Source: a candidate division WOR-3 bacterium (lineage in GTDB: Bacteria; Hydrothermota; Tepidihabitantia; Tepidihabitantales; CAIPLT01). From it: a stretch of DNA of 46,637 nucleotides. Under the pieces are notes generated by a model that saw only the letters and a list, made by a program, of their open reading frames with translations, was not told where the DNA came from and searched no databases. Both the position numbers and the translations under genes were made by a program. Positions 1 through 46,637 of this stretch are shown one piece after another (position 1 is the first letter of the stretch; every line of letters begins with the position of its first letter). The stretch is taken from contig JBDRUR010000003.1 in the NCBI GenBank assembly GCA_039801485.1, forward strand, positions 1 through 46,637. Direction: 5' to 3'.

Positions 1-293
1 CTAAGGCAATCGTAAATTATCGTTTTGCTTACACATCGGCTGAACTTGATATTTCACTTTATTTGTTGAAAGAATTATTGCCGGCACTGCTCAATATGGC
101 AATAAATGAGAAGACTCTAGAGTTATTGGCTGAAGAATTAGAACGAACTCGTCGTCGGGTAAATGCTTTAGAATATGTTTTGATTCCACAAATTTCTGAA
201 GCAATCAAATATATTACGATGAAACTATCAGAAGCCGAACGGGCAAATTTGACCCGGCTATTAAGATTAAAGGAGATTATACGCGGTTCTTAA
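1..293 (+). CDS. atpD: V/A-type ATP synthase subunit D, 3' part (5' end outside window)
   Basis: Frame is open from position 3. It contains LAEELERTRRRVNALEYVLIP...YITMKLSEAER, the conserved C-terminal motif of NtpD/AtpD. Confidence 0.92.
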   Translation, partial: KAIVNYRFAYTSAELDISLYLLKELLPALLNMAINEKTLELLAEELERTRRRVNALEYVLIPQISEAIKYITMKLSEAERANLTRLLRLKEIIRGS

Positions 294-334
294 AGATACC
301 AGTCTTTATTTACATCACAATTATCGTATTAATT

Positions 335-607
335 GTGACATTAATACCAATATCCAATAAATGGCAAAAAGCAACCAATTGGGATAAGGTTATCCACTTT
401 TCGGTTTTTGGTATTTTAGGCTTTTTTGCCCAAGCGTCAATTTCGTTGTGGGCACTACCGTATACGACCACGTTAGCAATCTTAACTGAAGTTTTGCAAA
501 AATTTATTCCGAGTCGGATGCCGGATATTACTGATTTTAGTTTTAATCTAATTGGTATTATAATTGGCAGTAGTCTATGGGAATTAATGCGGAAAAGAAA
601 AGAGTGA
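335..607 (+). CDS. VanZ-family membrane protein (true start probably upstream, about 281)
   Basis: DKVIHFSVFGILG, TEVLQKFIPSR and D..FNLIG motifs are typical of VanZ-like proteins. An in-frame hydrophobic helix lies upstream of the GTG. Confidence 0.8.
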   Translation: MTLIPISNKWQKATNWDKVIHFSVFGILGFFAQASISLWALPYTTTLAILTEVLQKFIPSRMPDITDFSFNLIGIIIGSSLWELMRKRKE

Positions 608-610
608 CAA

Positions 611-1864
611 ATGATACTATCCAATCCTAAGGGTACTCAAGATTTTTTACCTCCAAATAGCGAATACAAGCATTATGTTGAAAGTGAATTCAGAAAAGTT
701 GTTGCCTGCTATGGTTTTCGTGAAATCGTCACTCCGACTTTTGAGCATACCGAACTTTTTTTACGCTCAACCGGTTTAACTACTGATATTGTTACCAAAC
801 AAATGTATACTTTTACCGACAAAGGCAATCGGAGTCTAACTTTGCGTCCCGAAGGAACACCGGGGGTAATTCGCGCAATCTTGCAGAATAATTTGAAACT
901 CCCAGCAAGATTTTTTTATATCGGGCCAATGTTTCGTTATGAAAAGCCTCAAAAGGGTCGTTTTCGAGAGTTTTATCAATTAGGAATTGAAGCGGTCGGC
1001 GAAGCCGGTCCGGCAATTGATATTGAAGTTATCGAACTGGGAGTAAAATTTTTTAAAGCAATTAAAATTGAAAATATAATCACGATTCTCAATAGTGTTG
1101 GCTGTCAAGTTTGTCGGCCAAAATTTCGGATTAATTTGGGTCAGTTTTTAGACGACGTAAAAGAAAAAATCTGTGATGAGTGCAAAATTCGCGCTGAACG
1201 CAATCCATTAAGAATATTTGACTGTAAAGAGTCGGTTTGTCAAAATATCTATCAAGAAGCACCGAAGATTACTGATTATCTTTGTTACGAATGCCAAACG
1301 CATTTTCAAGCAATACTCAATGAGTTAATCGAGCGAAAAATTCCGTTTGAATTAAATAAGATGCTGGTGCGAGGATTAGATTATTATACCCGCACCGCTT
1401 TTGAGTTTGTTAGTGGTGCCAAAGAGTTAGGCGCTCAAGACAGTCTCGGTGGCGGCGGTCGTTACGACAATTTGGTAGAAGACTTTGGCGGACCCAAAAC
1501 ACCAGCAATCGGTTTTGCCTTAGGATTGGAAAGAATATTATTAGCGATTGAACCTCCAACAATATCGACTAAATTAGTTTATGTCATTCCACTGGATGCC
1601 GAGACACAGAAAAAAGGAAAGGAGTTAATAAATCTTTTGCGAAGTGCTGAAGTACCAGCAATGCTTAATAACCCAGAAAAAAATTTAAGAGCCGGTTTAG
1701 GCATTGCCGACAATTTAGGCTGTGAATATGTAATTATTATTGGTGCAAATGAAATGAAAAAGAATGTTTATACTGTTAAAAATTTGTCGCAAAGGACCCA
1801 ACAAGAAGTGCCCCAAGATAAGATTGTTGAGTTTTTTAAGACAAAAAGTCTTGACATTTATTAG
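611..1864 (+). CDS. hisS: Histidine--tRNA ligase
   Basis: PKGTQD, LRPEGT, FRYEKPQKGRFREFYQ, VRGLDYY, GGGGRYD and GLERI motifs, plus a C-terminal anticodon-binding domain. Confidence 0.98.
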   Translation: MILSNPKGTQDFLPPNSEYKHYVESEFRKVVACYGFREIVTPTFEHTELFLRSTGLTTDIVTKQMYTFTDKGNRSLTLRPEGTPGVIRAILQNNLKLPARFFYIGPMFRYEKPQKGRFREFYQLGIEAVGEAGPAIDIEVIELGVKFFKAIKIENIITILNSVGCQVCRPKFRINLGQFLDDVKEKICDECKIRAERNPLRIFDCKESVCQNIYQEAPKITDYLCYECQTHFQAILNELIERKIPFELNKMLVRGLDYYTRTAFEFVSGAKELGAQDSLGGGGRYDNLVEDFGGPKTPAIGFALGLERILLAIEPPTISTKLVYVIPLDAETQKKGKELINLLRSAEVPAMLNNPEKNLRAGLGIADNLGCEYVIIIGANEMKKNVYTVKNLSQRTQQEVPQDKIVEFFKTKSLDIY

Positions 1865-1879
1865 GATTAGGATTAAATT
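1851..1879 (+). promoter_or_regulatory. sigma70-type promoter for the histidine kinase
   Basis: TTGACA (1851-1856), 17 nt, TAAATT (1874-1879). Confidence 0.55.
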
Positions 1880-1894
1880 TTTAAGAGTTATTTT

Positions 1895-4800
1895 ATGTGG
1901 CAAAGACCTGATGCGAATAATATTCTAAAGCATTATCAGTTTACAATTGATAAATTGCACCATTGTGTTTTTGTCTGCGACTCCAAAAATCAAATTGTTC
2001 ACTGGAATAAGGCATTTGAAAAGATTGCGCTTAAAAGTCCGAAAAAGTTTGCCTCATTAAAATGTTGGGAAATTGTTCATGGGTTAAAACATCAGCCCCC
2101 CAATTGCATAAATTTAAAAGCAAAAAATAGCAAGCATCAGGAAACCGCGGAAATGACGATTGCCGGACGCAGTTATCAAATATTATCTGACCCAGTATTT
2201 GATAGGAACGGTAATTATCTCGGCTCAGTTCATATCTTATCAGACATTACCAGTCAAAAACAACGGGAACGAGCGATTGTCCGCCGTGAAAAAATTTTAG
2301 AGGCATTAGCAAATGCAGGTGAACTCTTTATTAAATCGGAAAATTACGAATCGGTAATTCCGAATGTTTTAGCCCAAATTGGCCAGGCAGCGGAAGTCAG
2401 CCGGGTCTACATTTTTGAAAAACACATCTCGCCTAATGGTCGATTATTAGTTAGTCAACGGTTTGAATGGGTAAATAAAGGGATTACACCTCAAATTGAT
2501 AATCCATTAATGCAAAATTTCGATGTAAAAAAATTCGGCTTTGGACGCTGGGAAAAGATTCTGACTAAAGGTCAAGTAATTTTCGGTAAAGTAAAAGACT
2601 TGCCAATTAATGAACAGAAAATTCTTTCTGCCCAACAAATCCGTTCAATCGTGGTCATGCCAATATTCGTTAAAAAAGACCTTTGGGGATTTATTGGTTT
2701 TGATGAATGCCGGTTTGAACGGGAATGGACCCAAATTGAAATTGATACTCTTAAAGCCGCTGCCAGTCTTTTGGGTACCGTGATTGAAAACGCCCAAAAA
2801 GAGCAAATAATTCGGGAAAGCGAAATTAGATATCGGACCTTAGTGGAAAATGCTAATGATGCTATTCTGTTACTCGATCTTGCTGGTAATATCATTACCG
2901 CTAATAAAAAAGCCCAAGAACTCAGCGGGTTATCAAAAAAGATATTGCCATGCAATATTGCCGAACTGGGTATTTTACCCCCAAAAAGTGTATCAATTAT
3001 CCAAAAGAATTTAAAATTAAGATTAGCCAATAAGCCAGTTAAACCTTATCAAATTGAATTTTATCCCCTAAAAGGTTCGCCGAAAATTGTTGAAGTCAAC
3101 GCTTCGTTAGTGCGGGATGAACAAGGTAAGGCGATTTACGACTTAGCAATAATCCGTGATATTACTGATTGGTATCACACTCATAATGCATTAAAACAGA
3201 GCGAAGAGAAGTTTCGTAGTTTGGTTGAAAATGTTAATGTCGGGGTTTATCGTAATACCCCGGATCCGAAAGGCAGATTTATTGAAGCTAATACCGCAAT
3301 GTGCCGAATGTTGGGATACAATATAAGAGAAATAAAAAAGTTATCGGTCTCTGACCTTTATCAAAATCCGGCTGATCGCAAAAAGTTTATTAAGAAAATA
3401 AAAAAATACGGTGTAGTTAGAAACGAAGAAGTTCATCTAAAAAAGAAGGATGGTACGCCAATAATTGCATCAGTAACCGCTCGTGCTCATCGCGATAAGT
3501 CCGGCAAAATTGATTGGATTGACGGCGTAATTGAAGATATTACCGAAAGGAAAACATTAGAACAGGAGCAACAACAAAAAATTCAACAAACAATCCGTTT
3601 TCAAACAGCATTGCTAAAATTATCAAAATTGAAACTCACTGATTTTGACACCGCAATTCGAAAAATACTTGAGACTGATGCAAACACAATCGATGTTGAA
3701 CGGGTGAGTTTTTGGTCATTTAATAAAGATCAGACCAAACTTGTCTGTGATGACCTTTACTTAAAAAGTAAAAATATTCATACCAAAGCCGGAACTTTAC
3801 AAGTGTCAAAATATCCCAATTATTTTAAGGAGTTAAGATGCGGTCGGGTTATTGCTGCTGATAATGCCCAAAAAGACCGACGGACAGCCGAATTCACAAA
3901 AGATTACCTGGTTCCATATAACATTAGTTCGATGATGGATACCCCGGTGCGCTTACATGGGCAAGTTGTTGGGGTTGTCTGCCATGAGCACACTGGGCAA
4001 TTAAGGAAATGGACTTTAGAAGAACAGAGTTTTGCTTCATCAATTGCCGACTTAATTTCACTAAAATTAGAAGAAAAAGCATTACAGACATCGCAGCAGA
4101 TTATCAAAGAAAGTGAAGAAAAGTATCGAAGTTTAGTGGAAAATATAAATGTTGGCATTTACCGTAGCACTTTGACCGGCCGATTTGTTGCCGTTAATAA
4201 AGCAATGGCGCGAATTTTTGGATATGCTTCGGCTCAAGAACTTAAACAAGTTTCGGTCTTCAAACTATATCAAAACGTAAAAGACCGTGAGGCATTTATT
4301 AATAAAATAAATAAGCAAGGCGTTGTCAAAAACGAAGAACTTTATCTAAAAAAGAAAGATGGCACGCCAATAATTGCGTCAGTAACGGCTCGTGTTCATC
4401 GCGATAAGTCCGGCAAAATTGATTGGATCGATGGCGTAATTGAAAATATTACCGAACGAAAAAATGCCGAACTCGCATTGCGTAACAGTGAAGAACGGTA
4501 TCGGACAATTTTTGAAATGGCCAATGATGCAATCTGTATTTTTGATAAAAATGGCGTTGCTATTTCTGGCAACAAAAAATTATTTGATTTAACTGGTCTA
4601 ACGGCAAAACAATTAGGATTACACATTAGCCAATATCCGATTTTCCCAAAGAAAAGTTTAGAACTTGTCCAACAGAAAATGAGGCAACGTTTCAGCGGTA
4701 AAGAAGTCGGACCGTATGAAGTTGAAATTCATCCAATTAATGGCACACCCAAAATCGTTGAAGTAAATGCTTCATTAATTCGCGATACCAATGGTGCAAT

Positions 4801-5989
4801 TGTCGGGGATTTGGCAATCATCCGTGATGTCACTGAACGTAAAAGATATGAAATAGCACTATATGAATCAGAACAGAAGTTTCGGACCTTAGTGGAAAAC
4901 ATTCAAGATATTATTATCCTACGCGATGCAAACGATAATGTGAAATATATCAACCCGGCCTGTAAAACTATCCTTGGTTATTCACAAGAAGAGCTGATGG
5001 AAAAATCACCCGATGTATTTCATTCATTAATTTATCATCAAGACCGTGATTTTGTCCAGAACATGTTAAAGCGTGTTAATAAAGGGATTCCGTGCTTTAA
5101 TCTTGAGTACCGGATAATGACCAAAGATGGTAAGATAAAATGGGTATCACATTCGCGGACCCCGATTTTAGAAAACAACCAAGTAAAAATGACTATCGGC
5201 GTTATTCGTGATATTACCGCTCAAAAAGAAACCGCATTACAATTACAAGCCGCCAAAGAAGCCGCCGAAGCCGCCAACCGCGCCAAAACTGCTTTTCTTG
5301 CTAATATGAGCCATGAATTAAGAACGCCAATGCATTCAATATTAGGTTTTACTGATATCTTGATGGAAAAAGAAGAAAATAATAATAAAGAGCGAAAAGA
5401 GTTTTTATCGATAATAAAAAATTCCAGTGATAAATTGCTTCATATCATTAATGAACTTTTAGATTTATCACGAATAGAGAGCGGCAAGATGACCGTCGAG
5501 CAAAAAGAGTTTAGTATCTTTGATATCGCCAATCGTTTAAAATTTACTTATCAACCAAAAATTGCCGAAAAACATTTACAATTTAAACTGATTTTGTCTC
5601 GAAAATTACCTAAAAAATTAGTCGGCGATCCGATAAAAATCGAACAGATACTTACCAATTTATTAGATAACGCTATTAAGTTTACTCACCAAGGTAAAAT
5701 TGAATTATATTTTGGTTTTCTCAAACCTGAAAAACTAAAGAAAAAACAAGGGATACTGGAATACTATGTCAAAGATACTGGTGTCGGTATTGAGCCAGAA
5801 CGAATGAAACATCTATTTGAACAGTATCTTCAGGCCGATGCCTACTTAACAAGAATTACTCCTGGTGCGCGATTGGGATTAGCGATTGTCAAACAACTGG
5901 TCGACTTAATGCATGGCACGATTGCGGTTAAAAGTAAACTTGGGAAAGGCACCAAATTTCATATTAAACACCCAATTAAACTTGTTTAA
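1895..5989 (+). CDS. Soluble multi-sensor histidine kinase (PAS-GAF-PAS-PAS-GAF-PAS-PAS-PAS-HisKA-HATPase)
   Basis: Repeated SEEK(F/Y)RSLVEN...DITERK PAS/PAC units and two GAF-like segments. H-box FLANMSHELRTP, N-box NLLDNAIKF, G1 DTGVGI. No transmembrane segments. Confidence 0.95.
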   Translation: MWQRPDANNILKHYQFTIDKLHHCVFVCDSKNQIVHWNKAFEKIALKSPKKFASLKCWEIVHGLKHQPPNCINLKAKNSKHQETAEMTIAGRSYQILSDPVFDRNGNYLGSVHILSDITSQKQRERAIVRREKILEALANAGELFIKSENYESVIPNVLAQIGQAAEVSRVYIFEKHISPNGRLLVSQRFEWVNKGITPQIDNPLMQNFDVKKFGFGRWEKILTKGQVIFGKVKDLPINEQKILSAQQIRSIVVMPIFVKKDLWGFIGFDECRFEREWTQIEIDTLKAAASLLGTVIENAQKEQIIRESEIRYRTLVENANDAILLLDLAGNIITANKKAQELSGLSKKILPCNIAELGILPPKSVSIIQKNLKLRLANKPVKPYQIEFYPLKGSPKIVEVNASLVRDEQGKAIYDLAIIRDITDWYHTHNALKQSEEKFRSLVENVNVGVYRNTPDPKGRFIEANTAMCRMLGYNIREIKKLSVSDLYQNPADRKKFIKKIKKYGVVRNEEVHLKKKDGTPIIASVTARAHRDKSGKIDWIDGVIEDITERKTLEQEQQQKIQQTIRFQTALLKLSKLKLTDFDTAIRKILETDANTIDVERVSFWSFNKDQTKLVCDDLYLKSKNIHTKAGTLQVSKYPNYFKELRCGRVIAADNAQKDRRTAEFTKDYLVPYNISSMMDTPVRLHGQVVGVVCHEHTGQLRKWTLEEQSFASSIADLISLKLEEKALQTSQQIIKESEEKYRSLVENINVGIYRSTLTGRFVAVNKAMARIFGYASAQELKQVSVFKLYQNVKDREAFINKINKQGVVKNEELYLKKKDGTPIIASVTARVHRDKSGKIDWIDGVIENITERKNAELALRNSEERYRTIFEMANDAICIFDKNGVAISGNKKLFDLTGLTAKQLGLHISQYPIFPKKSLELVQQKMRQRFSGKEVGPYEVEIHPINGTPKIVEVNASLIRDTNGAIVGDLAIIRDVTERKRYEIALYESEQKFRTLVENIQDIIILRDANDNVKYINPACKTILGYSQEELMEKSPDVFHSLIYHQDRDFVQNMLKRVNKGIPCFNLEYRIMTKDGKIKWVSHSRTPILENNQVKMTIGVIRDITAQKETALQLQAAKEAAEAANRAKTAFLANMSHELRTPMHSILGFTDILMEKEENNNKERKEFLSIIKNSSDKLLHIINELLDLSRIESGKMTVEQKEFSIFDIANRLKFTYQPKIAEKHLQFKLILSRKLPKKLVGDPIKIEQILTNLLDNAIKFTHQGKIELYFGFLKPEKLKKKQGILEYYVKDTGVGIEPERMKHLFEQYLQADAYLTRITPGARLGLAIVKQLVDLMHGTIAVKSKLGKGTKFHIKHPIKLV
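3421..4456 (+). repeat. Internal direct repeat, about 127 bp (3421-3547 and 4330-4456), encoding the PAC half of two PAS domains
   Basis: About 10 mismatches in 127 nt by manual alignment; offset 909 nt (in frame). Confidence 0.9.
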
Positions 5990-5992
5990 TTA

Positions 5993-6364
5993 ATGGTAAA
6001 TAAACAGGTAAATGTATTGTTAGTTGAAGATAATAAAGACCACCAACGATTATTACAAGTTTATTTGGAAAATACCAATATCAATTTAGATGTCGCTAAT
6101 AATGCTCGCGAATTGATGGCGAAACTTAAAGGCCCGGTGAAATATAAAATAATTTTACTTGATATTCAATTACCCAGAATTGATGGTTATACGCTTGCCT
6201 CAAAAATCAGGAAAAAGAATAAGGATATCATCATTATTGGCTTAAGCGCCTTTGCAATGAAAAGCGATAGAACAAAAGCCCAAGCAGTCGGAATGAATGA
6301 TTATCTAACCAAGCCACTTGATAAAAAGTTGTTCTTAGCCGTGCTAAATAAATACCTAAAGTAA
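5993..6364 (+). CDS. Single-domain response regulator (receiver only)
   Basis: LLVEDN, phospho-acceptor LLDIQLP, GLSA and YLTKP motifs. Confidence 0.95.
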   Translation: MVNKQVNVLLVEDNKDHQRLLQVYLENTNINLDVANNARELMAKLKGPVKYKIILLDIQLPRIDGYTLASKIRKKNKDIIIIGLSAFAMKSDRTKAQAVGMNDYLTKPLDKKLFLAVLNKYLK

Positions 6365-6387
6365 GTTTAAAAGTAATACAAACAGCG

Positions 6388-6780
6388 ATGTTCAATATTG
6401 GTAAAAGGGCATATTATAATATCATTTTAGCCGAAGATAATCCAGAACATCAAAGATTGATTAAAGAGATATTTAAAAAATTAAATGTGCATTTGGATAT
6501 CGTCAATAATGGCAAAGAATTATTAGAAATATTACGATTAAAAAATTATGATTTAGTACTAATGGATATTCAAATGCCGTTGATTGATGGTTATACCGCT
6601 ACAGAAAAAATCCGACAAGACCCCAAATATCGGGACTTAATTATTATTGGGTTAACTGCGTTTGGTTTGCCGGGCGATGCCCAAGTTGCTCTCAAGAAAG
6701 GCATGAATGATTATATTACTAAACCAATTGATAAAGAAGAAATATTAACAACGATTAGGCGCTATCTTTATATCAAGTAA
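6388..6780 (+). CDS. Single-domain response regulator (receiver only)
   Basis: LAEDN, LMDIQMP, GLTA and YITKP motifs. Confidence 0.95.
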   Translation: MFNIGKRAYYNIILAEDNPEHQRLIKEIFKKLNVHLDIVNNGKELLEILRLKNYDLVLMDIQMPLIDGYTATEKIRQDPKYRDLIIIGLTAFGLPGDAQVALKKGMNDYITKPIDKEEILTTIRRYLYIK

Positions 6781-7096
6781 AAGCTTTCAGCAAAAGACTA
6801 AAATGACGATGCCGAAAAAAAGTCAACTGCAAACGCCGACACTCATCAGTTTGTGTTTAATTGCAGGTATTTGGGGAATTTGTTTTTAAACGCCTTAATA
6901 TACTATTACCCCAAATAGATACAAAGACAAAGGTTATATTGCAAAGATAAAGGTCATTTGAAAGGCTACTTAATATTTAAGATGAACTTTTGAAATTGAG
7001 TAATCATTAGTCATATAATAAATCCATATGTTATTATATATGGTATTGTTGACTGATGTGTTTGGTTAGCAATTTTTATCGTGAGTAATTGCACTA

Positions 7097-7124
7097 TTGA
7101 CAAAATTAAAAAAATTTGTAAAGT
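7097..7124 (+). promoter_or_regulatory. Promoter of rpsO-pnp
   Basis: TTGACA, 16 nt, TAAAGT; GGAGG SD 4 nt before the ATG at 7159. Confidence 0.65.
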
Positions 7125-7158
7125 TAAGAATATAGATGAATAGCAATGTGGAGGCACT

Positions 7159-7431
7159 ATGGCATTAACGAAAGAGTTGAAGAAGAAGTTAATCAGTGAT
7201 TTTCGATTACATGAAAGGGATACCGGCTCGCCGGAAGTGCAGATTGTGATATTAACCGAAAGGATTAAATTATTAACCGAGCACTTAAAGATACACAAAA
7301 AAGACCGACATTCGCGTCGGGGCTTAATTAAGATGGTTAATGAACGTCGCCGACACCTTAATTATCTTTATGAACACCACCGAGACCGATACAACAAGAT
7401 TGTCGAGAAGTTAGGTCTGCGTGGAATATGA
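7159..7431 (+). CDS. rpsO: 30S ribosomal protein S15
   Basis: DTGSPEVQI and [11 protein letters not shown] motifs; adjacent to pnp. Confidence 0.99.
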
Positions 7432-9533
7432 AGAAAGTCGAACTGGAGATTAACCAACGACGGCTGTCGCTTGAGACCGGACTTTATGCTCGACAGGCAT
7501 CGGGCAGTGTTTTGGTTCGGTATGGCGATACCGTTGTGTTAGTTAGTGTTGTTTATAATAAACAGTTACAACCGAGCCAGGATTTTTTACCGCTAACAGT
7601 TGATTATCGCGAACCGACTTATGCCGCTGGTAAGATTCCTGGTGGTTTTTTTAAACGCGAGGGCAAGCCTCGCGACAAAGAGATTTTGGTTTCAAGATTG
7701 ATGGACCGGCCATTACGGCCATTATTTCCCAAACAATACCGATATGAAACGCAGATTGTAGGTTCGTTACTTTCGAGTGATTTAGAAAACGAAGGTGACT
7801 TTTTGGGCATTATTGGTGCATCATCGGCGTTGTTAATTTCAGAAATCCCATTTAGCATGCCGATTGGTGCGGTTCGGGTTGCAAAGATTGATAATAATTT
7901 TGTTATTAATCCGTTATTATCGGAACAAGATAAAGCGACATTAAACATGATTGTCTGTGGTACCAAGGATTCAATTGTGATGCTGGAAGGCGGTGCCAAA
8001 GAAGTGAGCAACGAGGATTTTATTGCGGCAATCGAATTCGCCCAAAGTGAAATCGTCAAGATAATTGAATTACAAGAACAACTCGCAGCAGTTGCTGGGA
8101 AACCAAAATTACAATTAGATGAATTAATTTCTCCAGAACAAGAAAATAAAGAAAAGGAAATCGCAAAAGTTGTTACCGAAAAAGCACATGATTTGATTGT
8201 CGATGCCAACAATATCAAGGATAAGCAAGAACGCAATGAAACCATTAATGAGATCATTAATCAAGTAGTTAACGAATTAAAACCAAACTATCCTGATTGT
8301 GAGAGTATCGTGATGGGTATAATTGACGAGTTGATTCGTGCCGATATGCGAAGACGGATAATTGAGACTAATACTCGATTGGATGGTCGAACACCAAATG
8401 AAATTCGCCCAATTAGTTGTGCAATTGGGATATTGCCCAGAACCCATGGGTCAGCGATCTTTACTCGAGGTCAAACTCAATGTTTAGCGGTTACAACTTT
8501 GGGTACTAAATCTGATGAACAAATCGTTGAAGATATCGAACGCCAAGAGACTAAGTCGTTTATGCTCCATTATAACTTTCCGGGTTTTGCAACTGGTGAA
8601 GTGAAACCGATGCGTGGACCAAGCCGAAGAGAAATTGGACACGGCGCATTGGCTGAAAGAGCATTAGAAGCAGTAATACCAAAAGAGGAAAGTTTTCCTT
8701 ATACTATCAGAGTAGTTGCCGATGTTTTGGAATCAAATGGTTCGTCATCGATGGCGACAGTATGTAGTGCGTCATTATCATTAATGGATGCGGGCGTACC
8801 AATTAAAAATGCGGTTGCTGGCATTGCCATGGGACTTATTAAAGAAAATGACCGCTATGTTTTACTCTCGGATATTATCGGTGCCGAAGACCATTATGGT
8901 GATATGGATTTTAAGATTGCCGGTACCAAAAATGGTATTACCGCGGTTCAATTAGACCTAAAAATAACCGGGGTGCCAATCGCAATATTAAAACAAGCAG
9001 TACAACAGGCAAATGAAATTAGGCAAGAAATTCTTGGCATCATGGCCAAGACAATTGAATCGCCGCGTTCTAGCATTTCCCAATATGCGCCGAAAATCGT
9101 TGCCTTTAAGATAAAAAAAGATAAGATTGGCGATTTAATCGGACCCGGGGGCAAAGTTATCAGAAGAATTTTAGAAGAGACCGGGGCTGAAATTGATATT
9201 GATGACGATGGCGAAGTGACAATTTCGGCACCAACTGATGAGCAATTAGCCAAAGCCAGAGCACGAGTGCTTGAGATTACTGAAGAAGTTGAGGTCGGCA
9301 AAATTTATACGGGTGTAGTTAAAAGAATTAGTAATTTTGGTGCATTTGTCGAGATTTTGCCCGGGAAAGAAGGTCTTGTTCACATTTCTCAATTGGCAAA
9401 ACACCGAGTCAGAAATGTTTCAGATGTTGTCAAAGTCGGCGATAAAATAAGAGTAAAAGTGACCGAAATTGATGATATGGGTCGAATTAATCTCTCAAAG
9501 CGCAAAGCGGAGACAAATAGCAGTTCTACTTAA
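7428..9533 (+). CDS. pnp: Polyribonucleotide nucleotidyltransferase
   Basis: Two RNase PH domains ([29 protein letters not shown]), KH (IGPGGK) and S1 domains. Confidence 0.99.
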
Positions 9534-9593
9534 TGAACCGTCAAATCAGCAATTACTGCAATTTTTTAAATTAGGGCTTTTCGTGAAGTAATC

Positions 9594-10886
9594 ATGGCAA
9601 ATATTCAGGTAATTAAAATTAACCCATTTTTTACTGTCGTTACCGAAGAGATGGGCTATCTTTCATCGGCATCATTTGGCATTTTCTTTGCGCATGGCAG
9701 TCGATATGAAGATAAAGAAAACCAAGGTATTTGTCATTTAATCGAACACATGCTATTTAAAGGGACAAAGAGTAAAACTGCTCAACAAATTGCTGAAACT
9801 GCCGAATCACTTGGAGCACTGCTGGATGGCTTTACATCGAAAGAATTTTGCGGCATATATTGTCGTTATCTTGCTGATAATTTTGATAAAATTTTAGATT
9901 TGATTGGTGAGATAATCTCTTCACCACGTTTTGATGAATCTGACCTTGAAAAAGAGAAGAATGTAATTGAACAAGAAATTACTGAAACACTCGAAGACCC
10001 GAGGGAACATGTTTTTACTTTGTTATATGAAGCATTATTTCCTAATCATCCATTATCTTTTCCGGTTGCCGGCACAGTCGAAACGGTCCGGGCAATAACC
10101 AAAGAGCAACTGGTTGATTATTGGCATAATCGATTATTACCGTCAAAGTTATGTGTTTCGGCCGCTGGGAAAATTAATCATGGTAAGCTAATTGAACGAT
10201 TAATGAGTAATACTCATTTAAAATTTCCCAATAAACCGCAAGATTACCTAAAAGCGACAATTCAAAATGAACGAACATATATTTTACAAAATCGGCAAGA
10301 TTTATCTCAAATTCATGTTGCCGCTGCTGGTCTTACCTTTTCATATTATGATGAACGACGGTATGCACTATCGGTTTTAGATAATATTCTTGGTGGTTCA
10401 ATGAGTTCAAGATTTTTTCAGCGCTTACGAGAAAAAGAAGGATTAGTTTATACAATTTCAACATTTTATAACCTATATTCTGATGTCGGCCTTTTTGGTG
10501 ATTATTATATTACCGATGCCCGAAATTATTCCAAAGTAGTAAAGTTTGGTATTGAAGAAGTGTTGAAATTAAAAGAACGTGGAATTACTAAAGATGAGTT
10601 GCAAAGAGCAGTAAATTTTTGTAAAGGGATGTTAGCATTAGAATTAGAAAATCCAATGTCCAGAATGATGCGTAATGCCCGTAATTGTCTGCTATTAGAT
10701 AAAATAATTTCGATTGAAGAAGTAATGTCAGCTTACGACCGATTAACTGTTGAAGATATTAATAATATCACTAACATTTTAGACCCGAACGTCTATTCGA
10801 TCGCTTTAATTGGACAACAAGTTGAAAATTTAAAAGATATCAAAGAAAGAATTGGAAAGCCAATTAAAGTAATTATAAAGGATTGA
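9594..10886 (+). CDS. M16 (pitrilysin) family zinc peptidase
   Basis: Inverted zincin HLIEHMLFKGT; LGGSMSSRFFQRLRE; common pnp-M16 synteny. Confidence 0.95.
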   Translation: MANIQVIKINPFFTVVTEEMGYLSSASFGIFFAHGSRYEDKENQGICHLIEHMLFKGTKSKTAQQIAETAESLGALLDGFTSKEFCGIYCRYLADNFDKILDLIGEIISSPRFDESDLEKEKNVIEQEITETLEDPREHVFTLLYEALFPNHPLSFPVAGTVETVRAITKEQLVDYWHNRLLPSKLCVSAAGKINHGKLIERLMSNTHLKFPNKPQDYLKATIQNERTYILQNRQDLSQIHVAAAGLTFSYYDERRYALSVLDNILGGSMSSRFFQRLREKEGLVYTISTFYNLYSDVGLFGDYYITDARNYSKVVKFGIEEVLKLKERGITKDELQRAVNFCKGMLALELENPMSRMMRNARNCLLLDKIISIEEVMSAYDRLTVEDINNITNILDPNVYSIALIGQQVENLKDIKERIGKPIKVIIKD

Positions 10887-10971
10887 AATCCATGACACTG
10901 CAGAATTTTATATTGACTTTGAGTATATTACCGGCAGGATATTTTTTTTAAAATCAAATTAAGGAGGAAAA

Positions 10972-11958
10972 ATGAAAACTTTATTACTCAATGAAACTGA
11001 TGTTAGAAAACTACTGACGATGGAAGATACTTTGAAAGCAGTCGAGCAGGCTTTTTTAGCTAAGGGTCGTCATAAAGCTGATATGCCACCAAAAATGTAT
11101 CTTTTTTATAAGAAATATAATGGGGATATTCGGGTGATGCCGTCTTACCTACCAGAATTGGATATTTCTGGCGTGAAGGTTGTTAATGTCCATCCGAATA
11201 ATCCTAAAAAGTATAATCTGCCAAGTGTAATGGCAACAATTTTATTAATTGAGCCTAAAAATGGTTATCCGATCGCTGTATTTGATGGAACTTGGATTAC
11301 AACTATGAGAACCGGTGCCGCTGGTGGTATTGCGACAAAATATTTATCACGGAAAAATTCAAAAGTTTTGGCATTAATTGGTGCTGGCGTTCAAGCTGAT
11401 ACCCAACTGGCAGCAATTATTCGAGTACGAAAAATTAAAAAAGTAAACGTGTATGATATCCAAGAAAAAACTGCAGTAGACTTTGTAAAAAAACACAAAA
11501 AACTTTATCCAATAGAATATATTGTATCAAAATCAATCAAAGAGTGTGTAGCCGATGCTGACATTATTTCTACCCAAACGCCGGTTAGAGAACCAATTAT
11601 AAAAAACGAATGGATCAAACCAGGGACGCATATAAATGCAATGGGCGCTGATGCACCTGGAAAACAGGAGTTAGATCCAGAATTACTAAAACGAAGCAAA
11701 ATTGTGATTGATGATTGGGAACAAGCAAGCCATTCTGGCGAAATAAATGTACCGTTGAGTCAGGGAGTTATTAACAAAGAGCATATTTATTGTGAAATTG
11801 GGGATATTGTTGCTGGTACAAAAAAAGGTCGCATTGATGACAAAGAAATAACTATTTTTGATTCAACCGGCCTTGGAATTCAAGACTTGACTACCGCGGC
11901 AAAGGTATACAAGATTGCTAAAACGAAAAAAGTCGGCATTTGGCTCCAAATGATATAG
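10972..11958 (+). CDS. ala: Alanine dehydrogenase, archaeal type (ornithine cyclodeaminase/mu-crystallin family)
   Basis: PPKMYL, GDIRVMP, GVKVVNVHP.N, RTGAAG, GAGVQA, GADAPGKQE and FDSTGLGIQD motifs; AAGGAGG SD. Confidence 0.85.
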   Translation: MKTLLLNETDVRKLLTMEDTLKAVEQAFLAKGRHKADMPPKMYLFYKKYNGDIRVMPSYLPELDISGVKVVNVHPNNPKKYNLPSVMATILLIEPKNGYPIAVFDGTWITTMRTGAAGGIATKYLSRKNSKVLALIGAGVQADTQLAAIIRVRKIKKVNVYDIQEKTAVDFVKKHKKLYPIEYIVSKSIKECVADADIISTQTPVREPIIKNEWIKPGTHINAMGADAPGKQELDPELLKRSKIVIDDWEQASHSGEINVPLSQGVINKEHIYCEIGDIVAGTKKGRIDDKEITIFDSTGLGIQDLTTAAKVYKIAKTKKVGIWLQMI

Positions 11959-11983
11959 ATTTAGTGGATTATCGTTCTGTTTA

Positions 11984-13183
11984 ATGACTGACTCGTTTCG
12001 CCCAACGAGAAATAAGAAACTAAAAATCTGTATGGTTTCTGATACTTATTATCCTTACATTGGGGGAATTCCTGAGCACATCTTTAATCTTTCGGTTAAT
12101 TTACGGGCTCGCGGTCATTATGTAAAAATATTGACGACTAATTTCCCAACCAAAATGTTAAAAACGCTTCCGGAAATGCCCGATGAACAATGGACTTATC
12201 GTATTGGCAACGGTCTGGTAATCCGTGCGAATAAGTCATTAGCAATTATACCGATTGGTTGGCGGTTATCGGATAAAGTTGAAAGATTTTTTTTAACAGA
12301 AAGGTTTGATATTGTTCATATTCACGGTTCATTAGCACCAATGTTGCCAGTGTTAGCAATTAGACACTCTCACGCAATCAATATTATCACTTTTCATGCA
12401 TCGCATCCTAAAGACAAAAAATATCTACTCTTTTTCCCATTAATTGAACCATATAACAAGCACTTGCATGGTCGAATTGCGGTTTCTCAATCCGCATATG
12501 AGTCCAATATGCACTATTTTCCTGGTGAATGTCAAGTTATTCCGAATGCGATTGATATAAAATTATTCAATCCAAATGTACCCCCCCTTCCTCAATTTAA
12601 TAATAGTCGCCCGAAAATACTTTTTTTGGGACGATTTGAACCGCGAAAGGGATTAAAATACTTATTGGGTGCATTGCCAATTATAAAACAACAAATTCCT
12701 GATGTTTTGCTAATTATTTGCGGGGCAGGATTATTAGGGTATGCTTATCAAGAGTACATTTCTAAAGAAATTAAAGATAATATTTATTTGGCTGGGTTAA
12801 TTCGTGGAGAAGAACGACCGCATTATTATGCAAGTTGCGATGTTTTTTGTGCGCCGTCGATTGGACACGAAAGTTTTGGTATTGTATTACTTGAAGCAAT
12901 GGCGTGTGGTAAACCGGTAGTCGCTTCTGATATTTCCGGTTATCGCACAATTTTGGAAGACGGGGTTCAAGGTTATCTAACAAAAGTTCGTTCATCTGAA
13001 GATATTGCCAATAAAATTATTAAAATTTTAACCAATCCTTCATTAAGAAAAAAAATGGGTGAACAAGGTAGAAAGAAAGCCGAAGTGTATTCTTGGGAAA
13101 AGATTACCGATAAAATTGAAAATTATTACTATCAATTAATAAATACTTATCCACCATATGCCAGACGATATATAAAAACTTAA
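11984..13183 (+). CDS. GT4 glycosyltransferase (PimA-like)
   Basis: YPYIGG, FLGRFEPRKG and ESFGIVLLEAMACG (EX7E) motifs. Confidence 0.92.
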   Translation: MTDSFRPTRNKKLKICMVSDTYYPYIGGIPEHIFNLSVNLRARGHYVKILTTNFPTKMLKTLPEMPDEQWTYRIGNGLVIRANKSLAIIPIGWRLSDKVERFFLTERFDIVHIHGSLAPMLPVLAIRHSHAINIITFHASHPKDKKYLLFFPLIEPYNKHLHGRIAVSQSAYESNMHYFPGECQVIPNAIDIKLFNPNVPPLPQFNNSRPKILFLGRFEPRKGLKYLLGALPIIKQQIPDVLLIICGAGLLGYAYQEYISKEIKDNIYLAGLIRGEERPHYYASCDVFCAPSIGHESFGIVLLEAMACGKPVVASDISGYRTILEDGVQGYLTKVRSSEDIANKIIKILTNPSLRKKMGEQGRKKAEVYSWEKITDKIENYYYQLINTYPPYARRYIKT

Positions 13184-13191
13184 AAGGTTTA

Positions 13192-14640
13192 ATGGTAAAA
13201 GAACAAAATAACAATAGTGCAACGCCTGATATAGGACAATTGATTTCTGATAAAGGAAACAATTCACAAGGCAATTCATTAACAATTCGAGAAAGCTCAA
13301 TCAGTGTCACGCCCGTCATTCCTAAGGAGCGTGGGCAATTTTTATCAATACTAAAAATCAGAAATTTCATGCTATTTTCGTTATCTCAGGCGGTTTCGTT
13401 GTTTGGGGATAAACTTGACTATATGGCACTGTTGGCGATGATTGCTTACTTTGCAGATAAACTTGGGTGGCAGAGTGCACGAGCGATATCTTATCTTTCG
13501 GTCGTTATTACATTACCAACTATTCTTTTTGGTCCTTTGGCTGGTGTTTTGGTCGACCGGTGGAATCGGCTTAAAGTTCTAATATTTTGTGATAGCAGTC
13601 GGGCGGTGTTAGTGGCAATTATACCATTAATTATTATTCAATCAAAAAGTTTATATCTTGTTTATTTTATCGTTTTTATCGTATTTATTTTTGGGTTATT
13701 TTTTAATACCGCGCGCTTGGCAATAATTCCCAATTTAGTAGCAAAACGTCGATTATTAGCCGCAAATTCATTTATGAATTTTATTGGTCGGGTCGCGACC
13801 TTTCTCGGAATGTTTTTTGGTGGATTAATTGTTGATTGGCAATTTTGGCAGAAAATAGGTATAACTCATACTTGGAGTGCCGGTTTCTATATTGATGCTT
13901 TAACCTATTTGGTTTCTGTTACAGTACTATTGATCATTGCGATCAAAACAAATGTGTTTCATCAAAAAGACATTGGACATAGTCCATTGAAGTCGATTAT
14001 AATTCAAGCATCAACAAAAGAGAAAAATACTATAAATGAAATTAAACTCGCAATAAAATACATAAGTAAAACTCCGCCAATTTTATTTGTATTTACCAGT
14101 ATTATTTTAACGGTCATAATTGGTGCCTCAGTATTTATTCTATTGGTGCCAATAATTCAATTGCCCGCTGCTAAGATGGGATTTGGTGTTGGGACTAAAG
14201 GCGTTGGTTTTGTGGCAGCAATTGGTGCAGTTGGATTGGTATTGAGTTCAATGGGATTTGGAATTATCGGGCACAAAATAAATAAACAATATATGTTATT
14301 GATTAGCTTTATTGTATTGGGGATTATTGCAATCATAATTTCACTTTTAAACTCTTTTGTTGCCTTGATACCGATGGCATTTATTGCGGGATTATTTATA
14401 TCGCCAATTTTTATAATTCAAGACACAATGCTTCACGAAATTTTGCCGGAAGCAATGCGTGGGAGGATTTTTTCTACAAGGGAATGGATACTTCATTTAT
14501 CATTTGCGCTTGCTTGTTTGACGGTCGGCGAGCTCACCAATTTCTTTACCCCAAGGCATTTACTTAGCACAGCCGGCATAGTTGTGATAATAACAAGTAT
14601 TATTTTTATAATTTTGTTTAACAAAAGGTATCACCAATAA
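13192..14640 (+). CDS. MFS transporter (DHA3/H+ antiporter-like)
   Basis: About 12 hydrophobic segments; SQAVSLFGD, GVLVDRWNR (motif A) and MRGRIFS. Confidence 0.9.
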   Translation: MVKEQNNNSATPDIGQLISDKGNNSQGNSLTIRESSISVTPVIPKERGQFLSILKIRNFMLFSLSQAVSLFGDKLDYMALLAMIAYFADKLGWQSARAISYLSVVITLPTILFGPLAGVLVDRWNRLKVLIFCDSSRAVLVAIIPLIIIQSKSLYLVYFIVFIVFIFGLFFNTARLAIIPNLVAKRRLLAANSFMNFIGRVATFLGMFFGGLIVDWQFWQKIGITHTWSAGFYIDALTYLVSVTVLLIIAIKTNVFHQKDIGHSPLKSIIIQASTKEKNTINEIKLAIKYISKTPPILFVFTSIILTVIIGASVFILLVPIIQLPAAKMGFGVGTKGVGFVAAIGAVGLVLSSMGFGIIGHKINKQYMLLISFIVLGIIAIIISLLNSFVALIPMAFIAGLFISPIFIIQDTMLHEILPEAMRGRIFSTREWILHLSFALACLTVGELTNFFTPRHLLSTAGIVVIITSIIFIILFNKRYHQ

Positions 14641-14645
14641 AAACT

Positions 14646-15059
14646 ATGTATTACACGATAGAACTTACAACAAAGCAAAGAACAGAATTGGTGGATATCA
14701 CAAAAAAAATAGAAGAAATTATTAGGAAATCTAACACTAAATCAGGGATAGCAATTATTTATGTTCCGCATACAACAGCGGCAGTGACGATTAATGAAAA
14801 TTATGACCCGAGTGTAATCGCAGATATAAATGAAACATTAAATCGACTTGTTCCACATCATTTCCATTACAATCACACCGAAGGTAATGCTGATGCTCAT
14901 ATTAAAGCCGCAATTATTGGCTCAAGTCGCATTGTTTTTTACGAACACAATCAGATTCAATTTGGGACCTGGCAGGGGATTTTTTTCTGTGAGTTTGATG
15001 GTCCAAGAAAAAGAAAGGTCTTCGTGAAAATTTTACCAGACCCGGAAGAGAATAAATAA
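14646..15059 (+). CDS. yjbQ: YjbQ/UPF0047 family protein
   Basis: PHTTA, GNADAHIK and GTWQGIFFCEFDGPR motifs. Confidence 0.93.
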   Translation: MYYTIELTTKQRTELVDITKKIEEIIRKSNTKSGIAIIYVPHTTAAVTINENYDPSVIADINETLNRLVPHHFHYNHTEGNADAHIKAAIIGSSRIVFYEHNQIQFGTWQGIFFCEFDGPRKRKVFVKILPDPEENK

Positions 15060-15094
15060 ATAAAGTCATCTGTAGATTAACTTGATTAGATATA

Positions 15095-16273
15095 GTGCCT
15101 AAGGTTTTAATAATTTCATATTATACGCCACCGATTGGCATGAGTGGCGTTATGCGGATAACAAAACTCGCCAAATATCTAAAAAAATTTGGTTGGCAAC
15201 CATCAATTTTGACTACCAAACAAATTGCCTATTATCATTATGACTATGAATTATTAAACGATTTGAGAGAAATACCAATATACCGTAGCGAAAATCTGGA
15301 TTTTGCCCGATTGTTATATTTAATTAAAATACCACAAAAGTTGATTAATCATGGAACTGGTAAAATTAGTCTTTTTAGTAATTTCTTTTTTTTCCCAGAT
15401 GCCAAGGTTTTTTGGATAAGATTTGCCTATAAACTCGGCTGTAAAATTGTTTCGAATTTCAAACCCGATGTTATTTTAGCGTCGGCACCGCCATTTAGTT
15501 CGTTAATAGTTGCACGTTGGTTAAAAGAAAAATTTCAAATTCCATTTATTGCTGATTTCCGTGATCCCTGGCCCACCGGCACATTTCCGCCACCGAAATC
15601 ATATCAAAAGAAACTACGGGAATTGAGAAATATGATTACTAATAACGCTGACGCTGTTACTGTTGTCAATCGGATGACGGCATTACAAATAGATTTTCCT
15701 AATGCTTACATAATTGAGAATGGGTATGACCCTGATGATTTTAAATTACCGGCATATGATTTTTCTAAATTTAGTATTGTTTATACTGGAAACATTTCTA
15801 ATTATATTAATGAATTATGTTTGACAGCAGAAGCAGTTGCAAGTTTGCCGGATATTAAGATTTTTTTAGCAGGGAAAAGCAGCGCCAAAGATTTAGCCAA
15901 ACTTGCACAATATGGAAATGTTGAGTATCTTGGTATGCTTCCCCACTCCAAAACAGTATCACTGATGAAAGGCGCATCTTTATTATTATATATTTCGAAA
16001 CCTAACCAAATTGTCGGAATAAAACTTTATGAATATTTTGGTGCCCAAAAACCAATTTTAGGTGTTTGCAATAAATGCAATGAAGCCATGCGTCTAATTG
16101 AATATCATAATGTCGGAATTTCGGTCGGTTGTCGTAAAGATGAGATTAGAAATGCCATTTTGCAACTTAAAGACAATTTAACTTCGTTCCAACCAAAAGA
16201 TATTGACCGCTATAATCGAATAAATCAAGCAGCATTGCTTTGTTCATTAATGAATCGAATTATTGGGAAATGA
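15095..16273 (+). CDS. GT4-like glycosyltransferase
   Basis: YYTPP.G.SG..R, DFRDPW, NGYD and KLYEY motifs. Confidence 0.88.
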   Translation: MPKVLIISYYTPPIGMSGVMRITKLAKYLKKFGWQPSILTTKQIAYYHYDYELLNDLREIPIYRSENLDFARLLYLIKIPQKLINHGTGKISLFSNFFFFPDAKVFWIRFAYKLGCKIVSNFKPDVILASAPPFSSLIVARWLKEKFQIPFIADFRDPWPTGTFPPPKSYQKKLRELRNMITNNADAVTVVNRMTALQIDFPNAYIIENGYDPDDFKLPAYDFSKFSIVYTGNISNYINELCLTAEAVASLPDIKIFLAGKSSAKDLAKLAQYGNVEYLGMLPHSKTVSLMKGASLLLYISKPNQIVGIKLYEYFGAQKPILGVCNKCNEAMRLIEYHNVGISVGCRKDEIRNAILQLKDNLTSFQPKDIDRYNRINQAALLCSLMNRIIGK

Positions 16274-16285
16274 ATCTCCCAAATT

Positions 16286-17278
16286 TTATTTTGCGTAACC
16301 GCGACGGTAATAAGCTAAGATATCAGACAATGTCTTAGTAAATTCAATTTCTGGCTTCCAGCCAGTTTGTTTAATAAACTTATCGGCACTGCCACTTAAT
16401 CGTAGAATATCTTTATTTCTAATAAAACTTTTATCCACTAAAACTTTTATTTTTTTACTACTTAAACTCAAAAGATATTCAACGCCAAATCTTATGGTAT
16501 AAGATTTACTACTGGTAATATTATATACTTTACCTGTTGAACACTTTTCTAATGCAAGTTGATAAGCTTTGACAATATCACGAACATCGCAATAATCGCG
16601 TTTGACATCAAGGTTGCCGACCTTGATGTTGGGTTCTTTTTTCCCAATTTCAATTTCCACTATTTCTTTGGCAATTCTCGGGAAGACAAAATGTTCATTT
16701 TGTCCGGGACCGGTATGACTAAAAGGCCGTAAGATAATAATATCAAAGTCTAAATTGTTGATATAATAAAAACATAATTTTTCGGCACAATATTTGCTAA
16801 ACGCATAAAAATTCATCGGCTTTGGTAACGATTTCTCAGTTAGTTTTGTCTTTTGTCGGGCGGAAGAACCGTAGACTTCTGCCGACGATATGTAGATAAC
16901 CCTCGGGTAAATTTTTGTTTGCCTAATTGATTCTAAGACATTTAAAAAACCGAGCACGTTAATTTCAAATGTTTCAATTGGTTTGGCTTCACCGACTGAA
17001 ACTGAGCTCTGAGCAGCAAGATGGAAGATAGCATCTGGTGATACCTTGTTAATAATTTTAAATAATTGTTCGAAATTACGAATGTCACATTGATACAGTC
17101 GATATTTATTTTTTTCACAAGTTTTATTAGCATTTTCAATTGTATAACCAATTTCTTGGAAAGGCTGGTAATAAATGCCCGATATTTTATAATTTAAGGA
17201 ATAAAGATGTTGGGCTAAATACCTTCCGACAAATCCTTCGATACCTATAATTAAGATGTGATTGTATTTAAGGTGCAT
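16286..17278 (-). CDS. GDP-mannose dehydratase/Rmd-like NAD(P)-dependent SDR
   Basis: GIEGFVG, HLAAQS, SSAEVYG, YAFSK and GNLDVKRD motifs. Confidence 0.88.
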   Translation of the reverse strand: MHLKYNHILIIGIEGFVGRYLAQHLYSLNYKISGIYYQPFQEIGYTIENANKTCEKNKYRLYQCDIRNFEQLFKIINKVSPDAIFHLAAQSSVSVGEAKPIETFEINVLGFLNVLESIRQTKIYPRVIYISSAEVYGSSARQKTKLTEKSLPKPMNFYAFSKYCAEKLCFYYINNLDFDIIILRPFSHTGPGQNEHFVFPRIAKEIVEIEIGKKEPNIKVGNLDVKRDYCDVRDIVKAYQLALEKCSTGKVYNITSSKSYTIRFGVEYLLSLSSKKIKVLVDKSFIRNKDILRLSGSADKFIKQTGWKPEIEFTKTLSDILAYYRRGYAK

Positions 17279-17343
17279 TTATAATAAAAATAGATAATTG
17301 TTTGATATTTTTCATCAGAGATTATTGTAAATATTTCGTTAGA

Positions 17344-18309
17344 TTAGCTGATTTTTTGACGCCAGAAATTAAGTAAATCACTAAGTGTTTGTTTAAATGG
17401 GATTTCGGGACGCCAACCGATTTCTTTGGATATTTTAGTATTATCGCCAATTAGCAATTCAACATCTGATGGTCTTAATCTCTTGGGGTCTTGTTTTATA
17501 TCAATATCGACTTTTGCAAGCGAAAGTAAAATATTGAGCATTTCTTTTATTTTATAGCCTTTACCGCTACAAACATTGTAAACTTCACCCGGTTTCCCTT
17601 TGGCCAAGGTTAGATAATAGGCGCGAACAACATCGCGGACATCGGTAAAATCACGAACTGCATCTAAATTGCCAACATATATTATCGGTTTTCTTATGCC
17701 CTTTTCAATCTCGACAATTTGTTTGGAAAAGTTTGAGGTAACAAAAACTTCTCCTCGTCTCGGACCAGTATGGTTAAATGCTCTGGTTCTAATAATCTTT
17801 AGGTTATAACTCATGAAATATTGATAACCCATAAGGTCTTGGGCCACTTTGCTGACACCATACGGACTTAAAGGTCTTAAAGGGTTGGTTTCTTTGATTG
17901 GTGTTTCTTTTGGGTAAACCATTCCGTATTCCTCACTAGAACCAGCGATGTGAATTAAACAGTCTGTGAGCTTTAGATTGCGAACTGCCTCAAAAATATT
18001 AACTTCGGACAGAATATTTGTAGTAAGTGTTTCTGCTGGGGCAACCCAGGACATTGGGACATAGCTTTGTGCTGCCAGATGAAATATCATATCGGGTTTA
18101 ATTTTTTTTATAATATCAAAGGTTGCGGTCATGTCTTTTAAGTCGCATTCATAAAGTATAAGTTGGTTCTTAATGTGTTCAATGTTTTCCATTCGCGAAC
18201 GCCAGCGAAATGTGCCGAAGACTTTGTGTTTTTTTTCTTTGAGTAAAAATTCAGCTAAATGACTACCAGCAAAACCAGTAATTCCGGTTATTAATATATT
18301 CATATTCAC
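17344..18309 (-). CDS. GDP-mannose dehydratase/Rmd-like SDR (GDP-4-keto-6-deoxymannose reductase-like)
   Basis: GITGFAG, HLAAQS, GSSEEYG, YGVSK, FNHTGP and GNLDAVRDFTDVRD motifs. Confidence 0.9.
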   Translation of the reverse strand: MNMNILITGITGFAGSHLAEFLLKEKKHKVFGTFRWRSRMENIEHIKNQLILYECDLKDMTATFDIIKKIKPDMIFHLAAQSYVPMSWVAPAETLTTNILSEVNIFEAVRNLKLTDCLIHIAGSSEEYGMVYPKETPIKETNPLRPLSPYGVSKVAQDLMGYQYFMSYNLKIIRTRAFNHTGPRRGEVFVTSNFSKQIVEIEKGIRKPIIYVGNLDAVRDFTDVRDVVRAYYLTLAKGKPGEVYNVCSGKGYKIKEMLNILLSLAKVDIDIKQDPKRLRPSDVELLIGDNTKISKEIGWRPEIPFKQTLSDLLNFWRQKIS

Positions 18310-18325
18310 CCCTTTTATAAAAATA

Positions 18326-18514
18326 TCAAGCTTTTTCTACTTTACCGGAGCGTATGCAGCGGGTGCATACCCAAATTTTTTTAACTTCGCCGGCCACTTT
18401 TGCTTTTACTCGCTGTAAGTTAGGTTCCCAACGGCGTTTAGTCACATTATGAGCATGACTAATATTTGACCCGACCACACCAACTTTACCACAAATCTCG
18501 CAATGTTTTGCCAT
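18326..18514 (-). CDS. rpmB: 50S ribosomal protein L28 (CxxC, zinc-binding type)
   Basis: CEICGK...SHAHNVTKRRWEPNLQ...CTRC; GGAGG SD. Confidence 0.98.
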   Translation of the reverse strand: MAKHCEICGKVGVVGSNISHAHNVTKRRWEPNLQRVKAKVAGEVKKIWVCTRCIRSGKVEKA

Positions 18515-18623
18515 ATTGCCTCCACAAATTAATTTAATCTCATATGCAAATCACTATAAAATAATAAATATTTTGATAATGTCAACATATTGCCTTGCGC
18601 TTCTTTTTGTTACCAATTATCGA

Positions 18624-18706
18624 TGCCGAGGAGGGGAGTTGAACCCCTACGGTTTTTCACCACTAAGTCCTGAGCCTAGCGCGTCTGCCAATTCCGCCAC
18701 CTCGGC
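18624..18706 (-). tRNA. tRNA-Leu(CAG), CCA not encoded
   Basis: Acceptor stem GCCGAGG/CCTCGGC + A; D-arm TGGCGGAATTGGCAGACGC; anticodon arm CTAGG-CT-CAG-GA-CTTAG; long variable arm; T-arm AGGGG-TTCAACT-CCCCT. Confidence 0.97.
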
Positions 18707-18723
18707 AACTTTTAATTTATTTC

Positions 18724-18751
18724 ATTTTACTGTCTTTAATTATCCTGTCAA
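18724..18751 (-). promoter_or_regulatory. Promoter of tRNA-Leu
   Basis: TTGACA, 16 nt, TAAAAT on the minus strand. Confidence 0.75.
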
Positions 18752-18807
18752 CGTTTATTTGCAATGCATAATGATTATCTTATTAAAAAATACAGCTGAT
18801 AAATTGA

Positions 18808-18835
18808 TTGACATCTGATATTTTTAATTTACAAT
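18808..18835 (+). promoter_or_regulatory. Promoter of the 18842 gene/fusA (probably leaderless mRNA)
   Basis: TTGACA, 16 nt, TACAAT; ATG 6 nt downstream; no SD. Confidence 0.7.
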
Positions 18836-18841
18836 TTAATC

Positions 18842-19378
18842 ATGAATAAAAGATATCCGGTTATTTTTTTCTGGATTTTTACTGTTTTAATATTGAATAC
18901 CTGTCAGCAGAATATCAATAAAATAGAACTTAGGGAAATTGGTTTTATAATGCCATTACCAACTGGTTGGCAAGTTGATAGTAAAGATAAGACATTATTT
19001 TATCAGCAATTAAAAAAAGATGAGAATTTTGGCTGGATAGATATTTATGAGTTAGCCCCAGGTGAATCGTTAGTCGATTTAGTCGACTCATTAATTGTCG
19101 ATTTGCAAAATTTCCTGCTTGAAGAAAAAGCATCTCTAAGTGAATATGATACACTTGATTTAGTATTTGATTTCAAGGTTTTACAGAAAAAGATAACAAC
19201 AATCAGCAATCGTCCGGCTATCGAATTAATTAGTGAATTTGATGGTATGCTTTACGAAGTTTACATACTCAATGATGATTTGGTAGTTCAAGTCTCATTT
19301 AGGATTTCAAAGGATGATTTTAAGAGTTATGAATCAACTTTACAAAATGTCATCAATAGTATCCAATTTCGGGAATAA
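18842..19378 (+). CDS. Hypothetical exported protein, possibly a lipoprotein with PsbP/Mog1-like fold
   Basis: Signal-like N-terminus ending LNTC; F.MPLPTGW near the N-terminus and a C-terminal VINSIQF pattern reminiscent of PsbP-like proteins. Confidence 0.6.
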   Translation: MNKRYPVIFFWIFTVLILNTCQQNINKIELREIGFIMPLPTGWQVDSKDKTLFYQQLKKDENFGWIDIYELAPGESLVDLVDSLIVDLQNFLLEEKASLSEYDTLDLVFDFKVLQKKITTISNRPAIELISEFDGMLYEVYILNDDLVVQVSFRISKDDFKSYESTLQNVINSIQFRE

Positions 19379-19402
19379 ACAATTATTTTAAATTAATCGT
19401 TT

Positions 19403-21481
19403 ATGGAGTATCTGAGTAAAATAAGAAATATTGGTATTGCTGCCCATATCGATGCTGGCAAAACAACCACTACCGAAAGGATTTTATATTATACCGGTAA
19501 AATTTATCGCATTGGTGAAGTTGACGAAGGATCAGCGACTATGGATTGGATGGAGCAAGAAAAAGAACGGGGCATTACCATTACCGCAGCAGCAACGACC
19601 TGTTTTTGGCGAAATCACCGGATAAATATTATTGATACGCCGGGGCATGTTGATTTTACAATTGAAGTAGAAAGGTCATTAAAGGTATTGGACGGCGCAA
19701 TTGTTGTTTTTTGTGGTGTCGGTGGTGTTGAACCTCAGTCAGAAACAGTCTGGCGACAAGCGGATAAATACCGAGTGCCGAGAATCGCCTTTGTTAATAA
19801 ACTGGATAGAATTGGCGCTGACTTTTTTCGGGTTGTTAAAATGATGGAGGAAAAGTTATCATTAGTGCCTTTACCCATTCAATTACCATTGGGTATCGAA
19901 GATAAATTCGTTGGCGTAATTGATTTGATTTTGGAAAAGGCAATTACTTGGCGAGATGAGACATTAGGAGCTGAATATGAAGTATTTGATATCCCAGCTG
20001 ACTACATAGAATTGGCAAAAGAATATCGTGACAAAATGATTGATACTTTGGCACATTATGATGAGAAAATTTTAGAGAAGTTTCTCGCTGGCGAGATAAT
20101 TACTAGTCAAGATATTTTAACAGCAATTCGTCAAGCAACCTTAGCATTAAAAATTGTGCCGGTATTGTGTGGTAGTGCTTTTAAGAATAAAGGTATTCAG
20201 AAGCTTTTAGATGCAATTGTTGATTTTTTGCCATCACCAACTGAAGTGCCGCCAATTAAAGGGCTTAACCCCAAAACTAACCAAGAAGAAGTAAGATTAG
20301 CAGACCCAAAATTACCATTTTCCGCATTAGTGTTTAAGATCGCTAATGATATCCATCAGGGTTTTCTATCTTATATTAGAGTTTATTCTGGCAAGGTGGA
20401 AAAAGGTAATACGGTTTTGGTTGTGCCAACAATGGAAAAGGTCAGAATAATGAAATTATTATTAATGCATGCGAACCAGAAAGAAGAAGTTGAACGATTA
20501 CAAGCCGGTGAAATTGGCGTAGTTGTTGGTTTGAAAAATATTAAAACTGGTTATACGCTTACTAATTTAATTCATCCGATTGCCTTTGAACCTATTGAGT
20601 TTCCTGACCCGGTCGTTTTTATGTCGGTGGAACCGAAAACTAAAGCCGACGAGACAAAGTTGACATCGGCATTAAAAGCATTAGCGATTGAAGACCCAAC
20701 ATTTCGCGTGAAACAAAATCAAGAGACTGGCGAGACAATTATTTCAGGGATGGGCGAATTGCATCTTGACATTATTGTTGAGCGATTACGAAGAGAGTTT
20801 GGTGTCGAATCGCATGTTGGCAAACCGCAAGTATCATACCGCGAGACAATTACTAAAGAAATGACGGCTGAAGGTCGATTCATTCGTCAAACCGGTGGCC
20901 GAGGTCAATATGGCGTGGTTACTTTAAAGCTACAACCAACAAAATCAGGAGTAAATATTGTTAATGTTATTAAGGAAGGACGAGTACCCAAGGAATTTTT
21001 CCCAGCGATTGAACAGGGCATCAAAGAAAGTGTTGAAACCGGTGTTTTAGCTGGTTATCCAATTACCAATATTGCTGTCGAAATACTTGATGGTAATTAT
21101 CACGAAGTTGATTCGTCAGAGCTTGCTTTTAAAATTGCGGCAACAATGGCATTTCGCGAAGCGTTTTTGAAAGCAAATCCAACCTTTTTAGAACCGATTA
21201 TGGATTTAGAAATTGTTACACCTGATATGTATGTGGGCAATATTATTGCCGACCTAAGTGCCCGTCGTGGCAAAATTGTTAATTTGGAGTCGATTAAGGG
21301 ACATAAAATAATTCACGGTTTGGTTCCATTGTCCGAGACTTTTGGTTATGCTTCTACTTTACGCTCATTAACTCAAGGACGGGCATCGCATTCGATGCAA
21401 TTCTCTCATTATGAGCAAATCCCGGAAGAACTAAAAACCAAACTCTTTCCTTATCTGGCGCAAATTTTAAATCCAACTTAA
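19403..21481 (+). CDS. fusA: Elongation factor G
   Basis: [34 protein letters not shown] and HEVDSS motifs. Confidence 0.98.
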
Positions 21482-21507
21482 AATTTATTTTATTTAACTA
21501 ACAGGGG

Positions 21508-22227
21508 TTAATCTTCAAACGGTGTTTTGCAACTAAATGTTCGATATTTTAGTACCCAACGACTTAAATACATAAAGGGCGTATCAGCAACCCCGACAAT
21601 CCATTTTAAGACAATTTGACCAGTAATTAAAGGTATGATAGGCATTTTGCCAACATAGGCAATGGTCACAAAGATAAGACTATCAATGGCTAAACTTGGG
21701 ACGTCGCTAAAAATATTTCTAAGCCAGAGATATCGATTTTTCGTAATTTTTCTTAAATAGGCATAGATGAGCGCATCAAGGTTTTCTGAAACTAAAAATG
21801 CAATCCAACTGGCAAAGGTGATTCTCGGCACTAACGAGATAATATTTTGCCAGGATTTTTGAAAATGCCAAAATTGTGCCGAAGGAATGATTGTCCCTAA
21901 CCATAAGAAAAAAGTCATAAACAGCTGGGTAATGAACGCAATAATTATCATCCGATGAACTTCGATTCGTCCAAAGGCTTCATTGACAATGTCAGTTATT
22001 TGAAATGTAAAAGGGAAAATCAGAACCGCTGCTGGCGCTGAAAAGGTAATAAATAGTAAATTAAACTCAGCGATTTTACTGGCAACTATCTGTGATAATG
22101 CTAAATAGATGACATACATTGCAATTGGAAAGTCTGCTCGTCGGTAGCGTCTGATGTACCAAGGAATAGCAACGCTGGCAAAAGTTAAAGTTCCTAGCCA
22201 AATTAAAATAATTGCCATATATTGCAA
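21508..22227 (-). CDS. yhhQ: Queuosine precursor transporter (YhhQ/COG1738, VUT family); ATG at 22218 is an alternative start
   Basis: FPFTFQITDIVNE.FG, PRITFASWIAFLVSE..D, WLRN..S, DSLIF and DTPF motifs. Confidence 0.9.
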   Translation of the reverse strand: MQYMAIILIWLGTLTFASVAIPWYIRRYRRADFPIAMYVIYLALSQIVASKIAEFNLLFITFSAPAAVLIFPFTFQITDIVNEAFGRIEVHRMIIIAFITQLFMTFFLWLGTIIPSAQFWHFQKSWQNIISLVPRITFASWIAFLVSENLDALIYAYLRKITKNRYLWLRNIFSDVPSLAIDSLIFVTIAYVGKMPIIPLITGQIVLKWIVGVADTPFMYLSRWVLKYRTFSCKTPFED

Positions 22228-22234
22228 GTTTCAG

Positions 22235-22262
22235 ATTTTAATTAAATTATCTTGAATGTCAA
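22235..22262 (-). promoter_or_regulatory. Promoter of yhhQ
   Basis: TTGACA, 16 nt, TAAAAT. Confidence 0.7.
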
Positions 22263-22263
22263 T

Positions 22264-25263
22264 TCAAAAGTTCTTAGTTGTTGATTTTGATAAATAATTG
22301 ATAAGGTCGTGGATGGTCCCTGGAAAAGTGACAGTTTTTTGGCTATCAACAATTGTAATTGTATTATCTTTTAAAGAAATCTTTAAAAGATTTAGTTCAA
22401 TTGCCTTTAGTCGAATTAAGGCGATTGTCAATAAATTTTCAACAACAGTTGGATATTTTCCAAAACGGTCAATTAATTCTGCTTTGATTGCGGTTAATTC
22501 TTGAAGTGATTCTAAAGAGAGCAATCGTTTATATATGGCGACGCGTTCATAAGAATTGGCAATATATTCAGAAGGAATATATGCTGGGATATTAATTACC
22601 AATGTCGGTTCGATTGGTGTTTTTTCGCCGCGGAGTTTGGCGATCGCTTGTTTTAATAAATTTTGATAGAGATTAAGACCGACCTGATTGATGTAGCCGT
22701 GTTGTTCAGTGCCTAAGATATTGCCAACACCACGTAGTTCCATATCGCGGATTGCTAATCGAAAGCCGACACCTAATTGGGAATAGGCAAGAATCGTTGA
22801 CATTCGTTTTTCAAACTTTTGTTTGTCATTTGGTTCCTTGAACTTAGTGCTGTCGGGTAAAATAAATATCGCATATGCCTGTTTGTCCGAATGACCAACG
22901 CGACCGCGCAATTGATGCAAGTCTGACAATCCGAACCAATCGGCACGATTAATAATTATCGTGTTGACATTGGGCAAATCTAATCCAGATTCAACAATTG
23001 CGGTTGAGACTAAGATGTCAAACTTTTTGGCAACAAAGTCAGCGTAAATTTGGGCCAAATATTTTTCGGGCAGTTTGCTATGGGCAACAGCAATTCGCCA
23101 ATCGGGATTTAATTGCTGAATTTTTCTGGCAATTGTTTTTATTGAATTAATACGATTGTGAATAAACAATACTTGACCACCTCTTTTCAGTTCATCAGTA
23201 ATACTTTGATAAATTGTTTCATTATCCCAATAAATGACTTTAGTAATGATATCACGACGACCGGCCGGTGGGGTGTGAATTGGCGAGATATCTGAGATCC
23301 CAACTAAAGCACGATAAAGTGTTCTAGGAATTGGCGTTGCGGTTAAAGTCAAGACATCGATACTGGCTTTTAATTTTTTTATCTTCTCTTTCTGTTTTAC
23401 ACCAAACTTGTGTTCTTCGTCAATTATTAATAGTCCTAAATTTTTAAATTCAATCTGGGAACTTAATAAAGCATGGGTGCCGATAATGATATCAATTTTA
23501 CCATTTTTAAGTTCTTTGATTATTATCGGTCTTAGTCGTTTTGGCGTGAAACGGGACAGCATCGCAATTTTTACTGGAAAATTTTCAAAGCGTTTTTGGA
23601 ATGTTTGATAATGTTGGTAACATAAAATTGTCGTTGGCACTAAGACTGCGACTTGTTTTAAATTCATCACCGTCTTGAACGCCGCCCGCAGGGCAATCTC
23701 GGTTTTGCCAAAACCGGTATCACCACAAATCAGTCGGTCCATTGGCTTTGGACTTTCTAAATCTTGTTTGACATCGGCTAAGGCTTTTAATTGGTCAGGT
23801 GTTTCTTCGTAACCAAAACTCGCCTCAAATTCTTTTTGCCACTCGGTGTCTTTGTTCAAGGGTTCTTTGCGAGCAATGCTGCGTTTGGCATATAACTCAA
23901 GCAATTCTTGGGCATAGGCTTCGGTTGCCCGAGCAACCTTTAATTTGGTCAAGAGCCAGCGATTAGTGCCAAGAGTACTTAATGACGGTGGTTGCTCATC
24001 GCTGCCAACATATCTTTCAACCAGACTTAAATTTTCCACTGGTAGGTATAACTTTTGTTCGTTGGCATATTTTATTAAAAGAAAATCCTTTTCAACATTA
24101 TCAATTTTTAGTCGAACAACATTTTCAAATTGACCGATACCGTAATCAATATGGACAACATAATCACCTTTATTTAATGCCAATAAATCGTCTAATGGTT
24201 GACCTTTGAACTTTCTTTTTGGTTGGCGCGGGAGTGGCGCACCGTAGAGTTCTCGTTCAGTGATAATACAAAAATTATCATTAGGTGCATAGATACCAGA
24301 AGAAAGATGACCAATAATAAAATTTGGTTTATTACCAAAGATATTGGTTAATCGTTGGTATTGATATTGGTGAGGAATGACAAAAAAATATTGGCTTGAT
24401 GACGATTCGATTTCTGACTTTAATAGGTCAAATCGTCCCAAATAAATTGGTGGCGCAAAGAAATTAAATTTGAATTCGGGATTATTGTCGTCAATTAAGA
24501 TTATCTTATTAAAATCATTAGTCGGCAATTCTGATAAAACTAAAGTATCTTTGGGTAGCAGTTCAATCAACGTTTTCTTTTCAGTATCTGAGCGGTTTTG
24601 AGCAATAAGTTCGACGCCAGAAATATGGCTAATTGACCGTTGGGTAATAGTATCAAACGTGCGCATTGAGACAATTTCGTTGCCATAAAATTCAATTCGA
24701 ATCGGATTTTCGTATTTTGGTGGAAAGATGTCGACGATACCGCCACGCACGGCATATTCTAACGGCTCAGTAACTAAATCGGTTCGTTCGTATTGGCTAG
24801 CATCTAACCAAACAATCAGGTCAGACATTGTTAATGGTTTACCCTTATTTAAATTTAGGTGATATTTATGCCATTCAGTGATTGTTGGTAGTTGGAGTTG
24901 AAAATCTTCAAGTTGAAGCAGAACAATGAATTTATTTGACTTGTTGGTCGTAGAAATAAAAAAACGATAAAATTCAAGTTCGGCAGAATTAATATCATTA
25001 CAGCAAATAATATTTTCTTCTGGTAAAAAAGATGATAAGTCAGCAAACAATTTTTGTTTTGTTTCGTTATCTTTTATTAGAATGATAAGATTTTCCTTAA
25101 ATACCCGGTAGAGAATAGTCGCAAGAATTGGCAAGGCGCCATTGAGTCTATTGATTGTTATTAATGGTTTTGGTGGAGTTGATAATTGTTGGCGTTTTTT
25201 GACAACTGCTAAGAATTCTTTAATTTTGGCAAGTTTAAGGAAATGATACAAAAGAGTTTCCAT
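22264..25263 (-). CDS. mfd: Transcription-repair coupling factor (compact, 999 aa)
   Basis: UvrB-homology YAVRGGIVDIF, RID GDYVVHIDYGIG, GDTGFGKT, DEEH, TATPIPRTL, TRG region and C-terminal TRCF domain. Confidence 0.96.
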   Translation of the reverse strand: METLLYHFLKLAKIKEFLAVVKKRQQLSTPPKPLITINRLNGALPILATILYRVFKENLIILIKDNETKQKLFADLSSFLPEENIICCNDINSAELEFYRFFISTTNKSNKFIVLLQLEDFQLQLPTITEWHKYHLNLNKGKPLTMSDLIVWLDASQYERTDLVTEPLEYAVRGGIVDIFPPKYENPIRIEFYGNEIVSMRTFDTITQRSISHISGVELIAQNRSDTEKKTLIELLPKDTLVLSELPTNDFNKIILIDDNNPEFKFNFFAPPIYLGRFDLLKSEIESSSSQYFFVIPHQYQYQRLTNIFGNKPNFIIGHLSSGIYAPNDNFCIITERELYGAPLPRQPKRKFKGQPLDDLLALNKGDYVVHIDYGIGQFENVVRLKIDNVEKDFLLIKYANEQKLYLPVENLSLVERYVGSDEQPPSLSTLGTNRWLLTKLKVARATEAYAQELLELYAKRSIARKEPLNKDTEWQKEFEASFGYEETPDQLKALADVKQDLESPKPMDRLICGDTGFGKTEIALRAAFKTVMNLKQVAVLVPTTILCYQHYQTFQKRFENFPVKIAMLSRFTPKRLRPIIIKELKNGKIDIIIGTHALLSSQIEFKNLGLLIIDEEHKFGVKQKEKIKKLKASIDVLTLTATPIPRTLYRALVGISDISPIHTPPAGRRDIITKVIYWDNETIYQSITDELKRGGQVLFIHNRINSIKTIARKIQQLNPDWRIAVAHSKLPEKYLAQIYADFVAKKFDILVSTAIVESGLDLPNVNTIIINRADWFGLSDLHQLRGRVGHSDKQAYAIFILPDSTKFKEPNDKQKFEKRMSTILAYSQLGVGFRLAIRDMELRGVGNILGTEQHGYINQVGLNLYQNLLKQAIAKLRGEKTPIEPTLVINIPAYIPSEYIANSYERVAIYKRLLSLESLQELTAIKAELIDRFGKYPTVVENLLTIALIRLKAIELNLLKISLKDNTITIVDSQKTVTFPGTIHDLINYLSKSTTKNF

Positions 25264-25325
25264 AAATAATATAATATTATAAACTACAAAAAATTAAAAG
25301 TCATTAGGCGTTTTAGTGTTTAGGT

Positions 25326-25353
25326 AAAAAATTGGGGGACATTTCAGTCCCCC
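25326..25353 (-). terminator. Intrinsic terminator of the 21-aa peptide gene
   Basis: GGGGGAC-TGAAAT-GTCCCCC hairpin followed by AATTTTTT, 2 nt after the tandem TAA TAA. Confidence 0.8.
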
Positions 25354-25358
25354 GGTTA

Positions 25359-25424
25359 TTACTTCTTTTTAGCCTTTTTGGCGGTCTTTTTTGCCGCTGG
25401 CTTTGCGCGTTTCATACACGGCAT
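25359..25424 (-). CDS. 21-aa Lys/Ala-rich basic peptide MPCMKRAKPAAKKTAKKAKKK (histone-H1-tail-like)
   Basis: Absent from the ORF track. AAGGAGG SD 4 nt before the ATG (same spacing as rpsO and rpmB), own promoter, double stop and terminator. Confidence 0.85.
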   Translation of the reverse strand: MPCMKRAKPAAKKTAKKAKKK

Positions 25425-25447
25425 AGCGCCTCCTTTTTTAACGATTT

Positions 25448-25475
25448 AGTTTATCGCAAAAAAGTTTTTTGTCAA
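25448..25475 (-). promoter_or_regulatory. Promoter of the 21-aa peptide gene
   Basis: TTGACA, 16 nt, TAAACT. Confidence 0.75.
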
Positions 25476-25622
25476 GCATTTATTTTAATTTAGTAAGAGC
25501 GTATGCGTCTTGCTTTAAAATATAAAATTTGGTGCCAATTAGTTTACTGCACCTTTTTATTAAAAAGCGAGTCTAAATAAACAGAGAGACATTAAGTCTT
25601 TTATGATACGGTAGAAGTCATG

Positions 25623-25830
25623 CCCCTAATGCATTCGGGGAGTCAAAGTTGGGGGTTGGTTAGATCGGTGAATTAAAAAGAAGTTTGATTTTTGAAGACA
25701 TCGATAATTTGCTCAAAGTCAAAGAGTATCAATCTTTATCAGGGTAATTGTCAAAATTAAAAGCGGAACTACACTCAGCATCGAAGTTGGAATATGGCTC
25801 AGACAGCGATTCGGCATTGAGTTATGGATT
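25623..25830. repeat. Palindrome plus 12-nt phased array element, copy 1
   Basis: CCCCTAATGCATTCGGGG (25623-25640); 12-nt units starting tcag/tcaa/gcgg/tcag/ttgg/tcag/tcgg at 25739-25822. Confidence 0.65.
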
Positions 25831-25874
25831 GGATAAAAGATAAGGACAAGGTTTTGCGTCAAAAAACAAACATC

Positions 25875-25902
25875 TTGACAATAATTAATAAAAGCTTAAA
25901 AT
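25875..25902 (+). promoter_or_regulatory. Promoter upstream of the 26014 gene
   Basis: TTGACA, 16 nt, TAAAAT. Confidence 0.75.
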
Positions 25903-26013
25903 AATTTTATCGAGGAAAATATGCTGTCAATAATTTTTACGTCATTTTTTTTATTAGCGACCGTCAATAAAAAAGTAAACCAAAATATTATGCCAAACTA
26001 AAAGGAGGGAACA

Positions 26014-27525
26014 ATGAAAAAAATAATCGTGTTATTGATAACAATATTTTTAATGGTCAATGCTCAAAGTATTGGTCGAACAATTACTGCTGGTTGGACA
26101 ACCGTTGACTGGCAATTTAGCGGTCCGGTTTACACCCGATGCCGAGTAAATTCGTTGATAAATGGTATTCATATTTGTTGGGTTGGAGATAATGGTCCAA
26201 AATATAACTATTATTCATTTCTAACAAATACATGGAATTGGCCAAATGGAATGAACCCGATTTCGGTCAATGCCAATCTCGGCGGTCTGGATTATGACCC
26301 GATTAACGGTTCTGCTGAAATTAGTCTGTTAACAGCAAGCGGACCTTGTATTGCCAAAGACCAACAGGCTGGTGCTGGTGTTTTTGAATATTGTTATGGT
26401 CCAGCTGGTTATGGTATCGGTCCGATTGGCACAACAAATAATCAGGCAATTCATATTGCAATGAATGGTTATTATAGCCGTATTCAACCTTGGTGTAATT
26501 GGATGCCACCGATTGTTATTATAACTGGCGACTACACTGGATATAATATCGCAACCTCAAAAATGTCGAATAAAGTATTGATACTATGGATTTCTCCTAC
26601 GGTTTCCGGTCAGGACCAATTGTTCTTTAGTATATCAAATGATAATGGCAACACTTGGGGCGCAGCACAATTGCCATTTCCGCCTTCGGTTTATTTGGTT
26701 CCATCTTATGCATCACTGTTTGCAATGTTTGATAATCAGGACAATTTACATATCGTCGCTTCAGTTTCTGATACAGCTTACGCAATACCTTGTGAAATCT
26801 GGCATTATTGCCCACTAAATAATCCACAATGGACTTTGGTTCATTATTATAATGCACAAACGTTAAATGCACCGGTTGGATATAATGCGGTCTTTGCAAC
26901 TCGACCATCTATTATTCAGGACCCAACAACCGGTTATTTTTATGTTGCTTGGGAACAATTTGATTCCTTGAATTATGAATCGAGTACTAATTTGGCTCGT
27001 GCTGACATATGGGTAGCTGAGTTAAGAAACAATGGACAAACCGTCTATGCCAAAAGAAAGATCACTGAGCCCAATACGACTTCTAAACGATTTCCAATTG
27101 TTGGTGGCGTTTTTGCAGATACATTAGTTGTTAATTATTTAATTGATTCTATTGCTGGATTTTCAATGTATTCACAAGGACGAATAACTAATAATCCGGT
27201 TATTTGTCATTTTGTGCCGATTCCGTTTCAGGCAGCGATTGATGAACAGAAAGATTGTGATCTAACTCAATTATTATTTGATATCGTACCCAATCCGTTT
27301 ACTTCGCAATCGATAGTTAACTTTTCAATACCAATTGCTACTGATATTTCAATTCAAATTTATGATGAGTCAGGTAGAATTATTGAGACTTTAGTTAGCG
27401 AGCATAAACAACCCGGAGTTTATTCTTATACTCTTAACTCATCATCGTTTGCTTCGGGTATCTATTTTTGTGCGCTAAAAGTAAAGGACAAGTTTATCAC
27501 TAAGAAAATTATTAAAGCCAATTAA
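26014..27525 (+). CDS. Secreted beta-rich protein with T9SS type-A/FlgD-like C-terminal sorting domain
   Basis: Sec signal MKKIIVLLITIFLMVNA; Asp-box-like SNDNGNTW; C-terminal PNPF...IYDESGR...SGIYF...KKIIK; strong SD. Confidence 0.88.
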   Translation: MKKIIVLLITIFLMVNAQSIGRTITAGWTTVDWQFSGPVYTRCRVNSLINGIHICWVGDNGPKYNYYSFLTNTWNWPNGMNPISVNANLGGLDYDPINGSAEISLLTASGPCIAKDQQAGAGVFEYCYGPAGYGIGPIGTTNNQAIHIAMNGYYSRIQPWCNWMPPIVIITGDYTGYNIATSKMSNKVLILWISPTVSGQDQLFFSISNDNGNTWGAAQLPFPPSVYLVPSYASLFAMFDNQDNLHIVASVSDTAYAIPCEIWHYCPLNNPQWTLVHYYNAQTLNAPVGYNAVFATRPSIIQDPTTGYFYVAWEQFDSLNYESSTNLARADIWVAELRNNGQTVYAKRKITEPNTTSKRFPIVGGVFADTLVVNYLIDSIAGFSMYSQGRITNNPVICHFVPIPFQAAIDEQKDCDLTQLLFDIVPNPFTSQSIVNFSIPIATDISIQIYDESGRIIETLVSEHKQPGVYSYTLNSSSFASGIYFCALKVKDKFITKKIIKAN

Positions 27526-27591
27526 CATAAATTTTACAAATAGATTATTTAAGGAGATTACTTAACCAATACCGCCGCTAACAATTTAATC

Positions 27592-27619
27592 TTGATTTTA
27601 ATATTTATTAACCTAAAAT
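27592..27619 (+). promoter_or_regulatory. Promoter of the transglutaminase gene (probably leaderless)
   Basis: TTGATT, 16 nt, TAAAAT; GTG 7 nt downstream; no SD. Confidence 0.6.
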
Positions 27620-27626
27620 CATCACA

Positions 27627-30131
27627 GTGTTAACAATCATTCTAATAACATTATTGAATTTCAATCAAGACTCAATTTTGATGCGCGCTGGGAGTAACGC
27701 ACCCGAAATCAAAAAATTTATTGGCGAAGCCAAAGAGAATGGTTTTCAGGATTGGGCAGAATTTTTGCTTTCGGCAATGCCGGATGTTGATTTAGTTAAC
27801 CTAAAGTCAGCCGATTTTATCAATTACTTTCATGCCCTTAAGAAAAATTATGAAAGAGCCCCTTGGCGAAACAGGATTGATGATAACCTTTTTTACTATT
27901 ATATCCTACCTTATCGAGTCAGTCAGGAGCCATTAGAAAACTTTACTGCTTATTATGCCGACACCCTTTATCATCTTGTAAGAAAATCAAAGAATATGCG
28001 CGAGGCGGTTTTGCGGATAAATGAGTGGGTTTTTACCAAAATGAAATATGAACCAACTGAACAATGGGACCAAAATGCCATAACAACAATCAAACGCGGT
28101 ATCGGCAGATGTGAAGAGATGTCAATTTTATTTATCAAGGCATTGCGGACTGTTTGTATTCCCTGTCGTCATACTTACACACCTTGGTGGCCCTTTACTA
28201 ATTCGAATCATGCTTGGGTTGAAGTGTGGGCTGATGGTAAATGGCATTCGCTCGGCGGCGGTGAATTGACCGATTTAGACAATGCCTGGTTCCGAATTCC
28301 AGCACAACGAGCGGCAATTATTAAAAGCATTGTATATGGAGAAATAGCTGATAAGAAAGAAATGATTGATAGAAAAGACAAGAAATTTACGGTTATCAAT
28401 TCCACTCCGAATTATGGCGAAGTTGTCAAACTCAATGTTCAAGTCAGAAAAAATAATATACCAGTTGAAAGTGCCCAAGTCTCAATCAATGTTTATAACT
28501 ATTCTTCATTAGTACCAGTCGGCAGTAAAAAGACTGATTGCAATGGTTATGTTTATTGGGTGGTTGGTAAGACTGATCTGTTTATTTATGCTTATAAGGA
28601 TACAATGCTTGGCTATTATATTTGGCGACCAGCAAAGACAATTAACGATACTGTTGTTATTAATGTAACAAAAAGAGAGATACCTGATACATCGTTCTGG
28701 CTCTACACAAGAAAAATAAGCAGCAAAAATCCCAAGTCAAAATACAAACCCGATGTGGATAGGCTAAAAGAATTACAAAACCTTCATTTTAATTTTATAA
28801 ACATTGATAGTTTACTATTACAAGGAATTTCCGATACCGTGCTTAAGAGAATATTTAAAGATGCTAAAGCCAATGCGAGACCACTGATACAATTCTATTT
28901 TAGTCTACCTGATACTTTTAAAGATTTTTTTATTCATTATTTCAAAGTGCTTGTCTCAAAAGATATTGTTGCACTTGATACCACTGGGCTGTGTCAAGAA
29001 CTCTATGCAGTTAAAAAATCAATATTGATGGCTGATAAGCAGACACCGGACTCTATTATAAAAAATTATGTAATTCCCTCTCGTATTCTCTATGAACACC
29101 TTGATAAATGGCGTAATTATATTCAGCAGATAATTAATGATAATCTTCCTTTCGTTCAATCTTTGAATCTTTCAATCACTGAGAGAGTTGACAGCTTATT
29201 TTCTTGGGTTGAAAATAACATTGAAAAGAAAAAAACGGGTGATGCCTTTGGGCCGATGATGAATCCTTTAGATGTCGATAAAGCAAAAAGAGCAACTGAT
29301 ATTGAACGATATGTTTTTATTGTAGGTGTTTTAAGAAGTCAAGGCATCCCAGCAAGAATCAAATGGAGTTTCGACGCAGTTGAGTATTGGGACAATGGCT
29401 GGCAAGAAAAAAGATTTGAGCAGAAACAAGAAAAGAAAAATGTTTGGGTAGGAATAAAATTCAAACAGGATACAATAGATTTGACTTCCAATGCAAACTA
29501 TTATCAAGATTATAGCATTACCCGATTTAAAGAAACTACCGACCGGCTTGAACCAATAATTGATTCTCTAAACGGTTATCAAATCGTAACACTTGATTCG
29601 CAACCTTCATACATTATTTCTGGTTGGCGAAATGGATTTGGTGATACCTATGTAAGGCTCAAGAAATTCATTCCCGCCTCAGATACAACAAGAATCATAA
29701 TAAATACTGATATCCCAGAAGATATAAAACCCGGTGATCTAATTGTTCGCGAATATCGTGGTCTAATTGGCATAAACAAGTTGGGCATTAAAAATAAGGA
29801 TTTAGCATCCGGCAATGTTTTAATTGTTATCTTTGATACTGAATCCGAAGCAGCAAAATCAACTTTGCGAAATGCTTGGCAAGATATAAATTTATTCAAA
29901 GGCAAGGTTTATCTATTGGCAGTCACTAATGATAAGGAAAGGGCCCAAGTATTCCTGAAAGCAAATGATATCTATAAAGGCGGTCTTTATCTGATTACTG
30001 ATGCAATTTATAAGAATTGGGGTATTAGAGATTTGCCGTCGATTTTACTACTGAAAAACAATAAAGCAGTATTCTGGATTGAAGGCTTAAATCTACATCT
30101 GTCAAGTTTACTCCAGCATTTCCAAGAATAA
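27627..30131 (+). CDS. Exported transglutaminase-like domain protein
   Basis: YILPYRVSQEP, catalytic GRCEE and NHAWVEVW. A second TGase-like module (VIPSRILYE...LRSQGIPAR) and a C-terminal thioredoxin-like segment follow. Confidence 0.88.
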   Translation: MLTIILITLLNFNQDSILMRAGSNAPEIKKFIGEAKENGFQDWAEFLLSAMPDVDLVNLKSADFINYFHALKKNYERAPWRNRIDDNLFYYYILPYRVSQEPLENFTAYYADTLYHLVRKSKNMREAVLRINEWVFTKMKYEPTEQWDQNAITTIKRGIGRCEEMSILFIKALRTVCIPCRHTYTPWWPFTNSNHAWVEVWADGKWHSLGGGELTDLDNAWFRIPAQRAAIIKSIVYGEIADKKEMIDRKDKKFTVINSTPNYGEVVKLNVQVRKNNIPVESAQVSINVYNYSSLVPVGSKKTDCNGYVYWVVGKTDLFIYAYKDTMLGYYIWRPAKTINDTVVINVTKREIPDTSFWLYTRKISSKNPKSKYKPDVDRLKELQNLHFNFINIDSLLLQGISDTVLKRIFKDAKANARPLIQFYFSLPDTFKDFFIHYFKVLVSKDIVALDTTGLCQELYAVKKSILMADKQTPDSIIKNYVIPSRILYEHLDKWRNYIQQIINDNLPFVQSLNLSITERVDSLFSWVENNIEKKKTGDAFGPMMNPLDVDKAKRATDIERYVFIVGVLRSQGIPARIKWSFDAVEYWDNGWQEKRFEQKQEKKNVWVGIKFKQDTIDLTSNANYYQDYSITRFKETTDRLEPIIDSLNGYQIVTLDSQPSYIISGWRNGFGDTYVRLKKFIPASDTTRIIINTDIPEDIKPGDLIVREYRGLIGINKLGIKNKDLASGNVLIVIFDTESEAAKSTLRNAWQDINLFKGKVYLLAVTNDKERAQVFLKANDIYKGGLYLITDAIYKNWGIRDLPSILLLKNNKAVFWIEGLNLHLSSLLQHFQE

Positions 30132-30402
30132 TATACTAAAACTGAAATTATTCTTATCCTTCATCATTACTAATTATGATATTTAATAAAAATAAATTAG
30201 ATAGATAAAACTGGCAAAACGATTCAAACTTTTATTGAAATGGCAGGAATGATTCTTGAAGAAAATAAAAAAATGTGAAACCAAAGAGCCTTAAAAATCG
30301 TCTATATATAATATACTTAAAGAGCGGAAATTTATTAATTGGGGTCTAAAAACAACCATCCACTTTAATCATAAATCATATGAAGATACTGCTCTGGGCA
30401 TA

Positions 30403-30646
30403 CCCCGAATGCATTCTGGGAATGGGGTTCAGGCTCAGTTAAAATTTTAGTTTTAGACGCAGAACCCATTTCAGAATCGTGCTATAAGTCACACATAGCC
30501 AAAGACTAAGAATATTGGTCAGTATGATTGTTAGCCAGTGGGGGAGTAAGGTTTTCGGCAAGGTAACCAGCAAGGTGTTTAGCAAGGTGGTGGGCATTGA
30601 ACAGAGTATCAGACTAAGGAAGGGGGTTAGGATGGGATTTGGCAAA
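30403..30646. repeat. Palindrome plus 12-nt phased array element, copy 2
   Basis: CCCCGAATGCATTCTGGG (30403-30420); AG or GG at 18 of 19 positions spaced exactly 12 nt from 30425 to 30641. Confidence 0.85.
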
Positions 30647-30815
30647 AAATGCGTGATTAACAAGTTGCGCCCGCTTTTACTTATTCTCAATTTCCATCGC
30701 CAAATAACATTTTGTTAATAACTTAACGACAGAAATTATGTAATCTGATTGATAATCATAAAGCCGGAGTTTAGCAATATTGACGACATCTCGCTTTTTA
30801 ATTATTATATTGATT

Positions 30816-31922
30816 GTGAATATTTTGGCAATTAATTGGCGATGTATAAAAAATCCTTTGGCCGGCGGTGCTGAGATATATTTTCAGGAAATATTCAAAC
30901 GGATTGTTAAGATGGGACATTCGGTTACACAACTGGCGGTGATGTTTGACGGTGCTTTAGAAAAAGAGATAATTGATGGCATTGAGATTGTAAGACTCGG
31001 TGCGAAAAATACTTTTAATTTTACAGTTTATCGTGAGCTTCCGCATTTTTTAGAAGAGCATAATTATGATATTATCATTGATGATTTGAATAAAATACCA
31101 TTTTATAGCCCATGGCTTACTAAAAAGCCGGTCTTGGCATTAATGATGCATCTCTTTAGAAAAAGTATCTTTTCCGAAGTCTCGTTTCCATTTGCCAGTT
31201 ATGTCTATTTAATGGAAAGTTTAATTCCATTATGTTATAAAAATAATAATTTTGCGGCACTATCTGAAAGTTCAAAACAAGATTTGGTTCACTTGGGTAT
31301 TAAACCCGAGAAAATCACCGTGATACCGCCGGGCATTGATTTAACTCAATATCAACCCAATTTTGCAATTAAAGAAAAAAACTTGATTATTCATACCGGC
31401 CGAATTAAAAGATATAAATCAATTGACCATTTACTTTATGCAACTGAAAAACTTAGTCAGAAACGAAAAGATTTTAAGGTCGTCATTATTGGTGACGGCG
31501 ATGATTTGCCAAGGCTAAAGAACATTGTTCAAAAACTTAAAATTGGCAATCTGATAACTTTTACTGGTTATATTTCAGAACAAGAAAAATTGAGTTATTA
31601 TCAAAAAGCAACCGTGCTGGTCGAAAATTCGATAAAGGAAGGCTGGGGAATGATTGTGATTGAAGCTAATGCCTGCGGAACACCAGTGGTTGCGGCGCGT
31701 TCTCCAGGCTTAAAAGATGCAGTGCTTGACCAAAAGACAGGGTTTTTATATGATTATGGCAATATTGATGACTTGACAGGCAAAATTGAACTACTATTAG
31801 ATGACATCAAATTAAATCGTCAAATGGCTGAAGCCGGTATTGAATGGGCAAAGAATTTTAGTTGGGATAAATGTGCCAATGAAATGACGGATGTTATCGA
31901 AAAAACTGTAACTGGCAGGTGA
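30816..31922 (+). CDS. GT4 glycosyltransferase (start GTG 30816; the ORF-track TTG at 30780 is the -35 box)
   Basis: NILAINWR...PLAGGAE, GRIKRYK and KEGWGMIVIEANACG motifs; TTGACG-17-TATTAT lies 7 nt before the GTG. Confidence 0.92.
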   Translation: MNILAINWRCIKNPLAGGAEIYFQEIFKRIVKMGHSVTQLAVMFDGALEKEIIDGIEIVRLGAKNTFNFTVYRELPHFLEEHNYDIIIDDLNKIPFYSPWLTKKPVLALMMHLFRKSIFSEVSFPFASYVYLMESLIPLCYKNNNFAALSESSKQDLVHLGIKPEKITVIPPGIDLTQYQPNFAIKEKNLIIHTGRIKRYKSIDHLLYATEKLSQKRKDFKVVIIGDGDDLPRLKNIVQKLKIGNLITFTGYISEQEKLSYYQKATVLVENSIKEGWGMIVIEANACGTPVVAARSPGLKDAVLDQKTGFLYDYGNIDDLTGKIELLLDDIKLNRQMAEAGIEWAKNFSWDKCANEMTDVIEKTVTGR

Positions 31923-31935
31923 TAATAAATAAAGT

Positions 31936-32955
31936 ATGAATGCAATTGAAGTTAAAGATGTTGTCAAGAAGTTTAAACGGGGTAAAGGCTTAAAGAAACG
32001 AGAGATATTCGCGGTTGACAAAGCGAATTTTACAATATCGGACGGCGAACTATTTGGTCTTTTAGGTCCGAATGGCGCAGGTAAAACAACTTTGGTGCGC
32101 TGTATTGCCACGCTTTTAATTCCCGATGAAGGGTCAATAAAAATTTACGGCAAAGATATTTTAGCTCATTCATTGCTTTGTCGTCAGCAAATTGGACTTG
32201 TAACTTCTGGTGAACGGTCACTTTACTGGAAACTTTCTGCCCGAGACAATCTGAAATTCTTCGCGGCTTTATATGGCTTAGATAATAAAGAACGGGACAA
32301 ACGAATTGATTATTTAATGGAATTACTTGAGTTAAAAGATGTTCAATATGAACGAGTTGAAAAGTATTCTTCGGGTATGAAACAAAAGATATCTTTGGCA
32401 CGGGCATTAATTCATGACCCGCAAATACTATTATTGGACGAACCAACGCTTGGTCTCGATCCGCAGTTTTCTCGTTTTATTCGGAATTTTATTAAGAATA
32501 CCCTTAATAAAGAACAGAAGAAAACTGTGCTATTAACAACCCATTATATGGACGAAGCCGACGAATTGTGCGAACGGATCGCTTTTATCAATTACGGTAA
32601 AATTATTGATATTAAAACACCTTATGAATATAAACGAGATTTGCCGCATACTGAAGTTTTAGATGTGCGTTGCACGAATATTGAAAATACCGATGAATTA
32701 ACTAAACACTTACAGTCAATACCATCGGTTGAGAAAGTAACGGTGAGTAATCAAAATGGCATAACAAATATCAAGTTGATATTACCCCGTGCTGAATTAG
32801 TTTTAGCCGATCTAATTGAATTAGTTAGACAAAAGGGGCGTATTTTGGCAATCGATGTGAAACAGCCGACTTTGGAAGATGTTTTTATATATGTTACCGG
32901 CACACGACTTACTGATGATACTAGCAAATTCAAACCAGAATCAAATGAGGATTAG
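31936..32955 (+). CDS. ABC-2 exporter ATP-binding subunit (DrrA-like)
   Basis: GPNGAGKT, YSSGMKQK, LLLDEPT, TTH and C-terminal TLEDVF motifs. Confidence 0.96.
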   Translation: MNAIEVKDVVKKFKRGKGLKKREIFAVDKANFTISDGELFGLLGPNGAGKTTLVRCIATLLIPDEGSIKIYGKDILAHSLLCRQQIGLVTSGERSLYWKLSARDNLKFFAALYGLDNKERDKRIDYLMELLELKDVQYERVEKYSSGMKQKISLARALIHDPQILLLDEPTLGLDPQFSRFIRNFIKNTLNKEQKKTVLLTTHYMDEADELCERIAFINYGKIIDIKTPYEYKRDLPHTEVLDVRCTNIENTDELTKHLQSIPSVEKVTVSNQNGITNIKLILPRAELVLADLIELVRQKGRILAIDVKQPTLEDVFIYVTGTRLTDDTSKFKPESNED

Positions 32956-32966
32956 ATTCTCTTCTA

Positions 32967-33794
32967 ATGAGTTCTAAAAAAAATTTAAGAATTATCTTTG
33001 CTGAGTTTAGAAAGACCGTGAAGATTTGGTTTTCGTATCCGATTATAATTGTCTTTTGGTTTATTGCACCATTGTTATGGTTAATGCCTTATGTATTTCA
33101 AGGCAAAGCGTTGGTTGGCGGGATGTCCAGTGAAGCATTTAGAAATCTTACCGGTTCACCTAATTTTTTGCCGTTTATTCTCATTGGCACAATGGTTTCA
33201 ACTTATATTTTTTCTGGACTTTGGGGGGTTGGCAATTCCTTGCGGGAAGAGACCTACTGGGGCACTTTGGAATATATTATTGCTTCGCCGACCAATCCAA
33301 TTGTGGTATTATTAGGTAAAACTCTGGCAGAGTTTGTTTATGCAACAATTAATGTTGTTTTACAAGGAGTGGTTGCCACAATATTTTTAGGGTTAAGTTT
33401 AACCGTTGCCAAAATTCTGCCGGTGCTGCTAATTGTGCTTTTATTGGTAGTTGGTTTTTATGGATTTGCTATTGCATTTGCGGGTTTTACTTTATTAATT
33501 AAAGAAGTTCATGGTTGGGTGCATACCTTGGAATGGGTCTTTTATCTTTTTTCACCAATTCGTTACCCGGTAGAAGTCAGCCCAATTACAAAAACATTGT
33601 CAGCATTTATTCCATTGACTTACGCGTTGGTAGCGATACGGGCAATTATCTTGTTGAACAAGCATATTTTGAATCTTTGGCAAACAGTAGTGATATTAAT
33701 AATTATGGATGGTTTGTTGATAACCGTGGGCTACTTGACCTTTCGCTATTTAGAAAAGAAGACAAAACAGCAAGGAACAATTTCTCAATATTAA
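32967..33794 (+). CDS. ABC-2 type permease
   Basis: Six TM segments; E...GTLE...SP and PLTY motifs. Confidence 0.92.
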   Translation: MSSKKNLRIIFAEFRKTVKIWFSYPIIIVFWFIAPLLWLMPYVFQGKALVGGMSSEAFRNLTGSPNFLPFILIGTMVSTYIFSGLWGVGNSLREETYWGTLEYIIASPTNPIVVLLGKTLAEFVYATINVVLQGVVATIFLGLSLTVAKILPVLLIVLLLVVGFYGFAIAFAGFTLLIKEVHGWVHTLEWVFYLFSPIRYPVEVSPITKTLSAFIPLTYALVAIRAIILLNKHILNLWQTVVILIIMDGLLITVGYLTFRYLEKKTKQQGTISQY

Positions 33795-33799
33795 TTTAA

Positions 33800-34645
33800 A
33801 TGGACCAGTATATTAAGAAAATTAAACATTATTTACGGGCTATTTGGCAAGAGAATTTAAAAGAGTGGAAAATTGAGTTGACTTACAAACCGGATTTTAT
33901 CCGTGGGATGATTGACCCGTTAGTTTACGCCTTACCTTATCTGTTATATGGCGTAGCATTAGTTGGTGGTAAAACTTCTGAGTCTTTACAAAAATTAACC
34001 GGCACTAACGATTTGATCACCTTTGTTACCCTTGGTTATATTTTTATTGGATTTTTAAATATGGCTTTATGGGCGATGGGGTTTTCGTTGAGAAAAGAAC
34101 AATACTGGGGCACTTTAGAATCAGTTTTTGCCGCACCGGTGCCGAGATGGGTGTTTGCGTTAGGAATGGCGTTACATTCAACATTACATCAAGGATTAAT
34201 GATTTTTTTTCAATTATTAGTTATCAATCTAATATTTAAATTAACCATAAATTCGTCAGGCATTTTACCATCGCTGGTTATTGTTGCATTAATGTTAATT
34301 GCCTTATATGGATTTGGGATGATGATTGCGAGTTTGACTTTGATTCTAAAACAAGGCTGGTTGGTCTCAGAGGCACTTTCGGGCATAATGATGGTAATCA
34401 CACCGATTGCTTATCCATTAGCGGTTTTGCCGGTTTTTATGCAAAAAGCAGCATTGTTTTTGCCAACAACCTATGGCGTTATGACCGTGCGTCATTTTTT
34501 AATTGGTGAAAATATGCAATTTTCAGTCGCTGCTTCTTTTTTACGACTTATTATCTTAGGGGTGATTTGGGTTAGTTTCGGAATTCTTGTTTTTGAAATT
34601 ATTGATCGGCGGACAAGACGTTCAGGAACAATCGGGCACTACTAA
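33800..34645 (+). CDS. ABC-2 type permease (paralog of the upstream permease)
   Basis: LRKEQYWGTLE, YPLAVLP and LPTTY motifs. Confidence 0.92.
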   Translation: MDQYIKKIKHYLRAIWQENLKEWKIELTYKPDFIRGMIDPLVYALPYLLYGVALVGGKTSESLQKLTGTNDLITFVTLGYIFIGFLNMALWAMGFSLRKEQYWGTLESVFAAPVPRWVFALGMALHSTLHQGLMIFFQLLVINLIFKLTINSSGILPSLVIVALMLIALYGFGMMIASLTLILKQGWLVSEALSGIMMVITPIAYPLAVLPVFMQKAALFLPTTYGVMTVRHFLIGENMQFSVAASFLRLIILGVIWVSFGILVFEIIDRRTRRSGTIGHY

Positions 34646-34675
34646 CTAAATGCAAAAAATCCTTGTAGAAAACCT

Positions 34676-35620
34676 ATGATTGGAATAACTATCGGCGACC
34701 CCTCAGGTATCGGACCGGAAATTGTCCTTAAGGCATTAGCTAAGTTAAAGACATTTAGCAAATTGATAATTATCGGTAATAAACGATTACTATATGACTT
34801 AAAAGAAAAATTTGATATGTACCCAATTAATTTTGAAAAGTTGAAAATTATCGACGCTTTTAATTATTTCAAATATAGTTACGGCAAACCACAAATAAAG
34901 TGCGGGGTTGCAGTAGCACAACAACTTCATACTGCGTCATATTTATTAAAAATTGGAAAAATCAAAGGCATTGTAACTGCCCCGGTTTCGAAAACTGCGC
35001 TCACAATGGCGGGCTTTCCATTTTCAGGCCAAACCGAATATTTTGCAACCGAGTTTGGTGTTAAAAATTTTGGAATGCTTGTCTGGTCGAGATATTTAAA
35101 GATAGTTCTTGTGACAATTCACCAACCATTAAAAGATGTTGCCCGATTTATTACAAAACAAAATGTCTTAGAAAAGATAAAATTATTAAACAATTATCTA
35201 ATGTGCTATGAAAAGATACCAAAGCCTAAAATTGGTGTTTTGGGACTAAATCCTCATACGTTTGAATTTACTTGTGGTGCTGAATATGAGATTCTGAAAG
35301 CAGTAAAATATGCCCGAAGACTTGGAATGGATGCCGAAGGACCAATACCCGCTGATTCAGCATTTTCTTACTGGCATTACAATACTCTAAAGACAATACA
35401 CGATGGTTTTGTTGCAATGTATCATGACCAGGGTATTTTACCAGTTAAATTATTGGCTAACTATAGTGGGGTAAATATGACTTTGGGGTTACCGTTTATT
35501 CGAACTTCGCCCTTACATGGCGTAGCATTCGATATTGCTCATAAACACATTGCTAATGCCGAAGGAATGTATAACGCGATTTTACTTTGTAAAAAATTAA
35601 CTCGAGTTAAATGTTATTGA
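34676..35620 (+). CDS. pdxA: PdxA-family dehydrogenase (4-hydroxythreonine-4-phosphate or D-threonate-4-phosphate dehydrogenase-like)
   Basis: GDPSGIGPEI, TAPVSK, NPH, GPIPADS, MYHDQG and GLPFIRTS motifs. Confidence 0.9.
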   Translation: MIGITIGDPSGIGPEIVLKALAKLKTFSKLIIIGNKRLLYDLKEKFDMYPINFEKLKIIDAFNYFKYSYGKPQIKCGVAVAQQLHTASYLLKIGKIKGIVTAPVSKTALTMAGFPFSGQTEYFATEFGVKNFGMLVWSRYLKIVLVTIHQPLKDVARFITKQNVLEKIKLLNNYLMCYEKIPKPKIGVLGLNPHTFEFTCGAEYEILKAVKYARRLGMDAEGPIPADSAFSYWHYNTLKTIHDGFVAMYHDQGILPVKLLANYSGVNMTLGLPFIRTSPLHGVAFDIAHKHIANAEGMYNAILLCKKLTRVKCY

Positions 35621-35644
35621 CAATGTGGATAATTTCAGTAAAAT
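35617..35644 (+). promoter_or_regulatory. Promoter of the GT2 gene
   Basis: TTGACA, 16 nt, TAAAAT. Confidence 0.7.
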
Positions 35645-35680
35645 ACAACATATCGTTCTATTTGAATTTTTAGATAACAA

Positions 35681-37222
35681 ATGACTGCTTGTATTTTAAT
35701 TCTTTATTTTATTTTTATATTAATTTTGAGTTTTTACTCAAGCCATTCCTATTTGATGATTTATTATTACCTAAAACAGAAGAAACAAGAAAAATCTGGT
35801 GCTGTGCCTGTTCGTCGGCGGTTAAAAAGTTTGAAAAATGCGCCGATGGTAACAATTCAATTGCCAATCTACAATGAAAAATATGTAGTTGAGCGATTAA
35901 TTAATTCTGTCTGTGAGATTGATTACCCCAAAGAGCGTTTAGAAATCCAGGTGCTTGATGATTCAAACGATGAAACCACTTTTATAGTAAACCGCTTGGT
36001 TAATAAATATTCGGAACAGGGATTTGATATCAAAGTTATTCACCGCAGTAATCGCAAGGGCTATAAGGCCGGCGCACTTCAAGAAGGATTAGCATCGGCT
36101 AAAGGTGAATTTATTGCGATTTTTGACGCCGACTTTATTGTGCCCAGAAGGTTTTTAAGGGTCACGCTTCCTTATTTTAAAAGTAAAGAAAAGGTTGCGG
36201 CGGTCCAGACTCGATGGGGACATATTAATAAAGACTACTCAATTTTAACTTTAGGACAAGCAGTTGCTTTAGACGGTCATTTTTGCATTGAGCAAAAACT
36301 GCGTGCCGATAATGGCTATTTTATAAATTTTAACGGTACCTGCGGAATATGGCGAAAACAAGCAATAATCGATGCTGGTGGCTGGCAAAGTGATACTTTG
36401 ACTGAAGATTTGGATTTGTCTTATCGGGCACAACTTAAAGGATGGAAGATTGTTTTTATAAAAGAGATGATTGTGCCCGGCGAGGTGCCGGTCGACTTTA
36501 ACGGATTTCGTTCCCAACAATATCGTTGGACAAAGGGCGCGTTCGAAACCGCCAGAAAATTATTAATCCCAGTAATGAAATCAAAGTTACCTTTCCGGGT
36601 AAAATATGAAGCATTTATTCATCTAACTAACAATATGGTCTTTATTATCCTTTTAGGCCTGATAATATTATCTTTTCCGGTTTTAGTTATTAAAGTTAAG
36701 TATCCCGATACTTTGCGTTGGTATTTTTTGCTTTTGTCAATGTTTACAATTGCAATATTCCCGTATCCAATTATCTATGCAATTACACAAAAAAATATCT
36801 ATAAAACTAAGAAAAAAAGACGACCGTTAGTTATCAAATTGCTCTATTCGTTGGTGCCGGTCTTGTTGATTGGTGGGTTTATGTCACTCAGTGTCTCTAA
36901 TAGCTGGGCAATTATTAAGGCAATGTTTAAAAAACCGACAGAGTTTACCCGAACACCTAAATTTCGAATTGTGTCCAAAAAAGATGAAATTCTTTCAAAA
37001 AAATATGTTGAAAAGATATCACCAATTTGTTTTGTTGAATTATTCTTTACTTTGTATCTAATAATAACTACTACCTATGCTGCATTAGAATCTCAATTTA
37101 CACTACTGCCATTTCTCATTTTATATACTTTGGGATTTGGCTATTTATCAATTGCTTCAATTTACCAGACCGCGATTAGTAGATTTGGTTTTGTTTATCA
37201 GATAGAAGAAGTCAAAAATTAA
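35681..37222 (+). CDS. Membrane GT2 glycosyltransferase (cellulose synthase-like, CslA-type)
   Basis: QLPIYNE, DDS, GYKAGAL, FDADF, TEDLDL, QQYRW and F.RTPK motifs; N- and C-terminal TM helices. Confidence 0.93.
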   Translation: MTACILILYFIFILILSFYSSHSYLMIYYYLKQKKQEKSGAVPVRRRLKSLKNAPMVTIQLPIYNEKYVVERLINSVCEIDYPKERLEIQVLDDSNDETTFIVNRLVNKYSEQGFDIKVIHRSNRKGYKAGALQEGLASAKGEFIAIFDADFIVPRRFLRVTLPYFKSKEKVAAVQTRWGHINKDYSILTLGQAVALDGHFCIEQKLRADNGYFINFNGTCGIWRKQAIIDAGGWQSDTLTEDLDLSYRAQLKGWKIVFIKEMIVPGEVPVDFNGFRSQQYRWTKGAFETARKLLIPVMKSKLPFRVKYEAFIHLTNNMVFIILLGLIILSFPVLVIKVKYPDTLRWYFLLLSMFTIAIFPYPIIYAITQKNIYKTKKKRRPLVIKLLYSLVPVLLIGGFMSLSVSNSWAIIKAMFKKPTEFTRTPKFRIVSKKDEILSKKYVEKISPICFVELFFTLYLIITTTYAALESQFTLLPFLILYTLGFGYLSIASIYQTAISRFGFVYQIEEVKN

Positions 37223-37239
37223 ACTACAACCTATATTTG

Positions 37240-37282
37240 TTGACCAAATATCTAATCTAATGTATAATTATTGTATAATTAT
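37240..37282 (+). promoter_or_regulatory. Promoter of porV-purA-hypB, with tandem TGTATAATTAT repeat
   Basis: TTGACC, 17 nt, TATAAT; the 11-mer TGTATAATTAT is duplicated at 37261 and 37272. Confidence 0.6.
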
Positions 37283-37339
37283 ATATACAAAACCAATTAA
37301 AAATAATTTTTATAAGTTTTAATTGGAGGCAAAATTATA

Positions 37340-38533
37340 ATGAGTAATATAAAAATGCATAGAAAAAGCAAAATCAGGTATCAATGGGTAGTAAAAGAAA
37401 AACTAAATAAGAAAACAATTAAACTTTTTACGAATATATTCATTTTTTTGTTTTTACTAAATACTGCATCGGCCGGTCAGTATCCCGGGGCAGTATTTTT
37501 AATGATTTGGCCCGGTTCTCGACCAACCGGTTTAGCCGGTGCCTTTTCTGCGATTGCTGATGATGCCAGTGCCACTTATTATAATCCTGGTGGTTTAGGG
37601 TTATTAAATAATTCTTATGCAACAATTATGCATTCACCGTGGTTACCCGGTCTTTATGCCGGTATGTCATATGATTTTTTAGCATTTGCCTACCGTTTGA
37701 AAAATCAAGGGACGGTCGCGGGCAATATCATCTACATAAATACTGGCGAAACTCAGGTTGTGAATGAACAGGGTCAAGAACTCGGCGAATATACCACTTT
37801 TGATTTTGCCATTTCCGGCAGTTATGGTTTTAAGGCAACGCAAAATGTTGGTATCGGTTTTTCTGCCAAATTTATTTATTCGTTCTTAGTACCGGATTGG
37901 GTTTGGCAGGCAATGCCGGAATTACAAATCACTACTGGTGGTACCGGAGTAAGTTGGGCATTTGATGCTGGTGTCTTATATAAACCGTGGCATTATTTAA
38001 GTGTCGGCACGTCAATCTCTAATATCGGACCGGGAATTTCTTATACTTCTACTGGTGAACCTGACCCATTACCAAGGATGCTTCGCATTGGCATAAAATA
38101 TACACCGCTTCACACTCAAACGGTTAATTTAAATATTACCCCGGAGATTACTAAAGTTTTAGTAGGAATGTTCTACGACGAAACCGGCACAAAGAGTTTC
38201 TGGCAGAAACTTAATTATGAAATTTGGGAAGCCTGGAAAAGCTTCGGTATTGAAGCAGAATTCTATAATCTAGTTATGTTAAGACTTGGTTATTTTGAAG
38301 ATATGTCCGGACAACGTGGCGGTATTTTAGTTAACCGGGGGAACACAACTGAACATATCACTTTGACCGATTATTTGTTTAGTAAAGACCGAGGAAAATT
38401 TGCTGGTAAAGTCGGATTAACATTTGGCATCGGCATTCAATTCAAGGGTTTCCAATTTGATGTTTCTAATGACCAACTGATTTATGATTTTGAAACAAAA
38501 AATTACAAATTCTCGCTAAGTTATCGATTCTAA
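37340..38533 (+). CDS. porV: PorV/PorQ-family outer-membrane beta-barrel (T9SS shuttle-like)
   Basis: FLMIWPGSR..GLAGAF.AIADDASATYYNPGGL; C-terminal FSLSYRF beta-signal. Confidence 0.88.
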   Translation: MSNIKMHRKSKIRYQWVVKEKLNKKTIKLFTNIFIFLFLLNTASAGQYPGAVFLMIWPGSRPTGLAGAFSAIADDASATYYNPGGLGLLNNSYATIMHSPWLPGLYAGMSYDFLAFAYRLKNQGTVAGNIIYINTGETQVVNEQGQELGEYTTFDFAISGSYGFKATQNVGIGFSAKFIYSFLVPDWVWQAMPELQITTGGTGVSWAFDAGVLYKPWHYLSVGTSISNIGPGISYTSTGEPDPLPRMLRIGIKYTPLHTQTVNLNITPEITKVLVGMFYDETGTKSFWQKLNYEIWEAWKSFGIEAEFYNLVMLRLGYFEDMSGQRGGILVNRGNTTEHITLTDYLFSKDRGKFAGKVGLTFGIGIQFKGFQFDVSNDQLIYDFETKNYKFSLSYRF

Positions 38534-38574
38534 TGATAACTATTCTTTTTTAATTTTCAACGAACACTAAACTT

Positions 38575-39858
38575 ATGCCAAGTTTAGCAATAATTGGATT
38601 GCAATGGGGTGACGAAGGCAAAGGTAAAATAATTGACTTCCTTTCACAAAAATTTGATATAATCGTTCGCTATCAGGGCGGACCGAACGCTGGTCATACG
38701 GTTTATTGGAATAAGTATCATTTTGTTTTTCATCAAGTCCCATCAGGGATAATAAATGAAAAAGCAGTTTGCGTCATTGGTCGCGGTTGCGTTGTTGACT
38801 TAAGTGTGCTTAAACAAGAGCTAAACCAACTACAGCAAGCTAATATAAACTTTCAAAAGCGACTTTTCATTGATGCTAAAGCACATTTAATTTTACCTTA
38901 TCATAAAGCGATTGATAGGTATCGGGAAGAAACCCTTGGTGGTAAAAAAATCGGAACGACGATTCGTGGTATTGGACCATGTTATGAAGATAAATACGCA
39001 CGAATTGGTATAAGATTTGGGGAATTGAATAATGAAGAAGTTTTTCGGGAAAAACTCAAGCGAAATCTCGCTCAAAAAAATTTTTTATTGATGGAACTAT
39101 ATAAAGCTGAGCCATTATCAGAAAAAGAAATTGTCGATGAATATCATGAGTTATCACTATTTTTCAAAGATATGATAATTGATTGTTCCGAATATCTAAA
39201 TGAATCTTATGAAAAGGGTAAAAAAATATTATTTGAAGGTGCTCAGGGTACTTTGTTAGATATTGACCATGGTACTTATCCTTTTGTAACATCTTCGTCG
39301 CCATCGGCCGGAGGCATTTGTACTGGCACCGGTATCAGTCCGAAACGCATTGACGAAATAATCGGCGTTGCCAAAGCCTATACTACCAGAGTAGGAATGG
39401 GGCCTTTTCCTACCGAACTATTTGATGATATTGGTAAGATACTTCAGAATCGAGGTGGAGAATTTGGTGCTACAACTGGGCGTCCACGACGATGTGGTTG
39501 GTTTGATGCGCCGTTGGTTAAATATACCGCCAAAATAAATGGTGTTAAGCAGATCGCTTTAACGAAATTAGATGTATTAGATGAATTAGATGAAATATTG
39601 ATAAATGTTAGCTATATTTATAAAAATAAAAGAACGACAAATTTTGACCCTGATCTATGTTCCGAGCTTCAGCCAGTATTTTTAAAAATGTCGGGATGGA
39701 AGCAATCGACAAAATCTGTTCGTCATTTTGATGAATTACCCAAACAAGCCAAGAAATATTTGGCAAAAATTGAAGAATTGACCGGTTGTCAGGTCACAAT
39801 TTTATCTATCGGAGAAAAAAGAGAAGAGACAATTGTCTCTTCAGAATTTAATTGGTAA
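38575..39858 (+). CDS. purA: Adenylosuccinate synthetase
   Basis: QWGDEGKGK, GGPNAGHT, EGAQG, TRVGMGPF and GATTGRPRRCGW motifs. Confidence 0.99.
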   Translation: MPSLAIIGLQWGDEGKGKIIDFLSQKFDIIVRYQGGPNAGHTVYWNKYHFVFHQVPSGIINEKAVCVIGRGCVVDLSVLKQELNQLQQANINFQKRLFIDAKAHLILPYHKAIDRYREETLGGKKIGTTIRGIGPCYEDKYARIGIRFGELNNEEVFREKLKRNLAQKNFLLMELYKAEPLSEKEIVDEYHELSLFFKDMIIDCSEYLNESYEKGKKILFEGAQGTLLDIDHGTYPFVTSSSPSAGGICTGTGISPKRIDEIIGVAKAYTTRVGMGPFPTELFDDIGKILQNRGGEFGATTGRPRRCGWFDAPLVKYTAKINGVKQIALTKLDVLDELDEILINVSYIYKNKRTTNFDPDLCSELQPVFLKMSGWKQSTKSVRHFDELPKQAKKYLAKIEELTGCQVTILSIGEKREETIVSSEFNW

Positions 39859-39864
39859 ATAAGT

Positions 39865-40572
39865 ATGCGCATCAAAATGTTAAATAAAGTTTTAGCGTCA
39901 AATGATGCTTTAGCTGAAGAATATCGAAAAAAATTTGACAAGGAAAAAGTCACGGCAATTAATATTATGTCAGCACCGGGTTCAGGAAAGACGGCATTAA
40001 TTGAAAAAACGGTTGCTTATTTTAAAAATAAAATAAAAATCTTTGTCGTCGAAGGCGATATTAAAGGTGATTTAGACGCGAAGCGGGTATTAAAAGCCGG
40101 GGGCAAAGTATTTCAAATAAATACTAACGGCGCTTGTCATCTTGACGCGTTTATGTTATCCCAGGTTTTTAATAAGTTGGATTTTAAAATGATTGATTTG
40201 CTGATTATTGAGAATGTTGGTAATCTAGTCTGTCCGGCAGAATTTAATCTAGGCGTTCATTATAATATAATGCTACTTTCGACTCCCGAAGGCGTTGATA
40301 AACCAATCAAATATCCCTTAATGTTTTCTAAAGCTGACTTGTTAATAATTAATAAAATTGATTTAATACCCTATGTCGATTTTGATTATCAAAAATTAGA
40401 AAAATCCCTAAAAATAATTAGACCGAAATTAGATATCATAAAAATTTCTTGTAAGACGGGCGAAGGGTTATTAGATTGGTATCAATGGTTAATTAATCAC
40501 ATCAATCATATCCCCTTATCTGCTAACCGTATTCACTTAAAAAAACGAAAAACAAACAGTGATTCCGCTTAG
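39865..40572 (+). CDS. hypB: Hydrogenase nickel-incorporation GTPase HypB
   Basis: APGSGKT, GACHLDA, ENVGNLVCPAEF, DKPIKYP and NKID motifs. Confidence 0.96.
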   Translation: MRIKMLNKVLASNDALAEEYRKKFDKEKVTAINIMSAPGSGKTALIEKTVAYFKNKIKIFVVEGDIKGDLDAKRVLKAGGKVFQINTNGACHLDAFMLSQVFNKLDFKMIDLLIIENVGNLVCPAEFNLGVHYNIMLLSTPEGVDKPIKYPLMFSKADLLIINKIDLIPYVDFDYQKLEKSLKIIRPKLDIIKISCKTGEGLLDWYQWLINHINHIPLSANRIHLKKRKTNSDSA

Positions 40573-41611
40573 TGTCATTCAGTTTTTTGCCAATTTAGCA
40601 CCGACTTTAGTTTTAATTTATATTCCGTTAATTGCTCAAAGTTTAAGCGCCAAATCATTTAAAGTCGGTTTAGTAGTCTCAATATATAATACGATGATTT
40701 TTCTGGCAGGGGCGATTTTTGGTAGATTATCAGATTTAAAAGGAAGAAAACGCTTTATCGTTTTAGGATTAGGTTTGTCGGCATTGGCTTTTTGGAGTCA
40801 TCTGTTGATTAAAAATTTAACCAGTTTATTTATTATTCGAGCATTTACTGGATTTTCTTTGGGTATTTTCCCAGCTGCGTTACTTACTTATGCATATGAG
40901 AAAAATAATATGCTCGGTAAGTTTACTTCAATAGGTTCATTAGGATGGGGGATAGGCTCAATCATTGCGGGCATCATTGCGGTCTATTATAAATTGTATC
41001 TGATTGCCGGTGCGCTTTTTTTTATTACCTTTCTGATTGCAATCATTGCATTAGAAAAAACAACACCTCAGATAAGACAAATGTTTTTTAATTTGACGGT
41101 TGTTAAACGCAACTGGCGAGTTTATTTGACATTTCTTATGCGCCACGCCGGTGCTTTTGGGATTTGGGCAATTTATCCGTTATATTTAGCAAATCTTGGT
41201 GCTAATAAATTCTGGATTGGCGTTATCTACAGTATTAATGCCTTCGGTCAATTTCTATTTATGCCTTACCTTGACCGATATAAGAGCAGTAGACTAATCA
41301 TTGTTGGACTTTATTTGTCAGCGCTGACGTTTATAATATTTGCTTTGTGTCGAAATTTCAAACAAATCCTGCCTTTTCAAATTTTACTTGCTTTATCTTG
41401 GTCGTGTTTATATTTAGGGACACTGAAATACTTAGTTGAGCATAATGAAGAGCGAGCCACAGCAGTTGGAATTTTTAATTCAATAATGAGTTTTTCAGGA
41501 ATCGTTGGACCATTATTTGGTGGCGTCATCGGTTCTTTGGGTTATCGGTCAGTAATGATTTCAGCCGCCGGATTAACGCTTTTAAGTATCTTTGTATTTC
41601 GCGGTAGATAA
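40559..41611 (+). CDS. MFS transporter
   Basis: GRLSDLKGRK motif A; multiple TM helices. Confidence 0.9.
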   Translation: MIPLSVIQFFANLAPTLVLIYIPLIAQSLSAKSFKVGLVVSIYNTMIFLAGAIFGRLSDLKGRKRFIVLGLGLSALAFWSHLLIKNLTSLFIIRAFTGFSLGIFPAALLTYAYEKNNMLGKFTSIGSLGWGIGSIIAGIIAVYYKLYLIAGALFFITFLIAIIALEKTTPQIRQMFFNLTVVKRNWRVYLTFLMRHAGAFGIWAIYPLYLANLGANKFWIGVIYSINAFGQFLFMPYLDRYKSSRLIIVGLYLSALTFIIFALCRNFKQILPFQILLALSWSCLYLGTLKYLVEHNEERATAVGIFNSIMSFSGIVGPLFGGVIGSLGYRSVMISAAGLTLLSIFVFRGR

Positions 41612-41632
41612 TTAATTATTAAAGTTAATATA

Positions 41633-42733
41633 TTAACTTTTTAGTATTTGTAAGGCAGTATTTATAGCTCCGTCAATGGGGAATTTATTAAATCCCCTTT
41701 CCGCCATTTTTGCTAACTTACCGGTTTCGCAAAGTTGTTGGATTATGCTGGCAAAATTTTTAGCGTCGTCATCTGTTTTGATTGGATAAGTAACGCCCAA
41801 TTCGTTCGCGAATTTGTAATTTTCGCTGGCATAGCTTCCGATCATCGGAAACAGACTAAACATCGGCATCCCCAAGCCAATTGCCCAATTAGTATGCTCG
41901 TGACTGGGAGCGACAAAGAAATCTAATACCGGCAATAATCGGTGAATTCGGTTTTGATATTCTTGTCGATTTTTCCCTTGAATAAATAAAATTGATGTTA
42001 GTAAAGTAGTGTTTCTTATTCGATTAAGTTTGGCAATAATTCTTTTGCCTTTTTGGGAATCGATTCCTAAAAAAACGATTGCGCGATGACCTTTATTAGT
42101 TATTGAAATAACACCGAGAATTAGTTTTTGAATGTGAGGTCGGGGATAAGCACCGGATATGAAAAAGCCAACAGTGAAAGTGCTTTTTGATTTAAGTCGG
42201 GTTAAGCGTTTTTGGTAATTTATTTCGGCATCGGTAATTAAGTCTGGCGAAAGAATCAAACCGCTCACATAAATTTGTTGGGGGTTAATACCAAAAGCAA
42301 TAAATTTTTCTTTACTTTCGTTGAGCGGCACAATAATTTTCCCAATATTTTTTAGTTGACACTCTCTGGGTACACCAATTTCACCATGAATGTACCAGAC
42401 ATTATCAAGATTGAGATAACGGGCTAAGAGATGATGAGCAACAACGATTTTATCATATTGGCCAGTTGAGATATTGCACAAAGGGACATTAGGTGTTAAA
42501 GGTTTTTGTCTTAATTTATTGTAAAAATCAGTAAATACACCGCCAAAAGCACCGAGATGATAAATTTGCTTAGAAATTTGCCAAAAGAGTTTAGTAATTC
42601 CCTTCTCATTAGTCAATGTATCCCAATAGTCAATTTTGATGCTCGGTTGTATTTGTTTTAATGCTTGAAGGACATAATCAAGATAATTAGGATGACCAAG
42701 ACCGATTTCAACATTTATTGCCAAAAGCTTCAT
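41633..42733 (-). CDS. Hypothetical protein, probable GT-B fold (UgtP/MurG-like)
   Basis: N-terminal strand followed by GLGH; C-terminal E..N and DGA...A pattern seen in GT-B enzymes; specific family not recognised. Confidence 0.55.
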   Translation of the reverse strand: MKLLAINVEIGLGHPNYLDYVLQALKQIQPSIKIDYWDTLTNEKGITKLFWQISKQIYHLGAFGGVFTDFYNKLRQKPLTPNVPLCNISTGQYDKIVVAHHLLARYLNLDNVWYIHGEIGVPRECQLKNIGKIIVPLNESKEKFIAFGINPQQIYVSGLILSPDLITDAEINYQKRLTRLKSKSTFTVGFFISGAYPRPHIQKLILGVISITNKGHRAIVFLGIDSQKGKRIIAKLNRIRNTTLLTSILFIQGKNRQEYQNRIHRLLPVLDFFVAPSHEHTNWAIGLGMPMFSLFPMIGSYASENYKFANELGVTYPIKTDDDAKNFASIIQQLCETGKLAKMAERGFNKFPIDGAINTALQILKS

Positions 42734-42982
42734 AATATTAGCTGATTTAATTGATTAATGCATATTATGTTATAAGACATATTTAATAGCCTAAATGTTG
42801 TTTATATAAATGTCAATTGTAAATTAATTGATTTATGATTGAGGGTAGTATTTGGTGACGGCAATTTAATGATACGTCATCATTTTAAACATCTCACACC
42901 ATAAACTAATAATAAGGCTAACGTAAACTTAGATAAAAGTTGGTTAAAATTAAACTATTATTTTATTTTTTAATTGCCAATC

Positions 42983-45900
42983 TTACTTTAGTAGTAACAT
43001 CTTTTTTGTAGTTTGAAATTCTTTGGTTTCCAATCGATAGAAATAGATTCCATTGGGACAGATATTCTGAGCATTATCATGACCATTCCAGATAACTGAA
43101 TATAAGCCGGGTTTCTGGAGACAATTGATAAGAACTACAATTTCTTCACCAGTGGCACTAAAAATAGTAACTTTAACCTTGGTAGCAATTGGGATTGAGT
43201 ATGTAATTTCAGTGATGTTGGAAAATGGATTTGGTCGATTGTGATATAAATAGAATATCGAAGGTGTTTTGATGTTCGTTAACTCTTCGATACCGGTTGT
43301 TTGAACTGTGAAACTCCAGACCGTTGACCAATTGCTTTGATTGTTGGCTCTGTCATATGCTTTTACTCGCCAGTAATAGGTGGTATCAGTGAGTTTTCTA
43401 AGTAGGGTTGTATCTACAACGGTAGTATCAAAGGCATTGGTGAAATTAGAGTTTTTGGCGATCTGGATTTGGTAATGTTTAATACCACTAACATTGTCAG
43501 TTGAGTGGTTCCAGTAAAAGCGGACAAGTGAGTCGTTAAGGATTGCGTTATTTGCTGGCGAGATAAGATTGGGCACACTTGGTGGGGTGTAATCAATACC
43601 AAAACTATCAGCACTGGAAAAGGCACCTTGGTTACCAGCCAAATCATATGCTCTGACTCGCCAGAAGTATTTTGCCTGAGTTAAAGTTAAGGTATCATAG
43701 AGATAACTGGTGGTATCAGTAATTGGATTGGTGAAGTTGCGGTTGGTGTCAACTTGTAAGATATAGTGGATTGGCGAAGTTAATTCAGATTCAGGTTTAT
43801 CTTTGTTAGTGATTGAAGTTAACTTGGCTATTAGTGGTAAGATTGCTTTATCGCCTTCGCTTCTCGCAATGACATCAATATTGTTATCACCAAATGTCAC
43901 TTGTGACCAGTTAAAGATGACATTGGTATTTGTTAACCAGATGCCGTTGATTGGTGATATTAAGACCGGTGCATTAGGTATTCTGGTATCGATTTCAAAA
44001 CTACGGGTTGTTGACCAATTGCTTTGATTGTTGGCTCTGTCATATGCTTTTACTCGCCAGTAATAGGTGGTATCAGTAAGTTTTCTAAGTAGGGTTGTGT
44101 CTACAACGGTAGTATCAAAGGCATTGGTGAAATTAGAGTTTTTGGCGATTTGGATTTGGTAATGCTTGATACCGCTAACATTGTCAGTTGAACGATTCCA
44201 GTAAAAACGGACAAACGAGTCATTAAGGATTGCATTATTTGCTGGTAAGACAAGATTAGGCACACTCGGTGGTGTGTAATCAATACCAAAACTATCAGCA
44301 CTTGAGAATACACCTTGATTACCAGCCAAATCATAAGCACGCACTCGCCAGAAGTATTTTGCCTGAGTTAAAGTTAAAGTGTCGTAAAGATAAGGAGTCG
44401 TATCAGTGATTGGATTAGTAAAGTTGCGGTTAGTATCAACTTGTAAGATATAGCGCACTGGCGAAGTAAATTCAGATTCAGGTTTACCTTTGTTAGTGAT
44501 TGAAGTTAACTTGGCTATCAGTGGTGAGATTGCTTTGTCGCTTACGCTTCTCGCAATGACATCAATATTGTTATCACCAAATGTCACTTGTGACCAGTTA
44601 AAGATGACATTGGTATTAGTTAACCAGACACCGTTGATTGGGGAGATTAAAACTGGTGCATTAGGAGCACGGGTATCGATTTCAAAACTCCATACGGATG
44701 ACCAATTACTCTGATTGCCAGCACTGTCAATTGCTTTTACTCGCCAGTAATAAGTTGTATCGATAAGTCTTGTTGGCACTTGATAAAAAGTATCATTGAT
44801 ATTGATTTGCACAGCGCCAATAAAACTTGGGTTCATTGCATATTGAAGTTGGTAATTAGCAATACCGTCTGATATGTAAAGAGCTATATGACCTTCAGCG
44901 CTGAAAATTGAGTTATTATTTTTCATATCAGGTAAGATAATGGTAAGTTGTGGGTTATTTTCTTTGTTGGTATCAGTAGATTTATGCCATCTAAAACAGG
45001 GCATACTATCACGAAGATAAGCGTTGTTTGCTGGCGCAATTAAGATTGGAATTGATGGTGCTTCTGAATCAATTGTAAAATCAGCGTCACTGGCATCTTG
45101 AGCAACCAGATTACCCAAGTTATCAAATATTGCAAGTTTTATTCGACAAGTTCTCAGATTGAGCATTGGCACTTGCCAATCATAAGTCGAATCAGTTGGT
45201 AAAAGATTATTGGCAATCGTGTCAGAATAAGTAGCACCACTATTGGTCGAAAACAATAAGACATATCGGGTGTAAATTTGTGGTGCTCGCCAACGAATTG
45301 TTTTGGTAGTTCCACCTGCCCAGATTTCACCACCATTAGGTGAAATGACTGTGGTTGCTGGTATTATCTCTGTTATAACAGACTTTCGGTCATTGGCGGG
45401 ATTTTGGTCACCCGAAAGATTGGTTCTGATTTTTACAGTGCATTGTTCTGGTATTGTTGGTATCCAAGAGCGAAAACTAACCCGAGTGGTTTCGCCAGCC
45501 GAAAGGGATGAAATGCGCAAGGTGTCAACATAACGGATAATATCAGTTAATAGGTTATCTTGAATATTGACTTTGGGATTATCTTTTAAATCATCTAATA
45601 TCTTGTCACTGCTAATACCCACAATCGAACAGATGACTTGGAAATTAGTTTGAGTAGTACTTCCGTAGTTTTTGACACGAGCAGTAGGAATCATCGGCGT
45701 ATTTACTGTATGTTGGGTTGAAGGATAGATTATCGCATCAATACCAACATCATTGGTGATTGCTTGACCAGTTAGTCGGACATTATCAATATTGATATTA
45801 TTACCATAACCAGAATAGCCAACTATGCCAAGCCAAAATGTGCCAGTAAAAGACCCGAGTGCAATTGAATGTTCTGCCCAAGCAGGCGGACCTGGTTGAT

Positions 45901-46636
45901 AGCGGAAGAAGGAATCGACCGGAATAAAGTTGACACCATTAGTTGAATATTCTACTCGGACATAATCATAACAATCGTCATAATCATCATCGTGATACAT
46001 ATTGAATTTTAAAGAACAGGCAATTGGGATTGTCCCAAAGTTAAATCCCGGTGAAATTAACCGCGCATTATCGCCTTCAGAAGCATCATAACTGGGATAA
46101 CTTGCCATTCCTGAACCTTCATACGGATAACACTCGGGATTTTCATTATAACTTTTTCGTTGCCAGTTGTAATTGCCATTAATAATTACACTCTGCCAGC
46201 CTGATGGTGGAAATGTTATGTTATTAAATCCTTCGGATAATAGTAGGAAATGACTGCCGATATTGGTCAGTTGAACTTTTCGGTCATTAGCCGGATATTG
46301 GTCATTCGTAAGATTGGTGCGGACAATCAGCGAACATATTTCGGAAATAGTTGGTGTATAAGAGCCGACATTAACTTGAATAGAATCATTGGGTGCTAAG
46401 GTTGTTGTAACATAAACGGTATTGGTGTAGCGAACTGCTTTTGCTGAACCAATTACTGAACAGGTAACTGGAAAATTAGTTTGGGGATTACTACCATAGT
46501 TTTTTATCCAAACAGTAATCGGCATTAAGGTATTAAGAATATGACAACTGCCGGGCGAAATGATTCGGTTAACACCAACATCATTAGCCAATGGAATTTC
46601 TGTATATACTCGGACATAATCAATATTCATATTATT
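42983..46636 (-). CDS. Large secreted multidomain protein (cleaved-adhesin-like, CARDB-like, Ig/FN3-like repeats, T9SS/FlgD CTD); 5' end outside window
   Basis: Frame is open to the window edge. EGF...FPPSGW adhesin-like domain, DVG..I..P CARDB-like units, ISPNGGEIW, five Y(Y/F)WRV.A.D.A.N FN3-like units, and C-terminal PNPF...WNG.D...NGIYF...KKMLLLK. Confidence 0.9.
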   Translation of the reverse strand, partial: NNMNIDYVRVYTEIPLANDVGVNRIISPGSCHILNTLMPITVWIKNYGSNPQTNFPVTCSVIGSAKAVRYTNTVYVTTTLAPNDSIQVNVGSYTPTISEICSLIVRTNLTNDQYPANDRKVQLTNIGSHFLLLSEGFNNITFPPSGWQSVIINGNYNWQRKSYNENPECYPYEGSGMASYPSYDASEGDNARLISPGFNFGTIPIACSLKFNMYHDDDYDDCYDYVRVEYSTNGVNFIPVDSFFRYQPGPPAWAEHSIALGSFTGTFWLGIVGYSGYGNNINIDNVRLTGQAITNDVGIDAIIYPSTQHTVNTPMIPTARVKNYGSTTQTNFQVICSIVGISSDKILDDLKDNPKVNIQDNLLTDIIRYVDTLRISSLSAGETTRVSFRSWIPTIPEQCTVKIRTNLSGDQNPANDRKSVITEIIPATTVISPNGGEIWAGGTTKTIRWRAPQIYTRYVLLFSTNSGATYSDTIANNLLPTDSTYDWQVPMLNLRTCRIKLAIFDNLGNLVAQDASDADFTIDSEAPSIPILIAPANNAYLRDSMPCFRWHKSTDTNKENNPQLTIILPDMKNNNSIFSAEGHIALYISDGIANYQLQYAMNPSFIGAVQININDTFYQVPTRLIDTTYYWRVKAIDSAGNQSNWSSVWSFEIDTRAPNAPVLISPINGVWLTNTNVIFNWSQVTFGDNNIDVIARSVSDKAISPLIAKLTSITNKGKPESEFTSPVRYILQVDTNRNFTNPITDTTPYLYDTLTLTQAKYFWRVRAYDLAGNQGVFSSADSFGIDYTPPSVPNLVLPANNAILNDSFVRFYWNRSTDNVSGIKHYQIQIAKNSNFTNAFDTTVVDTTLLRKLTDTTYYWRVKAYDRANNQSNWSTTRSFEIDTRIPNAPVLISPINGIWLTNTNVIFNWSQVTFGDNNIDVIARSEGDKAILPLIAKLTSITNKDKPESELTSPIHYILQVDTNRNFTNPITDTTSYLYDTLTLTQAKYFWRVRAYDLAGNQGAFSSADSFGIDYTPPSVPNLISPANNAILNDSLVRFYWNHSTDNVSGIKHYQIQIAKNSNFTNAFDTTVVDTTLLRKLTDTTYYWRVKAYDRANNQSNWSTVWSFTVQTTGIEELTNIKTPSIFYLYHNRPNPFSNITEITYSIPIATKVKVTIFSATGEEIVVLINCLQKPGLYSVIWNGHDNAQNICPNGIYFYRLETKEFQTTKKMLLLK
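43839..43873 (-). repeat. REP/RPE-like palindromic element inside CDS, second copy
   Basis: GTCATTGCGAGAAGCGAAGGCGATAAAGCAATCTT; ATTGC...GCAAT inverted arms; translates as VIARSEGDKAIL. Confidence 0.7.
44526..44560 (-). repeat. REP/RPE-like palindromic element inside CDS, first copy
   Basis: GTCATTGCGAGAAGCGTAAGCGACAAAGCAATCTC; translates as VIARSVSDKAIS. Confidence 0.75.
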
Positions 46637-46637
46637 G

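Follow-up and report, generated by a model that had tools for sequence, protein, structure and literature searches.

Here we describe a conserved gene for a lysine-rich peptide of about 20 residues, which lies directly upstream of mfd in a candidate division WOR-3 bacterium of the phylum Hydrothermota. The gene is on the minus strand of a 46,637-nucleotide stretch of contig JBDRUR010000003.1 (assembly GCA_039801485.1), hereafter the window, and it belongs to a conserved gene family rather than being a chance open reading frame. The reading we consider best—one we hold with a little less than even confidence—is that the product would be an abundant polycationic micro-protein that binds nucleic acid, with a terminator behind its gene throttling read-through into mfd. 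The original prediction had proposed a genuine mini-gene with strong expression signals, and this is borne out: the frame looks translated, is unannotated, and is conserved in relatives.

Anatomy of the mini-gene

All parts of the mini-gene are read on the minus strand. Its predicted promoter consists of a TTGACA −35 hexamer (25470..25475) and a TAAACT −10 hexamer (25448..25453), separated by a 16-nt spacer and matching the consensus at ten of twelve positions; it would serve as the operon promoter too, and its position implies a 5′UTR of some 20–32 nt. A Shine–Dalgarno (SD) sequence, AAGGAGG (25429..25435), ends 4 nt before the ATG of the mini-ORF (25359..25424), whose 21-residue product, as read from the sequence, is MPCMKRAKPAAKKTAKKAKKK. 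The TAA stop codon (25361..25359) is directly followed by a second in-frame TAA (25356..25358). Behind these stands the hairpin GGGGGAC-TGAAAT-GTCCCCC and then AATTTTTT (together 25326..25353): the stem-loop (25353..25334) has seven pairs, six of them G-C, around a 6-nt loop, and is followed by AA and the T-run TTTTTT (25331..25326). This element resembles an intrinsic terminator and fills the interval between mini-ORF and mfd as a putative attenuator. Promoter, SD, 21-residue frame, paired TAA codons, and hairpin with T-run had all been called from the letters alone, and each is present on the minus strand where it had been placed.

The gene downstream, mfd (22264..25263, minus strand), encodes a transcription-repair coupling factor of 999 residues with DEAD, TRCF, UvrB_inter, and CarD_TRCF_RID domains. 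An SD sequence was looked for upstream of its ATG in the window, and none is visible. A candidate secondary promoter ahead of mfd, ATGACT-17-TATAAT (25276..25304, minus strand; ten of twelve matches), is possible but weakly predicted, and is seen solely in the window organism's genome (G000); the compact loci of relatives have no space for a promoter of this kind.

Consensus scans of the window do not by themselves set the mini-gene apart: promoter-like sites number 10 (5.8 ± 2.9 in shuffled sequences) and terminator-like sites 2 (1.1 ± 1.2 in shuffles), neither of which is significant. What lifts the mini-gene beyond chance is its conservation, with one copy per genome and its signals kept.

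An overlooked gene family

We searched 272 genomes of the phylum with two exact patterns, using the reversed patterns as controls. A single copy was found in each of 55 genomes, while the controls matched zero times (pattern 1) and once (pattern 2) in the entire set. Within the window's order, which is made up of uncultured bacteria, the exact patterns recovered the gene in 48 of 66 genomes, a count that rose to 54 after the region upstream of mfd was inspected. Eight family loci were located by BLAST, and twelve copies were located by the position of mfd alone, in six of seven and six of nine order genomes examined.

The expression signals are retained along with the frame; promoter, SD, ORF, and hairpin are all present in loci spanning 31% to 69% G+C. 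TTGAC is found about 50–60 nt (48–76) upstream of the ATG in all 37 loci of the order, and in 35 of these a −10-like hexamer with A at position 2 and T at position 6 follows at a spacing of 16–17 nt. GGAGG or AGGAG stands at −14..−3 in all 41 family loci, a figure that is partly built in because the collecting patterns demanded GGAG(G). Use of SD sequences is ordinary in the window genome, as seen from its 129 combinations of AGGAGG with a start codon, many of them ahead of long ORFs; the idea, suggested by SD-blind Bacteroidia (PMC7797042), that the strong SD makes the mini-gene a second rpsU-like target of bS21-less ribosomes was dropped.

The peptide had been said to escape ORF calling, and the databases agree: 16 family peptides, members of 30–66 residues included, were looked up in a protein collection of about 15 billion entries and none was present, while the 31-residue bS22 of the window genome is in that same collection. 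A homologue search with a natural 45-residue member produced 5086 word candidates, of which not one scored within an E limit of 10. The window peptide matched nothing in Pfam (0 families at E up to 10), NCBIfam, or the PDB. At gathering score, Rfam found nothing in the window except a tRNA, and between 25200 and 26050 its sole match was at chance level (E 0.41). In the limited library available to us, we found no account of a Lys-rich mini-ORF upstream of mfd, nor of this peptide family. The sequencing runs that contain the window stretch are labelled as hot-spring metagenomes; no RNA run was listed among them, and two runs with a metatranscriptomic label are flagged as probably DNA.

The mini-gene had also been noted to lie close to a phased array. 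A search for direct repeats in 25450..26050 (seed 9, minimum length 12) found none, and a sister strain that carries 63 other letters in place of 25495..25848 retains the mini-gene, which lends no support to a link between the two.

Sequence and composition of the peptides

Family peptides are 17–66 residues long and consist of a head, M-[PA]-C-x-K-[KR], and a tail of the form (xxKK)n. M1 and C3 are the only invariant columns of the family alignment (A3). Overall composition is 48% Lys, 17% Ala, and 8% Thr, with a single acidic residue in the set and with Arg, His, and aromatic residues nearly absent. Tails lengthen by repeat expansion, for example of (TAKK)n or (PARKKKVAKKK)n, and the alignment and composition together indicate that these short Lys/Ala-rich repeats vary in number among relatives. 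An Atlas model of the 66-residue member has a pLDDT of 0.52; from this and the Lys/Ala/Thr-rich makeup of the variable family tails, whose charge runs from +8 to about +40, the tail is taken to behave like a disordered polycation. The single Cys, for which dimerisation or modification had been suggested, is kept in most members; it is absent, however, from two of the three genus-g21 copies read (MVAKKK...), while the third (G203) begins MAC.

Selection on the coding sequence

Across 32 distinct N-terminal segments, the third codon positions take two to four bases while the first two do not vary. Pairwise amino-acid identity averages 0.63 for the sense frame and 0.40 for the antisense frame, a comparison that is partly circular since the search patterns fix some positions; the eight loci found by BLAST and the twelve found by mfd position give the same picture of coding selection. 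Between the window and a sister strain, the change in the mini-ORF is synonymous (CCA>CCT). The reading frame is thus conserved in relatives, as the original prediction had required of a real gene.

The residue under selection is lysine, and not positive charge alone. In the 14 loci whose G+C is 58% or higher, the ratio of Lys to Arg is 187:17 in the peptides versus 115:634 in the longest flanking ORFs. Codon choice within lysine is also skewed: of 423 Lys codons, 144 are AAA versus 246 expected from the flanking ORFs, with AAG preferred (35 of 41 loci counted, six with fewer than 15 reference codons being dropped, and with the related genomes not independent). In the window genome AAA accounts for 78% of Lys codons genome-wide and for four of nine in the mini-ORF, and the longest A-run in any family ORF is at most 8. 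The AAG preference and short A-runs fit the avoidance of slippage in a translated gene. Stop codons show a bias that the reading we favour does not account for; the 41 loci use TAG 29 times, TAA 12 times, and TGA never, unlike the long ORFs of the window genome, where TAG ends 82 of 760.

These data bear on whether there is a minus-strand gene at all. The frame could have arisen by chance in a spacer rich in A and G, or the product could come from the opposite strand, where a Phe/Leu-rich ORF of 53 residues (25332..25493, plus strand) is open in the window and similar antisense ORFs exist in relatives. An open antisense frame is automatic here, as AAR, GCN, and ACN codons give no stop when reverse-complemented. 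Promoter, SD, ATG, stop, and hairpin with T-run are all on the minus strand and conserved, the antisense translation is much less conserved than the sense one, and the compact loci could accommodate an antisense promoter only within mfd itself. With one copy per genome against zero or one control match in 272 genomes, we regard the absence of a minus-strand gene as extremely improbable.

Linkage to mfd and stand-alone copies

Synteny upstream of mfd in related genomes had been proposed as a check, and it came out positive across the order: the mini-gene is always directly upstream of mfd, behind the conserved promoter. Among 32 unique loci, mfd follows directly on the same strand in 29; of the other three, two run into a contig end and the third is disrupted. 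The same arrangement is seen in 12 further loci. Identity among the Mfd proteins of linked loci is just 33–60%. In at least six loci (L003, L005, L009, L042, L047, and L048) the mfd ATG comes 5–8 nt past the hairpin, leaving no space for a separate mfd promoter. The mini-gene had been regarded as a free-standing unit that merely lies close to mfd; in the window's order it is instead the cistron nearest the promoter in the unit that also carries mfd.

The hairpin between the two genes, built on a G5/C5 core, is conserved too. Of 37 order loci, 36 have a GC hairpin whose 5′ arm is rich in G, and it is the dominant predicted structure in all 11 transcripts folded. The core, GGGGGC/GCCCCC, shows more sequence conservation than a generic terminator would require. 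The term terminator does not apply universally, as L010, L018, L021, and L051 have at most two T in the 8 nt behind the hairpin. Here we rely on stems identified locus by locus, since RNAalifold recovered only four pairs from an alignment in which MAFFT had misregistered the stems. The stem begins 0–7 nt after the stop codon in family f1 and 10–24 nt after it in family f2.

Outside this arrangement, stand-alone copies exist. None of the four genus-g96 copies examined adjoins mfd, and three of them are followed by a convergent gene. In G144 the copy precedes a gene for a membrane protein; a ClpP-like ORF (recognised by sequence) comes farther downstream, and no mfd was found within 4 kb of the copy.

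Possible functions

A likeness to the tails of histone H1, Hc2, and AlgP had been pointed out. It holds for composition, and for composition only. Assignment to HC2 (PF07382) was rejected, as neither the window peptide nor four long members reach the gathering score; the sole family signal comes from the 66-residue member, whose 13.3 bits fall short of the cut-off of 40, while the other three long members give no match. Composition alone cannot separate DNA from rRNA, polyphosphate, or membrane as the target. AlgP is reported at polyphosphate granules (PMC9239181), so a polyanion other than DNA could be the one bound.

In the reading that we favour, the consensus-like sigma-70 promoter and strong SD would drive high-level synthesis of a disordered peptide, which, as a free polycation, would coat nucleic acid or condense it without specificity. 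DNA, in the nucleoid, would be the likeliest target, as for the tails of H1, Hc2, HupB, and AlgP. In the window's order the transcription unit would continue past the mini-ORF into mfd, and the GC hairpin, with or without a T-run, would end most transcripts or block ribosome loading at the SD-less mfd start; a very active promoter would thus yield much peptide and a mere trickle of Mfd. Several observations sit poorly with this model. The conserved M-[PA]-C head is unexplained by non-specific binding and resembles the head of bS22 from the window genome, and the deep mfd synteny could reflect a specific functional tie rather than mere promoter sharing. The sequence-conserved hairpin core, the loci with few T behind it, and the bias towards TAG stops count against it as well.

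The head leads to another interpretation, namely that the peptide is a tiny protein particular to this lineage which belongs to the ribosome or binds rRNA, in the way of bS22, bTHX, bL37, or eL41, and it may even descend from a bS22 duplicate whose N-terminal head was kept. The heads are alike (MPCGRKRK in the window genome's bS22, MPCMKRAK in the mini-peptide), M-[PA]-C starts none of the 1047 long ORFs of that genome, and strong promoter and SD signals are what an abundant protein would be expected to have. There is also precedent in two reports, in which unannotated ribosomal proteins of 24–33 residues were revealed only by cryo-EM (PMC7797042, PMC10618245). Against this, hhalign aligned the family profile (A3) with that of bS22 (A4) at a probability of 2.2% over five columns, leaving paralogy unsupported, and phmmer found no PDB match for the mini-peptide at E up to 10, while the true bS22 matches 8fmw_V at 1.1e-5. 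The window genome encodes that true bS22 separately (contig C35:11969..12064, minus strand), so the mini-peptide is not its bS22, and a separate bS22 gene is present in 61 of the order's 66 genomes. These bS22 proteins are 81–100% identical, 29–31 residues long, and have a mean column identity of 92%; a peptide of 17–66 residues with a repeat-expanding tail is not what one would expect of a protein seated in an rRNA pocket of fixed shape. Composition differs too (Lys/Ala/Thr-rich and almost without Arg, His, or aromatics versus Arg/Lys/His-rich), and two genus-g21 genomes lack the MxC head. Membership of the bS22 family (AURKAIP1/COX24_C, PF08213) was rejected for want of both sequence similarity and the near-invariance, within a lineage, of sequence and of a length of about 28–33 residues. 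The earlier statement that the peptide does not resemble bS22 is therefore right as regards homology by profile comparison and wrong as regards the heads; overall, we consider a ribosomal role unlikely.

Two further interpretations start from mfd, and each of them strikes us as quite improbable. The mini-ORF may be chiefly a cis-acting leader, in which translation of Lys codons sets read-through, whether by ribosome-dependent attenuation or as a sensor of coupling, and the peptide itself has no role. The layout is that of an attenuator, with a short ORF and terminator hairpin directly upstream of mfd throughout the order; the family f1 stem is close enough to the stop codon that a terminating ribosome would overlap it, mfd in the compact loci has neither SD nor promoter of its own, and selection for Lys codons rather than residues would equally explain the Lys:Arg bias. 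However, the f2 stem is beyond the reach of a terminating ribosome, no recurrent anti-terminator pairing was found in the 11 folded transcripts (minimum-free-energy predictions only), nothing links Lys codons to mfd in the way that an attenuator is matched to its pathway, and the head is conserved at the amino-acid level, which a leader would not need. The g96 copies, three of four before a convergent gene, have no gene to regulate, and in G144 the downstream gene differs; these copies indicate that the peptide is a product and not an mfd leader alone. Alternatively, the peptide may be a small basic cofactor that works specifically with Mfd or RNA polymerase (RNAP), co-expressed with mfd, its tail tethering DNA and its MxC head tethering Mfd or RNAP. 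Linkage kept to great depth often marks proteins that work together, and here the operon survives Mfd divergence to 33% identity. Streptomyces DdbA, in which an H1-like domain is reported to be joined to a DksA-like RNAP-modulating domain, is a precedent for such a combination (PMC3643593). The g96 and G144 copies are nevertheless free of mfd linkage, judging by the signals, peptide and Mfd would be made in amounts far from 1:1, and loss of its own promoter by mfd would lock the linkage in without any functional tie.

Implications

A conserved and probably abundant protein of about 20 residues is missing from some 15 billion predicted proteins, which means that standard gene calling can overlook whole families, even where members reach 30–66 residues. 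The signature of selection for lysine over charge could guide searches for further polycationic micro-proteins. From sequence, the layout of promoter, mini-ORF, hairpin, and mfd suggests that Mfd in this order is made by read-through, starting at a strong promoter that is not its own.

If the favoured polycation does coat DNA, it would be a minimal model of H1- or protamine-like compaction in bacteria, and given the hot-spring labels of the metagenomes, would bear on nucleic-acid protection in such habitats. A more far-reaching form of this, which we think rather doubtful, is that the peptide, with its roughly 20 residues, would be the smallest free-standing nucleoid protein known. It would amount to a bacterial "protamine" or linker-histone tail that the cell makes in large quantity, with lysine specifically selected even where G+C reaches 69%, and with its gene kept in one transcription unit with mfd. 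One promoter would then set both the coating of the chromosome and the removal of stalled RNA polymerase. In a bolder variant, the M-P-C head common to bS22 and the mini-peptide might be a shared docking or modification site, in which case one peptide family would serve both ribosome and nucleoid.

Comparison with known systems

Chlamydial Hc1 and Hc2, Pseudomonas AlgP, and the tails of mycobacterial HupB and HBHA have a similar Lys/Ala-rich, acid-poor composition. Like such H1-like tails, the mini-peptide has short xxKK repeats that change in number among close relatives, and it is predicted to be disordered; unlike the H1-like nucleoid proteins, it is 3–10 times smaller, lacks a folded domain, and has its own M-[PA]-C head. 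With bS22 (PDB 8fmw_V, 7jil_5) it shares tiny size, extreme basicity, and a tendency to go unannotated, and the head M-P-C-x-[KR]-[KR]-x-K is common to the two in the window genome; however, homology is undetectable past five residues, and the mini-peptide varies in length while bS22 is nearly invariant.

The trpL, hisL, and pyrL leader peptides are likewise short ORFs rich in one codon family, with a close intrinsic terminator and a structural gene downstream. The mini-gene differs from these in having no anti-terminator found, an unrelated codon family, stand-alone copies, and a conserved head. In the E. coli rpsU-dnaG-rpoD operon, the gene for a small, abundant basic protein (bS21) comes first, followed by an internal terminator and then the gene for a poorly translated, low-abundance nucleic-acid enzyme. 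The first gene there encodes a known ribosomal protein, whereas in the mini-gene operon the first product is a putative nucleic-acid binder and the gene behind it is mfd; in both, a small basic-protein gene is nearest the promoter, with a terminator, putative in the mini-gene operon, and an enzyme gene with poor translation signals behind it.

Organization of the Mini-Gene

The Lys-rich mini-gene lies on the minus strand, and its elements can be read in order from the sequence—a -35 hexamer, TTGACA (25475..25470), and, after a 16-nt spacer, a -10 hexamer, TAAACT (25453..25448), are both also found by a consensus scan. A 5' UTR of approximately 20 nt contains the SD AAGGAGG (25435..25429), 4 nt ahead of the ATG at 25424; the 21-codon ORF that begins there (25359..25424, also in the ORF listing) specifies MPCMKRAKPAAKKTAKKAKKK. 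Tandem stops, TAA TAA (25361..25356), are followed by a hairpin, GGGGGAC-TGAAAT-GTCCCCC (25353..25334), which the consensus scan calls as a terminator, and by AATTTTTT, which ends at 25326. Within the 1.5-kb region the scan returned 10 promoter-like sites versus 5.8 ± 2.9 in shuffles, so that promoter and terminator signals prove nothing by themselves. The mfd gene (22264..25263, minus strand) starts 95 nt downstream and encodes a 999-aa protein with all Mfd domains by domain search, while upstream lies a gene in divergent orientation whose product has a T9SS sorting tail.

The mini-gene of a sister strain has a synonymous CCA>CCT change at codon 9, and its SD–ATG spacer differs by one base. 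The adjacent stretch at 25495..25848 is replaced in that strain (contigs of sequencing runs X5 and X8), with 63 other letters in place of 352 bases, beginning approximately 20 nt upstream of the -35 hexamer. The original prediction had placed a phased array beside the mini-gene; direct repeats were not found in 25450..26050, and the replacement indicates that the region so termed is dispensable and variable.

Conservation and Distribution

A DNA search matched 8 of 40 relatives, each with an ORF of 19–25 codons behind AGGAGG that starts with M-[PA]-C and continues into a Lys-rich tail; in the alignment of the matched loci TTGACAA, AGGAGG, and ATG.C.TG.ATGAA are invariant, and the hairpin is present. 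A strict exact pattern gave 13 matches in 185,579 species genomes: 8 family members, all from MAGs, and 5 chance matches, versus approximately 4 estimated beforehand by hand from the information content of the pattern. Among 272 genomes of the phylum, pattern 1 matched 39 with one copy each (reversed control, 0), and pattern 2, which has a looser head and demands Lys at codon 9, likewise matched 39 (control, 1); their union covers 55 genomes, with 48 of the 66 in the window's order. Both patterns missed 18 order genomes, and in 10 of these we inspected the region ahead of mfd. Six carry the mini-gene (G017, G211, G202, G038, G216, and G035); in G005 and G221 the region is cut by contig ends, in G223 there is no mini-gene in the 392 nt upstream of mfd, and in G215 (locus L107, genus g26) the promoter and SD are kept, followed by unrelated sequence in the ORF's place. 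Patterns and inspection together place the mini-gene in at least 54 of the 66 order genomes, and the synteny upstream of mfd that was suggested as a check on the original prediction is borne out across the order.

Genus g26 also contains a genome (G212, locus L050) with two copies 1.2 kb apart. The second is intact; in the first, the promoter, SD, and 8 codons are preserved and the sequence beyond them departs, as though the 5' part of the gene had been duplicated by an insertion—a mobile insertion may have occurred at the mini-gene site in G212 and G215. In four genomes that belong to other orders (G133, G153, G168, and G145), nothing of this kind lies upstream of mfd. The window's genome (G000) carries a single copy of such a gene; a different small ORF with a strong SD (CTAAGGAGGAGATAATG), encoding a Cys- and acidic-rich 49-aa sequence (MCCDICPFYDECQELDKLDENCCSECPDYSDCQ...), lies outside the window near position 53370 (+) of contig C1. 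Sequencing runs with at least half of the stretch's sampled words are labeled as hot-spring metagenomes (five rows from two studies, one possibly the window's source).

Copies also occur away from mfd. In genus g96, from a different part of the phylum, peptides of 22–35 aa (MACKKKAAPKK...) follow a strong SD; none of the four fetched copies is near mfd, and in three a convergent gene comes next. In G144, a genome of the same class but a different order, a 27-aa peptide (MACKKKTKK...) is encoded behind TTGACA and AGGAGG, upstream of a membrane-protein gene and, farther downstream, a ClpP-like ORF recognized by sequence; there is no mfd within 4 kb of this copy.

Evidence for Translation and Selection

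Across 32 distinct N-terminal segments, the third positions of codons 2, 3, 5, 6, and 7 take two to four bases and positions 1 and 2 hold; codon 6 is CGC, CGT, CGA, AAA, or AAG (Arg or Lys). Amino-acid identity is 0.63 in the sense frame versus 0.40 in the antisense frame—this codon-periodicity test is partly circular, as the collecting patterns fix some positions, and the loci found by BLAST or by their position at mfd agree with it.

Over the 14 loci of at least 58% G+C, Lys and Arg number 187 and 17 in the peptides versus 115 and 634 in the longest flanking ORFs, which are mostly Mfd; under composition drift Arg would have taken the place of Lys, and selection therefore acts on lysine itself or on its codons. 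AAA makes up 144 of the 423 Lys codons in the mini-ORFs versus 246 expected from flanking ORFs, a count over 35 of 41 loci (six with too few reference codons were dropped) in related genomes that are not independent. In G000, AAA accounts for 78% of Lys codons genome-wide versus 4 of 9 in the mini-ORF, where AAA and AAG alternate. Slippage occurs on poly(A), and the longest A-run in the family's mini-ORFs, at most 8, fits its avoidance.

The expression signals are kept over 31% to 69% G+C: all 37 order loci have TTGAC, 35 of the 37 have a -10 element with 16–17 nt spacing, and an SD is found in all 41 family loci. The mini-ORFs of these 41 loci stop at TAG (29) or TAA (12) and never at TGA, the stop expected to be favored in GC-rich relatives; TAG ends 82 of 760 long ORFs in G000. 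It is extremely improbable that there is no gene here on the minus strand.

The Peptide and Its Relation to bS22

The constrained part of the peptide is its head, M-[PA]-C-x-K-[KR]. In genus g21, the head is kept in G203 (MACMKRG), and two loci also upstream of mfd (L099 in G038 and L105 in G202) encode MVAKKKPAKK... peptides of 54 and 37 aa with no Cys. The family is 48% K, 17% A, 8% T, 4.5% P, 4% V, and 4% R, with one acidic residue in the set, and its members range from 17 to 66 aa via repeat expansion; disordered H1-like tails are likewise Lys/Ala-rich and variable via repeat expansion. The sole library signal is a match of a single long member to the Pfam nucleoprotein family HC2 (13.3 bits, far below the cut-off of 40). 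The ESM Atlas includes the 66-aa member only from residue 4 onward, and its model there is of low confidence (pLDDT 0.52); the look-alikes, which serve as leads only, come from several phyla and are small, Lys-rich hypothetical proteins without names. None of 16 family peptides looked up among approximately 15 billion proteins is present, in a collection where the 31-aa bS22 of G000 does occur. The family has no description in the family libraries, PDB sequences, or literature searched, and represents a new family of micro-proteins restricted to its lineage.

The true bS22 gene of G000 (contig C35:11969..12064, minus strand; L066:1470..1565) encodes 31 aa, MPCGRKRKL..., and was identified by PDB search (8fmw_V, E 1.1e-5; 7jil_5, E 0.0025). 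A 98-aa ORF, which we take from its C-terminal sequence alone to be HU-like, lies 3 nt ahead of it, and by eye an apparent tRNA gene follows; members of the bS22 cluster are named just "hypothetical protein" in their sources. The start MPCGRKRK is found in 30 of 30 order loci fetched. Since M-[PA]-C begins none of the 1047 long ORFs of G000, the head common to bS22 and the mini-peptide is unlikely to be chance. The mini-peptide is, however, not classed as bS22: in a profile comparison only those 5 columns align, with a probability of 2.2%, and its tail is free to vary, whereas bS22 is near-constant across the order (81–100% identical in 61 of 66 genomes). That the product is nonetheless a micro-protein of the ribosome or one that binds rRNA, for which the shared head and small size might speak, is unlikely.

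Linkage to mfd and the Hairpin

The immediate downstream neighbor, in the same orientation, is mfd at 29 of 32 unique loci (two others are cut by contig ends, and the third is L050, with its copy disrupted after codon 8) and at 12 loci found through mfd; across these loci, Mfd shares only 33–60% identity with the window's protein. Of 37 order loci, 36 have a GC hairpin 0–24 nt past the stop codon, always with the G-rich arm 5'. Its core is mostly GGGGGC/GCCCCC, with pairing-preserving variants such as GGAGGGC/GCCCTCC, GGGGCGC/GCGCCCC, and GGGCGGAT/ATCCGCCC. Folding predicts the hairpin as the dominant structure of 11 of 11 transcripts, among which no alternative pairing recurs.

In six compact loci (L003, L005, L009, L042, L047, and L048), the mfd ATG falls 5–8 nt behind the stem, within or just past the T-run, with no SD before it and no space for a promoter; transcription of mfd must there start at the mini-gene promoter and pass the hairpin. 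The gap in G000 holds a weak promoter-like site (25304..25276, consensus scan). A recognizable SD is absent before the mfd start of G000 (25263) and before those of the relatives' compact loci, although G000 puts AGGAGG before many genes. Four further loci (L010, L018, L021, and L051) have at most 2 T among the 8 nt behind the hairpin, which may there act on translation or RNA stability rather than termination.

Proposed Role and Alternatives

The mini-gene sits in a conserved, previously undescribed mfd operon layout, and its position invites the idea of a cis-acting leader ORF. We give this little credence: the copies in g96 and G144 are not linked to mfd, the four genomes of other orders have no mini-gene upstream of theirs, and in family f2 the stem lies 10–24 nt after the stop, beyond the reach of a terminating ribosome. 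These observations weigh against a pure attenuator, and the mini-peptide is not merely an mfd leader. A dedicated Mfd or RNA polymerase cofactor, which the constant neighborhood might suggest, is about equally improbable; the linkage need not be a functional partnership and may instead reflect lock-in, with mfd having lost its own promoter and become inseparable.

Our best reading, held tentatively, is an abundant nucleic-acid-binding polycation with a hairpin that limits flux to mfd. A strong constitutive promoter and SD would produce a short, abundant mRNA encoding a polycationic micro-protein that would have non-specific affinity for nucleic acid, with DNA as its most plausible target; the hairpin would stop or block most of the flux, passing a small constant share to the SD-less mfd. 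The family matches H1-like polycations in composition and the tiniest ribosomal proteins in size, and the E. coli rpsU-dnaG-rpoD operon follows a comparable logic, which the proposed mini-gene–mfd unit would, by analogy, share.

Follow-up and report, generated by a model that had tools for sequence, protein, structure and literature searches.

The window, by which we mean the whole 46,637-nucleotide stretch of DNA analysed here, is contig C3 of a 1.5-Mb source assembly (G000) that comprises 115 contigs, has 37% G+C and is 91% complete; no 16S rRNA was found in this assembly. Two gene-free gaps of the window hold related elements. One gap (25264-26013) is bordered by mfd (minus strand) and by a gene for a type IX secretion substrate, and the other (30132-30779) precedes a glycosyltransferase gene. 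Both elements lie on the plus strand and begin with a box of two short blocks. In copy 1 this box (25548-25576) is degenerate, with TGCAC at 25548-25552, a 17-nt spacer at 25553-25569 and AGTCTAA at 25570-25576; in copy 2 (30276-30305) it consists of TGAAAC (30276-30281), a 17-nt spacer and CGTCTAT (30299-30305). Further downstream is a head, at 25619-25642 in copy 1 (CATG, the near-palindrome CCCCTAATGCATTCGGGG at 25623-25640, AG) and at 30399-30422 in copy 2 (CATA, CCCCGAATGCATTCTGGG at 30403-30420, AA). Each head runs directly into an array of 18 units of 12 nt, at 25643-25858 in copy 1 and at 30423-30638 in copy 2.

As the original prediction had it, CCCCTAATGCATTCGGGG and CCCCGAATGCATTCTGGG each differ by one mismatch from the perfect palindrome CCCCGAATGCATTCGGGG, and they are flanked by GTCATG (copy 1) or GGCATA (copy 2) on the 5′ side and by a G-run within 15 nt on the 3′ side. 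With up to three mismatches allowed, the palindrome matched just these two sites in the window and none in 100 shuffles; it occurs 19 times in G000. The accompanying idea that the second G-run serves as an alternative pairing partner found no support, as the helix that would enclose the head is badly conserved and neither strand is favoured by wobble pairs. Over 480 cells, the head had 303 Watson-Crick and 42 G-U pairs on one strand and 303 and 53 on the other (345 vs 356 in total), with the inner stem favouring the minus strand and the outer stem the plus strand. The hairpin itself is poorly kept, its core being non-palindromic in one subfamily and several copies having internal mismatches. 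RNAalifold retained the outer four palindrome pairs for one strand, while the other strand gave nothing, and the fold z-scores of the head lay between -0.47 and +0.82. A second palindrome, rich in AT, lies within the box region. The leaders of one subfamily (C13, C7, C6 and C29) contain a DnaA-box-like nonamer about 35 nt before the head, perfect in C13, which we take to be probably a chance match in AT-rich sequence.

The gap around copy 1 contains other features. Immediately upstream of mfd lies an unannotated ORF of 21 codons, MPCMKRAKPAAKKTAKKAKKK (25359-25424, minus strand), with a GGAGG ribosome-binding site and a promoter of the form TTGACA-16-TAAACT (25475-25448); the predicted product is a very basic mini-protein. 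The hairpin beside it (25330-25357) is a putative GC-rich terminator serving both strands. On the other side of the element, a sigma-70 promoter (25875-25902, plus strand; TTGACA-16-TAAAAT, 11/12 consensus) precedes the type IX secretion substrate gene at 26014. This near-consensus sequence suggests that classical -35/-10 promoters serve ordinary genes in this organism, in contrast to Bacteroidota proper.

An element family with an array of eighteen units

We searched G000 with a sequence-only covariance model built from 22 copies and spanning -22 nt to +95 nt around the palindrome. The search returned 32 copies (E 1.9e-30 to 9e-12), including copy 2 with 93 bits (30382-30514) and copy 1 with 73 bits (E 1.7e-20; 25604-25733). 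Four extra copies are broken off by contig ends shortly 3′ of their box, which brings the family to at least 36 members in G000, or about 1% of a reduced 1.5-Mb genome. The copies share a two-block box, a leader of 46-97 nt, a single near-palindromic head and 18 units of 12 nt, and measure about 330-450 nt overall. They can be aligned without gaps from 22 nt 5′ of the palindrome through unit 18. The elements had been proposed to form a dispersed family conserved in architecture but not in sequence. The first part of this proposal was borne out by the 32 copies, the four cut ones and one clear relative in another genus, but the second was not, since the copies align; copy 1 is just the most diverged among them.

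The family is intergenic, as no ORF of at least 100 aa overlaps any of the 32 copies. Relative to the plus sense of the element, the gene upstream is divergent in 19 copies, co-directional in 11 and missing in two; on the downstream side, 14 copies have a co-directional and 10 a convergent gene, and in eight the gene is missing. Placement that is always intergenic, and in either orientation to the neighbours, is expected for stand-alone genes. The flanking genes are of all kinds, and no gene is common to the flanks of the G000 copies or to those of three arrays in the relative G006. Several G000 copies lie close to contig ends and some form near-identical pairs. The genome also contains REP-like inverted repeats of the GTCATTGCGAG... 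type, at C44:~8870-10270 and C66:~54-850 and in the flanks of C88, C45, C54 and C8; two IS110-family transposase genes, 91% identical, are found inside these repeats about 200 nt past array ends.

The register and number of the units are identical throughout the family: all 31 full copies have 18 units, and the resemblance between copies ends after unit 18. Indels are nearly absent, with a 1-nt slip in two copies, around units 16-18. The original prediction tied the palindrome to 12-nt phasing, and indeed all 31 heads with downstream sequence lead into an array in the same register; the 32nd head (C89) is followed by a contig end after 4.75 units. The seven consecutive units noticed initially at 25739-25822 are real and belong to the longer array of 18 units (25643-25858), and the weak phasing noticed at 25641-25738 corresponds to units 1-8, which are off-motif in every copy.

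The motif T.AG.AT occupies unit positions 1, 3, 4, 6 and 7 and was scored out of 90 over the 18 units. The unit profile reads T (59%), N, A (78%), G (88%), N, A (68%), T (58%), N, R (85%), N, N, N. The mean pairwise difference is 0.13 at G4, 0.23 at A3, 0.35 at A6 and 0.42-0.43 at T7 and T1, and it is 0.50-0.59 at the other unit positions. Constraint acts on a nucleotide motif. In addition, each unit has its own consensus according to its position in the array, and units 6-7 are near-invariant yet off-motif. Copy 2 scored 65/90. The score of copy 1, 55/90, is the lowest of the 31 full copies (the others score 57-71); its phasing, which could have been at chance level, is nevertheless beyond chance, as the best phase of 2000 shuffles scored 34.3 on average (sd 2.3, maximum 44). 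AG alone at the phased position, found in 5/18 units of copy 1, was not significant (P=0.11, 2000 dinucleotide shuffles).

About half of the free positions differ between copies, so the conserved length is not explained by a lack of time to diverge. Exact length and register appear, instead, to be kept by selection in each copy, which suggests that the elements do something that the cell needs. The repeats are all head-to-tail, and the plus strand of the array contains 27% G and 14% C. Folding of the array was neither more nor less structured than that of random genome windows (z -0.46 vs -0.41). The minus strand of unit 7 contains a boxA-like octamer, which we take to be expected by chance given the number of motifs tried.

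A contig from the X2 run, which derives from a closely related strain and shares 95-99% identity with the window to either side of the difference, shows that copy 1 is subject to turnover. In this contig the segment 25496-25847 is swapped for 63 other letters (joint 25495 to 25848), and the box, the head and units 1-17 are lost with it. The swapped segment fits exactly between two outward-facing -35 elements, TTGACA at 25475 (minus strand) and at 25875 (plus strand), and has neither terminal inverted repeats nor target duplications. A weak box, the weakest array and absence from a near-identical strain together suggest that copy 1 is a dispensable, decaying member of the family. Copy 2 and the greater part of copy 1 lie outside the contigs of three runs, which is neutral as to expression.

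The upstream box, an ECF-type sigma gene and occurrence in relatives

Alignment of 31 upstream regions (160 nt before the head) gave the box consensus TGAAAC(CTTTT), 16-17 nt, [C/A]GTCTAT. The first block is an exact TGAAAC in 19 of the 31 copies. GTCTA of the second block is found in 26/31, and the base before it is C in 12 and A in 14. The spacer measures 17 nt in 26/31 copies and 16 nt in 5/31, and its sequence differs between subfamilies. Two conserved blocks, constrained spacing and a free spacer are the behaviour of a bipartite promoter, and the box, which the original prediction does not mention, offers the best indication of the nature of the element. A sigma-70 reading of the box, for which about 17 of the 32 copies offered -35 matches that were only weak, gave way to one based on extracytoplasmic-function (ECF) sigma factors. 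Block 1 also resembles half a parS site, presumably by chance, given the number of motifs tried. The available text of a study of ECF promoters (PMC5758882) describes AAC in the -35, CGT, CGTA or CGTC in the -10, the form 'tGAAACnTTTt' and spacers of 14-17 bp. Compared with the consensus given there, the box has the AAC-containing -35, the CGT(C/A) -10 and the 14-17 bp spacer of ECF (group 4) promoters; the weak point of the match is that the -10 block reads AGTC, not CGTC, in 14/31 copies.

We derived a two-block matrix from the box alignment and applied it to G000 and to reversed and locally shuffled versions of the genome. Matches of at least 16 bits numbered 36 in G000, 6 in the reversed and 4 in the shuffled genome, and matches of at least 20 bits numbered 29, 0 and 0, respectively. 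By site, 27 matches fall at known copies, 4 at end-cut copies and 1 before a sigma gene. The last, a match of 25.3 bits at C64:837 on the minus strand, lies about 170 nt upstream of, and on the same strand as, an ECF-type sigma gene (C64:20-649) that has Sigma70_r2 and r4_2 domains and is one of three ECF-type sigma genes in G000. Its own promoter is usual for an ECF sigma gene, according to the same partial source (PMC5758882). The box before the C64 gene is thus the arrangement expected of an autoregulated ECF sigma, and, because such genes are usually autoregulated, the C64 sigma is the natural candidate driver of the family.

The leader of the C64 sigma gene (C64:~800-837 region) contains two G-runs and no array. 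The gene 3′ of the sigma gene is lost at the contig end, and no anti-sigma is visible there. At another locus with a box (L128; C24:~19300-19700, minus strand), a 20.8-bit match at 19700 precedes a different GC hairpin (GGGGGCG..CGCTCCCCC) and some six units phased at 12 nt. The locus, which is too short to call, may represent a distant or degraded relative whose head differs.

Among 30 genomes, the closest relatives of the C64 sigma (38-44% identity) are just those in G006, G012, G022 and G016; the rest are at paralogue level (33% or less). The genes adjoining the C64 sigma and its relatives are mutually unrelated. The family model matched one of 60 relatives at E≤0.01. This genome, G006, belongs to another genus and contains a copy with the same head consensus minus the inner palindrome, followed by 17-18 units in the same register; two more arrays in G006 carry other heads. 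Its sigma gene has a weaker box match about 250 nt upstream, and no box match was found at its arrays. G012 and G016 have the sigma relative and no array matches, and G022 has a six-unit run adjoining a tRNA that is too short to call. The co-occurrence of sigma and array across these genomes is suggestive. Weak family-model matches in G001-G004 turned out to be spurious on inspection.

A search with a phased pattern (five repeats of TNAGNA followed by six free letters, with up to two mismatches) also marks the arrays as particular to this lineage: it found 94 matches in G000, against none for its backwards version as control, and 6 in G006. Across 270 other genomes of this phylum no genome had more than 7, and most of those matches are tandem repeats of another kind that look coding. 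The control pattern itself had 19-61 matches in G056, G223, G221 and G032, genomes of the same taxonomic order, which points to other abundant 12-nt-periodic repeats with a different motif in these genomes. A 25-nt head pattern with up to three mismatches had no match in 40 relatives, the exact degenerate head pattern matched no stretch of a metagenome collection, and plasmid and phage collections contained no match to the element.

Candidate functions of the elements

The reading that we favour, while giving it a little less than an even chance, is that the family is a regulon of RNAs of about 300 nt that act as phased docking scaffolds for an oligomeric protein. Each element would form a transcription unit of its own that yields a non-coding RNA of some 275-325 nt, on the plus strand in the window; both transcription and its strand are read from the promoter motif. 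An ECF-type sigma, most likely that encoded at C64, would start transcription at TGAAAC-N16/17-[C/A]GTCTA, and the RNA would carry, in this order, an A-rich leader, the GC-clamped near-palindromic head and 18 copies of the 7-nt motif U.AG.AU at 12-nt pitch. The head may nucleate assembly, with the phased motifs lining up an oligomeric RNA-binding protein at one subunit every 12 nt. Each RNA could thereby function as a ruler-like scaffold or as a sponge, and the C64 sigma would switch on at least 36 such genes together. A pitch this rigid, a constant count of units and the rarity of indels argue for a partner of fixed geometry. Against the reading as RNA, there is no terminator conserved behind unit 18, since only 15/30 copies have a T-run of at least five within 80 nt, and a set of 36 paralogous sponge RNAs would be far beyond any system that we know of.

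As regards protein partners, neither Hfq nor CsrA (PF02599) was found in the 91%-complete G000 assembly. One RRM protein is encoded in G000 (C22:15568-15780), and no test links either this protein or Rho to the arrays. A more specific scheme would have one ECF sigma with a regulon of approximately itself and at least 36 ruler RNAs, on which 18 subunits, or three hexamers, are built or sequestered when the sigma is released; we consider this doubtful. If true, it would represent a stress-triggered ribonucleoprotein of a kind undescribed in bacteria. If the promoter reading is right, this would be a sigma factor whose chief output is a multi-copy RNA family, and the first natural RNA in the form of a strictly periodic array with a fixed number of sites.

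Pairing in the near-palindromic head has no covariation support and favours no strand, and would also suit an element that acts as double-stranded DNA. In that case a dimer would bind the palindrome or palindromes and a DNA-binding protein would polymerise along the eighteen 12-bp direct repeats, like the adaptor-centromere filaments of plasmids but at dispersed sites, with a role, for example, in nucleoid organisation or in silencing or insulating the flanking promoters. The AT-rich palindrome in the box region and the random orientation to neighbours would fit such a role, as would the location of the elements between outward-facing sigma-70-type promoters of their neighbours, exact for the variable segment of copy 1. 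We nevertheless regard it as unlikely: a box that is ECF-like in form, spacing and sequence and recurs before a sigma gene would be superfluous for a pure binding array, neither in G000 nor in G006 does a DNA-binding gene recur beside the elements, the head-to-tail repeats are strongly strand-asymmetric, and at a pitch of 12 bp the sites do not lie on one face of B-DNA. The same asymmetry can be read from the minus strand, where the array would be the rut site of a cis-acting Rho terminator or insulator, the head its pause hairpin and the T-run with the AT-rich box its release zone. That strand has 27% C vs 14% G, with a phased C in 88% of units; it also conforms to the rut definition of RhoTermPredict in the available text of PMC6407284 (78 nt, C>G, C every 11-13 nt, then a hairpin), with the hairpin-like head and a T-run downstream. 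A T-run of at least five follows the head on the minus strand in 28/31 copies vs a background of 26%, and its distance from the head is conserved (17 nt in 15 copies, 37-41 nt in 9). The two copies that were folded gave a long irregular hairpin stopping 3 nt short of U6, minus-strand folding is weaker than that of random windows (mean -34.7 vs -42.8 kcal/mol), and Rho itself is present in 20/20 relatives searched. However, the upstream gene on the minus strand, which a terminator should follow co-directionally, is co-directional in only 10/24 copies and divergent in 14/24, and the Rho RNA-binding domain was not found in the 91%-complete G000 assembly. Moreover, Rho accepts a spacing of 11-13 nt and requires about 60-90 nt, as far as the accessible part of PMC12360218 describes it, and strict register, an exact count of 18 and unit-specific conservation would be left unexplained, as would the promoter-like box, both in the elements and before the sigma gene. 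Rho-dependent termination is thus quite improbable as the function of the elements.

It is more improbable still that the elements are simply non-autonomous, MITE-like mobile DNA that spread recently and whose conserved features serve mobilisation rather than the host. Such DNA would account for the presence and absence of copy 1 between near-identical strains, the lineage-specific expansion seen with the phased pattern, the near-identical pairs and the copies that lie near, or in four cases are cut by, contig ends. But the variable segment lacks terminal inverted repeats and target duplications, and no reverse transcriptase was found in G000. The HUH/RAYT partner suggested in the original prediction did not materialise either, as no Y1/HUH transposase (PF01797) was found in the 91%-complete assembly; the IS110 genes belong to the other, REP-like repeat some 200 nt away. 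Divergence at about half of the free positions, with almost no indels, also argues for selection on each resident copy. Mobility of this kind is compatible with, and not opposed to, the RNA-scaffold explanation. Hardly credible, finally, is a coding function, in which the minus strand would specify small hydrophobic proteins of four-residue repeats (hydrophobic-Leu-x-x). The minus frame NTN-CTN-ANN-NYN is open across the array in 23/23 copies examined and varies most at its third positions (2, 5 and 8), but the motif precludes stops in that frame, which makes openness automatic. Codon use and codon constraint do not resemble those of a gene: the Leu codon CTN occupies 88% of the units vs 38% in 591 long ORFs of G000, radical second-position changes (21%) exceed first-position changes (12%), and no periodicity by codon is seen across unit positions 9-12 (0.50, 0.55, 0.51 and 0.51). 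Most copies have no start codon at the beginning of the array, one subfamily has an in-frame TAA in the place of a TGG in another, and the G006 copy contains two in-frame stops within the array. The elements are non-coding, and we rejected a small protein-coding gene on all these grounds.

Comparison with known systems

The elements cannot be assigned to any known family of RNAs or class of repeats, nor does a known protein fit them, and the question that they pose is what binds every 12 nt, eighteen times. In Rfam, a tRNA was the sole hit in the window at the gathering threshold; the 750-nt gap gave chance-level matches at E up to 10, four copy loci gave none at E up to 1, and no score for the element came near a gathering threshold. 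Similar in general outline to the proposed RNA scaffold are CsrB and RsmZ, RNAs of ~350 nt that sequester CsrA dimers at about 18-22 GGA-containing sites. The shared features are a non-coding RNA of a few hundred nucleotides (predicted here), many short, similar, single-stranded motifs, a regulated promoter of its own and paralogous copies. The differences lie in the exact 12-nt pitch, in place of irregular hairpin loops, in 36 copies vs 2-8, and in the ECF-type promoter. A GGA core is not conserved, with G at unit position 5 in only 23% of units, and the CsrA gene was not found in G000, both of which speak against a CsrA sponge.

The centromeres tubC and parC consist of tandem direct repeats of 10-12 bp under a filament of the adaptor proteins TubR and ParR. 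They resemble the present arrays in the 12-bp direct-repeat pitch and the many units, presumably with one protein subunit or dimer per unit. They are, however, single loci beside partition genes on plasmids or phages, whereas here there are 36 dispersed chromosomal copies with a promoter-like box. With 32-36 dispersed copies, diverse neighbours and no plasmid or phage match, the elements are not a centromere array of the TubR-tubC type.

Rut sites as defined in the available text of PMC6407284 share with the minus strand the excess of C over G, the C every 12 nt and the hairpin downstream; they differ in length (216 nt here vs 78 nt) and in their loose rather than strict spacing, and, unlike them, the elements have unit-specific conservation and an orientation unrelated to the upstream genes. 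TIGR arrays, in the part of PMC12045711 available, have 36-nt units with two alternating repeats of 8-12 nt and 9-nt spacers, near-identical within a locus, and a Nop-domain gene adjacent. The elements are like TIGR-Tas in combining very short repeats with short variable stretches and in one-sided transcription (predicted here), but have one degenerate 7-nt motif with five free letters, a single 12-nt period and no conserved neighbour gene; as far as that description goes, unit structure and neighbour gene thus set them apart from TIGR-Tas. Within the titles and abstract beginnings of the papers listed by a search on 12-nt periodicity and dodecamer repeats, no bacterial intergenic arrays appear and nothing like this element is described.

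REP and BIME sequences are, like the elements, dispersed intergenic imperfect palindromes in many copies. The elements are ten times longer (~330-450 nt) and have a single head with a phased array; with no PF01797 protein found in G000, they are not REP/BIME sequences served by a RAYT.

A different likeness is to the binding sites of TRAP and HutP, in which phased NAG triplets in RNA are wrapped around a protein ring. These sites are leaders of one operon with a pitch of about 5-7 nt, whereas the elements have a pitch of 12 nt, 18 repeats and the longer motif T.AG.AT, and are multi-copy and stand-alone. What the two would have in common is a NAG-triplet core at fixed pitch along single-stranded RNA, and a fixed repeat count would suit a closed oligomer.

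Follow-up and report, generated by a model that had tools for sequence, protein, structure and literature searches.

Dispersed intergenic arrays with a strict 12-nucleotide rhythm in a hot-spring WOR-3-type bacterium as candidate tracks for phased protein assembly

What holds a non-coding stretch of DNA in register at every twelfth nucleotide while the sequence between the phased positions varies is the question raised by an array in a 46,637-nt stretch of contig JBDRUR010000003.1 (assembly GCA_039801485.1; the whole stretch is hereafter called the window) from a hot-spring WOR-3-type bacterium, many members of whose order are thermophiles. An earlier note on this DNA had reported AG or GG at 18 of 19 positions spaced 12 nt apart between 30425 and 30641, and our recount agrees with it exactly: positions 30425+12k (k = 0 to 18) hold 14 AG, four GG and one TA (30485). 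The best-phase fraction of RG dinucleotides in the array is 0.95 for period 12, as compared with 0.31-0.67 for periods 6-11 and 13-18, and none of 20,000 composition-matched mononucleotide shuffles reaches the value of the window array (maximum 0.68). The further description of the locus as one where spacing is conserved and sequence is not is consistent with the output of Tandem Repeats Finder, which has no entry at the array. Genome-wide autocorrelation at period 12, which the note had proposed, delivers 31 regions at a lag-12 threshold of 0.15, of which 27 lie within the array family described below, and a block-shuffled genome yields none at the same threshold. The 12-base rhythm is real, and it is accompanied by a distinct composition, the plus strand of the array being purine-rich with a GC content of 0.434 and a GC skew of +0.354, and the flanks, up to 30880, having a GC content of 0.28-0.33 and a skew of about 0. 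The features concerned are the following.

Positions 30276 to 30304, plus strand: putative ECF-sigma-type promoter, with -35 box TGAAAC (30276-30281), 17-nt spacer and -10 box CGTCTA (30299-30304).
Positions 30305 to 30402, plus strand: AT-rich leader, poorly conserved in alignments, with a GGGGTCTAAAAA box at 30341-30352 in the subfamily of the window copy.
Positions 30403 to 30420, plus strand: near-palindrome or hairpin, with a CCC..GGG stem, GA..TC and a GCA-containing loop.
Positions 30425 to 30652, plus strand: phase-locked array; this copy has 19 units of 12 nt, one more than the 18 of the family model.
Positions 30439 to 30690, minus strand: ORF of 83 codons with Leu or Pro at every fourth residue, judged to be a by-product of the nucleotide pattern.
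Positions 25551 to 25851, plus strand: second, divergent copy of the element, with its palindrome at 25623-25640.

The array is not the one-off that the earlier note had implied. Profile searches recover 39 homologous copies in the 1.5-Mb genome (30 full length, all intergenic), so that the further copies whose absence the note would have counted against itself turn out to be plentiful; the divergent second copy in the window is recognized by nhmmer (E 7.5e-44), by covariance model R1 (65.1 bits) and by the palindrome regular expression. The element is non-coding, about 340 nt long and dispersed in about 39 intergenic copies that occupy about 1% of the genome, and in each copy, as judged from the alignments, a predicted ECF-sigma-type promoter is followed by an AT-rich leader, then by a short hairpin or palindrome, and finally by 18 units of 12 nt (family unit consensus AG.A(T/A).G..TT(C/A), with RG at positions 0-1 of the unit). 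Identity from copy to copy is about 65-80%, yet the copies are almost free of indels: across the 30 full copies 505 of 510 unit intervals measure exactly 12 nt, 25 copies have zero indels over 204 nt, the sole whole-unit change is one 12-nt unit missing in copy C7, and copy C18 contains a compensating +1/-1 pair in its unit spacing. Since the units are positionally homologous, with an identity between copies of 0.52 at the same index and 0.34 at other indices, the array reads as an old structure of fixed size rather than as a recent expansion; the arrays have no 24- or 36-nt super-period, nor one at any lag of 2-11 units. The statement that no named element resembles it still stands, given that an Rfam cmscan of the whole window, both copies included, returns at gathering scores a single match, to a tRNA at 18624-18706, and that we find none in the literature, WOR-3 genome papers included. 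The exact 18-mer of the hairpin region has five single matches in genome contigs and three in metagenome contigs, around all eight of which nhmmer finds no element. The sequencing runs listed for the locus include no RNA run, and contigs from four hot-spring sequencing runs cover parts of the window locus or of its paralogues.

The most conserved part of the family alignment is the promoter motif, TGAAAC(C)TTTT ... (C/A)GTCTA, which occurs in those copies that extend to the 5' end and whose -35 box is preceded in the window by an A-rich tract. With its GAAAC-type -35 box, its spacer of about 16-17 nt and its CGTC-type -10 box it has the makings of an ECF-type promoter, and it matches the consensus tGAAACnTTTt / CGTC given in the accessible part of PMC5758882, a consensus derived from B. 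subtilis. The regular expression TG[AC][AC]AC-N16-19-GTCTA finds 29 sites in the genome, 27 of which lie in elements or upstream of an ECF sigma gene on contig C64, where the motif stands about 150 nt ahead of this r2+r4_2 sigma gene; a similar box occurs upstream of the sigma gene of the relative G006, whose product is 44% identical to the C64 sigma, and the expression has no match upstream of the other two ECF-type genes (C32, C57). In all copies that retain the promoter the motif is oriented toward the purine-rich strand. Given that an ECF sigma gene is preceded by the motif as well, it is probably the purine-rich strand that is transcribed, and transcription would start at the element's own promoter.

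Downstream of the promoter lies the leader, whose GGGGTCTAAAAA box recurs near arrays of the relative G016, followed by what had been described as an 18-bp palindrome at 30403-30420 (CCCCGAATGCATTCTGGG); the palindrome is present, albeit as an imperfect one. Among the 30 copies its three outer C-G pairs are kept in 22-30, the G-C pair in 22 and the A-T pair in 26, and the fourth pair is C.A in 13, T-A in seven and C-G in three. RNAalifold on the family alignment retains only the 3-bp CCC/GGG stem and no conserved stem-loop within the array, mutual information across copies reveals no Watson-Crick covariation, and the array folds no better than its shuffles on either strand (z -0.77 and 0.03). 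Because the array has no conserved RNA fold, a linear binding track would fit it better than a structured RNA. An A-tract..T-tract hairpin is found 3' of the array in 12 of 33 copies, as compared with 10.6% of random AT-rich windows; it is enriched but not general and is hence not called a terminator here, and a terminator scan of positions 30000-31000 returned none.

Arrays of the same period extend to other genomes of the order. Arrays of 16-28 units of 12 nt with other unit consensus sequences occur in ten of 40 relatives, i.e., in 11 of 41 genomes when the present one (G000) is included, counts that depend on an array model of limited sensitivity to other unit sequences. The unit consensus differs strongly between genomes: G016 and G019 have purine-rich AGTAAGGGATAG units, an array of G032 has the unit AGCGTASTTGTC, and in the arrays of G016 the hexamer AATAG(G) is invariant, even where, in any frame, a wobble position would fall. 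When two copies were run by BLASTN against 30-40 relatives, only matches of chance size resulted. A model search across the phylum gave three weak single matches outside the order, and both of those inspected sit inside long ORFs and were discarded as false positives. Arrays adjoin a sigma homologue in G016 and G006. One further locus, in which dinB, a gene of the lineage-specific protein family geneX (about 125 aa) and an array stand together, is syntenic between genera, its array being sense-oriented and lacking a separate promoter, in the manner of a 3' UTR.

Several explanations may be offered for such an element, two of which place its function on the minus strand. According to one of them this strand codes for small hydrophobic proteins of one family, in which every fourth residue is Leu or Pro, and the minus-strand ORF at 30439-30690 indeed exists as the earlier note had it; moreover, stop codons are scarcest in the "Leu" frame (on average 1.67 per 72 codons, one of them at a conserved position), the nucleotide ahead of AG varies in a wobble-like manner, and column entropy in the 3' half of the array peaks at every third position (0.83/0.97/1.44). 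However, the shortage of stops is predicted by column composition (8 observed, 11.4 expected), at most one of 30 copies is stop-free across the array in any frame, and the best-frame pN/pS of 0.66 falls within the range of non-coding frames and segments (0.65-1.12). In copies C88, C34, C4, C45 and C54 a stop at the array edge closes off the "Leu" frame, which then lacks ATG, GTG and TTG for 18-22 codons, and in C66 it lacks these codons altogether. Its codon usage differs from that of the genome's long ORFs both for Leu (15% TTR versus 62%) and for Asn (69% AAC versus 23%), the would-be synonymous positions of AATAG in the G016 arrays are invariant, and the ORF has neither a Pfam family nor a homologue among 5.8 billion proteins. 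The contention that the phased Leu/Pro codons are never TTA or TTG is true of the window copy and has to be relaxed for seven close copies, in which two of 133 phased sites are TTR Leu codons (CAA, TAA). The note's broader view that the constraint acts on nucleotides is sustained by stops, starts, pN/pS and codon usage, none of which carries a coding signal; computationally, no coding signature of the kind that it had named as contrary evidence appears in the overlapping frames, and we regard a protein product as highly improbable. Barely credible is the other minus-strand explanation, namely that the array is an idealised Rho-loading (rut) site, with a C every 12 nt, that would insulate neighbouring promoters from read-through. 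Minus-strand RNA would resemble such a site in being C-rich, G-poor and weakly folded (MFE -31 versus -50.4 kcal/mol; plus-strand skew +0.354), the phased C is preceded on its 5' side by a pyrimidine in about 63-74% of units, 20 of the 33 copies with an upstream ORF sit upstream of a divergently oriented gene with a TTGACA box 33-140 nt away, and Rho is found in 20 of 20 relatives. Unlike in a rut site, however, the only conserved promoter drives the opposite strand, and it is for this reason that the layout envisaged in the earlier note, a minus-strand Rho site followed by a hairpin, is not supported, the hairpin being placed 5' of the array. In addition, the Rho RNA-binding domain was not found in the G000 assembly, which is 90.8% complete, some arrays of relatives, e.g. 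that of G032, are C-rich on neither strand, and the rut sites known to us need neither exact phase nor fixed length. Another of the note's options, that of variable units processed from a non-coding RNA, fits poorly with units that are homologous at the same index and lack a super-period. A guide array of the TIGR or CRISPR type, which would likewise have a promoter at one end of a non-coding series of short segments, some conserved and some variable, was rejected on the same two counts and on account of the varying neighbour genes. In such guide arrays identical repeats alternate with unrelated spacers, and a CRISPR unit measures 55 nt and more, whereas the element has a period of 12, "variable" parts that are homologous between copies and no conserved adjacent effector gene; TIGR arrays, according to the portion of PMC12045711 available, have 36-nt units with two alternating 8-12-nt repeats and 9-nt spacers, and lie beside a Nop-domain gene. 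The readings as a Rho site, a CsrA sponge, a TIGR/CRISPR array or a small protein are all weak.

A possible explanation, though one to which we give no more than a minor share of our confidence, is that the purine-rich strand is an ECF-sigma-dependent small RNA of ~300 nt that serves as a sponge or regulator, geneX being unrelated to it. With its repeated UUMAGRAU units, which in the 3' third take the Shine-Dalgarno-like form AAGGA(U/G), the RNA would sequester an RNA-binding protein, a pyrimidine-rich RNA or the 30S anti-SD. Consistent with this are the direction of the promoter, which faces the purine-rich strand wherever it is kept, the lack of conserved structure in the array, the recurrence of AAGGAT/AAGGAG every 12 nt in the last units together with the purine-rich units of G016 and G019, the 3' UTR-like array at the dinB-geneX locus, and the excess of A-tract..T-tract hairpins after the array. 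However, a sponge requires a number of motifs and not an exact phase, which leaves the absence of indels over 204 nt in 25 of 30 copies unexplained, and unit sequences that differ so strongly between genomes are not what one would expect of an RNA that pairs with a conserved target, 16S rRNA for instance. A search of G000 for Hfq found none. Known RNAs of comparable design, CsrB/RsmZ, share with the element a length of ~300 nt, many purine-rich (A)GGA-like motifs and possibly the control by a stress regulator, whereas the motifs of the element lie outside hairpin loops, in exact phase and in tens of paralogues. A CsrA-sequestering RNA was rejected, the array having no conserved stem-loops and CsrA being absent or rare in the order: it was not found in G000 and scored above the cut-off in one of 20 relatives, which was neither the array-rich G016 nor G006. 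Improbable, too, is that the element is a selfish, promoter-carrying dispersed repeat of MITE-like nature, whose 12-nt rhythm would be a relic of tandem duplication kept uniform by gene conversion. The ~39 dispersed intergenic copies, several of them at contig ends as is usual for repeats, would be in keeping with this, as would their variable orientation relative to neighbouring genes and the further repeat family that often follows directly downstream. On the other hand, neither terminal inverted repeats nor target duplications were seen at the element boundaries, the combination of ~65-80% identity with almost no indels is not what neutral decay gives, arrays of the same phase and size but of different sequence persist across families of the order, and the dinB-geneX-array locus is syntenic between genera.

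The explanation toward which we lean, tentatively, is that the array is a track for phased protein assembly with geneX as the best candidate partner. The fixed 12-nt phase and the fixed number of units would then be the footprint of a protein whose copies line up next to one another on the tract, with one binding unit per 12 nt, the substrate being either duplex DNA or, once the promoter is active, a newly formed A-form duplex of RNA with DNA or of RNA alone. A platform onto which a filament-forming binder loads was already among the options of the earlier note; it is the one that we favour, now with a candidate protein, the binding itself being a prediction. In support of an assembly track, length is constrained in the absence of a constraint on sequence, as illustrated by 505 exact intervals out of 510 amid diverged units. 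Conversely, a binder of duplex DNA needs neither the asymmetry between purine and pyrimidine strands (GC skew +0.35) nor a fixed orientation of the array relative to the promoter.

As regards geneX, the family is found in 40 of 41 genomes of the order, with 2-23 copies each, whereas arrays are detected in 11 of 41, so that the co-occurrence is not tight; G000 itself has about 39 arrays and only four geneX matches. A geneX gene lies within about 0.5 kb of an array at five places (G000:C31, G006:C12, G011:C1, G032:C14 and G032:C13). A model-free lag-12 scan reaches a score of at least 0.18 at three of 14 geneX loci, two of seven sigma loci and none of 19 other loci, and shows no array within 1.5 kb of the remaining 11 geneX loci. 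An ECF-like motif precedes geneX in one of the six upstream regions read (G011). In G006, G012, G022 and G019 geneX lies just downstream of the sigma homologue, a slot that is the classic position of anti-sigma factors, and its location also fits that role. The AF2 model of geneX (pLDDT 83.8, from a seven-sequence alignment) is superposable on the SIRV2 and AFV1 coat proteins, sharing a long N-terminal helix and a C-terminal four-helix bundle. Among 48,161 PDB representatives, five chains match the model with Z of at least 8, and all five are coat proteins of filamentous archaeal viruses (Z 12.0, 11.6, 10.4, 10.3 and 9.3, over 76-115 aligned residues; next unrelated chain 7.7), values to be read with the caveat that the match is one between helical bundles, for which a shared arrangement of helices can by itself give a Z as high as about 13. 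Foldseek on PDB and BFVD likewise places this coat family at the top, with all E-values at least 0.6, a geneX profile run against PDB sequences aligns collinearly with the SIRV2 coat protein (7-82 versus 5-84) at a non-significant E of 0.91, and tblastn against 50,697 phage records gave no match. In its predicted fold geneX is thus closest to the major capsid proteins of filamentous archaeal viruses, and it may be as a binder of this kind that geneX would act on the array.

Two known systems are instructive in this context. The centromere-like iteron arrays of plasmid partition systems, parC/ParR and tubC/TubR (the latter with 12-bp repeats), consist of tandem direct repeats of 10-12 bp, without spacers and beside a promoter, that are thought to be coated by a protein polymerising in register, and they adjoin genes for a centromere-binding protein and a partition NTPase. 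The element shares the spacer-free tandem repeats of this length and the adjacent promoter, but it is present in ~39 chromosomal copies rather than once per replicon, with neighbouring genes that vary between copies, and it has 18 units of 3-8 conserved bases each, asymmetric strands and an ECF-type promoter. In the Adnaviria SIRV2 and AFV1, with 12 bp per repeat (PMC5517147), dimers of the coat proteins wrap A-form DNA at 12 bp per dimer, as stated in the portions available of PMC5517147 and PMC12282232, and it is these coat proteins that the predicted fold of geneX best matches. The likeness extends to the 12-bp register, the predicted fold (Z 9.3-12.0) and the thermophilic habitat. By contrast, the viral coat proteins cover an entire genome whatever its sequence and are not known outside archaeal viruses, whereas geneX is chromosomal, bacterial and present in 2-23 copies per genome, and the track of the element is short and sequence-phased. 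A bolder version of this account, which we consider unlikely but worth stating, would have the ECF sigma transcribe into 216-bp "landing strips" on which geneX assembles virus-like nucleoprotein superhelices around an A-form duplex, either DNA or a hybrid of purine-rich RNA and DNA, thereby forming a stress-switched chromatin or insulator.

If the assembly track is real, these elements would represent a new class in bacteria, in which tens of dispersed, fixed-length and phase-locked arrays are tied to a single alternative sigma factor, and the geometry of the array would point to a specific and testable protein partner. In the bolder version they would amount to a new kind of sequence-phased bacterial chromatin element, and with geneX the Adnaviria capsid protein would gain its first relative in a cellular organism, here a bacterium, the capsid fold having so far been described only in archaeal viruses according to the part of PMC12282232 available. 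Such a cellular relative would bear both on the origin of the Adnaviria realm and on the protection and organisation of DNA in thermophiles. Even without the link to a protein, a genome of 1.5 Mb devotes about 1% of its length to ~39 paralogous, non-coding elements that bear a putative promoter and go unseen by Rfam, by tandem-repeat finders and, between genera, by BLAST, thereby illustrating that periodicity scans can find what similarity searches miss.

The array in the window keeps a spacing rather than a sequence. From 30425, an AG or GG dinucleotide (RG) recurs at a 12-nt step at 18 of 19 positions (14 AG, 4 GG and one TA at 30485), just as the earlier note had described, and the best-phase RG fraction reaches 0.95 at period 12 versus 0.31-0.67 at periods 6-11 and 13-18. 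In 20,000 shuffles of this segment the fraction never exceeds 0.68, so the phasing withstands the comparison that the note had named as a possible refutation. Tandem Repeats Finder reports no repeat at the array, indicating that the units have spacing in common more than sequence. G+C is 0.434 in the array versus 0.28-0.33 in its flanks, with a strong GC skew of +0.354 (G over C). The window features are:

30276-30304, purine-rich strand: ECF-sigma-type promoter, from the family alignment
30403-30420: near-palindrome CCCCGAATGCATTCTGGG, preceding the phased array
25551-25851, plus strand: second, divergent copy of the element, with its palindrome at 25623-25640, flanked by a divergent 999-aa ORF and a 503-aa ORF

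This array is very probably a member of a family of dispersed, non-coding elements linked to an ECF promoter, in which selection acts on both length and 12-nt phase. In the assembly of the source genome, G000 (1.50 Mb, 115 contigs, 90.8% complete), BLASTN with the window region retrieves six additional copies at 68-82% identity, a profile built on these yields 32 copies, and two profile iterations bring the total to 39 matches at E<1e-4, 30 of them full length (model of ~340 nt). ORFs of at least 120 aa overlap none of the 39, several of which sit at contig ends. Across the 30 full copies, 505 of 510 intervals between successive phased columns (raw distance) are 12 nt; the C7 copy lacks exactly one unit, the C18 copy carries +1 and -1 two units apart, and the last unit accounts for one 11-nt interval in C25 and one 10-nt interval in C39. 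Identity between units of different copies, AG excluded, is 0.52 at the same index versus 0.34 at different indices, and no super-period of 24 or 36 nt appears; the array is thus an old, size-fixed structure in which each of the 18 units can be told apart. The genome-wide period-12 test suggested by the earlier note, performed as a model-free lag-12 autocorrelation scan, gives 31 regions at a threshold of 0.15, of which 27 fall within the family, and none in a block-shuffled genome.

Excess lag-12 autocorrelation (0.15-0.17) is also seen outside the profiled family at G000 C7:34669-34884, C22:11665-11880 and C26:205-408. At C63 6913-7224, a 192-aa ORF (L096 1421-1999, minus strand) gives a lag-12/24 signal through a DPVTK-type 8-residue repeat; it adjoins a paralogue of geneX, the protein family discussed below, and weakly matches Abi_alpha (E 7e-4, below cut-off). 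Just past several arrays, in the downstream flanks on contigs C88, C34, C1, C66, C54, C44, C8 and C31, lies another kind of short dispersed repeat, whose inverted ends GTCATTGCGAG ... CTCGCAATGAC enclose a AGCAATCTC core and which resembles a MITE or REP element.

We conclude that the constraint on the array is exerted at the level of nucleotides and not on a gene, in agreement with the earlier note. Over the array, a copy contains on average 3.8, 5.6 and 4.3 stops in the three plus frames and 1.7, 3.2 and 8.8 in the three minus frames, and at most one of 30 copies is free of stops in any frame. A small hydrophobic protein, which we regard as very improbable, would draw on three points to which the evidence for coding is limited: stops are fewest in the minus-strand 'Leu' frame, the base preceding AG varies freely, and column entropy in the 3' half of the array is highest at each third position. 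The scarcity of stops in that frame is predicted by per-column base composition (8 observed versus 11.4 expected in the 3' 132 nt), and its pN/pS among subfamily members, 0.66, is no lower than the 0.65-1.12 of obviously non-coding frames and segments. In five copies a stop at the array edge closes the frame and ATG/GTG/TTG are absent for 18-22 codons, and in one copy the frame has none of these codons at all. Relative to 624 long G000 ORFs, the frame uses TTA/TTG for 15% versus 62% of Leu and AAC for 69% versus 23% of Asn. The minus-strand ORF has no Pfam family and no homologue among 5.8 billion proteins. In the relative G016 the hexamer AATAG(G) is invariant, also at positions that would be silent whichever frame were read, and this invariance, together with the coding tests, argues that selection acts on nucleotides.

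The most conserved stretch of the element is the 5' end of its purine-rich strand, which comprises an A-rich tract, TGAAAC(C)TTTT, ~17 nt and (C/A)GTCTATATA. This layout agrees with the ECF-sigma promoter consensus of Bacillus subtilis (-35 tGAAACnTTTt, -10 CGTC or CGTA), a bacterium in which every such sigma gene has an autoregulatory promoter of this type, according to excerpts of PMC5758882. A regular expression for the motif finds 29 sites in G000, 26 at element 5' ends, 2 elsewhere and 1 near a sigma gene, the latter ~150 nt upstream of an ECF-type gene (Sigma70_r2 + r4_2) on contig C64, whose product we infer to transcribe the purine-rich strand of each element. The two sites elsewhere are at C20 ~18070 (minus), which is preceded by an A-tract and may also be recognised by this sigma, and at C7 ~22733 (plus). 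The leader between promoter and sigma gene carries two conserved G-runs (GGGGGAGGGG ... GGGGGTGGGGG) in G000 (C64 650-800, L039) and G006 (C47, L041 ~2060-2200) and may be structured or G-quadruplex-like. On the minus strand, a strong sigma-70-like match at window 30831-30804 (TTGCCA-16-TATAAT, 11/12) points from the glycosyltransferase gene start toward the array, overlaps that gene's plus-strand promoter and could give a minus transcript through the array.

These data bear on three further explanations. A Rho-loading site, which the earlier note had proposed with a hairpin 3' of the array, is in our view the least credible: on the purine-rich strand, presumably the transcribed one, the hairpin lies 5' of the array. 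The Rho RNA-binding domain is not found in the G000 assembly and is present in 20 of 20 relatives, the G000 gene most likely belonging to the unassembled 9%. A self-acting purine-rich small RNA, which we consider unlikely, would fit the inferred direction of transcription. The hairpin consists of three near-invariant C-G pairs, a variable fourth (C.A 13, T-A 7, C-G 3), then G-C and A-T. There is no conserved secondary structure in the array, where RNAalifold retains only a 3-bp stem, and no Watson-Crick covariation by mutual information; both array strands fold like their own shuffles (z -0.77 and 0.03). A selfish promoter-bearing repeat would likewise be dispersed with its own promoter, and next to units of such fixed number and phase we hold it to be improbable.

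Among 30-40 genomes from the family and order of G000, BLASTN detects no homologous element, and an exact 18-mer search of public genome and metagenome collections none either; the sequencing runs with DNA of the locus are hot-spring metagenomes, and no RNA run is among those listed for it. A sequence-only covariance model (11 units, 27 copies) finds arrays in 10 of 40 relatives (18 matches in G016, 10 in G032, 2 each in G006 and G015, and 1 in each of six genomes); outside the order, a 150-genome phylum sample gives only three weak single matches, both inspected ones inside long ORFs. The relatives' arrays keep the 12-nt phase over 16-28 units with a different unit consensus: AGGATTGG.TTC in G006 (similar hairpin, 18 units), AG.A....(G/C)AAT in G016, which also has a AGTAAGGGATAG type very rich in purines, and AGCGTASTTGTC and GGACGYATSRGG in G032. 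Phase and size are thus conserved at a depth where sequence is not. The architecture in G016 is unlike that of G000: a purine-rich and an AATAG-type array stand in tandem ~150 nt apart (L084 and L086, from C57 and C40; L083, L087, L088), and 3' of the arrays follow a conserved box AAAAATCC.ATAAGT..TGT.AAATCAA, then GGGGTCTAAAAA, and finally an A/T hairpin of 9 bp with a T-run.

A candidate partner of the arrays is geneX, a WOR-3-specific family of 121-128 aa, whose G000 members include:

G000:C31 3713-4087 (L095 1205-1591): geneX
G000:C63 7596-7943: paralogue
G000:C17 ~22080-22352: paralogue

Immediately 3' of a Y-family polymerase gene, and in sense orientation to it, G000:C31, G006:C12 and G002 carry a promoterless array; a geneX of 125-128 aa stands between the two in G000 and G006 and is absent at the G002 locus. 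geneX occurs within ~0.5 kb of an array at G000:C31, the orthologous G006:C12, G011:C1, G032:C14 and G032:C13. Homologues of the C64 sigma have geneX just downstream in G006, G012, G022 and G019; in G000 the sigma gene lies at the start of C64 and a geneX paralogue at the end of C63, in orientations that fit the same order, and these contigs presumably join. Arrays adjoin the sigma homologue in G016 and G006. A model-free lag-12 scan at 0.18 or above marks 3/14 geneX loci, 2/7 sigma loci, 0/19 other loci and 6/8 positive controls. Several points speak against the link: an array is missing near 11 of the 14 geneX loci, the distribution of geneX greatly exceeds that of the model-detected arrays, and an ECF-like box precedes geneX in only 1 of 6 upstream regions; its product, small, helical and encoded behind an ECF sigma, would also suit an anti-sigma factor.

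geneX has no Pfam family and few database homologues, under the source name 'candidate division WOR-3 bacterium', and of the 41 genomes of the order, 40 match a profile of seven members, with 2-23 copies per genome. Compared with 48,161 PDB representatives, its AlphaFold model (pLDDT 83.8) reaches Z of at least 8 in five chains only, all major capsid proteins of filamentous archaeal viruses (AFV1 ORF140 12.0, SSRV1 11.6, SIRV 10.4, AFV1 ORF132 10.3, AFV1 virion 9.3), values that, as the comparison tool warns, helical bundles can reach through arrangement alone. SIFV (7.9) and SFV1 (7.5) follow amid unrelated chains at 7.7 or below, Foldseek on PDB and BFVD puts the same coat family on top at E-values of at least 0.6, and the SIRV2 coat protein is retrieved with a sequence profile at E 0.91 only. 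The predicted model thus makes a filamentous archaeal virus coat-protein fold probable. The AFV1 and SIRV2 coat proteins form dimers that wrap A-form DNA, with 12 bp per repeat as the best fit (excerpts of PMC5517147 and PMC12282232). This footprint equals the array period and ties geneX, on its side through a predicted fold, to the arrays. The mechanism that we favour, tentatively and at less than even odds, would have the array serve as a track for the phased assembly of a protein, the candidate being geneX; the protein would act in 12-nt phase on either duplex DNA or the A-form hybrid that arises as the purine-rich RNA is transcribed.

The element has no Rfam match, and open-access full text on 12-nt repeats or periodicity, WOR-3, its genome papers and sigma factors holds no description of such arrays, so that the earlier note's statement that no named element matches stands. 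Open-access full text on Adnaviria, the SIRV2 fold and cellular homologues describes no bacterial relative of the Adnaviria coat protein. If the predicted fold holds, geneX would, independently of the arrays, be the first bacterial protein reported with an Adnaviria-type capsid fold.
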